Assembly: GCA_963782915.1 (NCBI GenBank)
Contig: CAWALK010000020.1
Span: 288,001 to 352,000 of the forward strand
Source of the DNA: an uncultured archaeon
GTDB lineage: Archaea; Thermoproteota; Bathyarchaeia; Bathyarchaeales; Bathycorpusculaceae
Direction of reading: 5' to 3'
Length of the DNA stretch: 64,000 nt
Shown here: positions 1-64,000 of the stretch, one piece after another
Position numbering within the stretch: the first letter of the stretch is position 1
How the letters are laid out: the number at the start of each line of letters is the position of its first letter
Program-made: the position numbers and the translations under genes
The notes under the pieces: generated by a model
Told to the model about the DNA's origin: nothing
What the model saw: the letters and a program-made list of their open reading frames with translations, nothing else
Databases searched by the model: none

Positions 1-732
1 GGTAGGGCATCATGAGTTTGATGCGTTTCTCTTTTTCAGCTGCGAATTTGGGGTCGGTGAAGAATTCCATATCAATCCATGTATCAGTATAAACGAAATC
101 TGCGTCTGCAACCGCCTTTTTTAACATCCAAAGTGGATTCCCAGAGCCCAGATTTCTTTGCTTCAGCCAAAATTTCGTCGTCACGTGAAGCCTCATTAAA
201 AATCGGTGTAACCGTGGTTAATTTGACGCCTGTTTTCGTGCAGCCCTCAATGAGGCTGTTGGTGACATTGTTGTGGACGCCGATGTAGACGAGTTTGGCG
301 CCTTTGAGTTTCCCCTTTTCTCTTTTATAGTGATTAAATCGGCTAGGGCTTGGCTGGGGTGATATTTTTCGTCACAGCCATTAATGACTGGAACACGTGA
401 AGCAGCTGCCATCTTCAGCAAATCCGAATTGCACAGCAACCGCGCCATGATGCAGTCGACATTGCGGGAGAGATACTGGAGTTCATCTGAGATGTCGGCT
501 AAGGCGAAGTTTGTGGTTCGCCAGTCAATGTATAATGCGTGGCCGCCCAGCTGAGTCATAGCTACCTCAAAGCTAACGCGGGTACGAGTAGAGGTTTTCT
601 GGAAAATCAGGGCTGCAGATTTGCCCTCGAAGGTTTTCAGGTATTTTTTGGGGTTGTTTTAACTTCAATGCCTAAATCAACAAGGCCCTCGAGGTGTTTT
701 CCACTTAATTCTTTGAAGTTAAGCAAATGCAT
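1..732 (-). CDS. argF: ornithine carbamoyltransferase (3' end outside window; two apparent frameshifts near 655 and 310)
   Basis: Manual translation from ATG at 732 (MHLLNFKEL); FQKTSTRTRVSFE carbamoyl-phosphate motif; VING..YHPSQALADL; YTDTWIDM downstream. Confidence 0.9.
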
Positions 733-833
733 CTTTAATGTGCCTTCAGTTACGCTTGAATCAACCATGCAATAATAAGCTTTATGCAAAAACCTTTTCC
801 GTAGAACCACTCAACCTGTACTTGGGACAAGAC

Positions 834-1661
834 ATGATTCTGCTCGTATCTTCCAACAAGGACATTGCAAGCCAAACAATCAAGCAGCAAATCCTAAAAC
901 ACTACATCTTCCACCAAACCCCCGAGACATTCGAACAGAACCCAGTTTATACCGCAGATGTCAACGAAAAAAGAGTTACATTGATAACTTTAAACGAGGA
1001 ATCGGTGCGGGCGCAGGATTTACCTGAGAAATTTCCAGAGGCAGAACTCATCGTTTTCATCTCACGCCATAGCAGCCAAAGCGCCAAACCAACCTTAACT
1101 GTTCATACCCCCGGAAACTTTGGAGCTGCAGAACTCGGCGGATTACCCAAAAACGTCTCCGTTTCCCCCGCGGTTGCGATGCAAACAGCCCTAAGAGCAT
1201 TACTGCACTACAAACAGCAACAGTTACTGCTTAACTATGAAGTTTCATACGAATGCACCCATCATGGCCCAAGCCTAAAAGTGCCCACAATGTTCATTGA
1301 ACTCGGAAGCTCCCCCGCGCAATGGAGTGATTCAGTGGCAGCCGAAGCTGTTGCACATAGCGCCATGACTGCAATCGCCAACTTTGAAACCCCAACAGCC
1401 ACCGCAGTTTTGGGCATCGGCGGAACACATTACAATCAACAGTTTACGTTGATGGCTATGGTGGGGGCAGCAACGTTTGGGCATATGATTCCAAAATACG
1501 CTGTTTCCTTAATAGATGCTGATTTGATCAGGCAGTGTGTGGAGAAAACTTTGGAGAAAGTGCCTTTAGCGTTGCTAGATTGGAAGGGTATTAAAAGTGA
1601 AGATAAACCTGGCTTGCTCGCTGCTTTGGAATCCGCTGGGTTGCCCTACAACAAAGTTTAA
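834..1661 (+). CDS. dtdA: archaeal D-aminoacyl-tRNA deacylase
   Basis: SRHSS..PTLTVHTPGN, ECTHHGPS, FIELGS and GIGGTHY motifs; usual position upstream of secE-spt5. Confidence 0.9.
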   Translation: MILLVSSNKDIASQTIKQQILKHYIFHQTPETFEQNPVYTADVNEKRVTLITLNEESVRAQDLPEKFPEAELIVFISRHSSQSAKPTLTVHTPGNFGAAELGGLPKNVSVSPAVAMQTALRALLHYKQQQLLLNYEVSYECTHHGPSLKVPTMFIELGSSPAQWSDSVAAEAVAHSAMTAIANFETPTATAVLGIGGTHYNQQFTLMAMVGAATFGHMIPKYAVSLIDADLIRQCVEKTLEKVPLALLDWKGIKSEDKPGLLAALESAGLPYNKV

Positions 1662-1780
1662 GCTTAACTGTGCCCATTTCCTTACGGGTAATGTTTAAAC
1701 GTCTTTATATTGTAGTTTTTAAACCTAAAAATTACAGCAACGTTTATTATTCCTGATGAAATCTTGAGTGTGCGGTAAAT

Positions 1781-1966
1781 ATGGGAGTAAAATCTTGGCT
1801 AACGCAGGCAGCTAGAACCTTAAAACTAGCCGTTAAACCTGATCGCGAAGAGCTCTGGCTCTCAGTCAAAATCAGCCTCTTAGGCATAGGAGCAGTCGGC
1901 TTAATCGGTTTCGTCATTAAACTACTAGCGTTCTTTTTAACTCAAACTGCCCCCGCAACTACTTAG
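1781..1966 (+). CDS. secE: protein translocase SecE/Sec61 gamma
   Basis: LKLAVKPDREE followed by one TM helix (GLIGFVI); upstream of spt5. Confidence 0.92.
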   Translation: MGVKSWLTQAARTLKLAVKPDREELWLSVKISLLGIGAVGLIGFVIKLLAFFLTQTAPATT

Positions 1967-1978
1967 AAGGTCACATGT

Positions 1979-2452
1979 ATGGATAAAAAAGAAGAGCTCT
2001 CACAAGTAAAAATATTCGCAGTTAAAACAACCACCGGCCAAGAACGCAACGTGGCACGGTTAATTGCATCCAAAGTAGAAATGACTCATATCCCAATAAA
2101 GGCTCTTCTTGTGCCAGACACACTAAAAGGCTACGTCTTCATCGAAGCAGATGGACCACACCTAATAGAAGAAGCCATCGCAGGCGTAAGACACGTCCGC
2201 TCCAGAATTCCAGGTCTAATCAGCTTCAACGAAATCGAACGCTACATAGTCCGCAAGCCAGTCATGGAAGACCTCAACGAAGATGACGTTGTAGAAATCA
2301 CCGGCGGACCATTCAAAGGTATGCGAGCCAAAATCACAAGACTCGATAAGTCTAAAGGCGAAGTTACGCTCGAATTACTCGAAGCAACATTCACTTTGCC
2401 AATTACAGTACATTCAGACTATGTAAAACTAGTAGAAAAAGCAAAAGCATAA
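1979..2452 (+). CDS. spt5: transcription elongation factor Spt5
   Basis: NGN domain (AVKTTTGQE, LKGYVFIEA) plus KOW motif (VEITGGPFKG). Confidence 0.96.
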   Translation: MDKKEELSQVKIFAVKTTTGQERNVARLIASKVEMTHIPIKALLVPDTLKGYVFIEADGPHLIEEAIAGVRHVRSRIPGLISFNEIERYIVRKPVMEDLNEDDVVEITGGPFKGMRAKITRLDKSKGEVTLELLEATFTLPITVHSDYVKLVEKAKA

Positions 2453-2463
2453 AGTGATACAAA

Positions 2464-2952
2464 ATGGCAGACAAAAAAGTTGTAGAATTAATCGTCAGCG
2501 GCGGTCAAGCCAACGCAGGTCCACCATTGGGTCCAGCATTGGGTCCATTAGGCGTCAACATAGTGGCTATTGTCAATAAAATCAACGAAATCACAAAAGA
2601 ATACGCTGGAATGAAAGTTCCAGTAAAGATAGCCGTTGACACTGAAGATAAAACCTTCGAAATAACCGTCGGCACACCCACAGCATCCGCACTAATAGTT
2701 GCTGAACTAAAAATCGAGAAAGGCTCAGGTACACCAAACAGCGTTAAAGTTGGCGACTTGACTATGGAGCAAATAGTAAAGATTGCAAAAATCAAGGCTC
2801 CACAGCTCTTAGCACCAAACACAAAGAAAGCTACAAAAGAGTTGCTCGGTACATGTGTCAGCATGGGCGTAACCGTTGAAGGCAAAGACCCCCGAGAAGT
2901 CCAGAGAGACATTGACGCTGGCACCTACGATAATGTATTCGGTAGTCCCTAA
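2464..2952 (+). CDS. rpl11: 50S ribosomal protein L11
   Basis: [18 protein letters not shown]; [12 protein letters not shown]. Confidence 0.97.
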
Positions 2953-3010
2953 TGTTAAGCGAATATTTTTATAATGGGGTTCTTATCCCCTATTGGCACG
3001 AGGCTTAAAA

Positions 3011-3664
3011 ATGCCCCTAGACACTAAAACCATTACAGAAGCAATTAAACAGGCAAAAGCTAAATCTGGTGAAAAGAAGTTCAACCAGACCATAGACTTG
3101 ATCCTTGACATCGTCGAAATCGACATGAAGGCACCAGAAGGCAAAATCCAAGAGATAGTAGAACTTCCACATGCAACAGGCAAACCAAACAAAATTTGTG
3201 TAGTTGCTTCTAGCGGAGACTTCGTTGTAAAAGCGAAGGGTACCGAAGCTGAAAAGGTAATTGAACGCTCAGACCTAGATGCCTTAAACGGCAAAAAGAA
3301 GGAACTGCGTAAACTCGCCAGCGACTACGACGTTTTCATCTGCGAAGTCCCATTGATGCCCTTGGTCGGTAGGATTTTGGGTCCAGTTTTGGGTCCAAGA
3401 GGCAAAATGCCAATTCCAGTTCCAGGAAACGCTGACTTAGCCGCACTAATCAAAAAGCACCGCAACACCGTAATTGTAAGAATGCGCGCTCAACCAATCA
3501 TTCAAGTTTCCGTTGGCTCCCAACAGATGAAGGATGAAGAAATAGTCGATAACACCATGACGGTTCTACGTATGTTAGATGGAAAATTAAAGCGTGGACT
3601 TAAAAACGTAAAGTTCGCTTTCATCAAGACCTCCATGGGTGAGCCAGTCAAAATTAAAGCTTAA
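3011..3664 (+). CDS. rpl1: 50S ribosomal protein L1
   Basis: KFNQTIDL, LGPVLGPRGKMP, KTSMG; start taken at ATG 3011. Confidence 0.96.
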   Translation: MPLDTKTITEAIKQAKAKSGEKKFNQTIDLILDIVEIDMKAPEGKIQEIVELPHATGKPNKICVVASSGDFVVKAKGTEAEKVIERSDLDALNGKKKELRKLASDYDVFICEVPLMPLVGRILGPVLGPRGKMPIPVPGNADLAALIKKHRNTVIVRMRAQPIIQVSVGSQQMKDEEIVDNTMTVLRMLDGKLKRGLKNVKFAFIKTSMGEPVKIKA

Positions 3665-3678
3665 GGAGAAGAAGAATT

Positions 3679-4545
3679 ATGCCATCCCAACAAGTATTAG
3701 ATGAGAAATCAAGCGAAGTAGAAGCCATAAAAGACATATTCAAAGAATACAAATCCGTCGGCATCGCCAGCCTCAAGAAGGTCCGCGCCTCACAGCTACA
3801 AGAACTCAAAAAAACCATGAAAGGCCAAGTTTACCTACGCGTCCTCAAGAACACACTGACTAAAATTGCCCTTGAAGAACTGAACCAAGCAGAACTCAAA
3901 AAGCTTGAGGAATACTTGGAAGGATCAAACGTTTTCCTCTTCACTGACTTAAACCCCTTCAAATTAGCCTTAATGCTCGAGAAGGGCAAAGTCAAAACCT
4001 TCGCTAAAGCAAACGATACCGCAGCAGAAGACATAGTTGTTCCATCAAGCAACACCGGTCAACCACCAGGACCAGTCATCAGCCAACTAAACGCCGTCGG
4101 CCTTCCTACAAGAATCGAGAACGGCAGCGTCTGGGTTAGCAAAGACACCCTTGTCGTACGCAAAGGTGAAGCAATCAACGATCGATTGGCAGGTGTCCTA
4201 TCTAAACTCGGCATAAAATCCGTCGAGTTAGGCATCTCCATGCGTGCAGTCTACGACAACGGTATGATGATTAACGGTGACCTACTCAAAGTTGACGTAG
4301 CAGCCACAAAACGCAGTGTTGAAGTAAGCAACCAAGAAGCATTCGCACTCGCACTCGAAGTCGGATACGCATCTAAAGATACAATTAAGCCACTACTACA
4401 ACGTGCACACCAGAAAGCAGTATCACTATCAGTCGGAGCAGCCATCCCAACCAAAGATACCATTGCAGAATTAATCCGCAAAGCCAACTCAGAAATGACT
4501 AGCCTAAGCAGCGCAGTCGACAAGGCCAAGCCAAAAGCAGCCTAA
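3679..4545 (+). CDS. rpl10: 50S ribosomal protein L10 (P0)
   Basis: VLKNTL, NTGQPPGP, LSKLGI; AAGGAG ribosome-binding site upstream. Confidence 0.95.
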   Translation: MPSQQVLDEKSSEVEAIKDIFKEYKSVGIASLKKVRASQLQELKKTMKGQVYLRVLKNTLTKIALEELNQAELKKLEEYLEGSNVFLFTDLNPFKLALMLEKGKVKTFAKANDTAAEDIVVPSSNTGQPPGPVISQLNAVGLPTRIENGSVWVSKDTLVVRKGEAINDRLAGVLSKLGIKSVELGISMRAVYDNGMMINGDLLKVDVAATKRSVEVSNQEAFALALEVGYASKDTIKPLLQRAHQKAVSLSVGAAIPTKDTIAELIRKANSEMTSLSSAVDKAKPKAA

Positions 4546-4622
4546 AATTTTCTTTTCTCTTTTATTGTTTTTATTTTACAATTTAGAGTTAAGCTTTGAT
4601 TTTGAATTCTATTTTATTTTTA
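4546..4622 (+). terminator. oligo-T terminator region after rpl10
   Basis: Several T-runs directly after the stop codon, facing a convergent gene. Confidence 0.55.
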
Positions 4623-4676
4623 GAGTTAGCTCTCTATTTCCGTTTTTCCTAAAAAAGAGAAGGTTATGAAAAAATG

Positions 4677-5015
4677 TTAGTCTACGTGTTCATGCTCATG
4701 ATCGTGTTCATGTTCATGCGCATGTTCATGGGTATGGCTGGTTCTGTATGACGCACGCCAGGCTCTGCCAATTACCGCCGAAATAATCGCCACAACAAGG
4801 AAAGTCACAGCGGTTAAGAATAGGTCGCCGCCGCCTGAGAGGCCACCGGTTAAAACCCAGACTAGAAGCGCCGCTAACAGTGCGATTGGGAACGCGAATA
4901 GGAAGCCGACGATGGCAATTATGATTATGCCTACCACTATTAAGATGACAAGTATCCAAAGAAGAGACCAAAAATCAGTGGGTATAGCTATCTGTAGAGC
5001 AGTTAGCATTGACAA
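4677..5015 (-). CDS. small membrane protein with His-rich C-terminal tail
   Basis: About 3 hydrophobic helices, then HTHEHAHEHEHDHEHEHVD. Confidence 0.8.
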   Translation of the reverse strand: MSMLTALQIAIPTDFWSLLWILVILIVVGIIIIAIVGFLFAFPIALLAALLVWVLTGGLSGGGDLFLTAVTFLVVAIISAVIGRAWRASYRTSHTHEHAHEHEHDHEHEHVD

Positions 5016-5104
5016 AAATTTTACCTCTGACTAGAAAGGGGCCTTTTTGGATATTTAACGGTTTGTTACATGCGTTGGTTGCCCACAAAAAAGGGTCGGC
5101 AGCT

Positions 5105-5560
5105 TTATTTTTCTAAGCGGTGCCTGTAACCTTCATAGTCGGGCAGTCTGCGACAATAATCCTCATGCATCAACGTTGATGATATTATGAAGTCAGCGGA
5201 GGACCTGTTCATGGCAATGGGAATATTCCAAACAACCGCCACTCGCAGGAGCGCTTTTACATCTGGGTCATGAGGCAATGGCGCCAATGGATCCCAGAAG
5301 AATATGAGGAAGTCGATGTCGCCGTCGGCTATGCGTGCGCCAACCTGCATGTCCCCACCCAAAGGACCCGACTCTAAAACATGAATGTCCAAGCCTAATT
5401 CTTTCTCAAGAAGCAACCCAGTGGTTCCAGTCGCGTAAAGGTCATGTTTCTCCAGCAGAGTACAGTTGTATTTTGCCCACTGTAGCATGTCCTCTTTTTT
5501 GTTATCATGGGCGATAAGCGCGATTCTTTTTTTGCGTCTAATAGTTGCAGATTTTATCAA
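5105..5560 (-). CDS. mgsA: methylglyoxal synthase
   Basis: IALIAHD.KK, ATGTTG, SGPLGGD.Q, FFWDPL...[11 protein letters not shown]. Confidence 0.95.
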
Positions 5561-5694
5561 GCTGCTTCCCTAGCCTTAGCGTTTGCGGATTTCTTTATAA
5601 TTGTTCCGCTGTACAACAATCGATTAGCACTGTGAATTAGGAATAAAGGTTATTTAGGCAAAGCTTCGATAGGCGATGTTCGGGGAGAAGATAG

Positions 5695-6332
5695 TTGGGT
5701 GCATTGAAGAGTTTAGCCCAAGGTTACCTCGCTGCTACGGGTATCGTGTGGGTCTTTAACATTATAGCGTTGATTAGGGGCGGCGACGCTTGGTTGGGGC
5801 TGGCTTATTTGTTGATTCTGCTTATTCCAGTCTCAAGCTTAGCTATCCTCAAACTGTCGGGCTCCAACCAGGTTACACTTGACCGCAAGGTAGATTGGCG
5901 TAGCCTCCTCTTTGGCTTCCAAGGCGTAGCCTTAGCGTTCTGGAGCTTCGACATAATAACAACATTCTATGCCATAGACTTCACCGGTTTAGCCATCGAA
6001 TTAAACCCGATGGGTTGGCCTATGGGCATCTTGGGCGCCTTCGCCTTTTACGGTCCAACCTTGATGTTTGCGTATATGTTGCTGTTTAGAATCAAAGCCA
6101 ACATTGCCCTCTACGCTGCGGTGCCCTTAACGTTTATAACGTTGGGGATGGCTTCCATGAATTTGGTGGCGGGGGCGCAGAACTTCCAAGTTTTCGTTGA
6201 CACCGCCGCACTTGACGCGGCATACGCTTCGGGTTGTTAGCAACGATTGCCACCTTAAACTTGGCAATCCCATTAACCCTAAAACACACGATTACCCACC
6301 CCAAACCGCAATTTAGCCTAAAATCGGCTTAA
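5695..6332 (+). CDS. multi-pass membrane protein (frameshift near 6235)
   Basis: Hydrophobic ORF with D..TT..A...G...ELNP motif; hydrophobic reading continues in another frame to TAA at 6330-6332. Confidence 0.65.
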
Positions 6333-6499
6333 ACATGCTGCTTGCTCCCACGTTGCCTGCGGTGATAGAGGTCCTCTTGAGTGTCCGGTTTATGTTTAAT
6401 CCCTTCACGAGTAGGCACTGTGGTTGTATGGTCTTTAGGTTCTACTTCAACGTCTTCAGAAACCGCTTCGTTCATGGGCAAATCCTTCTTTCTACCCAA
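6329..6499 (-). CDS. small hydrophilic hypothetical protein (56 aa, not in ORF track)
   Basis: TTG start with GAGGTGA ribosome-binding site upstream; MGRKKDLPMNEAVSEDVEVEPKD...RGSKQHV. Confidence 0.6.
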   Translation of the reverse strand: MGRKKDLPMNEAVSEDVEVEPKDHTTTVPTREGIKHKPDTQEDLYHRRQRGSKQHV

Positions 6500-6609
6500 A
6501 AAATGTTCACCTCAACAAACAGCGAGTAAAGTAACATCTTAAGCATATGTGGGTTAATGCAAGCAACAACAAGAAACAAAAATCAAAAAATAAATTAAAA
6601 AACGGTTTG

Positions 6610-7089
6610 TTACGCTAATTTCTTAGTCATAACGTACGCGTCTTCGCCGTCACTGTAGTACCCGTTAATTGTGCGGGTAATCTCAAAACCCAACTTTTTA
6701 TACAGCGAAATCGCAGCATCATTCGTCACACGCACTTCCAAGAAGCCCTGCTTAGCCTTATAGTACTCCATGCCCTGCAGTGCCCTGTTAATAATTCCTT
6801 GGGCAACACCTTTCCTTCTGGCTTGCGGCAACACTGCAATAGAGACAACATGGCCTTTCCGGACTAAGCCGCCGAAGCCAAAATTCGATAACCCTACTTC
6901 TATGCGGCACATGATGTAGCCGATGATTTTTCCCTCTTCCTCTGCAACGATAAAGGTCTCCGGAAACCGTTGATGAAGGTCCACGAAGAAGAAATCAGTA
7001 TAGTTTTCTGGGAGGCATACACGGTTGATTTGCATAACCGATTGTAGGTCGTCTGGGACAAATTTGCGTAGTATGAAGGTTTGTTGCAT
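6610..7089 (-). CDS. N-terminal protein acetyltransferase (Ard1/RimI-like GNAT)
   Basis: LPENY, GHVVSIAV...RRKGVA, LEVRVTN..AI.LY, YYSDGEDAY. Confidence 0.92.
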   Translation of the reverse strand: MQQTFILRKFVPDDLQSVMQINRVCLPENYTDFFFVDLHQRFPETFIVAEEEGKIIGYIMCRIEVGLSNFGFGGLVRKGHVVSIAVLPQARRKGVAQGIINRALQGMEYYKAKQGFLEVRVTNDAAISLYKKLGFEITRTINGYYSDGEDAYVMTKKLA

Positions 7090-7187
7090 CGTTTCGCCTT
7101 GCCTAAACAGGATTTCCGTGTTTAAACTTAAAGGTTACGCTTTAAACGTCAACCATGCGCCTACAATTCCATATTGGAGATGCGGGT

Positions 7188-8471
7188 TTAGGCTTTGTTT
7201 TCTTCAGGTGCCTTGAAAACTGGCAGGGTATAGCTTCCTTGAGGCATTGCCCAGACACGGGAGGCTGAACCTGCGATTTTGAAGGCTTCGTTTAAGGCGT
7301 CGTTTACTGCGCGCGCGGTTTTCAATTTAAAGATGCTTGTTGCATAGAAATCCGGCATTGAAGAAACCAAAATTATTGGGTGATTTTGCAGGGCTTTTAG
7401 GAGGTAGAGTGCTTTGTGTCCGCCCATGACGAAGTTGCGTTTAACCTCTTTCTCGACGGCTTTTATGTCTCCTAAACGTGTCATCCAGTCATAGAAGACT
7501 TGGTTGCCGTGGCCTTCGAGGCATTCAGCGACTAATATGATGACTCCGCCGCGTTTGACTGCATCTAAGGCGTTGTCTAAGCCCTTGTAGGCTTGGTAGA
7601 GGTTCATGTCAGCTGGGTATCCACCGGCGCTAACGACTATGATGTCGGCTCGGCGGTCCACTGTTATCTGGTACATTTCATCCACCAGTTTAACGCCTTC
7701 CAAGAATGCGGCTTCAACGTCGCCTGCGAAGGCTTTCACGATTTCGCCTTTCTTGTTCTCAACTACGTTAACGATAAAGTCTACTTTTGCTAGCCGCGCA
7801 GCTTCAGTCATATCCACATGCACAGGGTTACCTTCGAGGATTGCTGTTCTGGCGTTGGGGTTTACTAGCATGGCGTGGTTATGCTGGATGGTTTCGTTAC
7901 CGCACACCGCTGGCAAGACGCTTTTTCTTCCGCCGCCATACCCTGCATAATAGTGATAGTTCACGTCGCCAAGAAGCACTCGGACGTCGGCTTCGGCGAA
8001 GACGCGGTTAACCATTATTTTGTTGCCATAGGTTTTGGTTGTGCCTATGTTGACTAAATCTGTGGATGTGCAGCAGTGGCTAATTGCTTTGACTCGTTTG
8101 AGCGCCTCTGCTCCGAGGAGTTCGGTGGCTTCTTCGGGTTTAACTGCTCGGTGGGTTCCGCAGCCAAAAATTACTGTGACGTTTTCGTCTTTTACGCCTG
8201 CCTCATTGAGCTCGGCGAGCACTGGGATGAGCATGCGTTCGCTGGGGGCTTTGCGTGTAGCATCGTCAACTACGATGGCGACTTTGGATTCGGGCTTGGC
8301 GATTTCTAAGAGGCGTTTGGTTCCTATGGGTTCTTTTAGTGCGCGTTCGACTTCTGCTTTCTGGTCAGGTGCCGCTGCTCGGTCTTTGGGTTCAATGGTG
8401 CCGAGTAGGTTTCGGGCTGGAACGCGGACGCATACGTCAGTTTTTCCGTAAGGAAGCCAAACATCAACCAT
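7188..8471 (-). CDS. larA: nickel-pincer lactate racemase (LarA) family protein
   Basis: DD.TR, GTHR, HYYAGYGGGRKS and GGYPAD.NLYQA.K motifs; substrate not determinable. Confidence 0.85.
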   Translation of the reverse strand: MVDVWLPYGKTDVCVRVPARNLLGTIEPKDRAAAPDQKAEVERALKEPIGTKRLLEIAKPESKVAIVVDDATRKAPSERMLIPVLAELNEAGVKDENVTVIFGCGTHRAVKPEEATELLGAEALKRVKAISHCCTSTDLVNIGTTKTYGNKIMVNRVFAEADVRVLLGDVNYHYYAGYGGGRKSVLPAVCGNETIQHNHAMLVNPNARTAILEGNPVHVDMTEAARLAKVDFIVNVVENKKGEIVKAFAGDVEAAFLEGVKLVDEMYQITVDRRADIIVVSAGGYPADMNLYQAYKGLDNALDAVKRGGVIILVAECLEGHGNQVFYDWMTRLGDIKAVEKEVKRNFVMGGHKALYLLKALQNHPIILVSSMPDFYATSIFKLKTARAVNDALNEAFKIAGSASRVWAMPQGSYTLPVFKAPEENKA

Positions 8472-8603
8472 GCCAAGTCACTTATGTTGAATTTACTCGG
8501 TGCATGAAACTATTAAGCCTTATCAAGACGGGACCAAGAAAAGGCGGGTACGGCAGAGGGATATGACGAAGCTTTAAAACCAAGTTGGCGGTAGGAAGCC
8601 GTT

Positions 8604-9123
8604 ATGGATCCTAAATTCAAGCCCTTCAGTGATAGAATTTATCGGATTCTTATGGAATTCTTCTTTCTTTTTCAAGCATTCTGGATTTTTGGCAAATATA
8701 GCGACTATATCTACAGCAATTCGGCTGTTTATTTTTGCACTGGAATGGTGCTAGTGACTATGATTCCTGGTTAGCATTATACTTTGGGATGTTAGGCAGC
8801 TTAGACAGAGCAAGCTGCATTTTAAGACTGATCTAAAAACCAAAAGAATGACTTATGCCGAGTTAGGGACAGCTATTACTGCCTTTACCTTTTATGGAAT
8901 AAGCGCATACGCGCTGTCTATTTTTGATCCTTCAAACCCTGCTCTTTCCCAACTCGACATAAATAAACGGAGAATCCTCCACCCCTACCAGTCTTTATCA
9001 TTTGAACTAATCCTTCTGGCGTTCCTGTTCTATGCCATTACCCTTGCTTTGTTCTATGCGTTTCTTCCCAAGCAGATAGCCGAGGAACCACAAGCTGAAT
9101 CCTCAACCGTAACGACGTTTTAA
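8604..9123 (+). CDS. membrane hypothetical protein (frameshift near 8770)
   Basis: ATG at 8604 (MDPKFKPFSDRIYRIL) plus hydrophobic ORF 8848-9123. Confidence 0.5.
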
Positions 9124-9191
9124 TGAAATACTTCTTTTATTATTCTTGTGCTTCGGTAAGTTTTTAAGCCCAAAAAACCCATACGCAGGTA

Positions 9192-9749
9192 ATGTCCACT
9201 TCCAAAGAGATTTCTACAAGCCTAGACGTTGGCTGCGGCGTAACCCCCACAGGAACCGTAAATGTAGATTTTGTTCGAAGCGGCGAAAACCTCCATGTCG
9301 GCGCAGTCATGCTGGACCCACGCAGCATCTCTAACTTTGTTGTCGCCGACGCCTCCCATTTACCATTCAAAGACGACGCATTCAGCCTAGTATTTTCTAG
9401 TCACGTAATAGAGCATGTGCCTGACCCCAAAAAAATGTTCGCTGAACTATGCCGAGTCTCCAAAGAGAAAGTGCTTATTCGGTGCCCACATAAGCGTGGA
9501 AGCGGCGCAAAAAGACCCCACCACTTAACCTACATCGATGAAGCATGGTTCAGGGATGCTGCCCAATCGATAGGTGTAGCGCATTGTGAGCGGATTACAG
9601 CGGTTGATTTCCCGATTAGCAACCGTTTGCCCCATAAGATGGTTAATAGGATTAACAAGGGGTTTGCTTGGCGTGTTTTTAGGCATGCCGAGTTTGTGCT
9701 GCATATTCCCTATGAAGTTGAATGCCAGGTCAATAAGGCTGCCAAATAG
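9192..9749 (+). CDS. class I SAM-dependent methyltransferase
   Basis: LDVGCG, ADASHLPFKD, HVIEHV. Confidence 0.85.
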   Translation: MSTSKEISTSLDVGCGVTPTGTVNVDFVRSGENLHVGAVMLDPRSISNFVVADASHLPFKDDAFSLVFSSHVIEHVPDPKKMFAELCRVSKEKVLIRCPHKRGSGAKRPHHLTYIDEAWFRDAAQSIGVAHCERITAVDFPISNRLPHKMVNRINKGFAWRVFRHAEFVLHIPYEVECQVNKAAK

Positions 9750-9933
9750 CCTCAGTGGCATCGTTTGGCTAATCGCCCTTGTGTTGTCATTAATTCTGCT
9801 GATTGCATTCTATGGTCGGGATAGCATTTTCCTTTACGAAAATATTCTTGGTCTCATTCCAATGGCCTTCTCGATTTTGATGTGCGCTTCTTTTATCACA
9901 TACTTGCTCGGAAGGAAAAACAGAAATCAATAA
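9739..9933 (+). CDS. small two-TM hypothetical protein (start uncertain)
   Basis: Two hydrophobic segments and a basic tail in the C-terminal part of ORF 9586-9933. Confidence 0.45.
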   Translation: MPNSLSGIVWLIALVLSLILLIAFYGRDSIFLYENILGLIPMAFSILMCASFITYLLGRKNRNQ

Positions 9934-9972
9934 ACAGGTAACGCTAACCCACCAAAGAGGCAGGCCCTAAAA

Positions 9973-10533
9973 TTAGGGTGTTTTGCAAATGCGGACTGCG
10001 TCGTCTTTAATGCCCCGCAATTGCTCAGCAGTAGGTTTACCCCTAAGGTCGCCAAGTCGGCCTTGAGTGCTGTGTTCTATTGAGCCGTGGAATTCACACA
10101 GAATATACCATTCCGCTGCAACAGTGAAGCCTATGTGGTCAAAGTATTGCCCTATATCTTTGCCTACGGGGATGGCTTCATTGATTCCTGTGTGTGGGCC
10201 TGAATAGGTTACGAAGACTATGGCTTTTTTGCCTTCAACTTTTGGGGCGTCAAGCTTTATTTTGCCGTTTTCTCGGTAGAAATTGAATTTTTTTTGCAAG
10301 AACTTGGTCATTTGTTCGGGTGGATGCCAGGAGTGGGATGGGCAGCCTACGCAGACTAAGTCGTAATCGTAGTAGTCGAGGTTTTCGGCTTCTTCGGGTT
10401 TTTTGATGGTTACGTGGACGTTTGCTTCTTCTAGGCCTTGTTTTATGGCTTTGGCTACTTTTTCTGTGTTGCCGGTTTTGGACCAGTAGATTATGAGTGC
10501 TGTTTCGATTTTTTTGAACTCGAAAGGTTTCAA
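9973..10533 (-). CDS. flavodoxin family protein
   Basis: IIYWSKTGNTEKVA FMN-binding loop; YDLVCVGCP. Confidence 0.88.
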   Translation of the reverse strand: MKPFEFKKIETALIIYWSKTGNTEKVAKAIKQGLEEANVHVTIKKPEEAENLDYYDYDLVCVGCPSHSWHPPEQMTKFLQKKFNFYRENGKIKLDAPKVEGKKAIVFVTYSGPHTGINEAIPVGKDIGQYFDHIGFTVAAEWYILCEFHGSIEHSTQGRLGDLRGKPTAEQLRGIKDDAVRICKTP

Positions 10534-10823
10534 ATTATTCGCCTAAATGACTTCAGTAGGAAATGCTGTTTCTTGCGGATTTTTATGTGTTTGCGCTTCA
10601 TATCCAAAAAAGGGACGGGACAAAGACTAACGGAACTTTTCGCAGAAGCAATGAAATTAGCGGTTAGAAGCCAGTGGTACCCAACTTATCCTTTACCAAC
10701 TTGCAGAGTAGGCCGCTGCAAATGCACACCAAAAACAAACTTAACCCAACAAACCGGCAGCCACCCACGCCACCTCTATGCATACGCATTGCCCCACCAT
10801 CGCTGGACCCACAAACGTTTAGC

Positions 10824-10862
10824 TTATAAATAAGGGAGGGGGCCTCTCTGAGAGCAACAAAA
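10824..10862 (+). repeat. dispersed repeat core A, copy 1
   Basis: TTATAAATAAGGGAGGGGGCCTCTCTGAGAGCAACAAAA. Confidence 0.85.
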
Positions 10863-10868
10863 GCTCTT

Positions 10869-10905
10869 CTTATAGGGGATAGGGGCTAGCGGAAAAGCAC
10901 CAAAG
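10869..10905 (+). repeat. dispersed repeat core A, copy 2 (degenerate, tandem to copy 1)
   Basis: CTTATAGGGGATAGGGGCTAGCGGAAAAGCACCAAAG. Confidence 0.6.
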
Positions 10906-11007
10906 CCTATTGTAGGTTGCTTTTGATGCTGCTTGCGTTTTGCTCCACAACCAGCCTGCATCATAAACCAGACGCTAAACGCCAAAAGCAATTGGCCGCA
11001 CAACTGA

Positions 11008-11058
11008 TTGGTTGTTGTTGTGTATAGGGCGATTTTTGCCAACAACTACAATAGAAAA
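11008..11058 (+). repeat. dispersed hairpin repeat B, copy 1
   Basis: TGGTTGTTGTTGTGTATAGGGCGATTTTTGCCAACAACTACAATAGAAAA; matches reverse complement of 52197-52248. Confidence 0.75.
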
Positions 11059-11145
11059 TTCTGAAATAACCCTTAGCCACGCCTTGATGCATCGGCGTAA
11101 CTTCTTATAAACAAACCCGACATACTAGAAGTAAGGAATCAAGTT

Positions 11146-11841
11146 ATGTCCATCCAAAAAACGCCCGAACCAAACACCATCTTCTTCACATGGTTCAACC
11201 AGTACAGCGGCATCCTACTCAAAACCCCCAGCAAAACCATCGTAATCGACCCGGTCGACATCAAAGTCAAAAACCTCACAACCGTAGACGCCATCCTAAT
11301 CACACATGAACACTACGATCACCTTGACCTGCAATTAGTCGGAGCCATCCAAAAAGCCACAGGCTGCATAGTCATCGCTGACCCCGCTTCAACAAAAAAA
11401 CTCCTCAACACTCTTATCCCACTCGATAAACTACAGGAAATTAAGCTGGGCGAGGAAGTCAAAGTCGGCGCAGTCACCATAAAAGCACAACAAAGCAACC
11501 ACAACGCCCAATCCCCAAACACTTACATAATCACAAGCGAAGACAACCTCAAAGTGTACCATACAGCCGACAGCTTACCCTTTCCCGAATTGGGGTTGAT
11601 GGGGCAAGAGGAACAATTTGACATAGTCTTCTGCACGGTTGGCGGTGCACCGGGAGCAAGCCCACAGTCAGGCTTCGAAATCGCATGGTTAACTAAACCG
11701 GCGCTGGCAGTCCCATATCACACTGCAACCGTTGCAAGCCAAAAAGAATTCGCTGACCTCATCAAAAAAGACCTGCGCAAAACAGCATGCTTGATTCCGC
11801 AGCAAAACAAAATCTATCAAGTCTCAAAGAGGCAAACATAA
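11146..11841 (+). CDS. MBL-fold metallo-hydrolase
   Basis: IVIDP, ITHEHYDH, YHTADS. Confidence 0.85.
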   Translation: MSIQKTPEPNTIFFTWFNQYSGILLKTPSKTIVIDPVDIKVKNLTTVDAILITHEHYDHLDLQLVGAIQKATGCIVIADPASTKKLLNTLIPLDKLQEIKLGEEVKVGAVTIKAQQSNHNAQSPNTYIITSEDNLKVYHTADSLPFPELGLMGQEEQFDIVFCTVGGAPGASPQSGFEIAWLTKPALAVPYHTATVASQKEFADLIKKDLRKTACLIPQQNKIYQVSKRQT

Positions 11842-11842
11842 A

Positions 11843-12472
11843 ATGAAAACCGAGAAGGTTACCCTCGACAAGAAAGATAGAATGGCAAACATACTCTATA
11901 AAATCGACGCCATAAAATTCGGCGTCTACGAATTATCCTCCGGAAAAGCCAGCCCATACTACGTTGACTTACGTGTAATCCCCAGTTTCCCCGATGCTTT
12001 CCGCGAAATCTGCGACTTCTACGCCCAACAAATAACCGACGAAATCGGATTAAAAAACTTTGACCGCATCGCAGGCATACCCTTAGCAGGCATCCCATTT
12101 GCTTCACAAATCGCCTACAACCTCAAAAAACCCTTCCTCTACGTCCGCAAAGACATAAAACTCCATGGAAGAGAACGCCGAGTAGAAGGAATCCTTAGCT
12201 CAGGCGAAAAAGTATTGCTCCTCGACGACTTATTAACCACCGGTTTGACGCTTAAAGCAGCTGTTGACGCTGTTCGCGCTGAAGGTGGAGTTGTCGGTGA
12301 CGCAGTGGTGTTTTTGGATCGGGAAGAAGGCGGAAAACAGCTCCTAGAACAAAATGGCGTTAAAGTGCATCCGTTGCTAAAAATCAGTGAAGTAGCAAAT
12401 ACACTCTACGAAACAGGCGCAATAGACCAAGAAAGCAGAAAAACCATTCTAAAACAAGTAAAAAAGCAGTAA
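11843..12472 (+). CDS. pyrE: orotate phosphoribosyltransferase
   Basis: LSSGKASPYYVDLR, YVRK...HG, LLDDLLTTG. Confidence 0.95.
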   Translation: MKTEKVTLDKKDRMANILYKIDAIKFGVYELSSGKASPYYVDLRVIPSFPDAFREICDFYAQQITDEIGLKNFDRIAGIPLAGIPFASQIAYNLKKPFLYVRKDIKLHGRERRVEGILSSGEKVLLLDDLLTTGLTLKAAVDAVRAEGGVVGDAVVFLDREEGGKQLLEQNGVKVHPLLKISEVANTLYETGAIDQESRKTILKQVKKQ

Positions 12473-12476
12473 GCTT

Positions 12477-13037
12477 CTATTCGTAGTAGATTAGGTTGGT
12501 TTCTTCGAGTAGCGTATGCAATTTTTCCACTGCATCATAAACGTCCTGCTCATGTTTAGCGCCAGTGCATACAAGTTTGCCGCTGGCGAAAAGCAGAATC
12601 ACCACTTTAGGTTCTTCCATGCGATAGATTAAGCCCGGAAACTGCTCTGGCTCATACATTGCATGGCCCAGTGAATAAGCGGCTTTTTCAAGGTCAATCA
12701 TGCCCCCTAAGCCGCCGGAAGCAACAATATTTTGGATCTTTAATTCCGGTTTGCTGATGATTATTATGCCGCCTTTCTTGAGTTCCTTAACAACTTTGGT
12801 TACGGCGCGTTTGGCTTCTTTTTCGGATTTGGCGCCCGTGCAAACCATTTTACCGGAACTAAAAATCAAAGTCGCTGTTTTGGGGCGTTTGAGCCTGAAA
12901 ACTAATCCCGGAAACTGTTCAGGGCGATATTCAACGCCGGGGTAACCTTTGACGACTGAGTTTAAGTCGACTTTTTGGTTGAGCGTTGCGGAAGCGACGA
13001 CGTTCTCGATGCTTATTGTAGCTTTAACTTTTGGCAA
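12477..13037 (-). CDS. tbp: TATA-box binding protein
   Basis: Two repeats of NV/IVAS...Y.PEQFPGL..R...LIF.SGK.VCTGAK. Confidence 0.98.
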   Translation of the reverse strand: MPKVKATISIENVVASATLNQKVDLNSVVKGYPGVEYRPEQFPGLVFRLKRPKTATLIFSSGKMVCTGAKSEKEAKRAVTKVVKELKKGGIIIISKPELKIQNIVASGGLGGMIDLEKAAYSLGHAMYEPEQFPGLIYRMEEPKVVILLFASGKLVCTGAKHEQDVYDAVEKLHTLLEETNLIYYE

Positions 13038-13101
13038 CCAATTCCTCCTCTGCTATACCGCCTGAATATTCACTTATCGAAGCCTTCGTTTATAAATACA
13101 C

Positions 13102-13797
13102 CTATGTTTGTGGCTGGGTTTGCTGCTGTTGTCCAGTTCCGTTTTCTGGTTTCTTTATGGGTTTTTTGATGGCGGGGATAACGAATTCTACAAAGACCAA
13201 TAGCATTATCAAACCAATAATTACTGGCAGCGCCCAATCGTTTTCTTTCATGAATAACGTGATTCCGCCCAAGTAGGGAATGCGCATGACTACTTTGCCC
13301 AAAACAAGGTTCTCAGGCACTCCTTGGCCGCTATTCCAAAGCGTATGTGAATCGTATTCTGATTCGCTGACATTAGTTGGCCAATGCACTCCGTTGCCGT
13401 CGCCTTTGGTTTGGAAATACCATGTACCATTAGCATCTTGGTACTTCGCTACTACTCGGTGTACGATGGGTGTGGCGTCTAAGTTGTTTTGTAAGCTGGG
13501 GTTTTGATACACGATTATGTCGCTGTTGGGGTAGTTAGCGTTCAAATCCTCAGCGTTTACTCCTTGAATGATGATTATGTCGCCGACATGTAGGGTCTGC
13601 TCAAATGGGTGGCTCCAGCCGTCACATCCAGATATTTCGGTGCACATGCTGCCGCTTTGAACAACTCGAATCGGAACCTCAGTGCCCAAAATCAGCCCCA
13701 AACCAAAAAAGAAACCCAATGCAATGCAAACAACCAAGGCAATAGCAATTGCGGTCTTTACATAATCGTTACTGAAGATTTTCTTGTAATCGGTCAC
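13102..13797 (-). CDS. signal peptidase I (S26, Sec11-type)
   Basis: N-terminal TM, VV.SGSM, GDIII, IVHRV, TKGD.N, GKVV.RIPY.G. Confidence 0.88.
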   Translation of the reverse strand: MTDYKKIFSNDYVKTAIAIALVVCIALGFFFGLGLILGTEVPIRVVQSGSMCTEISGCDGWSHPFEQTLHVGDIIIIQGVNAEDLNANYPNSDIIVYQNPSLQNNLDATPIVHRVVAKYQDANGTWYFQTKGDGNGVHWPTNVSESEYDSHTLWNSGQGVPENLVLGKVVMRIPYLGGITLFMKENDWALPVIIGLIMLLVFVEFVIPAIKKPIKKPENGTGQQQQTQPQT

Positions 13798-13908
13798 TGT
13801 AAGCCTTCACCGAGTTGGATAGGTTTCATAGCTGTTAGTGGGCAATAAAACTACCGCTTTTAAAAAGAAAAATAGAGAGTGCTCTATTTGAGGCACTGAA
13901 TTATAGGT

Positions 13909-14079
13909 TTAGATTTTCTGTTTGCTTAATACTTCGCGGAATACGTTGCCGCATTTGGGGCATTCGTAGAGGCCGATTTCTAGTTGCATACGTTTGCCAG
14001 CTTTATCTGGGCGACCTGCCATTTTCCATGTCTTTTTTGGTTTTGCAACTTCAGTTCCGCATTTTGGACATTTTCCCAT
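13909..14079 (-). CDS. Cren7-like chromatin protein with two CxxC motifs (56 aa, not in ORF track)
   Basis: MGKCPKCGTEVAKPKKTWKMAGRPDKAGKRMQLEIGLYECPKCGNVFREVLSKQKI; GGAGG RBS; P.K.W...IGL(Y/F).....G..FR pattern resembles Cren7. Confidence 0.8.
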   Translation of the reverse strand: MGKCPKCGTEVAKPKKTWKMAGRPDKAGKRMQLEIGLYECPKCGNVFREVLSKQKI

Positions 14080-14399
14080 TAAGTTTCCTCCGTATTATCG
14101 CTTTGATGCTTTTCGGCTGATTGGATAAAAAAGTTTCCATAGTGTTCCCATAGATATTCGCTGCTGGAACATGCGGATTAAACATGTTTATGTCAATGTC
14201 ATGGAAAGTCGGGTAGGGAAATGTCGAAAGCATCCGTTTACCCCATGATGATTCGCCAAGAACAACACCAATAAAGCAGCGTACTCCATGGAGCAGTCAA
14301 AATTGCATTCTATGCCTTATTATCTGAGAGTTTGCTCCGCAACATTTTTTATAGCACAAAAATAGCTTATGTTCTAATCAATTCGAAGGTCACTTTGTA

Positions 14400-17283
14400 T
14401 TGCAGGCAACTTCTGAGAACGCTTTTGAAATGCTTGTAAAGCCCGTGAGAAAGTTAGTGGAACAGAGAGGATTCTCTAAACCAACCGAGCCCCAAGAAAA
14501 AGTTATCCCAAAAATCCTCGACGGCAAAAACGTACTCTTAATTTCACCCACAGCAACAGGCAAAACCGAAGCAGCATTCCTACCCGTTCTCAGCATGCTT
14601 CTCCAACTGCCCAAAACTCCAGGCATAAAAGTCCTCTACATCACACCCCTAAGAGCCCTCAACCGCGACATGCTTGAGCGGCTGCAATGGTGGTGCAACA
14701 ACCTCGACATCAAACTAGCCGTAAGACATGGCGACACTGAACAAAAGGAACGCACACGCCAAAGCCAATGCCCCCCAGACATACTAATCACCACACCAGA
14801 AACCCTCCAAGCGATACTCTCAGGATGGCTACTACGTCAGCACTTGCAGAGCCTGAAATGGGTAGTCATCGATGAAGTGCATGAATTAGCCGATAGCAAA
14901 CGCGGAAGCCAACTGACACTGGCACTTGGAGCGTGTCCGAGGCTTAATCGGCAGGGAATTCCAAATGATTGGGTTATCCGCCACCGTGGGCAGCCCAGAC
15001 AGAGTAGCTAAATTCCTTGTTGGCAGCCAGCGCCCAGTTGAGATCGTTCGGGTTTCAGTGGCGAAAATGGTCAAGTTGCAAGTGATTTATCCCAAACCTA
15101 CCGCGGAAGACGTGCGTTTTTCATCTAAAATTTACACCCACCCCGAAGTGGCAGCTCGGCTGCGCATAATCCGTGACTATATGACTAAGTGCAAGTCGGT
15201 GCTTCTCTTTACCAACACACGTTCGGTTTCAGAAGTTTTGGCTTCCCGCTTCAAAGTCTGGGATGCCGATTTTCCGATTTCCATTCATCATGGCTCACTG
15301 GCTAAGCCCTCGCGCATAGCCGCCGAAAACGGGCTAAAGCGTGGCGACCTAAAAGGCTTAATCGCAACAAGCAGCCTCGAATTAGGCATAGACGTGGGGC
15401 ACATCGACTTTGTTATCCAATACATGAGTCCACGGCAGGTTTCACGGCTTATTCAGCGTGTGGGCAGAGCTGGGCATACTTATGGGAACTTGTCTGAAGG
15501 CTTAGTTATCGGCATGGACTCCGACGATACGCTTGAAGCGTTGGTTATTGCAAGACGGGCATTAAATGAAGAACTCGAACCAATCACTATACCCGACAAA
15601 CCCTATGATGTTTTAACCCATCAAATCGCGGGGTTACTGCTCAAGAATCGGCGCTTAACTTTCCAGGAAATCTTGGAGATATGCCAAAAAGCAGCACCAT
15701 TCGAAAACCTCACAATCGCCGACATCGAAAAAGTAATCAAGTACATGCATGGACGCTTCCCCCGCCTCGCTTGGGCATCGCTTGAAGATCAAGTTGTCCT
15801 AAAACCCCAACGCACAAAGGCGTTATTCGAATACTACTTCGACAACTTATCCATGATTCCCGTAGAAAAACAGTTCCTAGTAATCGATGAAACAGCAGAT
15901 TCATCCATCGGCGTCCTAGACGAGGCTTTTATGGCGGAATACGGCAAACCCGGAACCAAATTCATCATCCGCGGCAGTCCATGGCAAATCATCCACGCCA
16001 CCGAAGACAAAGTTTACGTTCGCCCAGTCGATGACCCAACAGGTTCCATCCCAAGTTGGATTGGTGAAGAAATCCCAGTGCCATACGAGATTGCGCAGGA
16101 ACTTGCGGAAATACGAGGCTTCGTCGAGGAAGAAACGCATCGGGGCTGTACTCCCGAGGGCATTAGTGCGTCGCTTTCACAGCGGTATCCTGCTGATGCG
16201 GAGAATATTTTGCATGCACTCGCTGAAACTTTGGAGCAAGTGCATAGCGGCTTCCCGGTTCCAACACCCCAACGGATTGTAGTTGAGGATTGGACCGAAT
16301 TTATAATTATACACAGTAACTTTGGCTCGAATACTAATCGGGCTTTAGCGCAGTTGCTTGGTCAAGTATTATCCGATAAACTTGGCCGCGGCATCATCGT
16401 TCAACATGACCCATACCGTATCTTTGTTCAAACTATGGGTGCCATGAGCGCCGAACGCCTCGTTGGAATACTCAAAGAAATCAAAGACTATCCTGAACAA
16501 ACCATACGCAACACATTAACGCTCTCTACAGTGAAAACAGGCTTATTCAAACGTCGAGTTATCCAAGTTGCACGCCGCTTCGGAGCGCTCAAAAAATGGG
16601 CAGACTTCAGCAACGTAAGCCTACAGAAACTCGTCAGCAGCTTCGAAGGAACCCCCATCTACGAGGAAGGCCTCAAAGAAGTATTCTCCAAAGACTTGGA
16701 TGCCGACGGCTTGGTTATGGTGCTTGGGCGTCTGCGCGACGGAGATGTGCGGTTACAGGTGGTTGATACTGGCGGTAATGTGACTCCTGTGGCACGTGTG
16801 GGTCTTGAACGTGTGAGTATGAAGACTGATTTGATTCCGCCTGAACAGATGCGCGCTGTTTTAGTTGAATCTGCCAAGGCACGTTTGCTTAATGAAACGG
16901 GCAATTTCGTGTGTACAAGCTGCTGGGATTACATGGAGATGATCCGAATCAAGGACTTACCCGATAAACCCAAGTGTCCTCGCTGTGGCTCATACGCGAT
17001 TGGTCTTCTAAAAGTTGAAGAGGAGAAAGCGGCTGGGTTACTTGAGAAGAAAGGTGAGCACCTCGCTAAGGGCGAGGAGAAGATGCAGTCAAACGCTAAG
17101 AAAACCGCCGAATTAATCGAAAAATACGGAAAAGCGGCGGCGGTGGGGTTGAGTGCACGACACGTTTCAGTCGCTGACATTAATGAGGTATTAGATAAGG
17201 AGCCTAAACTCTCGGATAAATTCTACGAGTTAGTGCTTGAAGCAGAACGTAAAGTCCTCAACAGGCGTTTCAATGCTAAGTAA
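14400..17283 (+). CDS. lhr: Lhr-family ATP-dependent SF2 helicase (frameshift near 14926)
   Basis: PTATGKT, DEVH, GLSAT, HHGSL, TSSLELGID, QRVGRAGH; C-terminal Zn ribbon. Confidence 0.92.
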
Positions 17284-18181
17284 CGGTTTTTTTGAGTTTT
17301 GGAAAGCTGGACCGCTTTTTTATGGCGATAAATGTTGCTGCTTCAACTATGGTTAAGGTGGCAACCGCAACCAATGGCAACCAATCATACGCATACAATG
17401 CCGTGATGATGTCGCCTTTGACTCTTTTTTCTAGGAATGTTAAACCTATATTTTGGTAGAAGAAAAACGGCAAGTTGAATAACGCAATAAAACCGATGCT
17501 GGCTACGATGAATTTGCGCAGAGACGCTCTGTTGTACCATAGTAAAATTGGAATAGCTAACAATGTAACTCGGGGGTCAAAACAAGACACCATGACCATA
17601 AACGCTGACAGCAACGGCTTTTTGGCGAACCCAAAGTACAATGCAGCTCCTATGATTGCGGTTTGGATAACATGGGCGTTGCCTAAGGCGTAACCCCAAT
17701 AGTAACTTGGAAAAGTGTATTCTGCACCAATACCGAACAAGTTGGGAAGCGGGAGTACCAAAATTATTACCGTCGCTATGGCGCCTAAAATTAGGTCTTT
17801 GTCTTTGAGGATTTTATAGAGGAAGAATGTTAATGCGAAGATTGAGAGTAACTGTACAAAATCAAACACTGCAAGTGCAGTCTGGTAGTCAAGTGCTAGT
17901 AAGGGTGCGAAGAAGACGAGGAATGAGGGTGTGTACATGAAGGTTTGGGGTTTTGGCAAAATCGCTATATCGCCTGGGAGATAGTCGCCTGACCAGTAGA
18001 TTGTTGTAGGGTTATGGAATAATCGCCATTCGCCAATGTAGTAAGCTGAGAAGTCAGCAGCGAACGTTTGGTCGAGTGGTTTAACGGTTCGGGGGTAAGC
18101 GGTAATGAAGATGCCGATGTTAATCGCTAACGCAATGAGTAATATGGTGGCGAATAGTTTTTTCTTGTTTATCTTTAGCAA
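17276..18181 (-). CDS. GT-C (GT87-like) membrane glycosyltransferase
   Basis: DFSAYY after first TM, F.YTP, GN motif, multiple TM helices. Confidence 0.65.
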   Translation of the reverse strand: MLKINKKKLFATILLIALAINIGIFITAYPRTVKPLDQTFAADFSAYYIGEWRLFHNPTTIYWSGDYLPGDIAILPKPQTFMYTPSFLVFFAPLLALDYQTALAVFDFVQLLSIFALTFFLYKILKDKDLILGAIATVIILVLPLPNLFGIGAEYTFPSYYWGYALGNAHVIQTAIIGAALYFGFAKKPLLSAFMVMVSCFDPRVTLLAIPILLWYNRASLRKFIVASIGFIALFNLPFFFYQNIGLTFLEKRVKGDIITALYAYDWLPLVAVATLTIVEAATFIAIKKRSSFPKLKKTVT

Positions 18182-18309
18182 TTGTTTTCTGTAGAATATC
18201 AGCGTTTATGCCTTTTAGGCTTTTGTAATCTGGGAAATACAGCAACTTTTTAAGTGTAGAACCGTTTATTTCTGGTTGTTTGCTTGTTATGCTTTAGGAG
18301 ACTGCAGTT

Positions 18310-18636
18310 GTGGAAATTAGCAGAAAAAACCTACGCAATGAAGTTTTAGAACGCATAAAATTCGTTAAAACCTGCGTTATGGCGCGAGAGCTCTGTTTGC
18401 TGGTGCGTACAAACCGTGCGGTTCTGGAACCTAAGGATGTGCAGGAAATATGCCAATACATCTCGAGTCTCTGCAAAGAAGAAGGTTGCAGTGAACCCAG
18501 CGAATTATGTGCCAAAGCAGCAGCTGCAATCGGCTCGAGTGATGAAGAAAAATATCTTGAGCTCTGTGCGCAAAGCTGCGTTAAATGCGGCGAAGCAAAA
18601 AGGCCAAGACCTAAAAATGACGCTTATGTCTCGTAA
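18310..18636 (+). CDS. Cys-rich hypothetical protein
   Basis: 108 aa ORF with 9 Cys and AGGAG RBS; co-oriented with the downstream methyltransferase. Confidence 0.75.
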   Translation: MEISRKNLRNEVLERIKFVKTCVMARELCLLVRTNRAVLEPKDVQEICQYISSLCKEEGCSEPSELCAKAAAAIGSSDEEKYLELCAQSCVKCGEAKRPRPKNDAYVS

Positions 18637-18669
18637 CATGCAAACGTCGGGTTAGATGGAGGATTTAGA

Positions 18670-19146
18670 GTGTTTATTGCTCCGTTTGTTCCAAGTCCCA
18701 GTACCGTTGTAGAGTACATGCTAAAGTTGGCTGGTTTGAGGTCCGGCGAAGTGCTTTTCGATATGGGTTCGGGTGATGGGCGAACGGTGATTATGGCGGC
18801 TAAAACTTTTGGCGCACGCGGCGTTGGGATTGAGTTGCGCGAGGATTTAGCAAAGAAGGCGCTGTGTTCTATTCATGAGTGCGGCTTGGAAGATCGGGTT
18901 ACAATCGTTAATGATGACATGTTCAACGTTAACCTAACGGAAGCTGACGTGGTTTATCTTTATTTGACGACTAGCGCTAACGAAAAGATTAAACCGAAAC
19001 TGGAACGTGACCTCAAAAAGGGTGCCCGAGTGGTTTCGCATGATTATGAAGTAGTAGGTTGGCATCCCGAGAAGATCGAGAATTTCTGCGAGAACCCACA
19101 GTTAGGGTATCCTTCACATACGATTTACCTTTATAGGAAAACCTGA
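18670..19146 (+). CDS. protein-lysine N-methyltransferase (aKMT/Dot1-like class I MTase)
   Basis: PFVPSP..VV..ML.LA, DMGSGDGR, YL....NE.IKPKLE..LK.GARVVSHD, H.IYLY; matches recalled Sulfolobus aKMT pattern. Confidence 0.8.
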   Translation: MFIAPFVPSPSTVVEYMLKLAGLRSGEVLFDMGSGDGRTVIMAAKTFGARGVGIELREDLAKKALCSIHECGLEDRVTIVNDDMFNVNLTEADVVYLYLTTSANEKIKPKLERDLKKGARVVSHDYEVVGWHPEKIENFCENPQLGYPSHTIYLYRKT

Positions 19147-19160
19147 TTTTCCGCTTGAGA

Positions 19161-19216
19161 CCTTTTGTGCTTTCAGGGGCCCTATCCCCCTTATTTATAG
19201 GCTCAACAACTGCTGG
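19161..19216 (-). repeat. dispersed repeat core A, copy 3
   Basis: Reverse complement CCAGCAGTTGTTGAGCCTATAAATAAGGGGGATAGGGCCCCTGAAAGCACAAAAGG. Confidence 0.88.
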
Positions 19217-19343
19217 CTGAATCTTGGCGTATCCATGCGTTCATTGGGTAGCAGTGATCCAGCAGCTGCATTATGCAAAGGACAGCGTTTATTTTCCATG
19301 CAGTTGTTTTGTGACTTTTCCTTAGTTTCAGCCGTGTGTGCGT

Positions 19344-19383
19344 CTGTTGCTCTGCCGAGACCCCCCTCCCCTTATATATAAGT
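19344..19383 (-). repeat. dispersed repeat core A, copy 4
   Basis: Reverse complement CTTATATATAAGGGGAGGGGGGTCTCGGCAGAGCAACAG. Confidence 0.85.
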
Positions 19384-19436
19384 AAAAGGAATTTGTTAAG
19401 CAAAAAATTTAACCCACACTTATCCATCTTTGAAGC

Positions 19437-19937
19437 TTGATTCCGATGCAGTTTATTCCATGGCAAAACGTTTCAGATTGGCACTGCAAAGCCTGCGGTT
19501 ACTGCTGCAAACTCTACAGCGTAGTCCTCGGTTTCCCAGAGTGGCTAAAATTAACCCGAACGTTTGGCCAAGAAGCCGCCGTATCCGACTTAAGCCGCTT
19601 CTACATCAAACGCCACAGCGACGGCACCTGCGCATTCCTCGGCTGTAACTCTTTGAAGTATTATTGCGGTTTGCAGGGGATGAAGCCTGAAGCATGCAAA
19701 ATATGGCCCTTCAAAGTGACCGCGGCGCCTAAGTATGGTGAAGAAAAGTTGGCGGCATTCGACTATAATGGCCACCGCATCTATGTCTACGTGGATAACA
19801 TGTGCAATGGGGTGCGGTATGGCATGCCGACGTGGGAATTCCAGAATAAGACTGTTGGGGAGTTTGTGGAGTTGGCGCTTGGGACACGGGAGTTTCAGCA
19901 TCACGCGACTGGGCATGTGGGTTTTGAGTGGCGCTGA
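19437..19937 (+). CDS. YkgJ/CxxCxxCC cysteine-cluster protein
   Basis: CKACGYCC...C.FL...C.L...KP.AC..WPF. Confidence 0.85.
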   Translation: MIPMQFIPWQNVSDWHCKACGYCCKLYSVVLGFPEWLKLTRTFGQEAAVSDLSRFYIKRHSDGTCAFLGCNSLKYYCGLQGMKPEACKIWPFKVTAAPKYGEEKLAAFDYNGHRIYVYVDNMCNGVRYGMPTWEFQNKTVGEFVELALGTREFQHHATGHVGFEWR

Positions 19938-20117
19938 AGGCTTTAGTTTCATTCTTGGTTGTTTTTTGTAATGTCTCATTTTTATTAATTTTTTGTTGAT
20001 TTTATTTGCACAAAACAGGATGAATGTCAAACCTGTTAACTATTTCTGATTCATATCTACAATTAACAACGAATAAAAGCAAAATTTGCACACCTACACT
20101 CAAAAGAAGTGTAGACT

Positions 20118-23100
20118 ATGCAATTCACCAAAGCCCTAACAATAGTTATCATCAGTATGGTATTCTTATCATGTTTTATAAGCTTATACAAAATAGAACC
20201 TGCCGCAGCAGTAACTAATAATGGCACAGTAATTTTTCATGAGACCGGTTTAGCCTCGGGTACAAGTTGGAAAGTAAATATAGGTGGCATCCAACTACTC
20301 CTCAACCAGTAATACTATTTCTCAAAGCTGGATATCTAGTCGTCTCTTACTCTTGGACTATTTATGTGCCAACTGGTTACACTTCAACATCAACATTAAC
20401 TGGCTTCTTTTTCTTATCTACGGGCGAAACAAGACATTTCTACGTTGACTTTACTGCTGCAGCCAGTTACAATGTTACCTTCACAGAATCCGGCTTATCT
20501 TCAGGCACAAGCTGGAACGTTACCTTAGATGGTACAAACAACGTTTCCACAAGCCCAACAATAACATTCACTGGAAAAAGCAACGGAAACTATGCCTACA
20601 CAATCTATACACCTTCTGGTTATGTTTGCGGTTCAGCACCCAATGGAACCATAACCGTTTCCAGCAACGTAAATTGGCCTGTTACTTTTGGCTCAGTTTC
20701 CGGCACTGATTGGCCCATGCGGCAACACAGCAACCTGCGCAGCAGTTACTCCGAATCGGCTGGACCAACCACAAATGAAATCCAACGGACTTTTGCAACC
20801 GGCGATGTTGTTTCTTCATCTGCAGCAATTGTTAATGGCGTCGTTTACGTAGGCACCGACTCTCTGGGAATGTTTGCGTTTGATGCATCCAACGGTGATG
20901 TAATATGGAATAACCAAGACCTTCAAAATGTGGCTTCTTCTCCAGCGTCGTCGACGAAGTGGTCTATGTAGGTTCATTTAGCGATAATTATGTTTACGCC
21001 TTGAATGCGGCTACAGGAGAACAATTGTGGCGTTCTTTAACAAATGGCGAAGTAACTTCTTCTCCAGCTGTTGCCAATGGAATTGTCTACGTAGGCACTC
21101 AACGAAATAACCTATATGCTTTTAACGCTGCAACAGGCAACGAAATCTGGAGTTACCCCGCCGGTGGCTATATCTATTCTTCTCCTGCAATTTCCGACGG
21201 TATTGTCTACTTCGGTTCATGTGACCATAAAGTATACGCTTTGAATGCATCCTCAGGAAGCTTCTTATGGAGCTATACCACTGGGGCCGATATCAACCCA
21301 ATTCCTGCAGTTGTTGACGGCGTCGTCTACGTGGGTTCAGACGATACAAAAGTGTATGCTCTTAACGCAAAAACTGGCGGGTTATTATGGAGTCACACTT
21401 TGGGTTCCTCTGTGTATTCGTCTCCTGCAGTTGTTAACGGCGTCGTCTACGTAGGCTGTAGTGACAACAAAATTTATGCATTAAACGCTACCAACAACGG
21501 CGCGCTCTTATGGAGTTACACAACCGGCGACTGCTGTATATTCATCACCTGCTGTTGCTAATGGTGTTGTTTACGTAGGTTCATACGACAAGAAAGTATA
21601 TGGATTAAACGCTAATAACGGAAACTTGTTGTGGAGCTACACTACTGGCGGAGGCGTATTTGCGTCTCCCGCTATTGCTAACGGCGTTGTCTATATTGGC
21701 TCAGAGGATGGCAATGTTTACGCGTTCCATACCTCCGCACCTACACAGTACACTTTGACGATGAAGACTGTTGGTCAGGGCAGTGTTTTGCCGGGGAACG
21801 GAACTCAAAATGCAGGCGCAACCGTAAACTTACAAGCTATGCCTGCTGCTGGCTGGAGTTTTGGCGGTTGGAGCGGCGATGCAAGTGGCTCAACAAACAC
21901 ATCTATAACCATTGATGGGGACAAAATAGTTACTGCAACCTTCACTCAAATTCCAACTTACACTGTGACATTACACAGACAGGTTTACCCACAGGCACAA
22001 ACTGGACAGTAACATTTAACAGTACAGCTAAATCTTCAATTACTAACACAATCTCCTTCACAGGATACGTCAACGGCATTTACTCTTACTCAATTGTAAA
22101 CCCATTCGGCTATGTCTCTGATGTATCATCTGGAACAGTAACTGTAGCAAACGCTAATGCAAATCAAGATGTAACTTTTGAGTCAGCTGATTGGCCAATG
22201 TTCCAACATAACCTAATACATACTGGCTATTCAGCAGTCAATGGGCCAACTAACAATCATACTCTATGGAGCACTACTATCTCAACTTGGGGTTATATGC
22301 GGTCGGGTGCCAGTGTTGTAAATGGTTTAGTCTACCAGGGTTCAACTGACTATAAAGTGTACGTTTTCAATGCTTCTACAGGCAACCAAGTTTGGACCTT
22401 CAACACCAACGGTCCAATATTACTTCAACTCCTGCAGTAGCAGACGGAGTCGTTTACATTGGTTCAGCCGATGATTACATTTACGCTTTAAATGCCTCCA
22501 GTGGCGCTCAAATCTGGAGCTTCCAAGTTGGTTCTGATATTTATTATTCTTCGCCCTCTGTTGCTAACGGAATTGTCTACGTTGGATCAAACGACAATAA
22601 ATTATACGCTTTAAACGCTGCTACAGGCGCTAAAATATGGGAATACACCACAGGCAACGACATAAATTCATCCCCGGCCGTTGTTAACGGCATAGTATAC
22701 TTAGGTTCATATGACAAAAACGTGTACGCATTGAATGCTGCTACCGGCGCTAAAATCTGGAACTATACCCTAGGAGGCCCGACATATTCGTCACCTTCTA
22801 TTGCTAACGGCGTTCTCTACATAGGTTCATTGGATAAACAAGTATATGCATTGAATGCTGCTTCGGGATCTAAAATTTGGAACAGCACTACTGGCGGCCA
22901 AATAACATATTCATGTCCTGCAGTTGCGAACGGAGTTGTATACATAGGTTCGCAAGACAAAAAATTGTATGCTTTGAACGCTACCACCGGCGATATGATT
23001 TGGAGTTACTTAACTAACGGAGCAATAGCCGCATCTCCTGCTATCACCAATGGTATTGTCTACATAGGCTACAAACAACAAAAGAGTCTCTGGTTTAAAC

Positions 23101-26100
23101 GCTACCACAGGCGATTGTATATGGAGCTACTATTTCACATAGTTCTGATGTACAAGCTTCTCCAGCGATTGCAAACGGTGTCCTCTATATATCATCAGTT
23201 GGGTGCAAACTGATTGCAATTGATGGACAAGCGCCACAGAGTACACGTTAAACATGAATACGGTGGGTCAAGGCAACGTTTCACCAGGCAACATAACTTA
23301 CCCAGATGGAACAATCGCAGATTTGACGGCTACACCCGCGGCAGGCTGGAGTTTTAAAGGATGGAGCGGCGATGCAAGCAGGCTCAACAAACACATCAAT
23401 AACCATTGATGGCGACAAAACAGATCACTGCAACTTTCATTCAAAACAGTTACATCCTAACTATGATTACAGTCGGCAACGGAACTGTTAACCCCGGAAA
23501 TGTAACAACCTGCAATTATGGCGACATCGTTGACATTAACGCATTCAATGATGCCGGATGGAGCTTTAGTGGTTGGAGCGGCGACGCTTCTGGCTCAAGC
23601 AATACTACTATAACAATGGATGGTAACATAACCGTAACTGCCACTTTCGTTCAATTTAATGCAGTGAGCAACGGAAAAACCAGCGGTCAAGTCGGCGATA
23701 CAATAACCTATAGCGGCATCAGGATTTGCACCAGAAACAAGTTACTATTTGTCATTCGGCGGCTACTACATAGCAGATATCCAAACCAACAGTACAGGCG
23801 GGTTCATCTACACCGATACAGTAATGAAGATTATGGGTGCCGAATGGACAGTTGAACTTGTGGATTCCGGAAGCAGCCTTTCAGTTGCCAGCACCCAATT
23901 CACTGTCTTGCAATCCCTCACATTAAACGTTACTTCAGGCCCGTCCGGAACTATAGTTTCAATAGTTGCTACTGGTCTGCAATCAGGAACACCCACCATA
24001 GGCGATAACCTTGCCGCAACATTCAACGGAACAACAGTAACCCTAAACAGCGCTATGAGCAGCGGTTGGGGCGACTTTAACGCAACGTTCACAGTTCCCT
24101 TATCAGCACTTGGCAACTGGACGCTTCGAATTACCGACGACACCGGCGACGACATAACCGCAACCTTCCAAGTAACAGGTTACACAATCACCGTAAACCA
24201 AAACAGCCACGGCACCATCAGCCCAGCCACCCAAGAATACACCAAAGACACAAACCAAACCTACACAATCACTCCTGACCTTGGCTACCACATCGTCGAT
24301 GTAGTCGTGGATAGTGTTTCAAAGGGTGCAGTTTCATCTTGGCAATTCAACAATGTAACTGAAAACCACTCAATCACAGCAACTTACGCATTAGACGAGT
24401 ACACCATAACCATTTTAACATCAGGTAACGGTTCAGTTGTTAAAACCCCCAGCCACCTCACCTATCACTACGGCGACCTGGTGGAATTAACCGCGACTCC
24501 GGATGCAGGCTATTCATTTAGTGCATGGACTGGCGATACAACAGGGACAAATACAACCATAACCGTCACCATGAACGGCAACAAGACTGTCACTGCAACC
24601 TTCACTCAAAACAAATACACGATCACCCTAAACTATGATGGCCAAGGACACATTAACTGCAACGCAACTGAACCCTACACTTACAACCAAGCCGTAAACT
24701 TAACAGCAATAGCAGATCAAGGCTGGACTTTCGCAGGCTGGAGCAATGATGCCTCAGGCAGCAATAACCCCTACACTTTAGTGATGGATTCCAACAAAAC
24801 CGTAACCGCCACTTTCGTGCATAACACCTACTACATTACAATAAACACAATCGGTCAAGGATCAGTTAACCGCAATGTAACCGGGCCCTATGAATACAGT
24901 CAAGACGTCAATTTGACTGCTGTAGCAGCGGCAGGTTGGTGTTTCAGCGGTTGGAGCGGCGACGCATCAGGCAACGATAACCCCTACATTGTAAGCATTG
25001 ACAGTAACATTACTATCACTGCGACTTTCACCCAAGACAGCTATCTATTAACAGTAATTACTGTCGGTCAAGGGTCAGTCGCCGCTGGTAATGTGACGTA
25101 TCTATCTGGAACAAATGTTACCCTTGAAGCCCTATCTACTGCTGGTTGGTGTTTCAGCGACTGGACTGGCGATATTACTGGAACCGCAAATCTCGCCTCC
25201 GTTGTTATGGATAGAAACATGACGGTAACTGCGACTTTCAAACGTAACACCTACATCTTAACTGTGATTACGATAGGCAACGGTGTGGTGCGGCCAGCGA
25301 ATGAATCATTCAAGTACGGCGAAAAAGTTGATGTTGGCGCCAAAAACGATGATGGATGGAGTTTTAGCGGTTGGAGTGGAAATGCTTCAGGTGCAAACCC
25401 CAAACTTCGACTCACTATGACTGGCAACTTGACAATCACTGCAACTTTCACTGAAAACGTTTACACCTTAACCCTGCTTACAGTGGGCAACGGCGATGTC
25501 TTACCTGGCAACATGACCGCCTACTCATACAACGATTCAGTTAGATTTAGCAGGCGATCAACGCTAAAGGCTGGACATTCGCAAACTGGACAGGCGACGT
25601 AGAAGGCGTAACTAACACAACAATCAACATCATAAGAAACATGACTGTTACTGCCGCTTTCACCCAAGACACCTACAGTTTAACAATGATTACCCTCGGT
25701 CAAGGCACGGTCACTCCTGGTAACCAAACCTACCTATCAGGCACATTTGTAGACATAGCTGCAATGAATGCAATTGGATGGACATTTAGCGGTTGGAGCG
25801 GTGATTATACTGGTTCAACTAACACCACAATCACGCTAGATTCCAATATGACCCTAACTGCCACTTTCACCCAAAACCTCTACACATTGACAATCCATAC
25901 AGTTGGTCAGGGCAACGTTAGCCCCGGCAATCAGACGTATCTCTCCGGAACATCCGTTGACTTGAACGCTATGAATGCGAAGGGCTGGACTTTCAGTCAA
26001 TGGACAGGAGACGCTTCAGGCTCCACTAATAAAACCATCACAATGGACAGCAACCTGACTATAACTGCCACATTCACCATCAACACTTACACTTTAACCG

Positions 26101-28790
26101 TAACTCAAGGCAGCCATGGTACTATCAGCCCAGAAACATCAATAGTAAACTATGGAACAGACAAGTCCTTCTCCATTACCCCTGATACAGGCTACCACAT
26201 CGTTGACGTCCTAGTTGATAGTGTCTCGGTAGGTGCAGTGAAATCCTGCGAATTCGCCGACGTAAACACCGCCCACTCTATAACCGCTGTCTATGCCATC
26301 GACACCTTCAGTATCACGGTTACCCAGTCAAACCATGGAACAATTAGCCCCTCCACTGCAACTGTTGACTATGGCGGTGTTCAGAGCTTCACAATAACAC
26401 CCGACACCGGCTACCATATAGTCGATGTCACAGTGGACGGTAACTCGCAAGGTGCAATCACGTCATACCAATTCAGCAATATAGAAGAAACCCACACTAT
26501 AACTGCAACCTTCGCAATCGACACCTTCACAATATCAGTGACTCAGGGCGCTAACGGCGTTATCTCGCCAGAAACAACCATAGTCAACTATGGCTGCAGT
26601 CAAGCATTTACTATTACAGCTAACGTGGGCTATCATATCGTTGACGTAGTTGTCGATGGTACCTCAAAGGGTGCAGTATCCGCCTGGGAATTCAGTGATG
26701 TGCAAGAAACTCACACTATCACCGCAAGCTTTGCAATTGACCAATTCACCATAACTGTTACGCAAACAGACAACGGTCTCATCACACCTGACACTACGGT
26801 CGCAGACTACGGAAGTTCAAACAGCTTCTCAATAACGCCAAGCATAGGCTACCATATTGTTGACTTAGACGTTGACGGCGAATCTAAGGGTGCTGTAAAT
26901 TCATGGCAGTTCACCAACATCCAAGAAGCGCACTCAATTACTGCAACATTCGCAATCGATACATTCAATATAACTGTCACACAGAACGGCAACGGAGTTA
27001 TTGCTCCCTCAACCACCGCAATCAACTATGGCTCAGCCCAAAGCTTCACAATAACACCTAACATAGGTTACCACATTGCAGATGTTACAGTAGACGGAGC
27101 ATCGAAGGGCGCTGTTTCTTCATGGATTTTCTCAGATGTCAAAGAAGCCCATACCATAACAGCAAGCTACGCCCTAAACGAATACACACTAACAATCAAT
27201 ACTGCAGGCAGCGGTTCAGTCGCAAAGAATCCTATAAAAGCAACCTATCACTACGGCGACGCAGTCCAATTAACCGCCACCCCGAATGCCGGATGGTCAT
27301 TTGCCACCTGGGCAGGAGACTTAACAGGCACAGATAACTCAGGAACGGTAACTATAAACGGCGACAAAACTGTCACTGCAACATTCACTCAAGACACCTA
27401 TACCCTAACCATAACCACAGCCGGTCAAGGCACCGTTACACCAAGCAACACCAGTTACCTCTCAGGAACCACCGTAGACCTCAATGCAGTAGCTGCCCTA
27501 CACTGGAAATTCAGCGGATGGAGCGGAGACGCTTCAGGTACAGCCAACACAACCATCACTATGAACGGCAACAGAACAGTAACAGCAACATTCACAAAGA
27601 CACTCTACACCGTCAACTTTGCCGTCTCAGGCGTCGGCTCAGACTATAGCGGATCAGCCTTGACTGTCGATGGCACAGAATACTTGGCTAATGCGTTTCC
27701 GTTAACATTCACTTGGGAGTCAGGCTCTAACCACAGCTTCGCATATGCCTCAACACTTGGGGCAAGCAGCGCGAAACGTTATGTTTGGTCCTCAACCGCT
27801 GGTCTCGCAGATGCACAAACCGGTTCATTAATGATTGCAGATGCAGGTACCGTTACAGCAAGCTTTAACACTCAATACCAGTTGACCGCAACTTCCGCTC
27901 ATTCATCAGCCAGTGGCAGCGGCTGGTACCCCGCTGGAAGCTACGCCACGGCAGCAGTATCCTCCTCAACAGAGATGTCCGGAAGCGCTGTCCGCTATGT
28001 GTTCAGCGGTTGGAGTGGCGCAGGTAATTCAGAGCTGTACACCTACATATTGATGGAAGGACCGAGAACGGTTACTGCAAACTGGGTAACACAGTACCAA
28101 GTAACCGTCTCAGTTGATCCTGTTGGCAGTGGAAGTGCAACTTCGAACACTTGGATGTCCGCGGGAACACTGACCCTATCAGCGACACCATACAGCAACT
28201 ACACCTTTGCAGCCTGGACTACAACTGGATCCATAAGCATCGCTTCGTCCTCAATGAATCCGATCACAGCAACAGTCAGCGGCCCCGGAACAGTAACAGC
28301 CAACTTTAACAGCACAAACCTAATCGCGACAGTAACCACAAACGGCGAAACCTACGGCGTCGGCTTAAGCGGAAACGTTACCACAAGCCAAATGTCGAAC
28401 TTAACCATCACACCGCATGAAGACATCGCAACTACCTCAGTGGCATTCACCGTTACAGGTGAACATGGCATGATGGGCTTTGGTAACTTAACACTATCGA
28501 AGAACGCCATACCCTATGGAACAACACCGCTACTCTACATCGATGGTATCTTGGCAGAAAACCAAGGATACACCGAAGACGCCAACAACTACTACATATG
28601 GTACACGACGCATTTCAGCACCCACGAAATCACCATCGAATTCACATCGGCGATAACTCAGCCGCAGCCTTTAACAAACGCGTTTGATGTACCCGTCTAT
28701 TGTGCAGTGGCTATTATCGGATTGGTACTGTTTGGTTTGTTGCTACAGCGCAAAAAGAAATCAGAGGATAACCAAAAAAGCACAACCTAG
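20118..28790 (+). CDS. giant cell-surface protein: two PQQ-like beta-propellers, many InlB B-repeat/Ig-like repeats, C-terminal TM (fragmented by many frameshifts)
   Basis: Signal peptide at 20118; repeats SSPAV.NG.VYVGS.D...YALNA.TG..IW; repeats GW.F.GWSGDA.G....ITMD.N.T.TATF and TP..GYHIVDV.VDG.S.GA; TM plus basic tail at end; fragments abut in shifted frames. Confidence 0.85.
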
Positions 28791-28798
28791 GCGTTGAA

Positions 28799-28826
28799 AG
28801 GGGTTTCATCCCCTCGAATTTTTTTG
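28799..28826 (+). terminator. short hairpin plus T-run after surface protein gene
   Basis: AGGGG-TTTCAT-CCCCT followed by TTTTTTT. Confidence 0.45.
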
Positions 28827-29191
28827 TTAGATGCAACTAAACGGGGTGGCTGGAAGCTTAGAACATGACTGATTGCAGCATATATGAGACCACAATTATA
28901 CTGCAGAGCGCTACACAGATTGGTGGTGCAGCTTTTCTAGAAAAAAACGATTCGTAGTAATCTTTGAATTCAACTTTAATTAAACGTAGGCACCCCTCAG
29001 CATGAACCCTATCCATTTTTAGCCTTCTCCTTCTCAGAAAAGGGTAGGGTTGCTTGGTTAATAAGTTCTTTCGAATATTGGGTCTGCAGAGCTTTTGATT
29101 CAAAGTTGCCTATTTTTCTTTTCACTAAGAATAGGTTATTTAGGCGGCGGCTGATTTTAACCAGAAACATTCCAGTCACACGGTGAAGTCC

Positions 29192-29973
29192 ATGTCTAAA
29201 CCTAAAGTTGGCGTTTCAATGCTCTACTGCCTCGGTGAACCATTCGACCGCATGGTTAAACGCATAGCGACACTCGACACAAAAAACATAGAGATACTCG
29301 ACGATGGCACACACGAATTAACCCCCACCCGCATAGCCACACTCAAAGAAACAGCCAAAACCTTCGGCATAGACTATTCATTGCATGCACCTTTTGCCGA
29401 CATCAACATAGCTTCACCCATAAAACCGATTTTGGCAGCTTCAATTAAACGGGTAAAACAATCCATCGCCCACGCCAACAGCTTAGACGCTAAACTCGTA
29501 GTCATCCACCCCGGCGCACACACAGGCATCAGCCAATTCTACCCCGGCGCTGAATGGAAACGAAACATCGAGAGTATAAAGAAATCTATGCAGCCGCCGA
29601 AGAATACGGCGTTAACATTGCAATGGAGAATTTGCCGGGTAAATACTGGTTTTTGATGAATTCCCCAGTGGAATTCAATCGGTTCTACAAAGAATCTAAC
29701 TTGCCCATAGGCATCGTCTTGGACTTGGGTCACGCTAACTTGGAAGGGCAAATTGAACCGTTCTTTAATCAGTTAGCGGACAAAATCGTGCATATCCACG
29801 CCAGCAACAACGACGGATCAGATGACCAGCATAACGGCGTAGAAGACGGCAACATAAACTACAACCAATTTGCCGAGTCAATCAAGAAGATTGGTTACGA
29901 TAAGTGGGTTATGGTTGAGTCTACGAAGAAAGTGCCTGAGAGCATCGCGAAGTTAAAGCAGTTGCTCGTTTAG
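29192..29973 (+). CDS. sugar phosphate isomerase/epimerase (xylose isomerase-like TIM barrel; frameshift near 29570)
   Basis: SLHAPF.DINIAS, VIHPG, AMEN, LDLGHA, HIHAS.N.G..DQH. Confidence 0.85.
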
Positions 29974-30883
29974 GGGCAACTCTATTTCCAGGTAGTCTTC
30001 GGCTAGGATGCTGTTTGGGAACACTTTTTTTGCTTGTTCCAGTAGTTGCGAGGCATCTGGGTATCTTGCGCTGATGTGTGTGAGTACGAGGCGTTTGGCG
30101 TTTGCAGCTTTTGCTTGGGCGGCAGCTTGGCTTGGTGTAGAGTGCCCATCAACACCTGCTTTCTCAGTCAATGAATCGTCAAATGTGCAATCATGAATAA
30201 CTAAATCTGCACCGTCCGCAAACTTGGCGAAGGCTTCGAAGGGTTTGGTGTCGCCTGTATAGACGATTTTGCGACCGGAACGGAGAGGACCCATTACGTC
30301 GCTGGGTTTCACGATTTCGCCGTTTGGTGCGGTGACTTCTTGGCCGCTTTGGAGTTTGCCCCATAATTCGCCGGCTGGGATGCCGAGTGCCTGAGCTTTC
30401 TTGGGATAAAACCTGCCGGAGCGCGGCTTCTCGATAAACGCGAAACAGTAACCTTCTACGGCATGGTTGGATTTTGTGGCTATGACTTGGTATTCTTCTT
30501 CATCACAGATCAATGCCTTCGCCTGTGATTTCGTTGATTTCATATGGGTAATTTAAGCCAAAGTTAAGTGTTTCTTTGGTGCAAATCAGAAATTTTTCAA
30601 GGCCGAGTGGACCATAAATTTCGAGGGGTTCTTTGCGGTCCATCAAAGCCATAGTCTGCAGCAGCCCCGGCAATCCAAGTACGTGGTCGCCGTGCAAGTG
30701 GGAAATGAAAATCTTCATTTTACGATGAAAACTCACTTTTCCCCCCATCATTTGATGCTGTACGTTTTCGCCGCAGTCAAACATCCACTGATTCTTCGGA
30801 CACTGCACAACCACACAGGGCAAGCTCCGCTTCATCGTTGGTACGCTGCCGCTTGTTCCCAAAAACACCACACGAATACTCAT
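29953..30883 (-). CDS. rnz: ribonuclease Z (frameshift near 30520)
   Basis: FLGTSGSVPT..R, FDCGE, HLHGDH, YTGDT, GHST, LTHISARY. Confidence 0.95.
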
Positions 30884-30888
30884 CAGCT

Positions 30889-31929
30889 TTACACCTTTTC
30901 GAATACTGCGATTTCCCTTGTCAAAGTAGCGTGGATATAGGCGAAATGGGATTCCACATGCCTAAAGCCTATCTCTTTGCCTAATTCGGATATGTTTAAT
31001 GTTTTAGGGGAAGCTATACAAATCCGTTGCCCCACCCCCAAGAGTTCACGTGAAGCAGCTAAGACTTCTATTACGAGTTGTTTGGTGGTGGATTTTAGGG
31101 TGCTTGATGAGCGGCCGTAGGGTGGGTCGGTGACTATGGCGTCGGCTTTGTAGAGGGGGATTTTGCGTGAATCCGCCATCAGTAAGCCTTCAGCGGCGAT
31201 GTTGAAGAATTCCAGGTTCTTTTTTGTGCCTTTAATCATTCGGCGTTGTGCGTCTATGCCGACTGCTCGGCAGCCGATGAATGTGGCTTCGATGAGTGAG
31301 GTGCCTGTGCCGCAGAATGGGTCCAGCAGTACGGATTCGGCTTTGGCATGTGCCAGGTTGATCATGCATCGGGCCATTTTTGAGGGCATGGCTGATGGGT
31401 GGAAGAATGGTTTTTTGCGTGGACGACGTTCCGAGAAGGTTTTGCTGGTTATGTCGGTTAATTTTAGGCCCAGTATGAGTTTGTCGTCGGTGATTATGCC
31501 GATTATGGTTTTGTCTGGGTTTTTGAGGTTTACTTTGGCGCCTTGGGTTTGGTTGAGGATTTGTGCGCCCAACTCAATCTCAAGTGTCATGGTGTTTATT
31601 TCGGCGTCGGCGTAGTTTTTGATGCGGTTGATGCGTACTACGAAGCTTTCGCCGGATTGGATGATTGATTTGAAGTCTACTTTTGCTGCTGCTTCGGCTA
31701 TGTCTTTGTAGGTTGCGTTTGCTACAAGGAGCTCCTGTGCACAAACCCTTGTGTAAGCGGAGCGAATCTGCACAACCTTAACGCTTTCCAACTGTGATTC
31801 TAAGCGGAGAATCTGGTCAAACTCTGAAGCATCACTATACGGGTAACCTTCAGCTTCCAAAATCGCCTTAACTTCCGATGAGGGAAGTGACTCATTTTCG
31901 CCTGAAAGCAAAAAGAAAAGCTTAGGCAC
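30889..31929 (-). CDS. trm11: tRNA (guanine-10-N2)-methyltransferase, THUMP + MTase
   Basis: RP.KKPFFHP.AM..KMAR.MINL, LDPFCGTG, TDPPYGRS. Confidence 0.85.
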   Translation of the reverse strand: MPKLFFLLSGENESLPSSEVKAILEAEGYPYSDASEFDQILRLESQLESVKVVQIRSAYTRVCAQELLVANATYKDIAEAAAKVDFKSIIQSGESFVVRINRIKNYADAEINTMTLEIELGAQILNQTQGAKVNLKNPDKTIIGIITDDKLILGLKLTDITSKTFSERRPRKKPFFHPSAMPSKMARCMINLAHAKAESVLLDPFCGTGTSLIEATFIGCRAVGIDAQRRMIKGTKKNLEFFNIAAEGLLMADSRKIPLYKADAIVTDPPYGRSSSTLKSTTKQLVIEVLAASRELLGVGQRICIASPKTLNISELGKEIGFRHVESHFAYIHATLTREIAVFEKV

Positions 31930-32810
31930 TAAACAGCGCCTTTGAGAGCTTGGCTAATCAGCGGCGCCAACGAAACCTTGCTGATGCTTCCGGGGACGCT
32001 GTCGGTTCCAACGATTTCTTCTACGCCTGCGTCGAGGATGCGTTTTTCTGCGTCGCCTATGAGTAAGCCGTGGACGCAGCCGCAGAACACATGTTTAGCG
32101 CCGTTTTCGCGGAGGATTTTGGCTGCGCCGACTATGGTGCCGCCTGTGCTGATGATGTCATCGAGGATTATGACGGTTTGGTCTTTAACGTTTAAGCCTT
32201 CTGCGGTTTGGACGGTTTGGCCTGTGTAGCGGTCGCGGGTTTTGTTGAGGTGTCCTGCGTCGCCGCCTAGGACTGCTTGGGCTTGTTGGGCGATGTACAT
32301 GGCTCCTTTGTCGGGTGAGAGGGCGTATGCGCCTTTGTAGCCTTTTTTAACGAAGTAGTCTGCGATGAGTGGGATTGCGCTTACGGTTTTGGATGGCAAG
32401 CGGGAATTGTTTTAGGGAAGCTTCTAGTGGAGGTTAACTGTTAAGAACTCGTCGATTCCCGAGGCTTTAAGCATCCTTGCGATGGTTTCAACGCCGATGC
32501 CTTCGCCTGCAAGGAAGATTTTGTCTTGCCTTGCATACGCCATGTAGGGTACGACTGCGGTGACTTTGGTAGCGCCCGCACGTTTAGCGGCGTCTGCCAT
32601 GAATGCCAACTGGAATAATCTTCCATCCTGCATCGGAGGACAAGTTGTTTGGATAATCGCGACTTCTTCGCCTGCTACGTTGCCGTCTAAGCGGACGTAG
32701 GATTCGCCGTCTGGAAAAATCTTTGCAACGACTGGAACGTTTGGGTAACCTGTTTGGGCTGATACTGCTTCAGCTAAGTCTTTGGATGCGGGACCCGAGA
32801 TAACCTTCAC
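31929..32810 (-). CDS. prs: ribose-phosphate pyrophosphokinase (frameshift near 32420)
   Basis: FPDGESYVR, PYMAYARQD, SPDKGA, DDIISTGGT. Confidence 0.95.
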
Positions 32811-32914
32811 TGTAAATGCCTCTTTGCCTTTAGGAATGCAAACTCAGGTTTTAAGGCTTATCTCTAAAAATAAACCTTGATAAAATGGATATGAGACTAA
32901 ACCGTTAGGTAAGT

Positions 32915-33415
32915 ATGAAAACAGTACACGTACTCCGCGACATGCAAGAAGCTTTCAGAGATGCAGACCGCCTGTTTCACCAGGGTAACTATGAGGGTTC
33001 AGTTGAATGCTACAACAAAGCTCTATGTCTCTGCCAGTCGCTTCCACCGAATGCCATTGAGCAGTTCGATTGGCGCCGTTTTGAAGCGTCCTGCCAAGCT
33101 GGATTATCCGCTGCATACGGGCGTTTAGATAAACCCATCGAGAGCTTTGCAGCCGCCAATAAAGCCCTGCTCTTCTATGATGAATGCGGCGAAAACTACC
33201 CCGCAGACACAGGCCGATGGCTTATGGCTATGGTGAATCAGGGCACCGCGTTGGCGGCATTCAAATGCTTCAACGACGCCCAAGCGGCTTTCAAGCGGGC
33301 AAAAGAAATTTTCATATGCAAGGGGCTGGATACTCCTGAGAATAAACAGTGGATAGAGATGGTTGACGGAAACATCGCAGCCCTAGACGCTCATCTCGCA
33401 AAAGAAGAGCAATAG
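32915..33415 (+). CDS. TPR-like protein (DUF3856-like)
   Basis: FD...F.A.C.AGL..A...L....E....A.KAL..Y/F...GE......G.W pattern; helical repeats. Confidence 0.65.
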   Translation: MKTVHVLRDMQEAFRDADRLFHQGNYEGSVECYNKALCLCQSLPPNAIEQFDWRRFEASCQAGLSAAYGRLDKPIESFAAANKALLFYDECGENYPADTGRWLMAMVNQGTALAAFKCFNDAQAAFKRAKEIFICKGLDTPENKQWIEMVDGNIAALDAHLAKEEQ

Positions 33416-33456
33416 ACTGCTTTGGACCTTGACCACACTGGAAAAGAGTGAGTCGT

Positions 33457-34243
33457 ATGGATACATGGCGTTACCTTCCCCTCTCAACTAACAATGCCGC
33501 ATTGAACATGGCAATCGACGAAGCCATCCTGACAAGCCCGAGTCGCCGACAAAGTGCCAAATACGCTGCGGTTTTACCGTTGGCAACCCTCCGCCGTAAG
33601 CATCGGCAGAAACCAGAACCCCGAAGCCGAAGTCTACCTTGACGCAGCCAAACAGTTAGGCGTGGATGTTGTGCGGCGGCCAAGCGGCGGCGGAACCGTC
33701 TACCACGATTACGAAGGCGAAGTAACCTACAGCGTCATCGCCAAAACCAGCGATTTAGGCACCGCAGACATAACCACCGTATACACCAAAATCTACGGCG
33801 CAATAACCGATGCCCTGCGATTATTGGGTGTTCCAGCCGATTTTAGCAGTGGAGACGCCAAAAACTGCCCCAACCTAACCGTAAATGGCAAAAAGATTTC
33901 GGGCAGCAGCCAAACCATCACCCGCGGCGTCGTCCTCCAACACGGCACAATCCTGCGCAGCGTGGACATCGACAAAATGTTCCAGCTCCTCCAGCTAAAA
34001 GGCGCAAGCTGCACCCAAGCCGCCGATATCGGCAAACGCAAAATCACCAGCATCCAAACCGAACTCGGACACAAAATCAGCCCCGACACAATCGCCAACG
34101 CATTGGCACAGGGCTTCAAAGCAATCCTCAAAATCCAACTCGAACCAAGCGAACTAACCGCAGAAGAAAAAGAAACAGCAAACAAACTCTACAAAGAAAA
34201 ATACACAACAAAAGAATGGAACCTAAGCGGAAAAACCGCCTAA
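33457..34243 (+). CDS. lipoate-protein ligase A / octanoyltransferase family (frameshift near 33538)
   Basis: NMAIDEA, LRFY.W, RRPSGGGTVYHD, KKISGS.Q, QHGT. Confidence 0.9.
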
Positions 34244-35662
34244 GCCTTCTCCTTATGCCACCTTATACCCTGCGCAGTATCCTCAAGCACAATACCCATA
34301 GCTTTAAGTTGCGCGCGGATTGCGTCGGCTTCTTTCCAATTCTTAGCTTTCCTTGCATCCTCACGCTTCTGCACCAACGCATCGATGTCTGCGGATAGGG
34401 CTTCTTCAACCTCAACTTTACCAATCACACCCAAAACTGCGTCTATGCGCATCATTAAGCCGCCGATATCTGCTGCTTCTTGTTTGCTTACCAAGTTGAC
34501 GTCGAGTAAACCGTTGATTTCCCGCACAAAATCGAAGAGGGATGATAGGGCGATGCCGATGTTTAAGTCGTCGTCCATGGAGCCGCCAAAACAAGCTTCA
34601 AGTTTAGCGGTTAAGATGGCGACTTTTTCTGGGTTTGTTGTGCCCTCAGCCTCATGGAGGCGGCGCACGAAGTTTCGGAGCCGTTCTACTGCTGCTTTTG
34701 AGGCTTCTAAGCCTTCGAAGGTGAAGTTGAATTGTTGGCGATAATGCGTGGACATGAGCAGGTAGCGGATGACGATTGGGTCGTAGCCTTTGGCGAGTAA
34801 GTCGCGGAGTGTGTAGAAGTTGCCCAAGCGCTTGGACATTTTTTTGCCTTCTACTTGGAGGTGCTCGTTGTGCATCCAGTAATTGACAAACTTTTTGCCT
34901 GTCGCCGCTTCGGATTGGGCGGTTTCGTTTTCGTGATGGGGGAACATGTTGTCGACGCCGCCGCAGTGGATGTCAAAGGTTTCGCCTAGGTACTTCATGC
35001 TCATGGCAGAGCATTCGATGTGCCAGCCGGGGCGTCCTTTGCCGAGTTCGGTTTCCCAGAAGACATTGCCGTCTTCGGGAGTCCATGCTTTCCAGAGCGC
35101 GAAGTCTTGGGCTTCCTCTTTGGCATATTCGTCTTGGCTAACCCGTGCGCCCGCTTTGAGTTCACCGACTTTTATGTGGGATAGTTTGCCGTATTCAGGG
35201 AATTTGCACACTGAGAAGTAGATTGAGCCATCTTCGCCCTTGTATGCGATAGCCTTTTGCCATTAGGGTCTGGATTATGGTTACCATTTCGCGGACGTGA
35301 TCTGTGGCTTTGGGGTAGACGTCGGCGGGTTCTATGTTTAGGGCTTTTATGTCTTCGAAGAAGGCTTTCACGTAGAAATCTGTGAATTGGCGTAGTGGGA
35401 TGCCTTGTTTTTGGCTGCCTTTGATGGTTTTGTCGTCGATGTCGGTTAGGTTCATAATGTGGGTGACGTTGTAGCCACGGTAAACCAGCCACCGTTTAAG
35501 CAGATCCTCGAAGAGGAACGCGCGGAAGTTGCCTATGTGGGCGTAATCGTAGACGGTTGGGCCGCAAGTGTACATTTTGGCTTTGCCCGGCACCATCGGG
35601 ATAAATGTTTCTTTTTTGCGTGTTAGGGTATTGAAAAGGCAGATGGATTGATTAGTGGTCAC
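34240..35662 (-). CDS. cysS: cysteine--tRNA ligase (frameshift near 35250)
   Basis: MYTCGPTVYD..HIGN, DFALWK, GRPGWHIECSAM, FPHHENE, KMSKR. Confidence 0.96.
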
Positions 35663-35850
35663 GTTCTCAGCTCAGGTAAGGTTTAGAGCCGAAATTATTT
35701 AAGGCTATATGTAGCTGGGATTCGTTGGCTTATTTGATTCTATATATCGGTAAATCAAAAGAATTCTGTTCTGCTTGCGGTTTACTCCACTACCAGCCAG
35801 CAACTTGTACCAATTGCAGAATACAAAACACAATCGGTAGTATAATCGGC

Positions 35851-35892
35851 TGGTTGTTGTTGAAATAAGAGGGGTCCACAGCGACAACTAAC
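35851..35892 (+). repeat. dispersed hairpin repeat B, copy 2 (degenerate)
   Basis: TGGTTGTTGTTGAAATAAGAGGGGTCCACAGCGACAACTAAC. Confidence 0.55.
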
Positions 35893-36025
35893 AAAACCAA
35901 AAACTGAATCATATAAAAAGCATCACCAAACCCAAAACAGTTGCATACAAATCCAGTTCAAAACCCAACAAACCCACATCAAACCAAACTCCCGCCTAAC
36001 AAGCAACCAACCCAAAACGCATCCA

Positions 36026-36082
36026 CCCAGCACTTGTTGAGCCTATAAATAAGGGAGGGGGTAGGTCGGCAGAGCAACAAAG
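36026..36082 (+). repeat. dispersed repeat core A, copy 5
   Basis: CCCAGCACTTGTTGAGCCTATAAATAAGGGAGGGGGTAGGTCGGCAGAGCAACAAAG. Confidence 0.9.
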
Positions 36083-36112
36083 TCCTGCACGTACGTTCAA
36101 ATTTTCACTGCA

Positions 36113-36165
36113 AACAGTAAAAACTATAACCGTTAACCGATAACTCGTATGACCATCAGGAAGGA
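36113..36165 (+). promoter_or_regulatory. promoter-like region shared with paralog 3 (38722-38773)
   Basis: ACAGTAA-N3-CTATAACC-N8-ATAACTCGTAT...AGGAAG recurs upstream of the 38784 gene. Confidence 0.6.
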
Positions 36166-36170
36166 GCAAT

Positions 36171-37020
36171 ATGGGTAAATCAAAACTGGCAATCACTCTA
36201 TTAGCAATTCTATTAGTCGCTTCACTAGCGGTTAACATCTATTTCGGAAGCCAAAATGTGGCGCTTAACAACCAGACTGCCGCTGACGCAACAAAAGTTG
36301 AAATGACCTCGCTATTGTCAGAGGTGCAAGTACAAGTTGAGGCAGAAATCGAACGCGTCGGCAACAGCGTAATCTACGCTTCACAGCAACTCTCCACCAC
36401 TGGAATCTCAGGCGACCCAGCGCGCCAAATAATCAGCGCCTTAGCCGCCAACAGCAGCTACATAATCGAAGCCGCAACACAAAACCTTGACCGCAAAATG
36501 ATAGTAGTCGAACCCCCAGCATGGCACACATCCGAGGGCAAAACCATCGGTGAACAAAAATGGTTAAACACTAACCCACTTGCTGACTTAACCCCATCTA
36601 TGACGCCAGTTATCATGCTAATAACTAACCAAAGCGGCTGCTCCATAGTTGCCCCAATATTCAACAGCGACAAAGTATTGATTGGCACAGTAAGCTCAAT
36701 TTTTGATCCGCAAGCAATGATTAACGCCTCAATAGACGGCAGTCGCTCCAAATTCAGGCTATAGCTTTACCGCTTCTCAGCTAGATGGCTTAGTAGTTTA
36801 CAGTGGCAGCCCAGCTTTCCAAAGCAAGAACCTCTTCACTGACACATCACTCGATAACTTCCCAGGCATCAGTGGCATCAGAGAATCATCTCATTTGACC
36901 TCTGCAGTAAGCAGCGGCTACCACGCCTATGCAGTTGGAACACAGCAGCGAGAATCCTACTGGACAACAATCAATGCTTATGGCCAAGAATGGCGCTTAG
37001 TTATTCACCACGCAATATAA
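36171..37020 (+). CDS. membrane-anchored Cache/PDC-like sensor-domain protein, paralog 1 (frameshift near 36750)
   Basis: N-terminal TM; API(F)N....IGTVS.IFDP; C-terminal YWTTINAYGQEWRLVIH in shifted frame. Confidence 0.7.
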
Positions 37021-37054
37021 GTAAGCCCAGAAGAAGTTAATGTAGAGAAAAGGC

Positions 37055-37920
37055 ATGGCTAAATCAAACCTAATCGCAATCATATTGACTGCAGCGTTAA
37101 TCATCTCAATCGCTGCCAACCTCTACTTTGTAACCCAAAACCCATCCCTAAACAGCCAAAAAACTGCTGATCAAGCAAAAATCGACATGATTGCCACCTT
37201 AACGCAAGCACAAATCAGCACAGACACCGAATTGAGGCGAATCGGCGAAAGCCTCATCTATGCATCAGAACAGTTAGGCAAAGCTGGAATCGTTGGCGAC
37301 CAAGCAGACAGCAATCCTTAATGCGTTGGCAGCAAAACAGCTCATTCATAATTAACGCTGCAACAGAAAACCTCGACAACACAATTGTAGCAGCCGAACC
37401 CTCCAACTGGAGCTACATCGAAGGCAGAAACGTCGGCGAACAAACCTACCTTAACCCTAACCCAAACGGCGAAATAACGCCCATGATGACTCCTGTTGTT
37501 CCCCTGCAGTCAGATATGATGGGTAATATTGTGGCAGCTCCAATTTTTAACAGTAACAAAGAATTGATTGGCACCGTGAGCGTCATTTTTGATCCAGCCA
37601 AACTCCTCAACGCCACCATAACAGCAGCATTACAAGGCACCTCTTACACAACTACTGTCATGCAGGTTGATGGCTTGATGATTTTCGACACTGACCCCTT
37701 GCAGCAATACAAGAACATGTTCACTGACCCCGCATACGCTAACTATACGCAGCTCCTATTGTTGGGGCATCATGTGGCGGATTATAGCAGCGGATATGGC
37801 ACCTACAAATTCACCGTAGATGCAGCATCACCCATAGTTGTAAACAAAGAATGCTACTGGACCACAGTTTCCGCTTTTGGCCAAGAATGGCGTATAGCCC
37901 TCCAACATTCACTAAGTTAA
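37055..37920 (+). CDS. membrane-anchored Cache/PDC-like protein, paralog 2 (frameshift near 37310)
   Basis: Same architecture; MQVDG..IFD.D..Q...N; YWTTVSAFGQEWRIA. Confidence 0.72.
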
Positions 37921-37965
37921 AGTGAAATAATAAACCCTAAATAACAAAACTGCTACTTGCCAGTT

Positions 37966-38650
37966 ATGTTAGGCTCAGATAATTCCACTCCGCATAAAGC
38001 ATCCACTTATGATGCGCAGGTACGAAAAACCCTGGTTTACTATGACAGCTTTCACGATGAAACCCTAAACATCCTCAAAGCCAATGCGTATATCGCCTAA
38101 AAATTGGCTCGATACAGGCTGCGGAACAGGCACACTCGTTGAAAAAGCACTCAAACAATTCCCAAATACCCACTTTGTCTTGGTTGATCCTTCACCGCAG
38201 ATGATAGAAGCCGCCAAACAAAAACTCGCAACTTACCCAAACGTAGAATTTCTTGAGCCTGCCCCAACAGAAAACCTATCCAACCTAAAAACCACCTTCG
38301 ATGTAATAACAGCCATACAAAGCCACCATTACTCAACCACCCCCGAACACCAAAAAGCCACCCAAATCTGCTTCAACCTACTAAACCCAAAAGGAATCTA
38401 CATAACCTTCGAAAACATTCGCCCCTTCACTGTTCAGGGTACAGAAATCGGTAAAGAGAACTGGAAACGCTTCCAAATAGCAAGCGGCAGAGACCAAGCC
38501 ACAGCAGAAGCCCATATGCAACGTTTCGGCACAGAATACTATCCCTTAACAGTCGAAGAACACCTGTCTTTGCTGCGGAAAACTGGGTTTTCAGTGGTTG
38601 AATTATTGTGGTTTTCAGTTATGCAAGCTGGATTCTATTGCATCAAATAG
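37966..38650 (+). CDS. class I SAM-dependent methyltransferase (CmoA-like; frameshift near 38083)
   Basis: N-terminal YD.QVRK.L.YYD.FH from ATG 37966; WLDTGCGTG; HHY. Confidence 0.85.
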
Positions 38651-38721
38651 TTGATTCCTAGTCTTTAGGCTGTACCAGCCACATCTGGCGTAGCATGTTT
38701 ACTTTAAAACATTTATTGGTA

Positions 38722-38773
38722 GACAGTAATGCCTATAACCAATCCACTCATAACTCGTATCTTACATAGGAAG
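38722..38773 (+). promoter_or_regulatory. promoter-like region shared with paralog 1
   Basis: ACAGTAA-N3-CTATAACC-N9-ATAACTCGTAT...AGGAAG. Confidence 0.6.
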
Positions 38774-38783
38774 ATATGTGCAA

Positions 38784-39615
38784 ATGAATCGGTCTAAAAT
38801 ACCCCTAACCCTTTTAGCAGTTTTATTAATCGCCTCAATTGGCGCAAACGTCTACTTCGCAGGCTTCATGACAGCGCCAAACAACAATGACCAAACTAAA
38901 CTTGGGATGGTCTCAGCGCTATCGCAGGTCCAAGTCAATATAGACACTGAACTGCAAAAGATCGGCAGCAGCCTCGCCCTTGCCTCACAGAAACTCACCT
39001 ACACAGGCTTAACAGGTACACAAGCAGACGCAGTGCTAAGCGAGCTAGCCGCTAACAGCACATTTATCATCGACGCAGGAACCGAAGACATGAACAACAT
39101 AATGGTTGCTGTGCAGCCACCATCATGCAGCAACGTAATCGGCATAAACGTCGGCGAACAAACCTGGCTAAACACCAACCCAAACGGTCCCATAACACCC
39201 ATGATGACTCCAGTCATATCCCTAATCGAAGGCACAACAGGCATAGCAATGGCAGCACCAGTCTTCAACACAAACAAAGAAATGATCGGCACAGTCAGCA
39301 TCATCTTTAACCCACAGGCACTCATCAGCGCAGCTGTCGCAAAAACCCCGGACAACGCCAAATATGAATTCGCAGCTATGCAGACAGACGGATATTCAAT
39401 GTACGACAGTGAGCCAGAATACCAGGGCACAAACCTCCTCACCAACACTTCAGTGACCAGGCTACAGCCTCATCTATAATTCAGTAAGCCTAACTGCCAA
39501 CAACATCTCTGGATACTACCTCTACGACTACCAAGGCACCAATTGGCAACTGTACTGGACAACCATAAACGCTTTCGGCCAAGACTGGCGACTAGCTGTT
39601 CACCATGCAGCATAA
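38784..39615 (+). CDS. membrane-anchored Cache/PDC-like protein, paralog 3 (frameshift near 39460)
   Basis: Same architecture; YWTTINAFGQDWRLAVHHAA in shifted frame. Confidence 0.72.
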
Positions 39616-39708
39616 AACAATCAACTTTTTCCTTTTCCTTTTTTGTTAAACTTGTAAGTAACGACTAAATTGTTACGTTAACCTGTCTGGTAAATGGATT
39701 CTACAGCA

Positions 39709-41039
39709 TTAAATAACCATATAACCCAATTCGCCGTCGCTCTCAGCTACCACGATTTTGCCTTTGAGATACGTCATTGAAGCCTCAACCACTTCAACCC
39801 TCAAAGTTTTACCCAACAAGTCTTCGCTGCTTTTAACTACGATGGGTTTGTAAGCGAAATTCCGACCAATCCATGAACCCTCCACTTTACCCTTCTCATC
39901 CACCAGCACTTCACCGCTCCAACCAACCCAATTCTTGTTACGTTTCGCCGACAGATTTTTGGCTAATTCCGCTGCAAGGGTGCTTCTGCGTTTGGTTTCT
40001 TCTTTTTCAACTAAACCATCACGCATTTCCCACGCCGCCGTTTTGGGTCGGGCAAAAAACTTTGGAGACATTGGTGATGTCTGGCTGAATTTCTTCGAGG
40101 AGTTTGAGTGTATTGTTGAAGGCTTCTTCTGTTTCGCCCGGAAAACCAACGATGACATCGGTTGCAAGGGTTATATCGGGGAATTCTTCTCTGAAAGCTT
40201 CAACAATCCCCTTGAATTCTGCTGATGTGTAGAATCTGCGCATGCCTTTCAAGACGTTGTCGTCGCCGCTTTGCACCGGCAGATGCAGGAACTTGAAGAC
40301 TTTCTGGTTCTTCAAAAGAGCCAATTAGGCGTTCCTGTATGTCGGTAACCAAGTTGGGTGTCATCATGCCAACTCGGACCCGAAAATCCCCTTTTAAGCC
40401 GCCGACTGCGCACAGCAATTCGGCGAGGTTAGTGTGGATGTCTCTGCCGTAGCTTGAGGTATCTTGGGAAGTTAGCCAAAACTCCCGTGCACCCGCATCG
40501 TAATCTGTTTGGATTCGTTGGGTGATTTCGTTTACTCCATAACTTCGCAGATGTCCCCTTGCATGCACAACACAACAGTAAGTGCAGCTTCCTAAGCACC
40601 CGAAATTGATGGGAACAACGCTGACAACGGGATTTGTGCTCAGTTTAGGTAGGGTAAGTGACGGTTTTTCTTTGAGTGCTGCTAAATCGATGATGTTTTC
40701 GCCGGCTAAAACACGGTTGACTACATCGACGATTTCTTTGCCGACTGCTGGGCCGATTGCGGCGTCGAAGCGGGTTTCGCGGTTGAGGCGCTCAAAACTG
40801 ATTTTGGGTAAGCATCCTGCGACAATGATTTTTTTGTTTTTTGGGGCATGTTTTATGTCGTCGATTATGCGGTTTTCTGTTGGTCCTTTAACTGCACAGC
40901 TGTTAAAAATGATCACATCAGCTTCTGCTTCGGTGGTTGCGAGTGTGTATCCTGCTTGTTTTAGGCATCCTGCGAGTGTTTCTCCATCGGCGGTGTTTGA
41001 GCTGCAGCCATAGTTTTTGATGTGGACTTTGCTGTGCAT
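39709..41039 (-). CDS. MiaB/MtaB-like tRNA t6A37 methylthiotransferase, radical SAM + TRAM (two frameshifts)
   Basis: YGCS.N.AD, NSCAVK, VAGC, GCLGSCTYC, LHLPVQSG, DVIVGFPGET, GRN.AYK. Confidence 0.92.
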
Positions 41040-41251
41040 GTTGTAACCTGATTGTTAGTTGCTTTGTCTTGCCATAAAAACGTGTTCCCTAGCTTGGCTG
41101 AATTGACATTTAGCTGATGAATCCCCGTTTTTGGCTTTATATGTAGTGGTACCAACATGTTATGGGCATGTATGTAGCATAATATGTAGAAGTATAAGTG
41201 TCCAGTAGCGTTGTATAGTTGTAAAGAAGTAGCAGGGGAGAGATAACCCAA

Positions 41252-41407
41252 TTGAAACTAATAACTCTGTATTTACCTGAGACGTATATTAAAGCTTTGG
41301 ACCAGTTAGTGGACGAGCGGTTCTACCCTAACCGAGCCGAGGCTATTCGAGTTGCAATCAGAGATCTTATCAGTGCTGAAGTTTGGAGGCGAAAAGGCGT
41401 TGACTAA
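41252..41407 (+). CDS. ribbon-helix-helix transcription factor, CdrS-like (51 aa, not in ORF track)
   Basis: MKLITLYLPETYIKALDQLVDERFYPNRAEAIRVAIRDLISAEVWRRKGVD; TTG start with GGGGAG upstream. Confidence 0.88.
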   Translation: MKLITLYLPETYIKALDQLVDERFYPNRAEAIRVAIRDLISAEVWRRKGVD

Positions 41408-41684
41408 ACATGTTCATGATGATTTGAAATGCAACCTCTCCGTCGACGACGCCAAAGTTGAAGTTGCCCCAGTTAAGCCGGCACTCATCGAATCGTCCAT
41501 GGTTATTGCTGCACAGGGTATTGTAGCGCAACCGAAAAAGGTAAGGATGGATAAAGTAAAATTGACCGCTAAAAAGAGTCGCTTAGACAAAGCCACCAGC
41601 CACCTCTATGACCTCGAAGACTGCCACGGCCCAGAAAAATCCTTAAACATCGATTTGGGCCTCTATCAAATGGAAGACTACTAA
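41400..41684 (+). CDS. hypothetical protein translationally coupled to the RHH gene
   Basis: TTG start overlapping the RHH stop, GGAGG upstream; C-terminal LYDLED..GPEKSLNIDLGLYQMEDY. Confidence 0.65.
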   Translation: MTKHVHDDLKCNLSVDDAKVEVAPVKPALIESSMVIAAQGIVAQPKKVRMDKVKLTAKKSRLDKATSHLYDLEDCHGPEKSLNIDLGLYQMEDY

Positions 41685-41755
41685 TCTTCCTACCCAACTT
41701 TTAGACAATTCCGCGTTAACAAAGCATATATTTTCTGCGCAATCCCTCTTCTGCT

Positions 41756-42467
41756 ATGAGCACTATTCTTGCCCAAATACGAGCGGACCTCCAAGCCAAC
41801 GTCGATGAACATACAAAACAGATTTCTCAGCATTTCTTCAAAGAAAACATTAAAGTCTACGGAATCAAAACCGCAACTGTCGGAAAAATCGCAAAAAAAT
41901 ATTGGCCCCAAATCAAACCTTTAGGTAAACAAGAAATTTTCCGTTTATGCGAACAATTCTACAGCTCAGACTACCTCGAAGAAGCTGGATTGGTTGCCGA
42001 TTGGCTTCCACGCTACCTCGAGCACCTCGAAGCCTCGGATATAACCACGTTTAAGCACTGGATTGAATGCTACATCAACAACTGGGCAAAATGCGACAGC
42101 TTCTGCAACCACACCATCGGCGACTTAATCGTGAAATGCCCCGAAATCGTCGGAGAAGTCAAAAGCTGGGCAAAAAGCAGCAATCGCTGGTTGAAGCGTG
42201 CTTCGGCGGTTTCGTTTATTGTGCCTGCAAAACGAGGCAAGTTCCTCGCTGGATGCGTTTGAAATCTGCGATGTGTTGTTGCTGGATGGGGATGATATGG
42301 TGCAGAAGGGTTATGGTTGGCTTCTCAAAGAGGAAAGCCGTGTGCACCAAAAAGAAGTCTTCGATTACGTGGTTAAGTACCGAAAAGTTATGCCTCGGAC
42401 GGCGTTGCGTTATGCGATTGAGTTGATGCCTAAAGAGCTCAAGATGGAAGCAATGAAGAAAGAATAA
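41756..42467 (+). CDS. DNA alkylation repair (AlkD-like HEAT repeat) protein (frameshift near 42248)
   Basis: NNWA.CD, WAKS.NRW.KR, D.MVQKG.GW.LKE, MPRTALRYAIE. Confidence 0.88.
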
Positions 42468-42470
42468 CTG

Positions 42471-42514
42471 CGTTTGTTGCTCTGCACAGGGGTACCCCCT
42501 CCCCTATATATAGG
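42471..42514 (-). repeat. dispersed repeat core A, copy 6
   Basis: Reverse complement CCTATATATAGGGGAGGGGGTACCCCTGTGCAGAGCAACAAACG. Confidence 0.85.
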
Positions 42515-42736
42515 ATAGACAATTGCATGCTAAGATGTTAAGACGGCATTAACCGTTCATTGAATAAGCCAGTCTTGTGGCTAATGAATGCTGAGGGAAA
42601 CATTGTTTTGATATGCGTTTGCAGTGGGTCTAGCCTGCGGAATGCCGTGTTGGAACCCAGTGGTCTCTAAGCCATTACGTGACCTTTAATTAACGCCCCA
42701 AAGCTGATTCAATTATTCGCTAACCGATTGAATAGC

Positions 42737-43393
42737 TTACTTTTTTGCTCTCCCTCGCCAAACCACCAACAAAACCAACGCCACAAAAATCGATGCCACC
42801 GCAACCAACCCTGCAACCAACACATATAGAACGCCTGGGGCTAACCCGGCAATTTGCGGCTGCCAAAGATTAGTCGCTTTCACCTCCGAAAAAACCATGC
42901 AATCATCCAGCAAAGTCGTCGCTTTCACCATAATGCCTGTTTGTTTATCCCAGTAGTAACTGGTATTGTGTGCTTCCCCAGTGAGCACGGTGCGTTGTGT
43001 TCCCGCGGCTTCGATGGTGTGGGTGCCTGTTATTGTTATGTTGCCTTCATACTGACTGAAGTAGATGTCGCCGACGGATAGGTTGGTGGGTATGATGGCT
43101 CCTTCGCCGACTAAGCCCGTGGCAACATTAAAGTTTGTGTTTGGTTCAAGCCACAACGTGCCGTTGCCCAGCATTGTTTGAATGTCAGTGTTTATGGTGG
43201 AGCCTTCAACGCTTTTGACATCTAATCTTGCCCATGTGATGTTGTGGATTGGTGTCGGGTTGCCTATGGCGGTGACTTTGTATTCTATCCAGTCGCCTTG
43301 CTTTACAGCCACAGAAGGTGCCGCCGATGCAATGTTTACAGCTAAAGCTGCAACCAACAGAATTGCCGTGGCTAATAGGGCTAATTTCTTCAT
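42737..43393 (-). CDS. secreted protein with C-terminal membrane anchor
   Basis: Signal peptide MKKLALL..; VK.GDWIEY; YYWDK.TGI; C-terminal TM. Confidence 0.8.
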   Translation of the reverse strand: MKKLALLATAILLVAALAVNIASAAPSVAVKQGDWIEYKVTAIGNPTPIHNITWARLDVKSVEGSTINTDIQTMLGNGTLWLEPNTNFNVATGLVGEGAIIPTNLSVGDIYFSQYEGNITITGTHTIEAAGTQRTVLTGEAHNTSYYWDKQTGIMVKATTLLDDCMVFSEVKATNLWQPQIAGLAPGVLYVLVAGLVAVASIFVALVLLVVWRGRAKK

Positions 43394-43508
43394 TGCAGGT
43401 CGAGGCGTCTTTGTTGGTTTATGCTTAAATTTTTTGTGCATAATCACCGCTCTTATGTGGTACTCAAAAATGCAGGTCTAAAATTAGTGAGGGAATGTTT
43501 TTGGGGAA

Positions 43509-43548
43509 CTGTTGCTTTGCAGTACCTCCCCTCCCCTTATTTAAAGCA
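43509..43548 (-). repeat. dispersed repeat core A, copy 7
   Basis: Reverse complement GCTTTAAATAAGGGGAGGGGAGGTACTGCAAAGCAACAG. Confidence 0.8.
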
Positions 43549-43575
43549 GAAATCTGGCTTTTGCTGGGTCCAATT

Positions 43576-43974
43576 TTATTTAACTGTGATGGTTCCCTTG
43601 CATTTCTTGCTTCCACAAGTGCATTTCATGGAAAAGCCGCTTTCAGACTCTTTCCTGTAATCTGCGGTTAATTCATCGCCTTTCTTTATGTCCTTTTTCG
43701 CGACATAGGTAAAGTTTTCAAGGCGAACGTTAGAGTCGCATGAATGGTTAACCCAGCAATCAGCGGGAACCAAAATATACTTGCCCTCAATGAAGGAAAC
43801 ATGCTCCCTATCCGCTTTAGAGAGATTTTCAAGGTCTTGTTTTTGAAGTTCTCTATAAGCGTTCCATTTGATGACTATTGCATCTTTTTTGAAATTACGT
43901 GCGGCGAATATGCCAAGCCCATTAATCTTTGACCTTTTTACTACAACATCAATAACCACGGATAAAGACACCAT
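43576..43974 (-). CDS. SET domain protein with post-SET Zn motif
   Basis: S.I.GLGIFA, NHSCD.N, DI.KGDELT.DY, CTCGSKKCKG. Confidence 0.92.
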   Translation of the reverse strand: MVSLSVVIDVVVKRSKINGLGIFAARNFKKDAIVIKWNAYRELQKQDLENLSKADREHVSFIEGKYILVPADCWVNHSCDSNVRLENFTYVAKKDIKKGDELTADYRKESESGFSMKCTCGSKKCKGTITVK

Positions 43975-44122
43975 AACTATTTTTTTCTTAAACAGTAAAT
44001 TAACAACAGTGTATTTCAATCTTTCAGCAATTTCGGATGTAAAATTCCTGTTTTTAGCTAATTATTAAATAATCAGACCCAGAACAGTTCTCTTGAAGCA
44101 AAAAATGTTTTTCTGAGGTTAT

Positions 44123-44695
44123 GTGATGAAGGTTGAACTTGGCGCAAAAAACTGTCTCTATCCCTTGCCCACCGTACTGGTCGGCGCATTAGTGAATGGT
44201 AAACCAAACTACCTTGCCATAGCGCATGTCGGAATAATGGATCTGGGCAGCGTCTCTTTGGGCATGAATAAAACCCATTACACAAACATCGGCATCAAAG
44301 CGAACAAAACCTTCAGCATCAACATACCCTCAACGAAACTGGTAAAAGAAACCGATTACTGCGGGTTAGTATCTGGCAAAGATACAGACAAAGCGGACCT
44401 CTTCAAAACATTCTACGGTAAACTCAAGACCGCTCCGTTGATAGAGGAGTGTGCCGTGAACATGGAATGTGAACTCTTGCAAACAGTTGATTTTCCACAG
44501 CACGACATATTCATCGGCAAAGTAGTTGAAACGCATTGCGATGAATCGGTCCTCACGGGTGGGGTTGTGGATTTGGAGAAGTTGCAGCCAATCCTATTTG
44601 CGATGAATGACCGCAGTTACTATCGTTTGGGTGAGCGGTTTGCGAGGGCTTGGAGCATAGGAAAAGACCTTAAACAAAAGAATAGCGAGTCGTGA
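44123..44695 (+). CDS. flavin reductase family protein (flavoredoxin-like)
   Basis: YPLP.VLVG, HYTN.GI, DYCG.VSG...DK, AP.IEEC...MEC, H.IFIG. Confidence 0.9.
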   Translation: MMKVELGAKNCLYPLPTVLVGALVNGKPNYLAIAHVGIMDLGSVSLGMNKTHYTNIGIKANKTFSINIPSTKLVKETDYCGLVSGKDTDKADLFKTFYGKLKTAPLIEECAVNMECELLQTVDFPQHDIFIGKVVETHCDESVLTGGVVDLEKLQPILFAMNDRSYYRLGERFARAWSIGKDLKQKNSES

Positions 44696-44843
44696 GTCAC
44701 AAGCTACGCGCATGATTGTATAAGTTTACCCTTGATTTCACACTTTTCTCTGTGTTTTTCCATCGTTTTCTTGAAAAAAATTAAACATTCATCCATAACC
44801 CTAATAAGGGAAAGTTCTTTTCCCCTTAAAATGGGGCAATTGG

Positions 44844-45263
44844 ATGTCGATTAATCTTCAGAGCGCCAAAAACTTTGAGGAAACCGTTGAAACAGTTTTC
44901 AGACATATGGGTTATCACACACAAACCAACATAACCCTACACACTAGACCTGTTCATATCCATGCGGAAATGCATCACCCGAAAGGCAAACAGAAACTGC
45001 TCATAGAATGCAAACATTACCACCATCACCATGAATCAGTGGGTGTGCATGATGTCCAAAGATTCTGCGACAAAATCGCTTTCGCCAGAGAGCAATCGCG
45101 GGCAGATATTGGGTTACTGGTTTCGAATACTGAGTTCAGTCCAGAAGCTGTATCATGGTGTGCAAGGAACTGCTCATTTGTCAAATTGAGAACCTATAAG
45201 CAGGTACTACACGCTTCTACCCGATGCCGAAAGCTACTGCGAAAATTCCACAAACACATGTAG
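44844..45263 (+). CDS. Mrr-like restriction-endonuclease-fold protein
   Basis: FEE.V..VF..MGY, IECKH, VG..DVQ.F, G.LVSN..FS..A. Confidence 0.7.
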   Translation: MSINLQSAKNFEETVETVFRHMGYHTQTNITLHTRPVHIHAEMHHPKGKQKLLIECKHYHHHHESVGVHDVQRFCDKIAFAREQSRADIGLLVSNTEFSPEAVSWCARNCSFVKLRTYKQVLHASTRCRKLLRKFHKHM

Positions 45264-45277
45264 CCTAAGCTTCAGCT

Positions 45278-45832
45278 TTACCGCCCGTTTAATGTGTTAA
45301 ACAGGGCTAATTCATCCTCTGTTATTCCCACTTTACGCAACTTAGCTACGCATTCCTGATAGCGTTCTTCAGTTAATTTTGAGGGTTTTATTGGGTCTTT
45401 TGTGAAGTGGTACGTTTTTTTGGCTGTTCTACCTCTGCATAACGCAATGGCTTGTTTTTTGAATCGGTTAAGTGCCATACAGTCTTGGCTCTGAAATCCA
45501 AACATTGTATTTGGGAATGCCTGACAGCCTTCGGGTCGAACCTCATAGATTGAACAGGTCTTATCCTTAACAAATGGGCAAGGGGTATGCGTGATGTATT
45601 GGTCGTATTTGGCTTGGTCTACTTCCCAGCGTTTACCCATCTCTTCATAGATTTCTTTTAGTTTAGTTTGGAGCTTCGGGTTTTCTAGTGGGCTTATTTT
45701 TACTTCTCCAGCCGTCAAGAAATCATCCAGTGTGCAGCAGACGCCGCATTTATCGCATACGAAGGGCAAATTGGTTGACCAACTGGTGTTTTTTGTTTTG
45801 AATTCTAAATGAAGATAACATGTGTCAACCAT
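45278..45832 (-). CDS. YkgJ/CxxCxxCC cysteine-cluster protein
   Basis: CDKCGVCC, CPF....CSIYE.RP..C..FP. Confidence 0.85.
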   Translation of the reverse strand: MVDTCYLHLEFKTKNTSWSTNLPFVCDKCGVCCTLDDFLTAGEVKISPLENPKLQTKLKEIYEEMGKRWEVDQAKYDQYITHTPCPFVKDKTCSIYEVRPEGCQAFPNTMFGFQSQDCMALNRFKKQAIALCRGRTAKKTYHFTKDPIKPSKLTEERYQECVAKLRKVGITEDELALFNTLNGR

Positions 45833-45921
45833 GCTGCATCTGCCTCAGAGAAACTGTAAACGGCGCTTTCAACTTTTCCCCAAAAAACATCAATTTAAAA
45901 ACCAATCACAACAATAGTTCT

Positions 45922-47031
45922 ATGAGCGGAATGTTGCATAGTGACGACTTGCTTGATGTTCTCTACAGAATAAAGGACAGCATTGTAGCTTTAGATAATA
46001 ACTGCAATATAACCTACGCTAATCAGGCGTACGCAGACATCTTTGGCTTAGAAACTAAAGCGATGATTGGCAAAAACATTTGGGAACTTGTACCAAGAGC
46101 CGTTAACTCAATTATTTACCAGAAAATAATCGAAGCAATGAAAACCCGTACCTTCCATCGTTTCGAGTGGCAAGGCATATACACTGATGTATTCTGGGAA
46201 ACAACACTCTTCTGCTCAACTAAAGGCATAACTGTCATTAACAAGGATATAACTCAACGCAGAAAAGCAGAAGAAGCACTGGAAATCAATAATAAAAATC
46301 TCGAGAAAATGGTTGAAGAAAAAACAAAGCAACTTCGGGATTCCGAAAGACTTGCCGCTATCGGCGCCACAGCAGGCATGGTCGGACACGACATCCGCAA
46401 CCCACTACAAGCCATAGTGAGCGATGTCTATTTGCTAAAAGACTTTTTGCAGGATATGCCTGTGTCACAGACAAAGGATGAGGTAACTGAGAGTTTAGAT
46501 GGCATCGAGAAAAACATCGGCTACATCAACAAAATCGTCGCCGACCTCCAAGATTACGCCAGACCCCTTACACCCGAATTCTCAGACGTTAACCTCTATG
46601 AATTAGTAACAAGCGTATTCGCACCCATAACTGTACCTGAAAACACAACTCCACTGATTGACATTGATCCTCAATTTTGGTTAAAATCCGACCCAACACT
46701 GCTTCGACGCATCCTAACCAACTTGATTATCAATGCTATCCAAGCTATGCCTCAGGGTGGAAACCTCACAGTCAGCGTTACCCAATTGAACGGCAACCTG
46801 CTGCTTGTTGTAAAAGATACGGGCGTGGGCATTCCAGAGGATGTTAAACCGAAGTTGTTTACGCCTATGATGACGACTAAGGCTAAGGGTCAGGGTTTAG
46901 GTTTGGCTGTGGTTAAGCGGTTGGTTGAGGCTTTAGGTGGTTCTGTTTCGTTTGAGAGTCAAGAGGGGAAAGGAACAGAATTCCATGTGACTCTTCCTAA
47001 GGCGCAACTGAAAAGTAAAAGAGATTTTTAG
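45922..47031 (+). CDS. PAS domain sensor histidine kinase (soluble)
   Basis: PAS-like N-terminus; HDIRNPL; NLI.NAIQAM; DTGVGI; GQGLGL. Confidence 0.93.
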   Translation: MSGMLHSDDLLDVLYRIKDSIVALDNNCNITYANQAYADIFGLETKAMIGKNIWELVPRAVNSIIYQKIIEAMKTRTFHRFEWQGIYTDVFWETTLFCSTKGITVINKDITQRRKAEEALEINNKNLEKMVEEKTKQLRDSERLAAIGATAGMVGHDIRNPLQAIVSDVYLLKDFLQDMPVSQTKDEVTESLDGIEKNIGYINKIVADLQDYARPLTPEFSDVNLYELVTSVFAPITVPENTTPLIDIDPQFWLKSDPTLLRRILTNLIINAIQAMPQGGNLTVSVTQLNGNLLLVVKDTGVGIPEDVKPKLFTPMMTTKAKGQGLGLAVVKRLVEALGGSVSFESQEGKGTEFHVTLPKAQLKSKRDF

Positions 47032-47834
47032 GGCTCGAGTTTTTTGCCGCATCGGACGCAGTAGGTGGAGTCGGTTTGGTTTTGTGCTCCGCAATGGGTA
47101 CAGTACTTTGCCTGTGGGACTGAGGTGGCGACCGTTGGTGGGATAACTGTTTGGGTTGGTGGCGCTTTAATTGCCCAATATCCTTTTGCCACAAATACCC
47201 AAGCCACATATTCTATGAGTCCGCCTGGTACAGAGGCCAAAGCAAGTATATTGGAGTCGATAGAGTTGCTGTAGATTAAAACAACGAATACTGCTCCAAC
47301 TGCGATGTTAATGATGGCGCCGAGGACGAAGATTTTTGCGGCACTTCTAAATAGGGATACATCTGATTTGTCGGCTAAGAGATTGTATGATTTATAATTG
47401 AAGTATATCCAGACTAATGCAGCCACCGACATTACTGGTGTTAAGGCTGAAATGTAGGGTGCAAACAGCGCCGTTGCATTGGAAGAATTAGAGGGTATCG
47501 ACTGCGCGTTTAACGTAAGTATATTCACTAATGTCAGTATAGCCCATGTTGTCAAGGTTACTACCCCCGTGACAATTGCGCCTATAAAACCGTAGACGAT
47601 ATATTGGAATATGCGTTTGTCAGCGTAATCTCTTGAGAACCCATTCATTGAGATTAGGAACAAAATAAACCCTACAAATGATAAAAGGCCAGTCAAGCCA
47701 ATTATCAAAAGAAATACAAAGTTTAGTGTTCCTGCATTGCCTATTGTAAATATGGATGAGATGGTGCCGACTACACCGGTTAATGTTAGAAGGGCACCTA
47801 TGCCGCCTAAGGTTTTGTTACTCTCAATAGTCAC
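47028..47834 (-). CDS. DUF996-like membrane protein with C-terminal zinc ribbon
   Basis: K.LGGIGA.L start, multiple TMs, C..CG.......C..CG. Confidence 0.75.
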   Translation of the reverse strand: MTIESNKTLGGIGALLTLTGVVGTISSIFTIGNAGTLNFVFLLIIGLTGLLSFVGFILFLISMNGFSRDYADKRIFQYIVYGFIGAIVTGVVTLTTWAILTLVNILTLNAQSIPSNSSNATALFAPYISALTPVMSVAALVWIYFNYKSYNLLADKSDVSLFRSAAKIFVLGAIINIAVGAVFVVLIYSNSIDSNILALASVPGGLIEYVAWVFVAKGYWAIKAPPTQTVIPPTVATSVPQAKYCTHCGAQNQTDSTYCVRCGKKLEP

Positions 47835-47890
47835 GCCGTATACCCCAGCGCTTACTATTCCAGCGGTTAGGGGATAAGGTTTGTGCTCAG

Positions 47891-48916
47891 TTACTGAGTA
47901 ACCATTTTTTTGGCCGGTTCTTCTGCGCCGACTCGAAGCCGGTCTACATCTGCCCGCTGAGGCAACACTACCCTGATGGATTTGTTTAGGCTTTCTTTTC
48001 CGTATTTAACGTTGGCTTCCGGGGTTTTGGCGTCGGAGTAGAAAGCGGTTAACTTTGCGGCTGTCTCTACGGCAGCTTTGGTTTTGGGGCCTTGCAGCAG
48101 TGTGGTTGGGCCAACGATGTCTGAGGGTTCAAAGTAATAGTCGCTTTTGGCTTTGTTAGTTGTTAAAAAGTTGTTTTCAGCTTGGTTTCTGCCGACAACG
48201 ATTTTGTTCTCGCCCAACCGGAAGTGCCTGCCAATCCGCAGCAACGCCACATCCGCCACTGTCACGCGTTTCTTGTGTTCAAAGAGGTCACTGAGTTTCT
48301 TTGCGTATTCCTCACAGGTCAAGAGGCATCCGCCGGCAGGAGAAGGATACACCGTTATCCCAAACTCTTTCGCCAGCTCCATCTGGGGCTTTCGACACCT
48401 GCCCTGAATGCTTAAAAGGTTATTGCGATCAATCAGCCCTTTCTTTTCTGCTTCAGTCTCAGCCATCAACTTCGCCGAAAGCGGCCTGAGCAGTTTACCT
48501 TTCAAACCGGCTTCTTCAGCGATGGTTTTTAGGGCGGGTCCATGCTGCGACATCGGCCGTTCACCCAACACTTCGCCTGTGAAGAGGAAGTCGGCGCCGA
48601 CTTCTTTAGCATATTTTTTAGCATGTTTTAATATGAAGATTTTGCAGTCGACGCAGGGGTTAATGTTTTTTCCGTAGCCATGCTTGGGGTTACGCAGCAT
48701 CTTTATGTATTCTAAATCGACTTCTTGAACTTTAAGCGGCACCTTAAGTTGCTCTGCAGCTTGGGTTGCTTCGCTTGAGCCATCCTTCTTTGGTATGCCA
48801 AACGGCGTTTTTATGTTGTATGCGATTACTTCTATGCCTTGACGCCGAACTAGTTCTGTGGCGAGTATGCTGTCTAAGCCGCCGGAGAATAAACTGATGG
48901 CTTTAACCTTAGTCAT
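47891..48916 (-). CDS. ThiI-like PP-loop tRNA sulfurtransferase
   Basis: SGGLDS, NPCVDCK, GEVLG.RPMSQ, PAGGCLLT, GRHFR. Confidence 0.82.
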   Translation of the reverse strand: MTKVKAISLFSGGLDSILATELVRRQGIEVIAYNIKTPFGIPKKDGSSEATQAAEQLKVPLKVQEVDLEYIKMLRNPKHGYGKNINPCVDCKIFILKHAKKYAKEVGADFLFTGEVLGERPMSQHGPALKTIAEEAGLKGKLLRPLSAKLMAETEAEKKGLIDRNNLLSIQGRCRKPQMELAKEFGITVYPSPAGGCLLTCEEYAKKLSDLFEHKKRVTVADVALLRIGRHFRLGENKIVVGRNQAENNFLTTNKAKSDYYFEPSDIVGPTTLLQGPKTKAAVETAAKLTAFYSDAKTPEANVKYGKESLNKSIRVVLPQRADVDRLRVGAEEPAKKMVTQ

Positions 48917-49089
48917 AACAGTGACATAACTTCCCCGCAAATAATAATGTAGCTGTCCAACCCGCAGAAGAAAACCCTATGGAGACTCCATGGATTTTTT
49001 TCTTGTTAACGGTACTTCGCTAATTGGCAAAGCTCGCTTGGCAAAAATCTATATGAATTATCAATCCCCAACAGGAAACCAGAGAGCGA

Positions 49090-50439
49090 TTGGAGGAGAA
49101 GAATCTGATTGTTGAAAAAACTGAACCCCTGATAAGCTATGAATCCTATGTATCCAAGAAACAGGATGAACCAGTCTCCATCATTGAATGGATGGATTAT
49201 CGGTGGCAACTAAAGAATTCAATCAAAACCATAGAAGCATTCGAGGGCTTCATGGGCGTAAATTTCTCGAAGAAAGAGAAAAAAGAATTAGAGAAAACAG
49301 TAAAAAAGTTCCCACTAAGCATCACACCTTACTATGCGTCGCTTATCGAGAAAGAAAACATGCGCAATGACCCAATCTTTAAGCAGGCTTTCCCCAACCC
49401 AGCGGAACTAGTCATCTCAAAATATGACATGAAAGACCCCCTTCACGAGGACAAGGACAGCCCAACTAAAGGCATCACACACCGCTACCCCGACCGCGTC
49501 CTCTTTCTCATCAGCAACCGCTGTGCCATGTACTGCCGCCATTGCACGCGGAAAAGAAAAGTCGGCGACCCAGAACACATCCCCTCCAAAGAACAAATCA
49601 TCGCCGGATTAGATTACATACGAAGCCACAGTGAAGTCCGCGATGTACTCTTATCCGGCGGCGACGCATTGATGCTCCCGGACGATTTCCTCGACTGGAT
49701 ACTAACCGAACTCAACAACATACCACACGTAGAAGTAGTCAGGATTGGCTCAAGAACCCCAGTTGTGCTACCCTACCGCATAACCGATGAACTCGTAGAC
49801 ATGCTAAAACGCCATCACCCCCTATGGCTAAACACACATTTCAACCATCCACGCGAATTAACTCCCTCCGCCCGGGAAGCACTAAGAAAACTAGCCGACG
49901 CAGGCATACCCATCGGCAACCAATCCGTATTGCTCGCAGGCGTGAACGATTGCCCCCAAATCATGAAGAAACTCAACCAAAAACTCGTCCAAAACCGCGT
50001 CCGACCCTACTACCTCTTCCAATGCGACCTCTCCGAAGGCCTAACACATTTCCGCACCTCAGTCGGTAAAGGCGTAGAAATCATGGAGAGCCTTCAGGGA
50101 CACACCAGCGGTTTCGCAGTGCCAACGTTCGTGATTGATGCGCCCGGCGGCGGAGGAAAAATCCCAGTTATGCCCAACCACATCATTAGCTGGTCAACCA
50201 ACAAGACAGTGCTACGCAACTATGAAGGCGTAATCACGACTTATCAGGAACCGGACAACTATAAACCTGTCAAATGCGACTTGAAATGCCAGAATTGCAA
50301 CTTGCAGCTTGAAGCAGAAGATAAAGCACCTATTGGGATAGAGAAATTGCTGGCGGACTCTAATGAAACCATCTCGCTTGTGCCAAAAGGGAACCTTAGA
50401 TTGGAACGCCGAAAAAAGAGCAGCCTTAAAGTGCCATAA
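49090..50439 (+). CDS. ablA: lysine 2,3-aminomutase (radical SAM, PLP)
   Basis: [46 protein letters not shown]; long AblA-like C-terminus. Confidence 0.93.
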
Positions 50440-50975
50440 ATGCCCCGCCCCCTCGACATCTCAGCTTTAACCATCCGAAAAGTCGCCATAGCGGACATAT
50501 CTGAAGTCTACAAACTACTCGCCGCCAACAGGCCCTATGTTGGGCTTAAACAGCCGCTACACATACTTCCTCTTAGCCAGGGACTTCTCGGAAACCTGCC
50601 TTGTTGCCCTTGACGGCGGACGCATCATCGCTTTCTCTTCCGGCTATGTCCCACCCAATAGACCTGATACTTTTTTCAGTTGGGAAGTCGTGGTGGATAG
50701 TGGATTACCGTGGCAATGGGTTGCAAAAGACGCTGCTGCTTGAGCAATTAAGGTTGACTGAAGCGAAATATTTCGAGGGAACAATTAACCCTTCAAACGG
50801 GGCTTCGGAAAAGAATTTTTTGGAAATCGCTCGGATACTAAACACAGACGTTTCCAAGAGTGTACTATTTAGCGAAGAGGACTTCGGAAATGACGGTCAC
50901 GAAGCCGAGCACCTTTACAGGATTGGTCCAATCTCGCTTGTTGGGTTGAAAAATTCTGCTGATTATTCGATTTAG
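50440..50975 (+). CDS. EctA-like (diaminobutyrate acetyltransferase-type) GNAT (two frameshifts near 50548 and 50702)
   Basis: ATG directly after ablA TAA; LNSRYTYFLLARDFSETC, SGY.PP.RPDTFF.W.V.V, RG.GL, TINP.N.AS, GHEAEHLYRIGP. Confidence 0.8.
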
Positions 50976-51039
50976 ATTCGATATTTGTTCATCTGTACGG
51001 CGCTTGTTCCCTTGAGTTCAGAATTATTTAAAAAGCCAG

Positions 51040-52188
51040 ATGAGAATAAACCAGATGGCTTTGAGCTTTCGGGGTTTAGCGGTGGACATTAGCATCTTCG
51101 TTCCAATATTCAAGGAGTCAACTGAACTAGAAGGGATGCTTGATATTCTGTGTCCGCAGAATGTGTCTAAAGAAATTTTTGTCACTGTTGATGAACCCAC
51201 CGATGAGTTTACCCAAAAAATTAAGCAGCTGCAAAGAGAAAACGTCACATTCATCACTAATAAAGAACGAGTCGGCAAAGCTAACGCACTCAACAGCACC
51301 GTACAGCTCTCAACGGGCAAAGTGCTGCTCTTTTTGGACGCCGACGTGGGGTTACCAAACGATCCTGATTATCTGAGAAAAATCGTTATGGACATGGAAC
51401 ACACCGACATCTTAGACATCAAAAAAAGAGTCACCAAAGACAAATCGTTCCTCTCCAAAATGGCATATTACGAATACTTGACGTTTAACATGAGTGCTTG
51501 GTTATCTTCCAAGTTTATGCATAAATGCCCCGCAGTAAACGGCGCAGCTTTCGCGATTAGGCGGGAAATGTTTGAGAAAGTCCATGGCTTCCGCAAAGTA
51601 GTCGCCGAAGACATCGATATTGCAACCCGCGCTTTTTTGGCCGACGGCAGCTTCGCTTACTCATCAGAGGTTGAAGTAAAAAACGTGGTGCATGGCGACT
51701 GGCACAAATGGTTCACCCAGCGCCGCAGATGGTCGATTGGGCAGGCTCTTTGGCTCAAAGACTGGTATAAACCATTGATTGGACGCTTTATCAAGAAGCC
51801 CCAAGTTTTTCTGCCAAGCCTATTCTTCTTGTATCCGTCGGTTACGGTGTTCTTTTTGAGTGCCGTAGTGCCGAGTCTATGGATGTATAATGGGCTGCTA
51901 TTCACTTCGCTGTTCCTATCGGTTAAATTTAACATTGCTTTGCCGGTTTTCTTGGTTTCGTTGGCGACTGCTGACGCACTAAAGGTGCTGCTGATTTCGC
52001 TGGCCGGTTTTGGCATCACTGCGGCGGTTTTCTATGGGTTCTCTAGGAAACTGGGCTTTAATGAGATGAAGTTGCATGAGTTGTTCGTGTATTACTTCTT
52101 TTACTCGTCACTTTGGATGGCAATGATAGTTATTGGTCATTTGCAAGTGTTGGTTGGGAAGCGGTCTGGTCCCGGCTGGAAAACATAG
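51040..52188 (+). CDS. family 2 glycosyltransferase with C-terminal TMs
   Basis: GKANALN, FLDAD, AED, QRRRW. Confidence 0.9.
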   Translation: MRINQMALSFRGLAVDISIFVPIFKESTELEGMLDILCPQNVSKEIFVTVDEPTDEFTQKIKQLQRENVTFITNKERVGKANALNSTVQLSTGKVLLFLDADVGLPNDPDYLRKIVMDMEHTDILDIKKRVTKDKSFLSKMAYYEYLTFNMSAWLSSKFMHKCPAVNGAAFAIRREMFEKVHGFRKVVAEDIDIATRAFLADGSFAYSSEVEVKNVVHGDWHKWFTQRRRWSIGQALWLKDWYKPLIGRFIKKPQVFLPSLFFLYPSVTVFFLSAVVPSLWMYNGLLFTSLFLSVKFNIALPVFLVSLATADALKVLLISLAGFGITAAVFYGFSRKLGFNEMKLHELFVYYFFYSSLWMAMIVIGHLQVLVGKRSGPGWKT

Positions 52189-52196
52189 CTTGGGCT

Positions 52197-52248
52197 TTTC
52201 TCTATAGTTGTTGTTGCCGAAAAGCCCCTATACACAACAACAACCAAC
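52197..52248 (-). repeat. dispersed hairpin repeat B, copy 3
   Basis: GTTGTTGTTG-CCGAAAAGCCCCTATACA-CAACAACAAC, perfect 10-bp inverted repeat. Confidence 0.8.
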
Positions 52249-52288
52249 TCGGCATATGCAATAAACTGAGGGCAAACCAGAGAGAGGT

Positions 52289-52336
52289 CTTTTGCTCTGC
52301 CGACCCTATCCCCCCTTATTTATAGGCTAAACAACC
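52289..52336 (-). repeat. dispersed repeat core A, copy 8
   Basis: Reverse complement GGTTGTTTAGCCTATAAATAAGGGGGGATAGGGTCGGCAGAGCAAAAG. Confidence 0.88.
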
Positions 52337-52645
52337 GCCTAGCGGGGTATTTGCTGATTGTATGGGTGCAATCTTTATGTTTGGGCTGTTAGGCGTTTGT
52401 TAGGTTCTGTGGCGGTTTTGTTTGCAGTTGTTTTCAATCGGGAAGATTTGTTTTGGTTGAGGCTTTGTTGGGGTTCGTTTTTTTAGTATTAGATATGGAC
52501 TAGACCCCTCTTTCTCTTCTTCCTGTGGGCTTGGCTGACGGCTGCCCGCAAGCAGATGGTGCTGCGCTAAAAACAACCTGATTGGTCTTTTCCTAGCCTC
52601 CAGCCAATCAACCGAGCCCAACAAGCAACATAACCGAACCGAAGC

Positions 52646-52662
52646 GGAAAAAGATTATAATA
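52646..52662 (+). promoter_or_regulatory. BRE/TATA promoter of tRNA-Arg
   Basis: GGAAAAAGA-TTATAA about 30 nt upstream of the tRNA. Confidence 0.6.
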
Positions 52663-52689
52663 AGTGATAAGATGTCATTGTTGGAAAAG

Positions 52690-52767
52690 GGGTCCGTGAC
52701 GCAGTACGGATAGCGTGTCAGCCTTCTAAGCTGAAAGTCAAGGGTTCAAATCCCTTCGGACCCGCCA
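52690..52767 (+). tRNA. tRNA-Arg (anticodon TCT), intronless, CCA encoded
   Basis: Acceptor GGGTCCG/CGGACCC, anticodon arm TCAGC-CTTCTAA-GCTGA, T arm AAGGG-TTCAAAT-CCCTT, 3' GCCA. Confidence 0.96.
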
Positions 52768-53047
52768 TATTACTCACTTTAGAGCTTAATTCTGCATTTA
52801 CTAGGTCAACATTATCTATGTGACCATTATGACCAATTTCCGATTTATCTGTAGGTAATTCAATAAGTTTGCTGTTAATATACTCTATAGATTGTTGATG
52901 ATATTCAAATTGTGCTTTACCATTCTGTCTGCCAATATAATGTCTAGCTCTACCATAAGATAACTCCCCATTGCTCCTAAAGAATAGTTGAATTGTAGAA
53001 ACTTTGCCGCATTCTTCACACTCAAACTGTAAACACTTAATCTTCAT
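52718..53047 (-). CDS. hypothetical CxxC protein (cassette 1); C-terminus reads antisense through the tRNA 3' half
   Basis: CEECGK...IQ.F......YGRARHY......FEYH.Q. Confidence 0.65.
   Translation of the reverse strand: MKIKCLQFECEECGKVSTIQLFFRSNGELSYGRARHYIGRQNGKAQFEYHQQSIEYINSKLIELPTDKSEIGHNGHIDNVDLVNAELSSKVSNMAGPKGFEPLTFSLEG
52768..52797 (+). repeat. cassette repeat R0 (degenerate, abuts tRNA CCA)
   Basis: TATTACTCACTTTAGAGCTTAATTCTGC vs R2 AAGAACTAGTTTTGGAGCGTAACTCTGC. Confidence 0.5.
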
Positions 53048-53102
53048 ACCAATTCCTTCTACTTGGAGCTGGCTGGAGAGCTAGAAGAGGTATTTAATGA
53101 CC

Positions 53103-53128
53103 CCTAAAGAACAATTTTGGAGTGTTAG
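53103..53128 (+). repeat. cassette repeat R1
   Basis: CCTAAAGAACAATTTTGGAGTGTTAG. Confidence 0.75.
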
Positions 53129-53167
53129 TTTAGTTAACTTCTTAAGGTTAACTAACTTACATAGTTA

Positions 53168-53467
53168 GTGATTGTAATGGTTGAATTATCTCCATTGGCT
53201 GAGATACTTTTTTTCCTTCAATATCTCATGTTACCATTAATTCCTTTTGTTGTTGGAGGAATTTTGTTCTATTTTAAGCCTAAGCATAGAGTGAGCATTG
53301 GAATATCATTGATTTGTTTTGGAGTTCTTAAATTATTATTTGTGTTTAATGAGTATTGGTATCTGTATATGGCATATGGTTTCTTTGGTTTTCTGACAAT
53401 ACTTCTAGGGGTACTCTCTGTTCTTTACCCCAAAATGCTAAGCAAAGACAATAGAATTAAGAACTAG
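53168..53467 (+). CDS. small 3-TM membrane protein (cassette 2)
   Basis: Hydrophobic ORF; stop TAG lies inside repeat R2. Confidence 0.75.
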   Translation: MIVMVELSPLAEILFFLQYLMLPLIPFVVGGILFYFKPKHRVSIGISLICFGVLKLLFVFNEYWYLYMAYGFFGFLTILLGVLSVLYPKMLSKDNRIKN

Positions 53468-53481
53468 TTTTGGAGCGTAAC
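53456..53481 (+). repeat. cassette repeat R2
   Basis: ATTAAGAACTAGTTTTGGAGCGTAAC. Confidence 0.9.
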
Positions 53482-53763
53482 TCTGCTTTGTTTTCTCTTC
53501 TTATTAATACAATGAAGATAGCATTACCTATCAATGTAACGATGAATGCAAACAATGGGTAATTCCACAATGGTGTCTCCAACTCCTGTTGGTGTATATT
53601 CTATTGGACCTATGTATTTTGTGCTTATAAAAATACCAACTGAGCTCACCACTTCATTTGTGTTTATTAGTTCTGATAAAACAAATTGGCTAGACAAGAC
53701 TAATACTAAACTCATAACAACATTGAAAACAATCATATTTGTTGTTAACTTACTGAATGTCAT
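53457..53763 (-). CDS. small 2-TM membrane protein (cassette 3; frameshift near 53575)
   Basis: Shifted frame gives PLWNYPLFAFIVTLIGNAIFIVLIRRENKAELRSKTSS*, ending in R2; similar to cassette 4 protein. Confidence 0.7.
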
Positions 53764-53843
53764 AATAGCTATTGCTTCTTTGTCTGCTTATAAAATTAAG
53801 GCATATTCACTAAAGACGCTAATCATCTAGTACAGCAACCAAT

Positions 53844-53869
53844 CATTAAGAACTATTTTTAGAGCATAG
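53844..53869 (+). repeat. cassette repeat R3
   Basis: CATTAAGAACTATTTTTAGAGCATAG. Confidence 0.85.
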
Positions 53870-53912
53870 GCTTGAGGGATGAAAAATCTATTATAGCTTA
53901 GACTACTGAAAG

Positions 53913-54212
53913 ATGGCTATGCATAAAATAGCTAAGATTGCTATGGTAACCAATCTTATCTTAGCTCTGCTTTTTATTTATTCCAACTTATTAGTTTGGG
54001 ATGTCTTCAATGGCAATAATGCTTTACATAGGACTGAGTTTGCTACTCATTGGGGATTCAATAACTATCTCTTAACATTCTATGACCATTTACCTGATGG
54101 TAGTGTTGGAGTTGTACAGGGAATTTTTATTTACCCAAATTTCCCAATCTGCGTATTCTTTGTTGCTCTAGCAGTAAATCTATTCTTTATCTATAAACTG
54201 AGCAAGAAATGA
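53913..54212 (+). CDS. small 2-TM membrane protein (cassette 4)
   Basis: N-terminal TM, loop, YPNFPICVFFVALAVNLFFIYKL. Confidence 0.78.
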   Translation: MAMHKIAKIAMVTNLILALLFIYSNLLVWDVFNGNNALHRTEFATHWGFNNYLLTFYDHLPDGSVGVVQGIFIYPNFPICVFFVALAVNLFFIYKLSKK

Positions 54213-54219
54213 TAAGACC

Positions 54220-54245
54220 ATTAAGAACTAGTTTTGGAGCGTTAG
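54220..54245 (+). repeat. cassette repeat R4
   Basis: ATTAAGAACTAGTTTTGGAGCGTTAG; first 23 nt identical to R2. Confidence 0.9.
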
Positions 54246-54275
54246 ATTTCTATAATTCAGGTATGATCTTATTGA

Positions 54276-54401
54276 TTAAACAGTAATTTTGAAGCTTTTA
54301 TGGCATTTATCGCAATCATAGACTTGGATAAAGAAAGCACTGTTCTTTAGTTCTCTTGATGGGGTTGTAACTTCGTTTTCGCAATTGGGACATTTTGCCA
54401 C
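54276..54401 (-). CDS. 41-aa zinc-ribbon protein (short Cren7-like paralog; not in ORF track)
   Basis: MAKCPNCENEVTTPSRELKNSAFFIQVYDCDKCHKSFKITV; paralog at 58484-58609. Confidence 0.75.
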   Translation of the reverse strand: MAKCPNCENEVTTPSRELKNSAFFIQVYDCDKCHKSFKITV

Positions 54402-54526
54402 AGGTATCAGTAACTTCAGCGCTTACTCACATTCGGAATATGAACATTGCCCTCTGGCGTTGCCCTAATAATCCAACAAACTATTGATGCTAATCATCTA
54501 TACCCCTATCATACTACTCTTGGGGG

Positions 54527-55339
54527 TTATCCAATTTGGAATGCCCTCATTGAAACCGAGCCATTCTGGAAACCCTCATGAATGAACCTTAGCTTATCCT
54601 CTTTTCGCTGGAGACCAATTGCGTAAATCATTGGCAAGTAATGGTCTTGAGTGGGCACCGCATAGACTGCTTCTTTTCCTAACTGGAGGTAATTAATGAG
54701 TGCTTGATGATCCCTTGAAACTAGAGCCTGCTTGATTTTCCCGTCAAATTCTACAGCCCAATCAAACGGTTCGGCATCTATATCAAAATCTATCACCCCT
54801 AAATTGTGGACAATGTTGCCGCTGCCGATAATCAGTACCCCTTTCTCCCTAAGAGGCGCAAGCTCGGAGGCTAACCTGTAATGGTACTCGATGGGTTTTG
54901 GGTTCCAATTATTGTAGGGCGAGTAGTCTAAGCTCATTTCATAGACTGGGATGTTGGCTTCTGGGTACATGTGCTTTAGAACTGCCCATGCTGCATGGTC
55001 AAGCCCCCAATCGCCGCATTTTACTTCGGTTGATTTGACGGTGTTTATTGTTAATTGGGCATCTTTTGGGGCGCCTGGGCTGGGGTAGTTGGTTTGGTAT
55101 AGTTCGTCTGGGAAACCGTAGAAGTCATAGATTGTTTTGGGTTTGTTTGTGCATGTGACGTATGTGCCGTCTGTTAGCCAGTGGGCGGAGATTACAAGTA
55201 TTGCTTTTGGCTGGGGGATTTCTTTGGCTGCCTTAACCAAGCTGCGGGTATAGCTGTTATCTAAGATTATGTTCATGGGTGAGCCATGCCCTATGAAGAG
55301 AACGGGCATAATTTCGGCTTGTTTTGGCATTCCAGTCAC
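54527..55339 (-). CDS. 4,5-DOPA dioxygenase-like extradiol dioxygenase (LigB/YgiD family)
   Basis: LFIGHGSPMN, ISAHW, TIYDFYGFP, WGLDH..W, GSGNIVHNL, PT.DHYLP. Confidence 0.92.
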   Translation of the reverse strand: MTGMPKQAEIMPVLFIGHGSPMNIILDNSYTRSLVKAAKEIPQPKAILVISAHWLTDGTYVTCTNKPKTIYDFYGFPDELYQTNYPSPGAPKDAQLTINTVKSTEVKCGDWGLDHAAWAVLKHMYPEANIPVYEMSLDYSPYNNWNPKPIEYHYRLASELAPLREKGVLIIGSGNIVHNLGVIDFDIDAEPFDWAVEFDGKIKQALVSRDHQALINYLQLGKEAVYAVPTQDHYLPMIYAIGLQRKEDKLRFIHEGFQNGSVSMRAFQIG

Positions 55340-56173
55340 TTTTTAGCTTTTATGAAAGTTCCCTCTTCCAGCTCTTCGTAAGCTTGGTCTAATTCTTCTT
55401 CGGTATTCATCACAATTGGTCCTCTCCACGCTACAGGCTCATTTAGCGGTTCACCTGACACAAAAAGAAAACGACAGCCACCTTTAGAGCATATCTTAAC
55501 TAAGTCGCCTTCACCGAAAACTACACACTGCCCCTGTTCAACGGTTTTGCCTTGAATCTCCGCAGAGCCCTCAACAATGTAAGCAAAACACAGTGTCATT
55601 CTTTGGCGTTGCATGCTCGAATATTTCACCAGCCGTTAACTCGACATCAAAATATTCAATATCAATCGCTAAATCCCGAACAGGACCCTGAATTCCACCC
55701 ACCCTACCCGCTATAACCTTAATCTTTGCTTCGTCTTTGTTGACCGTTGGAATCTGCTCTTTAACTATGCCCCGATATTTCGGGTCAACCATCTTTTTCT
55801 TTGCTGGCAAATTCACCCATAACTGAAAACCCTGCATCAAACCCTCATACTTCTGCGGCATTTCCTGATGAATAATACCCGAACCCGCAGTCATCCACTG
55901 AACATCCCCCGATTTGATTACCCCTTTGTTACCCATACTATCGCCATGTTCCACTTCGCCCGTCCACATGTACGTGACTGTTTCCATTCCTCTATGGGGA
56001 TGCCATGGGAAGCCTTTGATGTAGTCTTGGGGGTTGTCTGATCCGAAGTGGTCTAGCAGCAAGAAGGGGTCGAGTGTGGATTCATCGTCGTTTCCTAGGA
56101 CTCTTTTTAGTTTGACGCCTGCGCCTTCGAGGGTTGGTTGCCGATTCAAGATTTTGTGTATTTGTCGTTCCAA
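55336..56173 (-). CDS. pirin family protein (frameshift near 55580)
   Basis: DPFLLLD, GFPWHPHRG.ETVTY, QWMTAGSGIIHQE, QLWVNLP, GPIVMNT. Confidence 0.93.
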
Positions 56174-56377
56174 AAAAATCGCCTCAGAATAAAGGATTTT
56201 TCCCATTTTCTAGTTCCTTGTTCCTGCTAATATTTCTAGTGAAAATTCTCAGCTTAGCATAATCCGCATAGGCTGCCAACACATAACCGATTGCTACATC
56301 GAAAAGTATAATTCACCAACCTTTGTAGGCACCTGACTTACATATCCAAAAAGAACGCCAAAGGTGAACAAAGAAAC

Positions 56378-56782
56378 ATGCCATTGGACTGCGGAAACTG
56401 CTGTAAATGCGAAAACGAATTATGGGGAAGCTTCTATCCAGGGGAAGAATGGAAAATGAAGCATTTCCAAGGCTATGTTTTCCAGCTTGAAGGCGTATGG
56501 TTCTTCCACTCGTGTCCCCACCAGCAGAAAGACGGAAAATGCGGCGTACACGACGAATCTTGGCGCCCAATACAATGCCAAATGTACCCTTGCTACATAA
56601 ATTACCAAGGCGAAGTGGATGTGGATTTTGAGTTGTGCCCAAACGCTAAACAAGTCGATGATGACTTCAAAGCGTGGGTTAAAGGCATGTATACGCAACT
56701 GAATTTGAGTCTTGAAGAGTTGAAGCGTTGGGGGCAAGTTGTGGCTAAATGGAGTGAACCAGCCAAATGCCAAGTCAAGTGA
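56378..56782 (+). CDS. YkgJ/CxxCxxCC cysteine-cluster protein
   Basis: CGNCC, CPH....KCGVH....RPIQC.MYP. Confidence 0.75.
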   Translation: MPLDCGNCCKCENELWGSFYPGEEWKMKHFQGYVFQLEGVWFFHSCPHQQKDGKCGVHDESWRPIQCQMYPCYINYQGEVDVDFELCPNAKQVDDDFKAWVKGMYTQLNLSLEELKRWGQVVAKWSEPAKCQVK

Positions 56783-56946
56783 CTACCGCAAGTTCCACTT
56801 TTAATTCGAATACCATCAAGTTCACAAACTAAATCTCGCAGATTTCTGTAACATCAGAAAAAGATAAAACGTTACCGTGGCATGTTAAGTGGGGGTTAAT
56901 TGTCCTGCAGCATAGTAGTCGTATATCTATTCTTGTTACTGTTTTC

Positions 56947-57147
56947 ATGGTGTTGGTTCTTGTTAGCGTTATGTCATTTACTATGGTGTCGATTGCTGCA
57001 GGGTGGACTGATGCTTTTCTCCTTATGTTTACCCGAAATTGGCTTATTGGTGTAGTCGTTGCTTTACCTACTGCTCTGTTAGTTAACATTCCAATAGTGC
57101 GCTTGGTTAGAAGAATCTTCAAGAATAATGAGCTCAACGAAAAGTAA
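56947..57147 (+). CDS. small 2-TM protein (DUF2798-like; start may be upstream)
   Basis: MSF.M.....G....F...F..NW....VA.PT.L...P.VR. Confidence 0.65.
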   Translation: MVLVLVSVMSFTMVSIAAGWTDAFLLMFTRNWLIGVVVALPTALLVNIPIVRLVRRIFKNNELNEK

Positions 57148-57162
57148 ATTGAGACAAAAGGT

Positions 57163-58449
57163 CTGTTAACCCTGAACAGGAACCTAATCCCCAAAAGAAT
57201 ACCCGTTACAACCCCCGACTTAGTCGGGTACTCACTGCTAAAATACAGCGACGGACAAATCCGCTTAATCGTAAAATTCGGCGGCAGATTAGATGAAGCT
57301 ACTTTAGCTAAAGCTGTTAGGTTAGCGTTTGATGCATACCCCGTGCTTGGATGCATGTTTGTAGAAAAACCGTTTCGTCCCTATTGGCAGCGTTGCAGCA
57401 GCCTCCAAGACGCTTTTGAATTCAGTGACAGTCGCTAACCCGGAGCAGGAAGAAGCAACCACCGTTTTTTGCTGGCGCCGCTCGACCCATTTGCGGAGCC
57501 GCAGGTTAAAGTGGGTTTATTCCGCTCGGACGTTGATATTTTATGCATTAAAATGACCCATATTGTCGCGGACGGTGGCGCTTCAATGCAGTATCTCCAG
57601 CTGCTCTCTAGTATATACCGAAAGCTCAAAAAGCAGCTGAATTTTCAGCCCAACCCCAATTTAGGCGGCGGCAGAAGCTACTTTGAGATATTGCGGCACA
57701 CCAGTATACCCAAACTGATGTTATCCTGCGCTCATATTTCAGTGCCCAAAGTCACCTGGCAATTCCTCAAGGCAAACAATGAAAACCTCCGCCCTTGCTT
57801 ACTCATCAAACGCATCGGACCAAAACATTTTCTCCACATCAAAACATATGCAAAGAACAATAACGTAACCATCGGCGATGTTTTACTAACCGCTTACTAT
57901 AGAGCGCTGTTTAAAGTGATTGATCCACCAGAAAACGTTGCCTACGCACTGTTTATTCCTGTTAATCTGCGTAAATATCTTCCAGAAGGCACCCGCAAAT
58001 CAATGGGTATGTTATCAGCGAGCTATTTTGCCAGTATTAAGCATAAAAAAGACGCGCCTTTTGGAGAAACTTTGTCTTTGGTGCATGCTGCTCTGAAGAA
58101 GGAAAAATCAAAACAAACCGAATTAGCCTTAATGTTCGCGATGGAGTTAATTCCTTTTCCCGGTTTTGTTATTCCAAGGGTTATTGGGCCATCGGTTTCC
58201 TCGGTCTCTGCACTGCCTGAATTCTCCAACATTGGCGTAATTGATGCTCAAATCGCCGATTTCGGCGATGTTGCCGTTGAGGAGATATTGTCTGCTGGCC
58301 CAACGATGGCGCCGCCGCTTTTCTGTTTGGGCTCCAATACCTTCAATGGCGAAATGCGACTGACCGTTAGCCTATATTGCAACGATGAATACCGTGTAAA
58401 AGTCGAGGGTTTCTTGGATAGTTTAATTACGGAATTACCGACAAAATGA
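57163..58449 (+). CDS. stand-alone condensation-domain / CoA-dependent acyltransferase (frameshift near 57430; start uncertain)
   Basis: N-terminal GRLDE..L.KAV......PVLGC.F; HIVADG active-site motif; PVNLR; SNIG. Confidence 0.8.
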
Positions 58450-58483
58450 TGTTAATCAAGAAATTGGGGTCTACTTATTGGTG

Positions 58484-58609
58484 CTAATGTAGCTCTTTAA
58501 AACTATAGTGACATTTATCGCAGTTATAGGCTTGAATGGTAAATGCACAATTTTTCAGCACCTTTGAGGGCTTGTTGACTTCCATAGCACATTTTGGACA
58601 TATCGCCAC
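58484..58609 (-). CDS. 41-aa zinc-ribbon protein (not in ORF track)
   Basis: MAICPKCAMEVNKPSKVLKNCAFTIQAYNCDKCHYSFKELH. Confidence 0.75.
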   Translation of the reverse strand: MAICPKCAMEVNKPSKVLKNCAFTIQAYNCDKCHYSFKELH

Positions 58610-58834
58610 AGAGACACCAACCTTCCTATTGGTTGCTTGCCAGTGATAAGAATCTAATTGACACGGTTATGCAAAAAGAAAGCCTTCCTATTTTGCTGTC
58701 ATGGGCTAGTGTGTATCATAAGCCTGTCTATATGAAATAACAATATATTCTATATCAATGGATAACGCATACATAAAACCGTGCAGGCAAATAAAAACGC
58801 GGAAAAACTCTAATTTGCATGGCGCTAAATAGTT

Positions 58835-59209
58835 TTAGAACTCAACAGCCAACTGCACAACCGCAGCCAAAAACTCCACATCCCCCACCACCCGAGTCGT
58901 ATGTCCCCTGCCGCTTAAATCTTCCAAAAGAAACACATCACCCGAGCGGAAACTCCGTTTTTCACCATCACCGGCAGTCAACACTACCTCGCCATGCAGA
59001 CAACAGAAAAACTGTTTCTTAGGCGCCGGATGCCAATCGCCAAACCAACCCACAGGCAACCTAAAAAAGACCATTTTGCTGGCATCCATAAAATCCGAGA
59101 GGCCGACGGGGGGTGCGGGAGGCGCAAAATTAACCAGTTCAAACCCTACTGTGGCATCTCTGAAATGCGATTCGCCATCCTTATCCGTGAAGAGGGTTAT
59201 ATACTCCAT
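58835..59209 (-). CDS. cupin domain protein
   Basis: DGESHF, DWHPAP.KQ, GD..LLED..GRGH. Confidence 0.85.
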   Translation of the reverse strand: MEYITLFTDKDGESHFRDATVGFELVNFAPPAPPVGLSDFMDASKMVFFRLPVGWFGDWHPAPKKQFFCCLHGEVVLTAGDGEKRSFRSGDVFLLEDLSGRGHTTRVVGDVEFLAAVVQLAVEF

Positions 59210-59541
59210 AAATTACCAGCCAACAATAACAAGTGTTTAGGAATTTATATTCATACTGCCGTATCTATCATGATGCCGATTTATCCCTCGGGAACTCCTG
59301 CCCTCGTTATGGTGATGGCTGTTCTGGTTTATGGACATAGCGAATGTTGCGGGTCAGGATGAAACTTGACCAAGGCGTTGGCGAATTGCCCGTGTATAAT
59401 TCTTAATAATCCAGCTTATTCAAGATAAGACTACATAAACCGTTGCCACCGTGGCAGCCTTGACAAGTTTGATGGCAAAAAGACTACCTCTTTTGCTAAA
59501 AAAAGATGCATGTCACATAATTAATCATGGAAACGGGGTTG

Positions 59542-59973
59542 TTAGACGCTGGGTCCTGTTGGATAGCGTCCTAGTGCATCAAGAATCTCTTCAGTAGTCG
59601 TCTTTTTGCCTACGTTTCGCACAAAATCTGATGCTACCACTATTCCGACTAGCTTGTTCTGCTTAAGAACAGGTAACCGCCTGATCTTGTTGGTGGACAT
59701 TATCCTTGCGGCTTCCTTAAGTGAAGTTTCTGGTTCAACTGTGATTAGTGTTTTAGTCATAACATCGGTTAATTTAGTGTCTAATGAGGCCCGTTTGGCT
59801 ACGATTCTTCTTACGATGTCTCGTTCAGTAATTATTCCAACAGGAAAAGCTTTGATTACGACGATTAAGCAGCCCAATCCGTTCTCAGTCATAAGTTCTG
59901 CTGCTTCAAATACGGTTTTGTTAGCTTCTACTGTTATTACTTCTTTTGTCATGATGTCTTTAACTGCGGGCAT
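59542..59973 (-). CDS. CBS domain protein
   Basis: Two CBS repeats: VKDIM, GIITERD, IRRLPV, VGIV...D. Confidence 0.92.
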   Translation of the reverse strand: MPAVKDIMTKEVITVEANKTVFEAAELMTENGLGCLIVVIKAFPVGIITERDIVRRIVAKRASLDTKLTDVMTKTLITVEPETSLKEAARIMSTNKIRRLPVLKQNKLVGIVVASDFVRNVGKKTTTEEILDALGRYPTGPSV

Positions 59974-60281
59974 AAATGATCACGTTAATAAATTAAAATT
60001 CTGGATAAAAGGGTTGTTATTGGTGTTATTTTTTATTTTTTTTATTCTTATTATTTGGTATTGATGCATTTTTGCTTCGGAAAATGAGTAATTCTGCTAA
60101 ATGTGCGGGGGAACCACTTTTCTAATTCAAGACCGTCGTTTTTTTGGCAAATTAACCTTCTATTGGTGAGGTGTGGTTTTTGTGTCCATATACAGCAAAA
60201 TATTGTGGTGCTGATTTGGTAAACGCTTATAAGGTTAGCCGTATATGGGTTGAGGCTATTGAATTAAGGAGAAAAGAAATA

Positions 60282-62895
60282 TTGAACACTAAAAGTAAAA
60301 CTGCAACTATTATGATTGCGGCATTATTGATAATTTCAATGGGAGCTTCAATATATGCACAGACAGCAACTGCAGCAACAACAAGATCAACATTTGCTTA
60401 TGTTACAACCATGCCTCACAACGTTGGGGTTGGCGACACCCTCACTATTTACATGTGGGTCAACCAACTCTTCCCAAGTACTGGTATGGCTAATGACTAC
60501 AGATTCCACAACTACCAGTTAGTCATCACACATCCAGATAACACAACAAAAGACACTTACACAATCGCAACAGTTCAAGATACAACTTCTAACCAAGCAT
60601 ACAGCTACACTCCAACAACAACCGGAACTTACAAAGTAGAATTCTTCTTCCCACAAACACTCGTTAACGCATCTAGTCACGCAACAGGTGCAACAGCTGA
60701 CGACGTTTATCTAGCAAGCAACGCAACATGCACCTTCACAGTACAAGAAACCTCAATCGGCAACGCACCAGACAGCTATCCCCTACCAACCGAATACTGG
60801 ACTCGCCCAATTTACGGAGAGAACAGCTACTGGTACACCATATCCTCAAATTGGCTTGGATTCGGTGCACCTGGCTACCTATGGAACAGCCCTTCAACTT
60901 TCGGAGCAATGATGGGTGGTAACGGTCAACAATATCCATCTGACGCAGTTGGCTCATTAACCAACCACATCATGTGGACAAAACCACTCCAAACCGGCGG
61001 TGTCGTCGGTGGAGACACAGGCGCAATCGCAGGCAATACCTACTTTGACGGCTCAGCATACTTCGTAAGATACGTAAACCCAATCGTTGTCAACGGATAC
61101 ATCGTCTACACTGAACCATTATCTTATGCCCAAGGAACCGGCGGCGACACAGTATGTGTTGACCTACGCACAGGCCAAGAATTATGGAGAAACCCAACAA
61201 TGGGCACTCTATCATTCGCCTTAATTGCTGACTTCGAAAACCCCAACCAACACGGTCAATTCAACGCACAACTCGTCGCAGTAAGCGGAACTACTTGGAG
61301 ATTTTACGATGCAGACACTGGCAGAGCACTCTTCAATGCAACAGGCGTTCCATCAGGCACAAAAGCAATGGGACCAAACAATGAATATCTACTATACACC
61401 GTCACAAACCAAACCGTAGGATGGAATCTATCACAATGGAACTCAAGCAGACTATGGACACAAGGCGGAACCGGTACAACAGCAAACGTTAACACAGTAG
61501 TAGCAGCAAACACAGCCGCACAGATATGACTGGTCAACCAACATAACAGTCAACGGCGCAAACTTGACTACATCACAAAACTTCAGAGTCCTTGCAGCAT
61601 ACTACGACGACTACATGCTATGCATGAACGGTACATTCCCATCAACAGGCACCAACATGTTCTTCGGAGCAACAGAAACATACCAACCATACACCTACTT
61701 CAAAGTAAACCTAAACGCATCTAAAGGTGCTATCGGCAAAGTCGATTGGATGAAAACTATAACACCAGCAACCAATACAACAGTCGTCTACAGCGGTGTT
61801 GACACAACTAACAATGTCTTCGTCGAAGGCGACCGTGAAGAACTCTGCTGGAGAGGTTACAGCTTAACCGATGGCTCACTACTCTGGAATACCGTATCTT
61901 ATCCACAAGACGCAATGGACTACTATGGCAGCCAAGCATCAGGCAGCTTAACCAACTCATTCTACGACGGCAAGATGTACAGTGCAGCATACGCAGGCAT
62001 TGTCTACTGCTATGATACAACCGACGGTTCATTACTCTGGACCTATGGTAACGGCGGCGCAGGCAACAGCACAGACAGCGGCTTCTCAGTTCCAGGCAAC
62101 TACCCAACATTCGTCTCTGGCTTCGGTAGCGGCGTAGTCTACACCCTTACCTCAGAGCACACAATCGAAACACCACTCTACAAAGGCGCAATGCAACGTG
62201 CACTCAACGCAACCACCGGTGCAGAAATCTGGACCCTAAGTGGTTACACCAACGAATTCAGCCAAGGCGCATTTGCAATCGCAGACGGCTACAACACATG
62301 GTTCAACGGCTATGACAACCAAGTCTATGTTGTCGGTAGAGGCGCAAGCCAAACCACCGTCACAGCACCAGACGCAGGCTTAACACCAGGTCAAAGCGTA
62401 GTCATCAGAGGCACAGTAACAGACATTGCAGCAGGCACAACACAAAACGAACAATCACAACGCTTCCCTAACGGCGTAGCAGTCGCATCTGACGCAAGCA
62501 TGAAAGACTGGATGGGCTATGTTTACCAACAGAAACCATTGCCAACCAACTTCACCGGTGTCGAAGTTACCATCAGCGTCGTTGACGCAAACGGCAACTA
62601 CCGCACAATCGGTGCAGCAAAAACAGACGCAACTGGCGATTACTCACTCTCGTGGGTTCCAGACATCACTGGCGACTTCCACGTCATCGCATCATTCGCA
62701 GGCACTAACGGCTACTTCCCATCAAGCGCAGACTCAAGCTTCACAGTTGACAAAGCAGCAGCAACAACAGCACCAACAGCAACACCAACACAAACAGCAT
62801 CTGACCTATACTTCATCCCAGCAATCGCAGGTCTACTCGTTGCAATCATAGTTGTCGGTCTTCTGACCATCGTTATCCTCAAAAAACACGCATAA
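60282..62895 (+). CDS. large secreted PQQ-like beta-propeller surface protein with C-terminal TM (frameshift near 61525)
   Basis: AAGGAG RBS plus TTG; signal peptide; PLPTEYWTRPI, CVDLRTGQELW, V.IRGTVTD, MKDWMGYVYQQ; TM tail. Confidence 0.85.
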
Positions 62896-62919
62896 AACAA
62901 GGAATAAATGAGAACCATT

Positions 62920-62960
62920 TATTCTCCCTTTTTTAATTTTTTTGTTTTAATTTTTGTTTA
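62920..62960 (+). terminator. oligo-T terminator region
   Basis: Consecutive T-runs after the surface protein gene. Confidence 0.5.
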
Positions 62961-63096
62961 ATCAGCTCGTTCACGTTTAGCTTCAGAATAATTCTGCTCT
63001 GTTATTACTCCGCAACAATCACATACCGTTAAAAGCAACATGCAATGAACGTTCTATCGGTAGCCACCCGACCAGTATCCTTTGGATAGTGATTGC

Positions 63097-64000
63097 ATGA
63101 AAGCTCAATTATGCACTCGAATAGACAAAATCGAAAACCATCCCTTAATCTACACAACAGTACCGAATCCAACCCCCAAACCCGATCAAGTGCTTATCAA
63201 AGTGAAAGCCTGCGGTGTATGCTACAGCAACCTGCATATGATAGAGGGTGAACTCAAACAATTCGGTGTCCCGGCAAAACTCCCGATTATTCCCGGGCAT
63301 GAAGTTACAGGCGAAATTGCAGAACTCGGCAGTCAATCAAGGGGATTTGAAGTTGGCGATAGAGTAGGCGTTCAAGTTCTATGGAAAACCGATGGCACCT
63401 GCGAGTTCTGTCTCTCCGGCCGAGAAAACCTATGTCTCAAACGCCAAACCACCGGTGAAGTAGTCGACGGCGGATACGCCGAATACATGGTCGCCCCCAG
63501 CGCCTTCGTTCATCACTTACCCGATAACTTGGGGTATGAAGAGAGCGCTTCACTATTCTGCCCCGGCGTTACCGCTTACCATGCCGTTAAACGGGCAAAC
63601 GTACGCGTCGGCCAAAAGGTAGCGGTTATTGGCATCGGAGGGGTGGGTCACATGACTTTGCAGTTTGCCAAGCTGGCGGGAGCCGAAACTGTTGCGGTTG
63701 ATACTTCTGAAGCTAAGTTAAAGTTGGCGCAGGATATTGGTGCGGACCATGCTTTAGTTGCAGCTGAATTGGATGAATTCGTCGTTAACACTGGGAGACC
63801 CGATGTAGTTATGGTTCATGCGCCTTCCCAGAAAGCCGTGGAGCAGGCACTCCGTATTGTGAAGCGGGGCGGAACCGTTTTGATGGGTGTCTGCGGTGAT
63901 GCGCCTATGCAGTTTCCTGAGGAATACACGATTATGGGTAGCGTGATTGGGACGCGGCAGGAGATGAATGAGGTGTTGCGGTTGGCTTCTATGGGTAAGG
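63097..64000 (+). CDS. zinc-dependent alcohol dehydrogenase (3' end outside window)
   Basis: ACGVC, PGHE..G, C..C..G.ENLC, GIGGVG. Confidence 0.93.
   Translation, partial: MKAQLCTRIDKIENHPLIYTTVPNPTPKPDQVLIKVKACGVCYSNLHMIEGELKQFGVPAKLPIIPGHEVTGEIAELGSQSRGFEVGDRVGVQVLWKTDGTCEFCLSGRENLCLKRQTTGEVVDGGYAEYMVAPSAFVHHLPDNLGYEESASLFCPGVTAYHAVKRANVRVGQKVAVIGIGGVGHMTLQFAKLAGAETVAVDTSEAKLKLAQDIGADHALVAAELDEFVVNTGRPDVVMVHAPSQKAVEQALRIVKRGGTVLMGVCGDAPMQFPEEYTIMGSVIGTRQEMNEVLRLASMGK

Follow-up and report, generated by a model that had tools for sequence, protein, structure and literature searches.

A split SSV-type integrase gene and a polar 28-bp motif bordering small gene modules in Bathyarchaeia

Closest described systems

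Elements carrying an SSV-type, or 'suicidal', integrase include the SSV1/SSV2, pTN3 and pT26-2 families, and their integrases are captured by the profile PF16795. They are known from Sulfolobales and Thermococcales. The att site of these elements lies within the int gene, and integration at a tRNA gene splits int into two pieces, int(N) and int(C), which come to reside beside direct att repeats, as outlined in PMC8371274. In the literature searched, the terms 'suicidal integrase' and 'Bathyarchaeota' were not found together.

In pdif modules, the recombination sites flank the module in alternating (inverted) orientation. The dif site has inverted arms of 11 nt on the two sides of a 6-nt spacer, according to the description in PMC8371274. 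The attC sites of integrons, as summarized by Ghaly et al. (2022, bioRxiv 10.1101/2022.02.06.479319), are conserved in structure, fold as single strands into hairpins of at least 50 nt, and vary in sequence. PeSL motifs of T4-type phages consist of a sigma-70 promoter plus a stem-loop terminator. In hyper-variable regions they lie beside small genes whose function is unknown, and mark the borders of what has been inserted, deleted or replaced between relatives; mini-circles are described as well (Arbiol et al. 2010, PMC2839356).

The islet described in this work lies in a window, i.e. the whole 64,000-nucleotide stretch of DNA analysed, of a Bathyarchaeia assembly (G000, 93.5% complete). Its features are:

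52690-52767, + strand: tRNA-Arg(TCT), host half of attL (ARAGORN; Rfam, 68.3 bits)
52718-53047, - strand: gene 1, int(N), N-terminal piece of an SSV-type integrase that has been split, with a CxxC beta-rich domain and a linker
53048-53102, - strand: putative int promoter region, with a TATA-like box (tatttaat, 53091-53098) directly against R1
53103-53128, + strand: R1, diverged repeat copy adjoining the int promoter (nhmmer E = 3.8 genome-wide)
53168-53467, + strand: gene 2, 99-aa hydrophobic protein, family F7, with its TAG stop inside R2
53456-53481, + strand: R2, two mismatches (nhmmer E = 8.9e-7)
53457-53763, - strand: gene 3, small hydrophobic protein, frameshifted (ORFs 53524-53763 and 53457-53582)
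53800-53869, + strand: R3 (core 53844-53869) with a left extension of ~40 nt, the 'type b' flank (nhmmer E = 2.4e-6)
53913-54212, + strand: gene 4, 99-aa hydrophobic protein, family F8
54220-54245, + strand: R4, exact match (nhmmer E = 2.8e-8)
54276-54401, - strand: fifth cargo gene, 41-aa double-CxxC zinc-ribbon protein, family F3
54480-54526, + strand: possible degenerate fifth copy and right border of the AT-rich islet (weak; direct repeat with the R3 flank, 86% over 21 nt, plus alignment)

The initial annotation described a tRNA-Arg gene followed by an AT-rich array of co-oriented repeats and single genes on strands -,+,-,+, and this description holds. ARAGORN and Rfam agree on tRNA-Arg(TCT), the four repeats start at 53103, 53456, 53844 and 54220 in one strand sense, spaced by 353, 389 and 375 bp, the ORF list has one gene per repeat interval on the strands stated, with a fifth small gene (-) past R4, and G+C content is 0.327 at 53-54 kb, against 0.41-0.53 in the rest of the window. 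The imperfect dyad claimed for the repeat can be recognized by eye as well, AGAAC-TA-GTTTT matching at 10 of 12 positions. R1 and R3 sit between divergent gene starts, R2 and R4 between convergent gene ends. Searching the window with a 26-mer pattern retrieved 54220 with no mismatch and 53456 with two, R1 and R3 being more diverged copies than R2 and R4; in genome-wide nhmmer searches, E values were of the order of 1e-6 to 3e-8 for R2-R4, and 3.8 for R1. The left extension of R3 is conserved, and common to about a dozen copies in other genomes. The possible fifth copy was not detected by nhmmer.

Chance similarity and assembly artefact were rejected, as no 26-mer match was found in 100 shuffled windows, and the motif occurs in many independent assemblies. 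The islet shares with a CRISPR array the repeat length, about 28 nt, and nothing else. Across arrays, motif copies are 258-1537 bp apart and the intervals are coding, whereas CRISPR spacers are short, uniform and non-coding; tRNA is the only Rfam match above the gathering score. Hence an origin by chance, artefact or a CRISPR-like process deserves next to no credence.

Genes 2 to 4 encode membrane proteins as judged by eye, and no cargo gene matched Pfam, PHROGs or NCBIfam over cut-off; the fifth gene has a weak PF25206 match, under the cut-off of that profile. ESM Atlas comparisons of int(N) and gene 4 gave scores of at most 0.90, with neither a Pfam family nor a usable lead. The five members of F7 all reside on the motif strand, 50-140 nt downstream of the motif. 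F8 homologues of gene 4 directly follow the int-proximal motif in G020, L067 and L075, and F3 has 10 members in motif islands. An intact minus-strand homologue of gene 3 is present in G020, and the frameshift seen in the window may denote either a pseudogene or a sequencing error. The secreted cargo proteins are, by eye, presumably 'PEF-CTERM-like'; NCBIfam returned 0 families for the three submitted.

The split integrase at tRNA-Arg(TCT)

Gene 1, the 'CxxC protein' of the initial annotation, is by sequence comparison int(N), and represents the N-terminal half of a tyrosine integrase of SSV type ('suicidal', PF16795). The final ~16 codons of the gene consist of tRNA sequence read in antisense. 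Homologues number 38; the tRNA-antisense tail (GFEP...LEG) is whole in 16 of the 24 that were aligned, similar in three and broken off inside the tail in one, two others running in sense into a tRNA and two stopping earlier. The one longer relative, P0039 (395 aa), joins an int(N)-type N-terminus, 49% identical over 96% of the int(N) length, to a PF16795 domain (29.1 bits; cut-off 27). The same profile matches int(C) of L082 with 40.6 bits (cut-off 27). Eleven aligned int(C) or full-length integrase sequences conserve the R/K/R/Y signature, within motifs LSGxR, KN, LR, GR and HY. A PDB sequence search with the integrase gave as sole matches three 'Probable integrase' chains, weak at E = 0.7. 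Residues 1-63 of int(N) were modelled confidently by AlphaFold2, yet no fold is assigned to the CxxC domain, because the best Foldseek match to the PDB had E 0.12, and the best VIA-align score was Z 3.9. The dN/dS values of int(N), 0.10-0.45, show purifying selection at the sequence level, and are silent on activity after integration.

Since gene 1 is int(N), split when a mobile element entered tRNA-Arg(TCT), the islet is what is left, on the attL side, of an integrated element that has decayed. The att core of this copy plausibly spans about tRNA positions 34-65 or 34-76, the positions taken up by the exact att repeats of L122 and L123 (32 and 43 nt). The supposed degenerate repeat abutting the tRNA CCA (52768) had to be discarded: it is the coding 3' end of the int(N) frame, resembles the motif on the opposite strand only, and is passed over by nhmmer. 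Neither int(C) on the contig nor any recurrence of tRNA pieces of at least 12 nt in 52768-64000 was found, and the window copy is therefore best viewed as a truncated remnant. Profile searches of the window found no catalytic recombinase domain, and no intact integrase of the int(N) family was found in the 93.5%-complete assembly. The notion that the window encodes no recombinase is thus correct for the catalytic domain, and wrong for gene 1, an integrase fragment. Similarly, the proposal of a free-standing platform served only in trans is not sustained, the array forming the cargo end of an element that integrated by means of an SSV-type integrase of its own.

Relatives of the element can be followed in the genus. 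A complete split copy at tRNA-Gly (G000:C24) is bounded by exact 42-nt att repeats 2,880 bp apart. In L082/L122 a split int is found at tRNA-Arg(TCT) with an exact att repeat of 32 nt, and L123, L124 and L125 have exact att repeats too. Complete copies are very small (2.8-2.9 kb). Integrase matches occur in 84 of the 120 genomes of the genus, with the N and C pieces apart in nearly all cases, and int(N) was found at only 5 of the 28 tRNA-Arg(TCT) loci. Like known SSV-type elements, these have the PF16795 catalytic domain and catalytic residues (at the family level, the window holding the N-terminal fragment only), and a split int at the ends with att repeats in G000:C24, L082/L122, L124 and L125. 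They differ from them in the Bathyarchaeia host, in the CxxC beta-rich N-terminal domain, for which no structural match was found, in the size of the copies, and in having a polar motif beside the int promoter and again between the cargo genes; the window locus, in addition, lacks the second end (int(C) plus attR).

The complete small elements carry few or no motifs: one in L122, one strong and one weak in L125, a diverged inverted copy in G000:C24, none in L123 and L124. For this reason, arrays may form mainly in decaying islands, as far as sequences tell. Tandem integration has left incomplete tRNA pieces and an additional int(N) in G020, and an int-promoter remnant without int resides inside the C2 array. 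The int(N) genes of the window and of G020 are separated by a dS of ~1; hence their differing cassette orders may reflect independent insertions, rather than rearrangement in place.

Integrase tblastn searches of phage and plasmid collections gave no match. A metagenome scan with P0039 retrieved one locus, L137, which encodes an intact 335-aa integrase, but is uninformative because it has neither the CxxC domain nor the motif. The 10 public sequencing runs listed for the locus each contain no more than 8% of its sampled words, and there is no RNA run among them.

The polar motif and the reassortment of modules

The consensus of the ~28-bp motif is aAcCaTTAAGAACTAaTTTTGGAGCgTaa, with about 22 informative positions in the 59 copies aligned. 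In G000, nhmmer confines the motif to two arrays. Of 24 further genomes of the genus 11 contain it too, as do none of 16 genomes of other genera; reversed-control matches were 3. In the GTDB genome collection, 25 of 40 motif loci carry titles naming Bathyarchaeota or Bathyarchaeia, and IMG/VR had 0 matches to a 19-nt motif pattern. By this distribution, the motif is specific to one family of elements within a single Bathyarchaeia genus. That it is a terminator or a transcription-factor site found at ordinary genes, one of the outcomes that the initial annotation regarded as fatal to its proposal, was rejected, as the motif occurs at two G000 loci only. Derivation from a tRNA 3' end or an att remnant was rejected as well: none of the 41 G000 tRNAs ends or starts with AAGAAC/GTTCTT, and the left flanks of the motif matched tRNAs no better than E = 0.03.

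The motif combines a T-run with a dyad, AGAAC-N(1-2)-GTTyT, and closes two or three of the reading frames with stop codons; only 20 of 59 copies close all three, versus 10.5% of control 35-mers. RNAalifold of 19 copies yielded -0.9 kcal/mol and 0 compensatory pairs. When R1-R4 were folded as single-stranded DNA, on both strands and with some 40 nt added on each side, z values ranged from -1.6 to +2.2, none of the eight being significant. A structured RNA or known RNA family was rejected, since no consensus fold was found and only the tRNA exceeded the Rfam gathering score; a sub-threshold match (E 0.055) lies antisense on the tRNA.

Similarities with integrons, archaeal integrons and CALINs included, can be drawn: units mostly hold a single gene, sites are co-oriented beside a tyrosine-recombinase gene, and ORFs end at the site. 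Unlike attC as described there, the motif is 28 bp long, conserved in sequence and unstructured, and the adjacent integrase fragment belongs to the PF16795 family, not to IntI, as a PF00589 profile search indicates. The genes of the window, moreover, are arranged -,+,-,+,-. The GTTAGAT following R4, which had been likened to GTTRRRY, is not conserved. GTTAG follows R1, R4 and one C2 copy, and the 59-copy consensus reads ...GGAGCgTaa. With no single-strand hairpin, no IntI, no 11-6-11 dyad and genes on both strands, membership in the integron or pdif families, to which the initial annotation likened the array, is not supported.

Modules of pdif type served by the host XerA would also rely on short sites of ~28 bp bracketing small, single-gene modules, and would fit the lack of a catalytic recombinase in the window. 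However, set out by inspection as 11-6-11, the 59-copy consensus has arms that agree at 0-2 of 11 positions. The sites are direct rather than alternating, all copies being co-oriented, and the motif is restricted to islands of the element family, with two loci in G000. In addition, PF00589 has no match in the window and no strong one in the 93.5%-complete assembly, the best (26.7 bits) lying on another contig. An Xer/dif-like origin is accordingly very unlikely.

Comparison by eye of 24 int(N) copies places the motif 40-65 nt upstream of the gene in 23, bordering a TATA-like box, and these int-promoter copies often keep only the ends, CCATTAA...GGAGCGT, the centre being variable. Most same-strand cargo genes start 50-150 nt downstream of a motif. 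Such locations, together with the dyad and T-run, suit a site that only regulates or insulates, as an operator, terminator or translational stop, and plays no part in recombination. According to this hypothesis, arrays would derive from repeated tandem integration at the tRNA, a process that did occur (see above the G020 fragments and the C2 promoter remnant), followed by deletions, each module retaining its own motif copy. Yet deletions would have had to be precise every time to make genes end exactly at the motif, one right-hand module is found behind several left contexts with the junction at the motif, and R2 and R4, located between convergent ends, have nothing there for an operator to control. 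An exclusively regulatory site is for these reasons unlikely.

Neighbouring motif pairs are co-oriented in 18 of 18 cases. Most gene families hold a fixed strand relative to the motif, with exceptions in F8, F2 and F3; F3 and TM_F5 are regularly antisense to it, and all six TM_F5 members lie opposite to the motif strand. Homology of the TM_F5 module starts exactly at the motif 5' edge, and that of a secreted-protein module stops at the motif 3' edge. Classes of left and right flank are joined in differing combinations at the motif, one and the same right-hand module lying behind different left contexts. The motif sequence is far better conserved than the genes lying between copies, and some ORFs run into it and use its stop codons. 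Cassette number, order and content differ at the same tRNA. The cassette-like behaviour postulated at the outset is in this respect borne out, and gene modules seem, from these alignments, to have been swapped between elements at the motif. The bordering of insertions, deletions and replacements between related genomes is reminiscent of PeSL as described by Arbiol et al.; the Bathyarchaeia motif, however, has no stem-loop and resides in an archaeal host.

These features could be taken as the mark of a cassette system dedicated to site-specific recombination, the archaeal counterpart of integrons, in which the motif is a true recombination site, and circles made of motif plus gene are excised and reinserted. 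The cutter might be the element integrase, perhaps via its N-terminal CxxC domain, or another recombinase. Strict polarity, the mostly fixed gene-to-motif orientation, breakpoints at the motif edges and reassorting flanks, the conservation of the motif over the separated genes, ORFs entering the motif to take its stop codons, and an integrase gene always close by in the basic element all agree with such a system. In contrast, the motif does not have the arm-spacer-arm build of tyrosine-recombinase core sites, save for a dyad whose 5-6 bp arms stand 1-2 nt apart; it forms no hairpin, is unrelated to the tRNA att sites demonstrably used by the integrase, and has in int-promoter copies a variable centre, odd for a crossover region. 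G000, furthermore, has no intact integrase of the family. On balance a dedicated system appears rather unlikely. It is in the same measure doubtful that a cassette system evolved independently, with the polar, sequence-conserved 28-bp site being read by the integrase CxxC domain, and motif-plus-gene circles moving between elements and islands. The CxxC domain could then persist as int(N) after integration, or be supplied in trans by related elements.

Origin of the islet and significance

We are inclined to believe, with some reserve, that the region between 52768 and about 54500 is what remains, next to attL, of an integrated element equipped with a polar, operator-like boundary motif which acts as a crossover point for module shuffling. 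On this reading, a small element encoding an SSV-type integrase inserted into tRNA-Arg(TCT), and integration split int because the att site lies inside the gene. The int(N) portion (52718-53047) was kept beside the tRNA, int(C) and attR being lost later. The basic motif copy adjoins the TATA box of the int promoter, and extra copies delimit single-gene cargo modules. The motif is most likely a protein-binding site, operator- or insulator-like. Co-oriented copies would provide crossover points for gain, loss and exchange of modules, by Campbell-type recombination between elements, either homologous or aided by the integrase, in the manner of the PeSL cassettes of T4-type phages.

Several observations weigh against this remnant-and-boundary reading. 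No binding protein, transcript or recombination event was observed. One promoter or terminator role cannot suit all copies, because R1 and R3 lie at divergent starts, but R2 and R4 at convergent ends. A dyad operator need not be polar, whereas arrays are strictly so. Also, 28 bp is short for homologous recombination; for the pTN3 integrase, 104 bp is the shortest segment used in the account given in PMC8371274. Complete small elements bear few motifs or none, and a minority of motif copies have stops in all three frames. Finally, with the dS measured between the window and G020, the differing orders may reflect independent insertions.

A very compact family of suicidal-integrase elements appears abundant in a soil and peat Bathyarchaeia genus, as judged from the proportion of genomes with integrase matches. 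To our knowledge, almost nothing is known of the mobile elements of this uncultured lineage. The polar motif and the reassorting modules offer a handle on the exchange of genes for small membrane and secreted proteins, and the motif likewise on the control of the integrase promoter. Were the motif a true recombination site, it would represent a second, structurally different solution to gene-cassette capture. Were it a regulatory cassette promoting shuffling, the PeSL principle would extend from phages to archaeal integrative elements.

The repeat array and its islet

The initial annotation had described, behind a tRNA-Arg gene, single-gene cassettes separated by a short direct repeat in AT-rich DNA. 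The following features were located:

52690-52767, tRNA-Arg(TCT), placed there by both ARAGORN and Rfam
52718-53047, minus strand, gene 1, 109 aa, formerly 'CxxC protein', here assigned as int(N), a piece of an integrase gene
53103, 53456, 53844 and 54220, plus strand, motif copies R1 to R4
54276-54401, minus strand, fifth small ORF, beyond R4

The 26-mer first noted is found exactly at 54220 and with 2 mismatches at 53456, and is absent from 100 dinucleotide-preserving shuffles; the copies at 53103 and 53844 are diverged. In a search of the whole 3.28-Mb genome with a profile built from 26 copies, R2-R4 scored E = 1e-6 to 3e-8, and R1 was weak (E = 3.8). Spacings are 353, 389 and 375 bp, and G+C is 0.327 in the 53-54 kb segment versus 0.41-0.53 across the remaining window. 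The repeat is thus real and co-oriented, and the arrangement of one gene per interval, on strands -,+,-,+, was borne out. The 'degenerate copy' at 52768 is instead coding sequence, namely the 3' end of gene 1, the likeness to the motif falling on the opposite strand. A weak candidate for a decayed fifth copy lies at ~54480-54526. Gene 3 (53457-53763, minus strand) carries a frameshift that breaks it in two when compared with its intact homologue in G020, another genome of the genus, and is either a pseudogene or the product of an assembly or sequencing error. A second paralogue of a 41-aa double-CxxC protein (58484-58609, minus strand) resides 4 kb past the AT-rich islet in DNA of normal G+C, and no motif was detected beside it.

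Gene 1 and split integrases

Gene 1 has 38 relatives of 67-156 aa, 24 of which were aligned. Of the 24, 16 have M/V-A-G-x-x-G-F-E-P-x-T-x-S/N-L-E/G-G in full, a tail that corresponds to a tRNA T-arm and acceptor stem translated in antisense; three more have a similar terminal tail, one is broken off within it, two enter a tRNA in the sense direction, and two end earlier. Because of these C-termini, gene 1 can be said to adjoin a tRNA almost always. The search for longer proteins returned a single match, P0039 (395 aa, 49% identity over 96% of gene 1), which through its C-terminal part scores 29.1 bits against PF16795, 'archaeal phage integrase' (cut-off 27). According to PMC8371274, PF16795 marks the 'suicidal' integrases of SSV, pTN3 and pT26-2, families in which att lies within int, so that int(N) and int(C) become separated upon integration. 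Judged by homology, gene 1 is the int(N) half of such an integrase: the small CxxC gene was correctly recognized, its nature was not.

Within the genus, 84 of 120 genomes have a match to P0039, nearly always as separate pieces corresponding to residues ~1-115 (N) or ~110-390 (C). LSGxR, KN, LR, GR and HY are conserved in 11 int(C) or full-length integrase sequences. Complete split elements were found, one of them in the source genome of the window:

G000:C24:151783-154741 (outside the window; loci L105-L110), complete split element of ~2.9 kb at tRNA-Gly(TCC), att repeats at 151820 and 154700

Here the two halves of a P0039-like gene, int(N) and int(C) (82-88% identical), enclose ~1.7 kb holding four small ORFs. 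All of this lies between exact 42-nt copies of the tRNA gene's 5' half, 2,880 bp apart, and upstream of int the motif occurs as an inverted, near-palindromic variant. In another species (L082/L122), at tRNA-Arg(TCT), int(N) ends in ...GFEPLTLSLEG. Its counterpart int(C), an ORF of 294 aa (40.6 bits on PF16795), starts with ...GFEPLTLSLED; 2.8 kb separates the two, which sit beside a 32-nt att repeat.

No int(C) was found on the contig of the window, no tRNA fragment of at least 12 nt recurs downstream of tRNA-Arg in the window, and no catalytic recombinase domain is present within it. The initial statement that no recombinase is encoded there holds for the catalytic domain, but overlooks the integrase fragment. 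With int(N) alone, the islet is therefore what is left of a decayed element at its attL side.

Among 28 loci of tRNA-Arg(TCT) retrieved across the genus, 5, the window's included, have a true int(N), and loci sharing its upstream glycosyltransferase gene mostly have neither int(N) nor motif. Since a CBS-domain gene lies only 0.64 kb past tRNA-Arg in two species, versus 6.8 kb in the window (59542-59973), the whole segment 52768-59541, including LigB-like, pirin-like and cupin-like genes, may be a variable or older island. In G020 the tRNA gene is 88% identical to the query (tRNA plus 43 nt upstream), and the glycosyltransferase gene was not found within 1.5 kb of it. There, the order is tRNA, int(N), motif, gene-4 homologue, motif, intact gene-3 homologue, weak motif, two secreted-protein genes, motif, hence 4-3 versus 2-3-4 in the window; then come three incomplete tRNA pieces and another int(N). 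As the dS between the int(N) of the window and that of G020 is ~1, the arrays may, however, be independent insertions. In other species, the region downstream of tRNA-Arg contains several incomplete 3' pieces of this tRNA (L054:6780-6758, 5793-5772 and 1624-1604; also L126 and L128), with small ORFs between them resembling by eye toxin-antitoxin pairs (HicAB-like, PIN-like). The gene is, on this evidence, a hot spot of repeated integration.

Distribution and anatomy of the motif

Searched for in related genomes, the motif (up to 3 mismatches) recurs in 11 of the 24 other genus members scanned, and none of 16 genomes from other genera of the order carries it; a reversed control gave 3 hits. An exact 19-nt pattern identified 40 loci in the GTDB genome collection, titled Bathyarchaeota or Bathyarchaeia (25), 'uncultured archaeon' (1), Hadarchaeum (1) or bacterial (13); the last look like chance, because ~17 chance hits are expected by our own estimate. 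IMG/VR gave no hit for the pattern. In the source genome the motif is confined to the window and to a second array:

G000:C2:20800-23600 (L001:3800-6600), 3 strong and 1 weak motif copies, no tRNA, no int

This array hosts a gene-2 paralogue, a zinc-ribbon paralogue and secreted-protein genes interrupted by several in-frame stops or frameshifts; all data come from metagenome-assembled genomes, and these stops, as well as the gene-3 frameshift, may be sequencing errors.

Other identities were rejected. A general terminator or transcription-factor site does not fit a motif present at just two loci of the genome, and derivation from tRNA was ruled out. CRISPR had rightly been dismissed, the intervals being long and coding. 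The integron- or pdif-like platform initially suggested did not survive. R1-R4 with flanks, folded as single-stranded DNA on both strands, gave z of -1.6 to +2.2; RNAalifold on 19 copies gave -0.9 kcal/mol and no compensatory pair; there is no IntI, and both strands carry genes. In 10.1101/2022.02.06.479319, integrons of archaea are described as built like those of bacteria. The 11-6-11 dyad of dif/pdif is missing, and the sites are direct repeats.

The consensus of 59 distinct copies is aAcCaTTAAGAACTAaTTTTGGAGCgTaa, with ~22 informative positions. In its basic location the motif precedes the int start codon by 40-65 nt, on the strand opposite to int, and directly abuts a TATA-like box, GGATATAAAGACC or TATTTAATGACC. 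This arrangement is seen by eye in 23 of 24 int(N) copies compared at tRNA-Arg(TCT), Arg(CCT), Gly, Pro or Ser genes. Some of these motifs retain just CCATTAA...GGAGCGT. Three Gly-type copies are nearly perfect palindromes, CCATTAAGAAC-N-GTTCTTTAGGGG, which points to binding by a dimeric DNA-binding protein.

Polarity, module junctions and the role of the motif

Adjacent copies at most 2 kb apart are co-oriented in 18/18 pairs (spacings 258-1537 bp). Cargo ORFs form recurring families, most of which keep to one strand with respect to the motif:

gene-2 family, 5/5 on the motif strand
gene-4 family, 4/5 on the motif strand; the exception is a 49-aa ORF overlapping another gene
secreted-protein family, 10/12 (those within 3 kb of a motif) on the motif strand; exceptions are an ORF right beside a motif in G023, of the same genus, and a truncated ORF at a G020 contig end
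41-aa zinc-ribbon family, 7/9 distinct ORFs opposite to the motif strand; one locus has two copies facing opposite ways, and one further copy is on the motif strand, but faces an adjoining weak inverted motif copy
TM_F5 family, 6/6 on the opposite strand

The secreted proteins (L054:8215-9791; L001:5126-6269) end with PEFP, a hydrophobic stretch and a KRK-type tail, which we take to resemble an archaeosortase sorting signal; the three from L054/L060 submitted to NCBIfam gave no hit. Their genes are preceded by another recurrent sequence of the kind TTAGTCAAGAAACTTTGAC; it has the palindrome GTCAA-N6-TTGAC, is often in tandem, and may be the site of a separate regulator:

L073:5500-5600; L077:6350-6440; L081:190-250; L082:2680-2700 and 4440-4500

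The motif sits between divergent gene starts (R1, R3) and convergent gene ends (R2, R4). Its stop codons terminate several unrelated ORFs that extend into it; stops in all three frames occur in 20/59 copies versus 10.5% of control 35-mers. Homology between the TM_F5 modules of the C2 array and L082 begins precisely at the 5' edge of the motif, and that between two secreted-protein modules stops at its 3' edge. Left-flank classes (int promoter, 'type b', secreted-protein coding end) pair with differing right-flank classes. Such reassortment, together with the homology edges, makes the motif a junction of past module exchange.

The strict polarity of arrays and the sharp junctions would also be expected of a dedicated cassette recombination site; yet the motif lacks the architecture of a recombinase site, and its centre is variable in int-promoter copies, making this an unlikely explanation. 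It is even less likely that the motif is purely regulatory, and arrays arose by tandem integration and deletion, although tandem integration is real, as witnessed by the tRNA fragments and second int(N) of G020, and by an int-promoter remnant devoid of int inside the C2 array.

A literature search limited to papers without their supplementary files found none pairing 'suicidal integrase' with 'Bathyarchaeota', and none containing the motif string; the accessible part of a paper on Bathyarchaeia viruses does not describe these elements. On balance, the motif seems to be a polar boundary site owned by the elements, operator- or insulator-like, direct copies of which would be the places where elements recombine modules. 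An element-encoded protein probably binds it next to the int promoter, and scattered direct copies may serve as recombination points between co-resident or tandem elements. Anatomy, distribution, polarity and reassortment of the motif are thus demonstrated, whereas protein binding, regulation and the pathway of recombination are inferred. An analogy is proposed with PeSL cassettes, as presented in PMC2839356. By recombination at motif copies, the elements would gain, lose and exchange single-gene modules.
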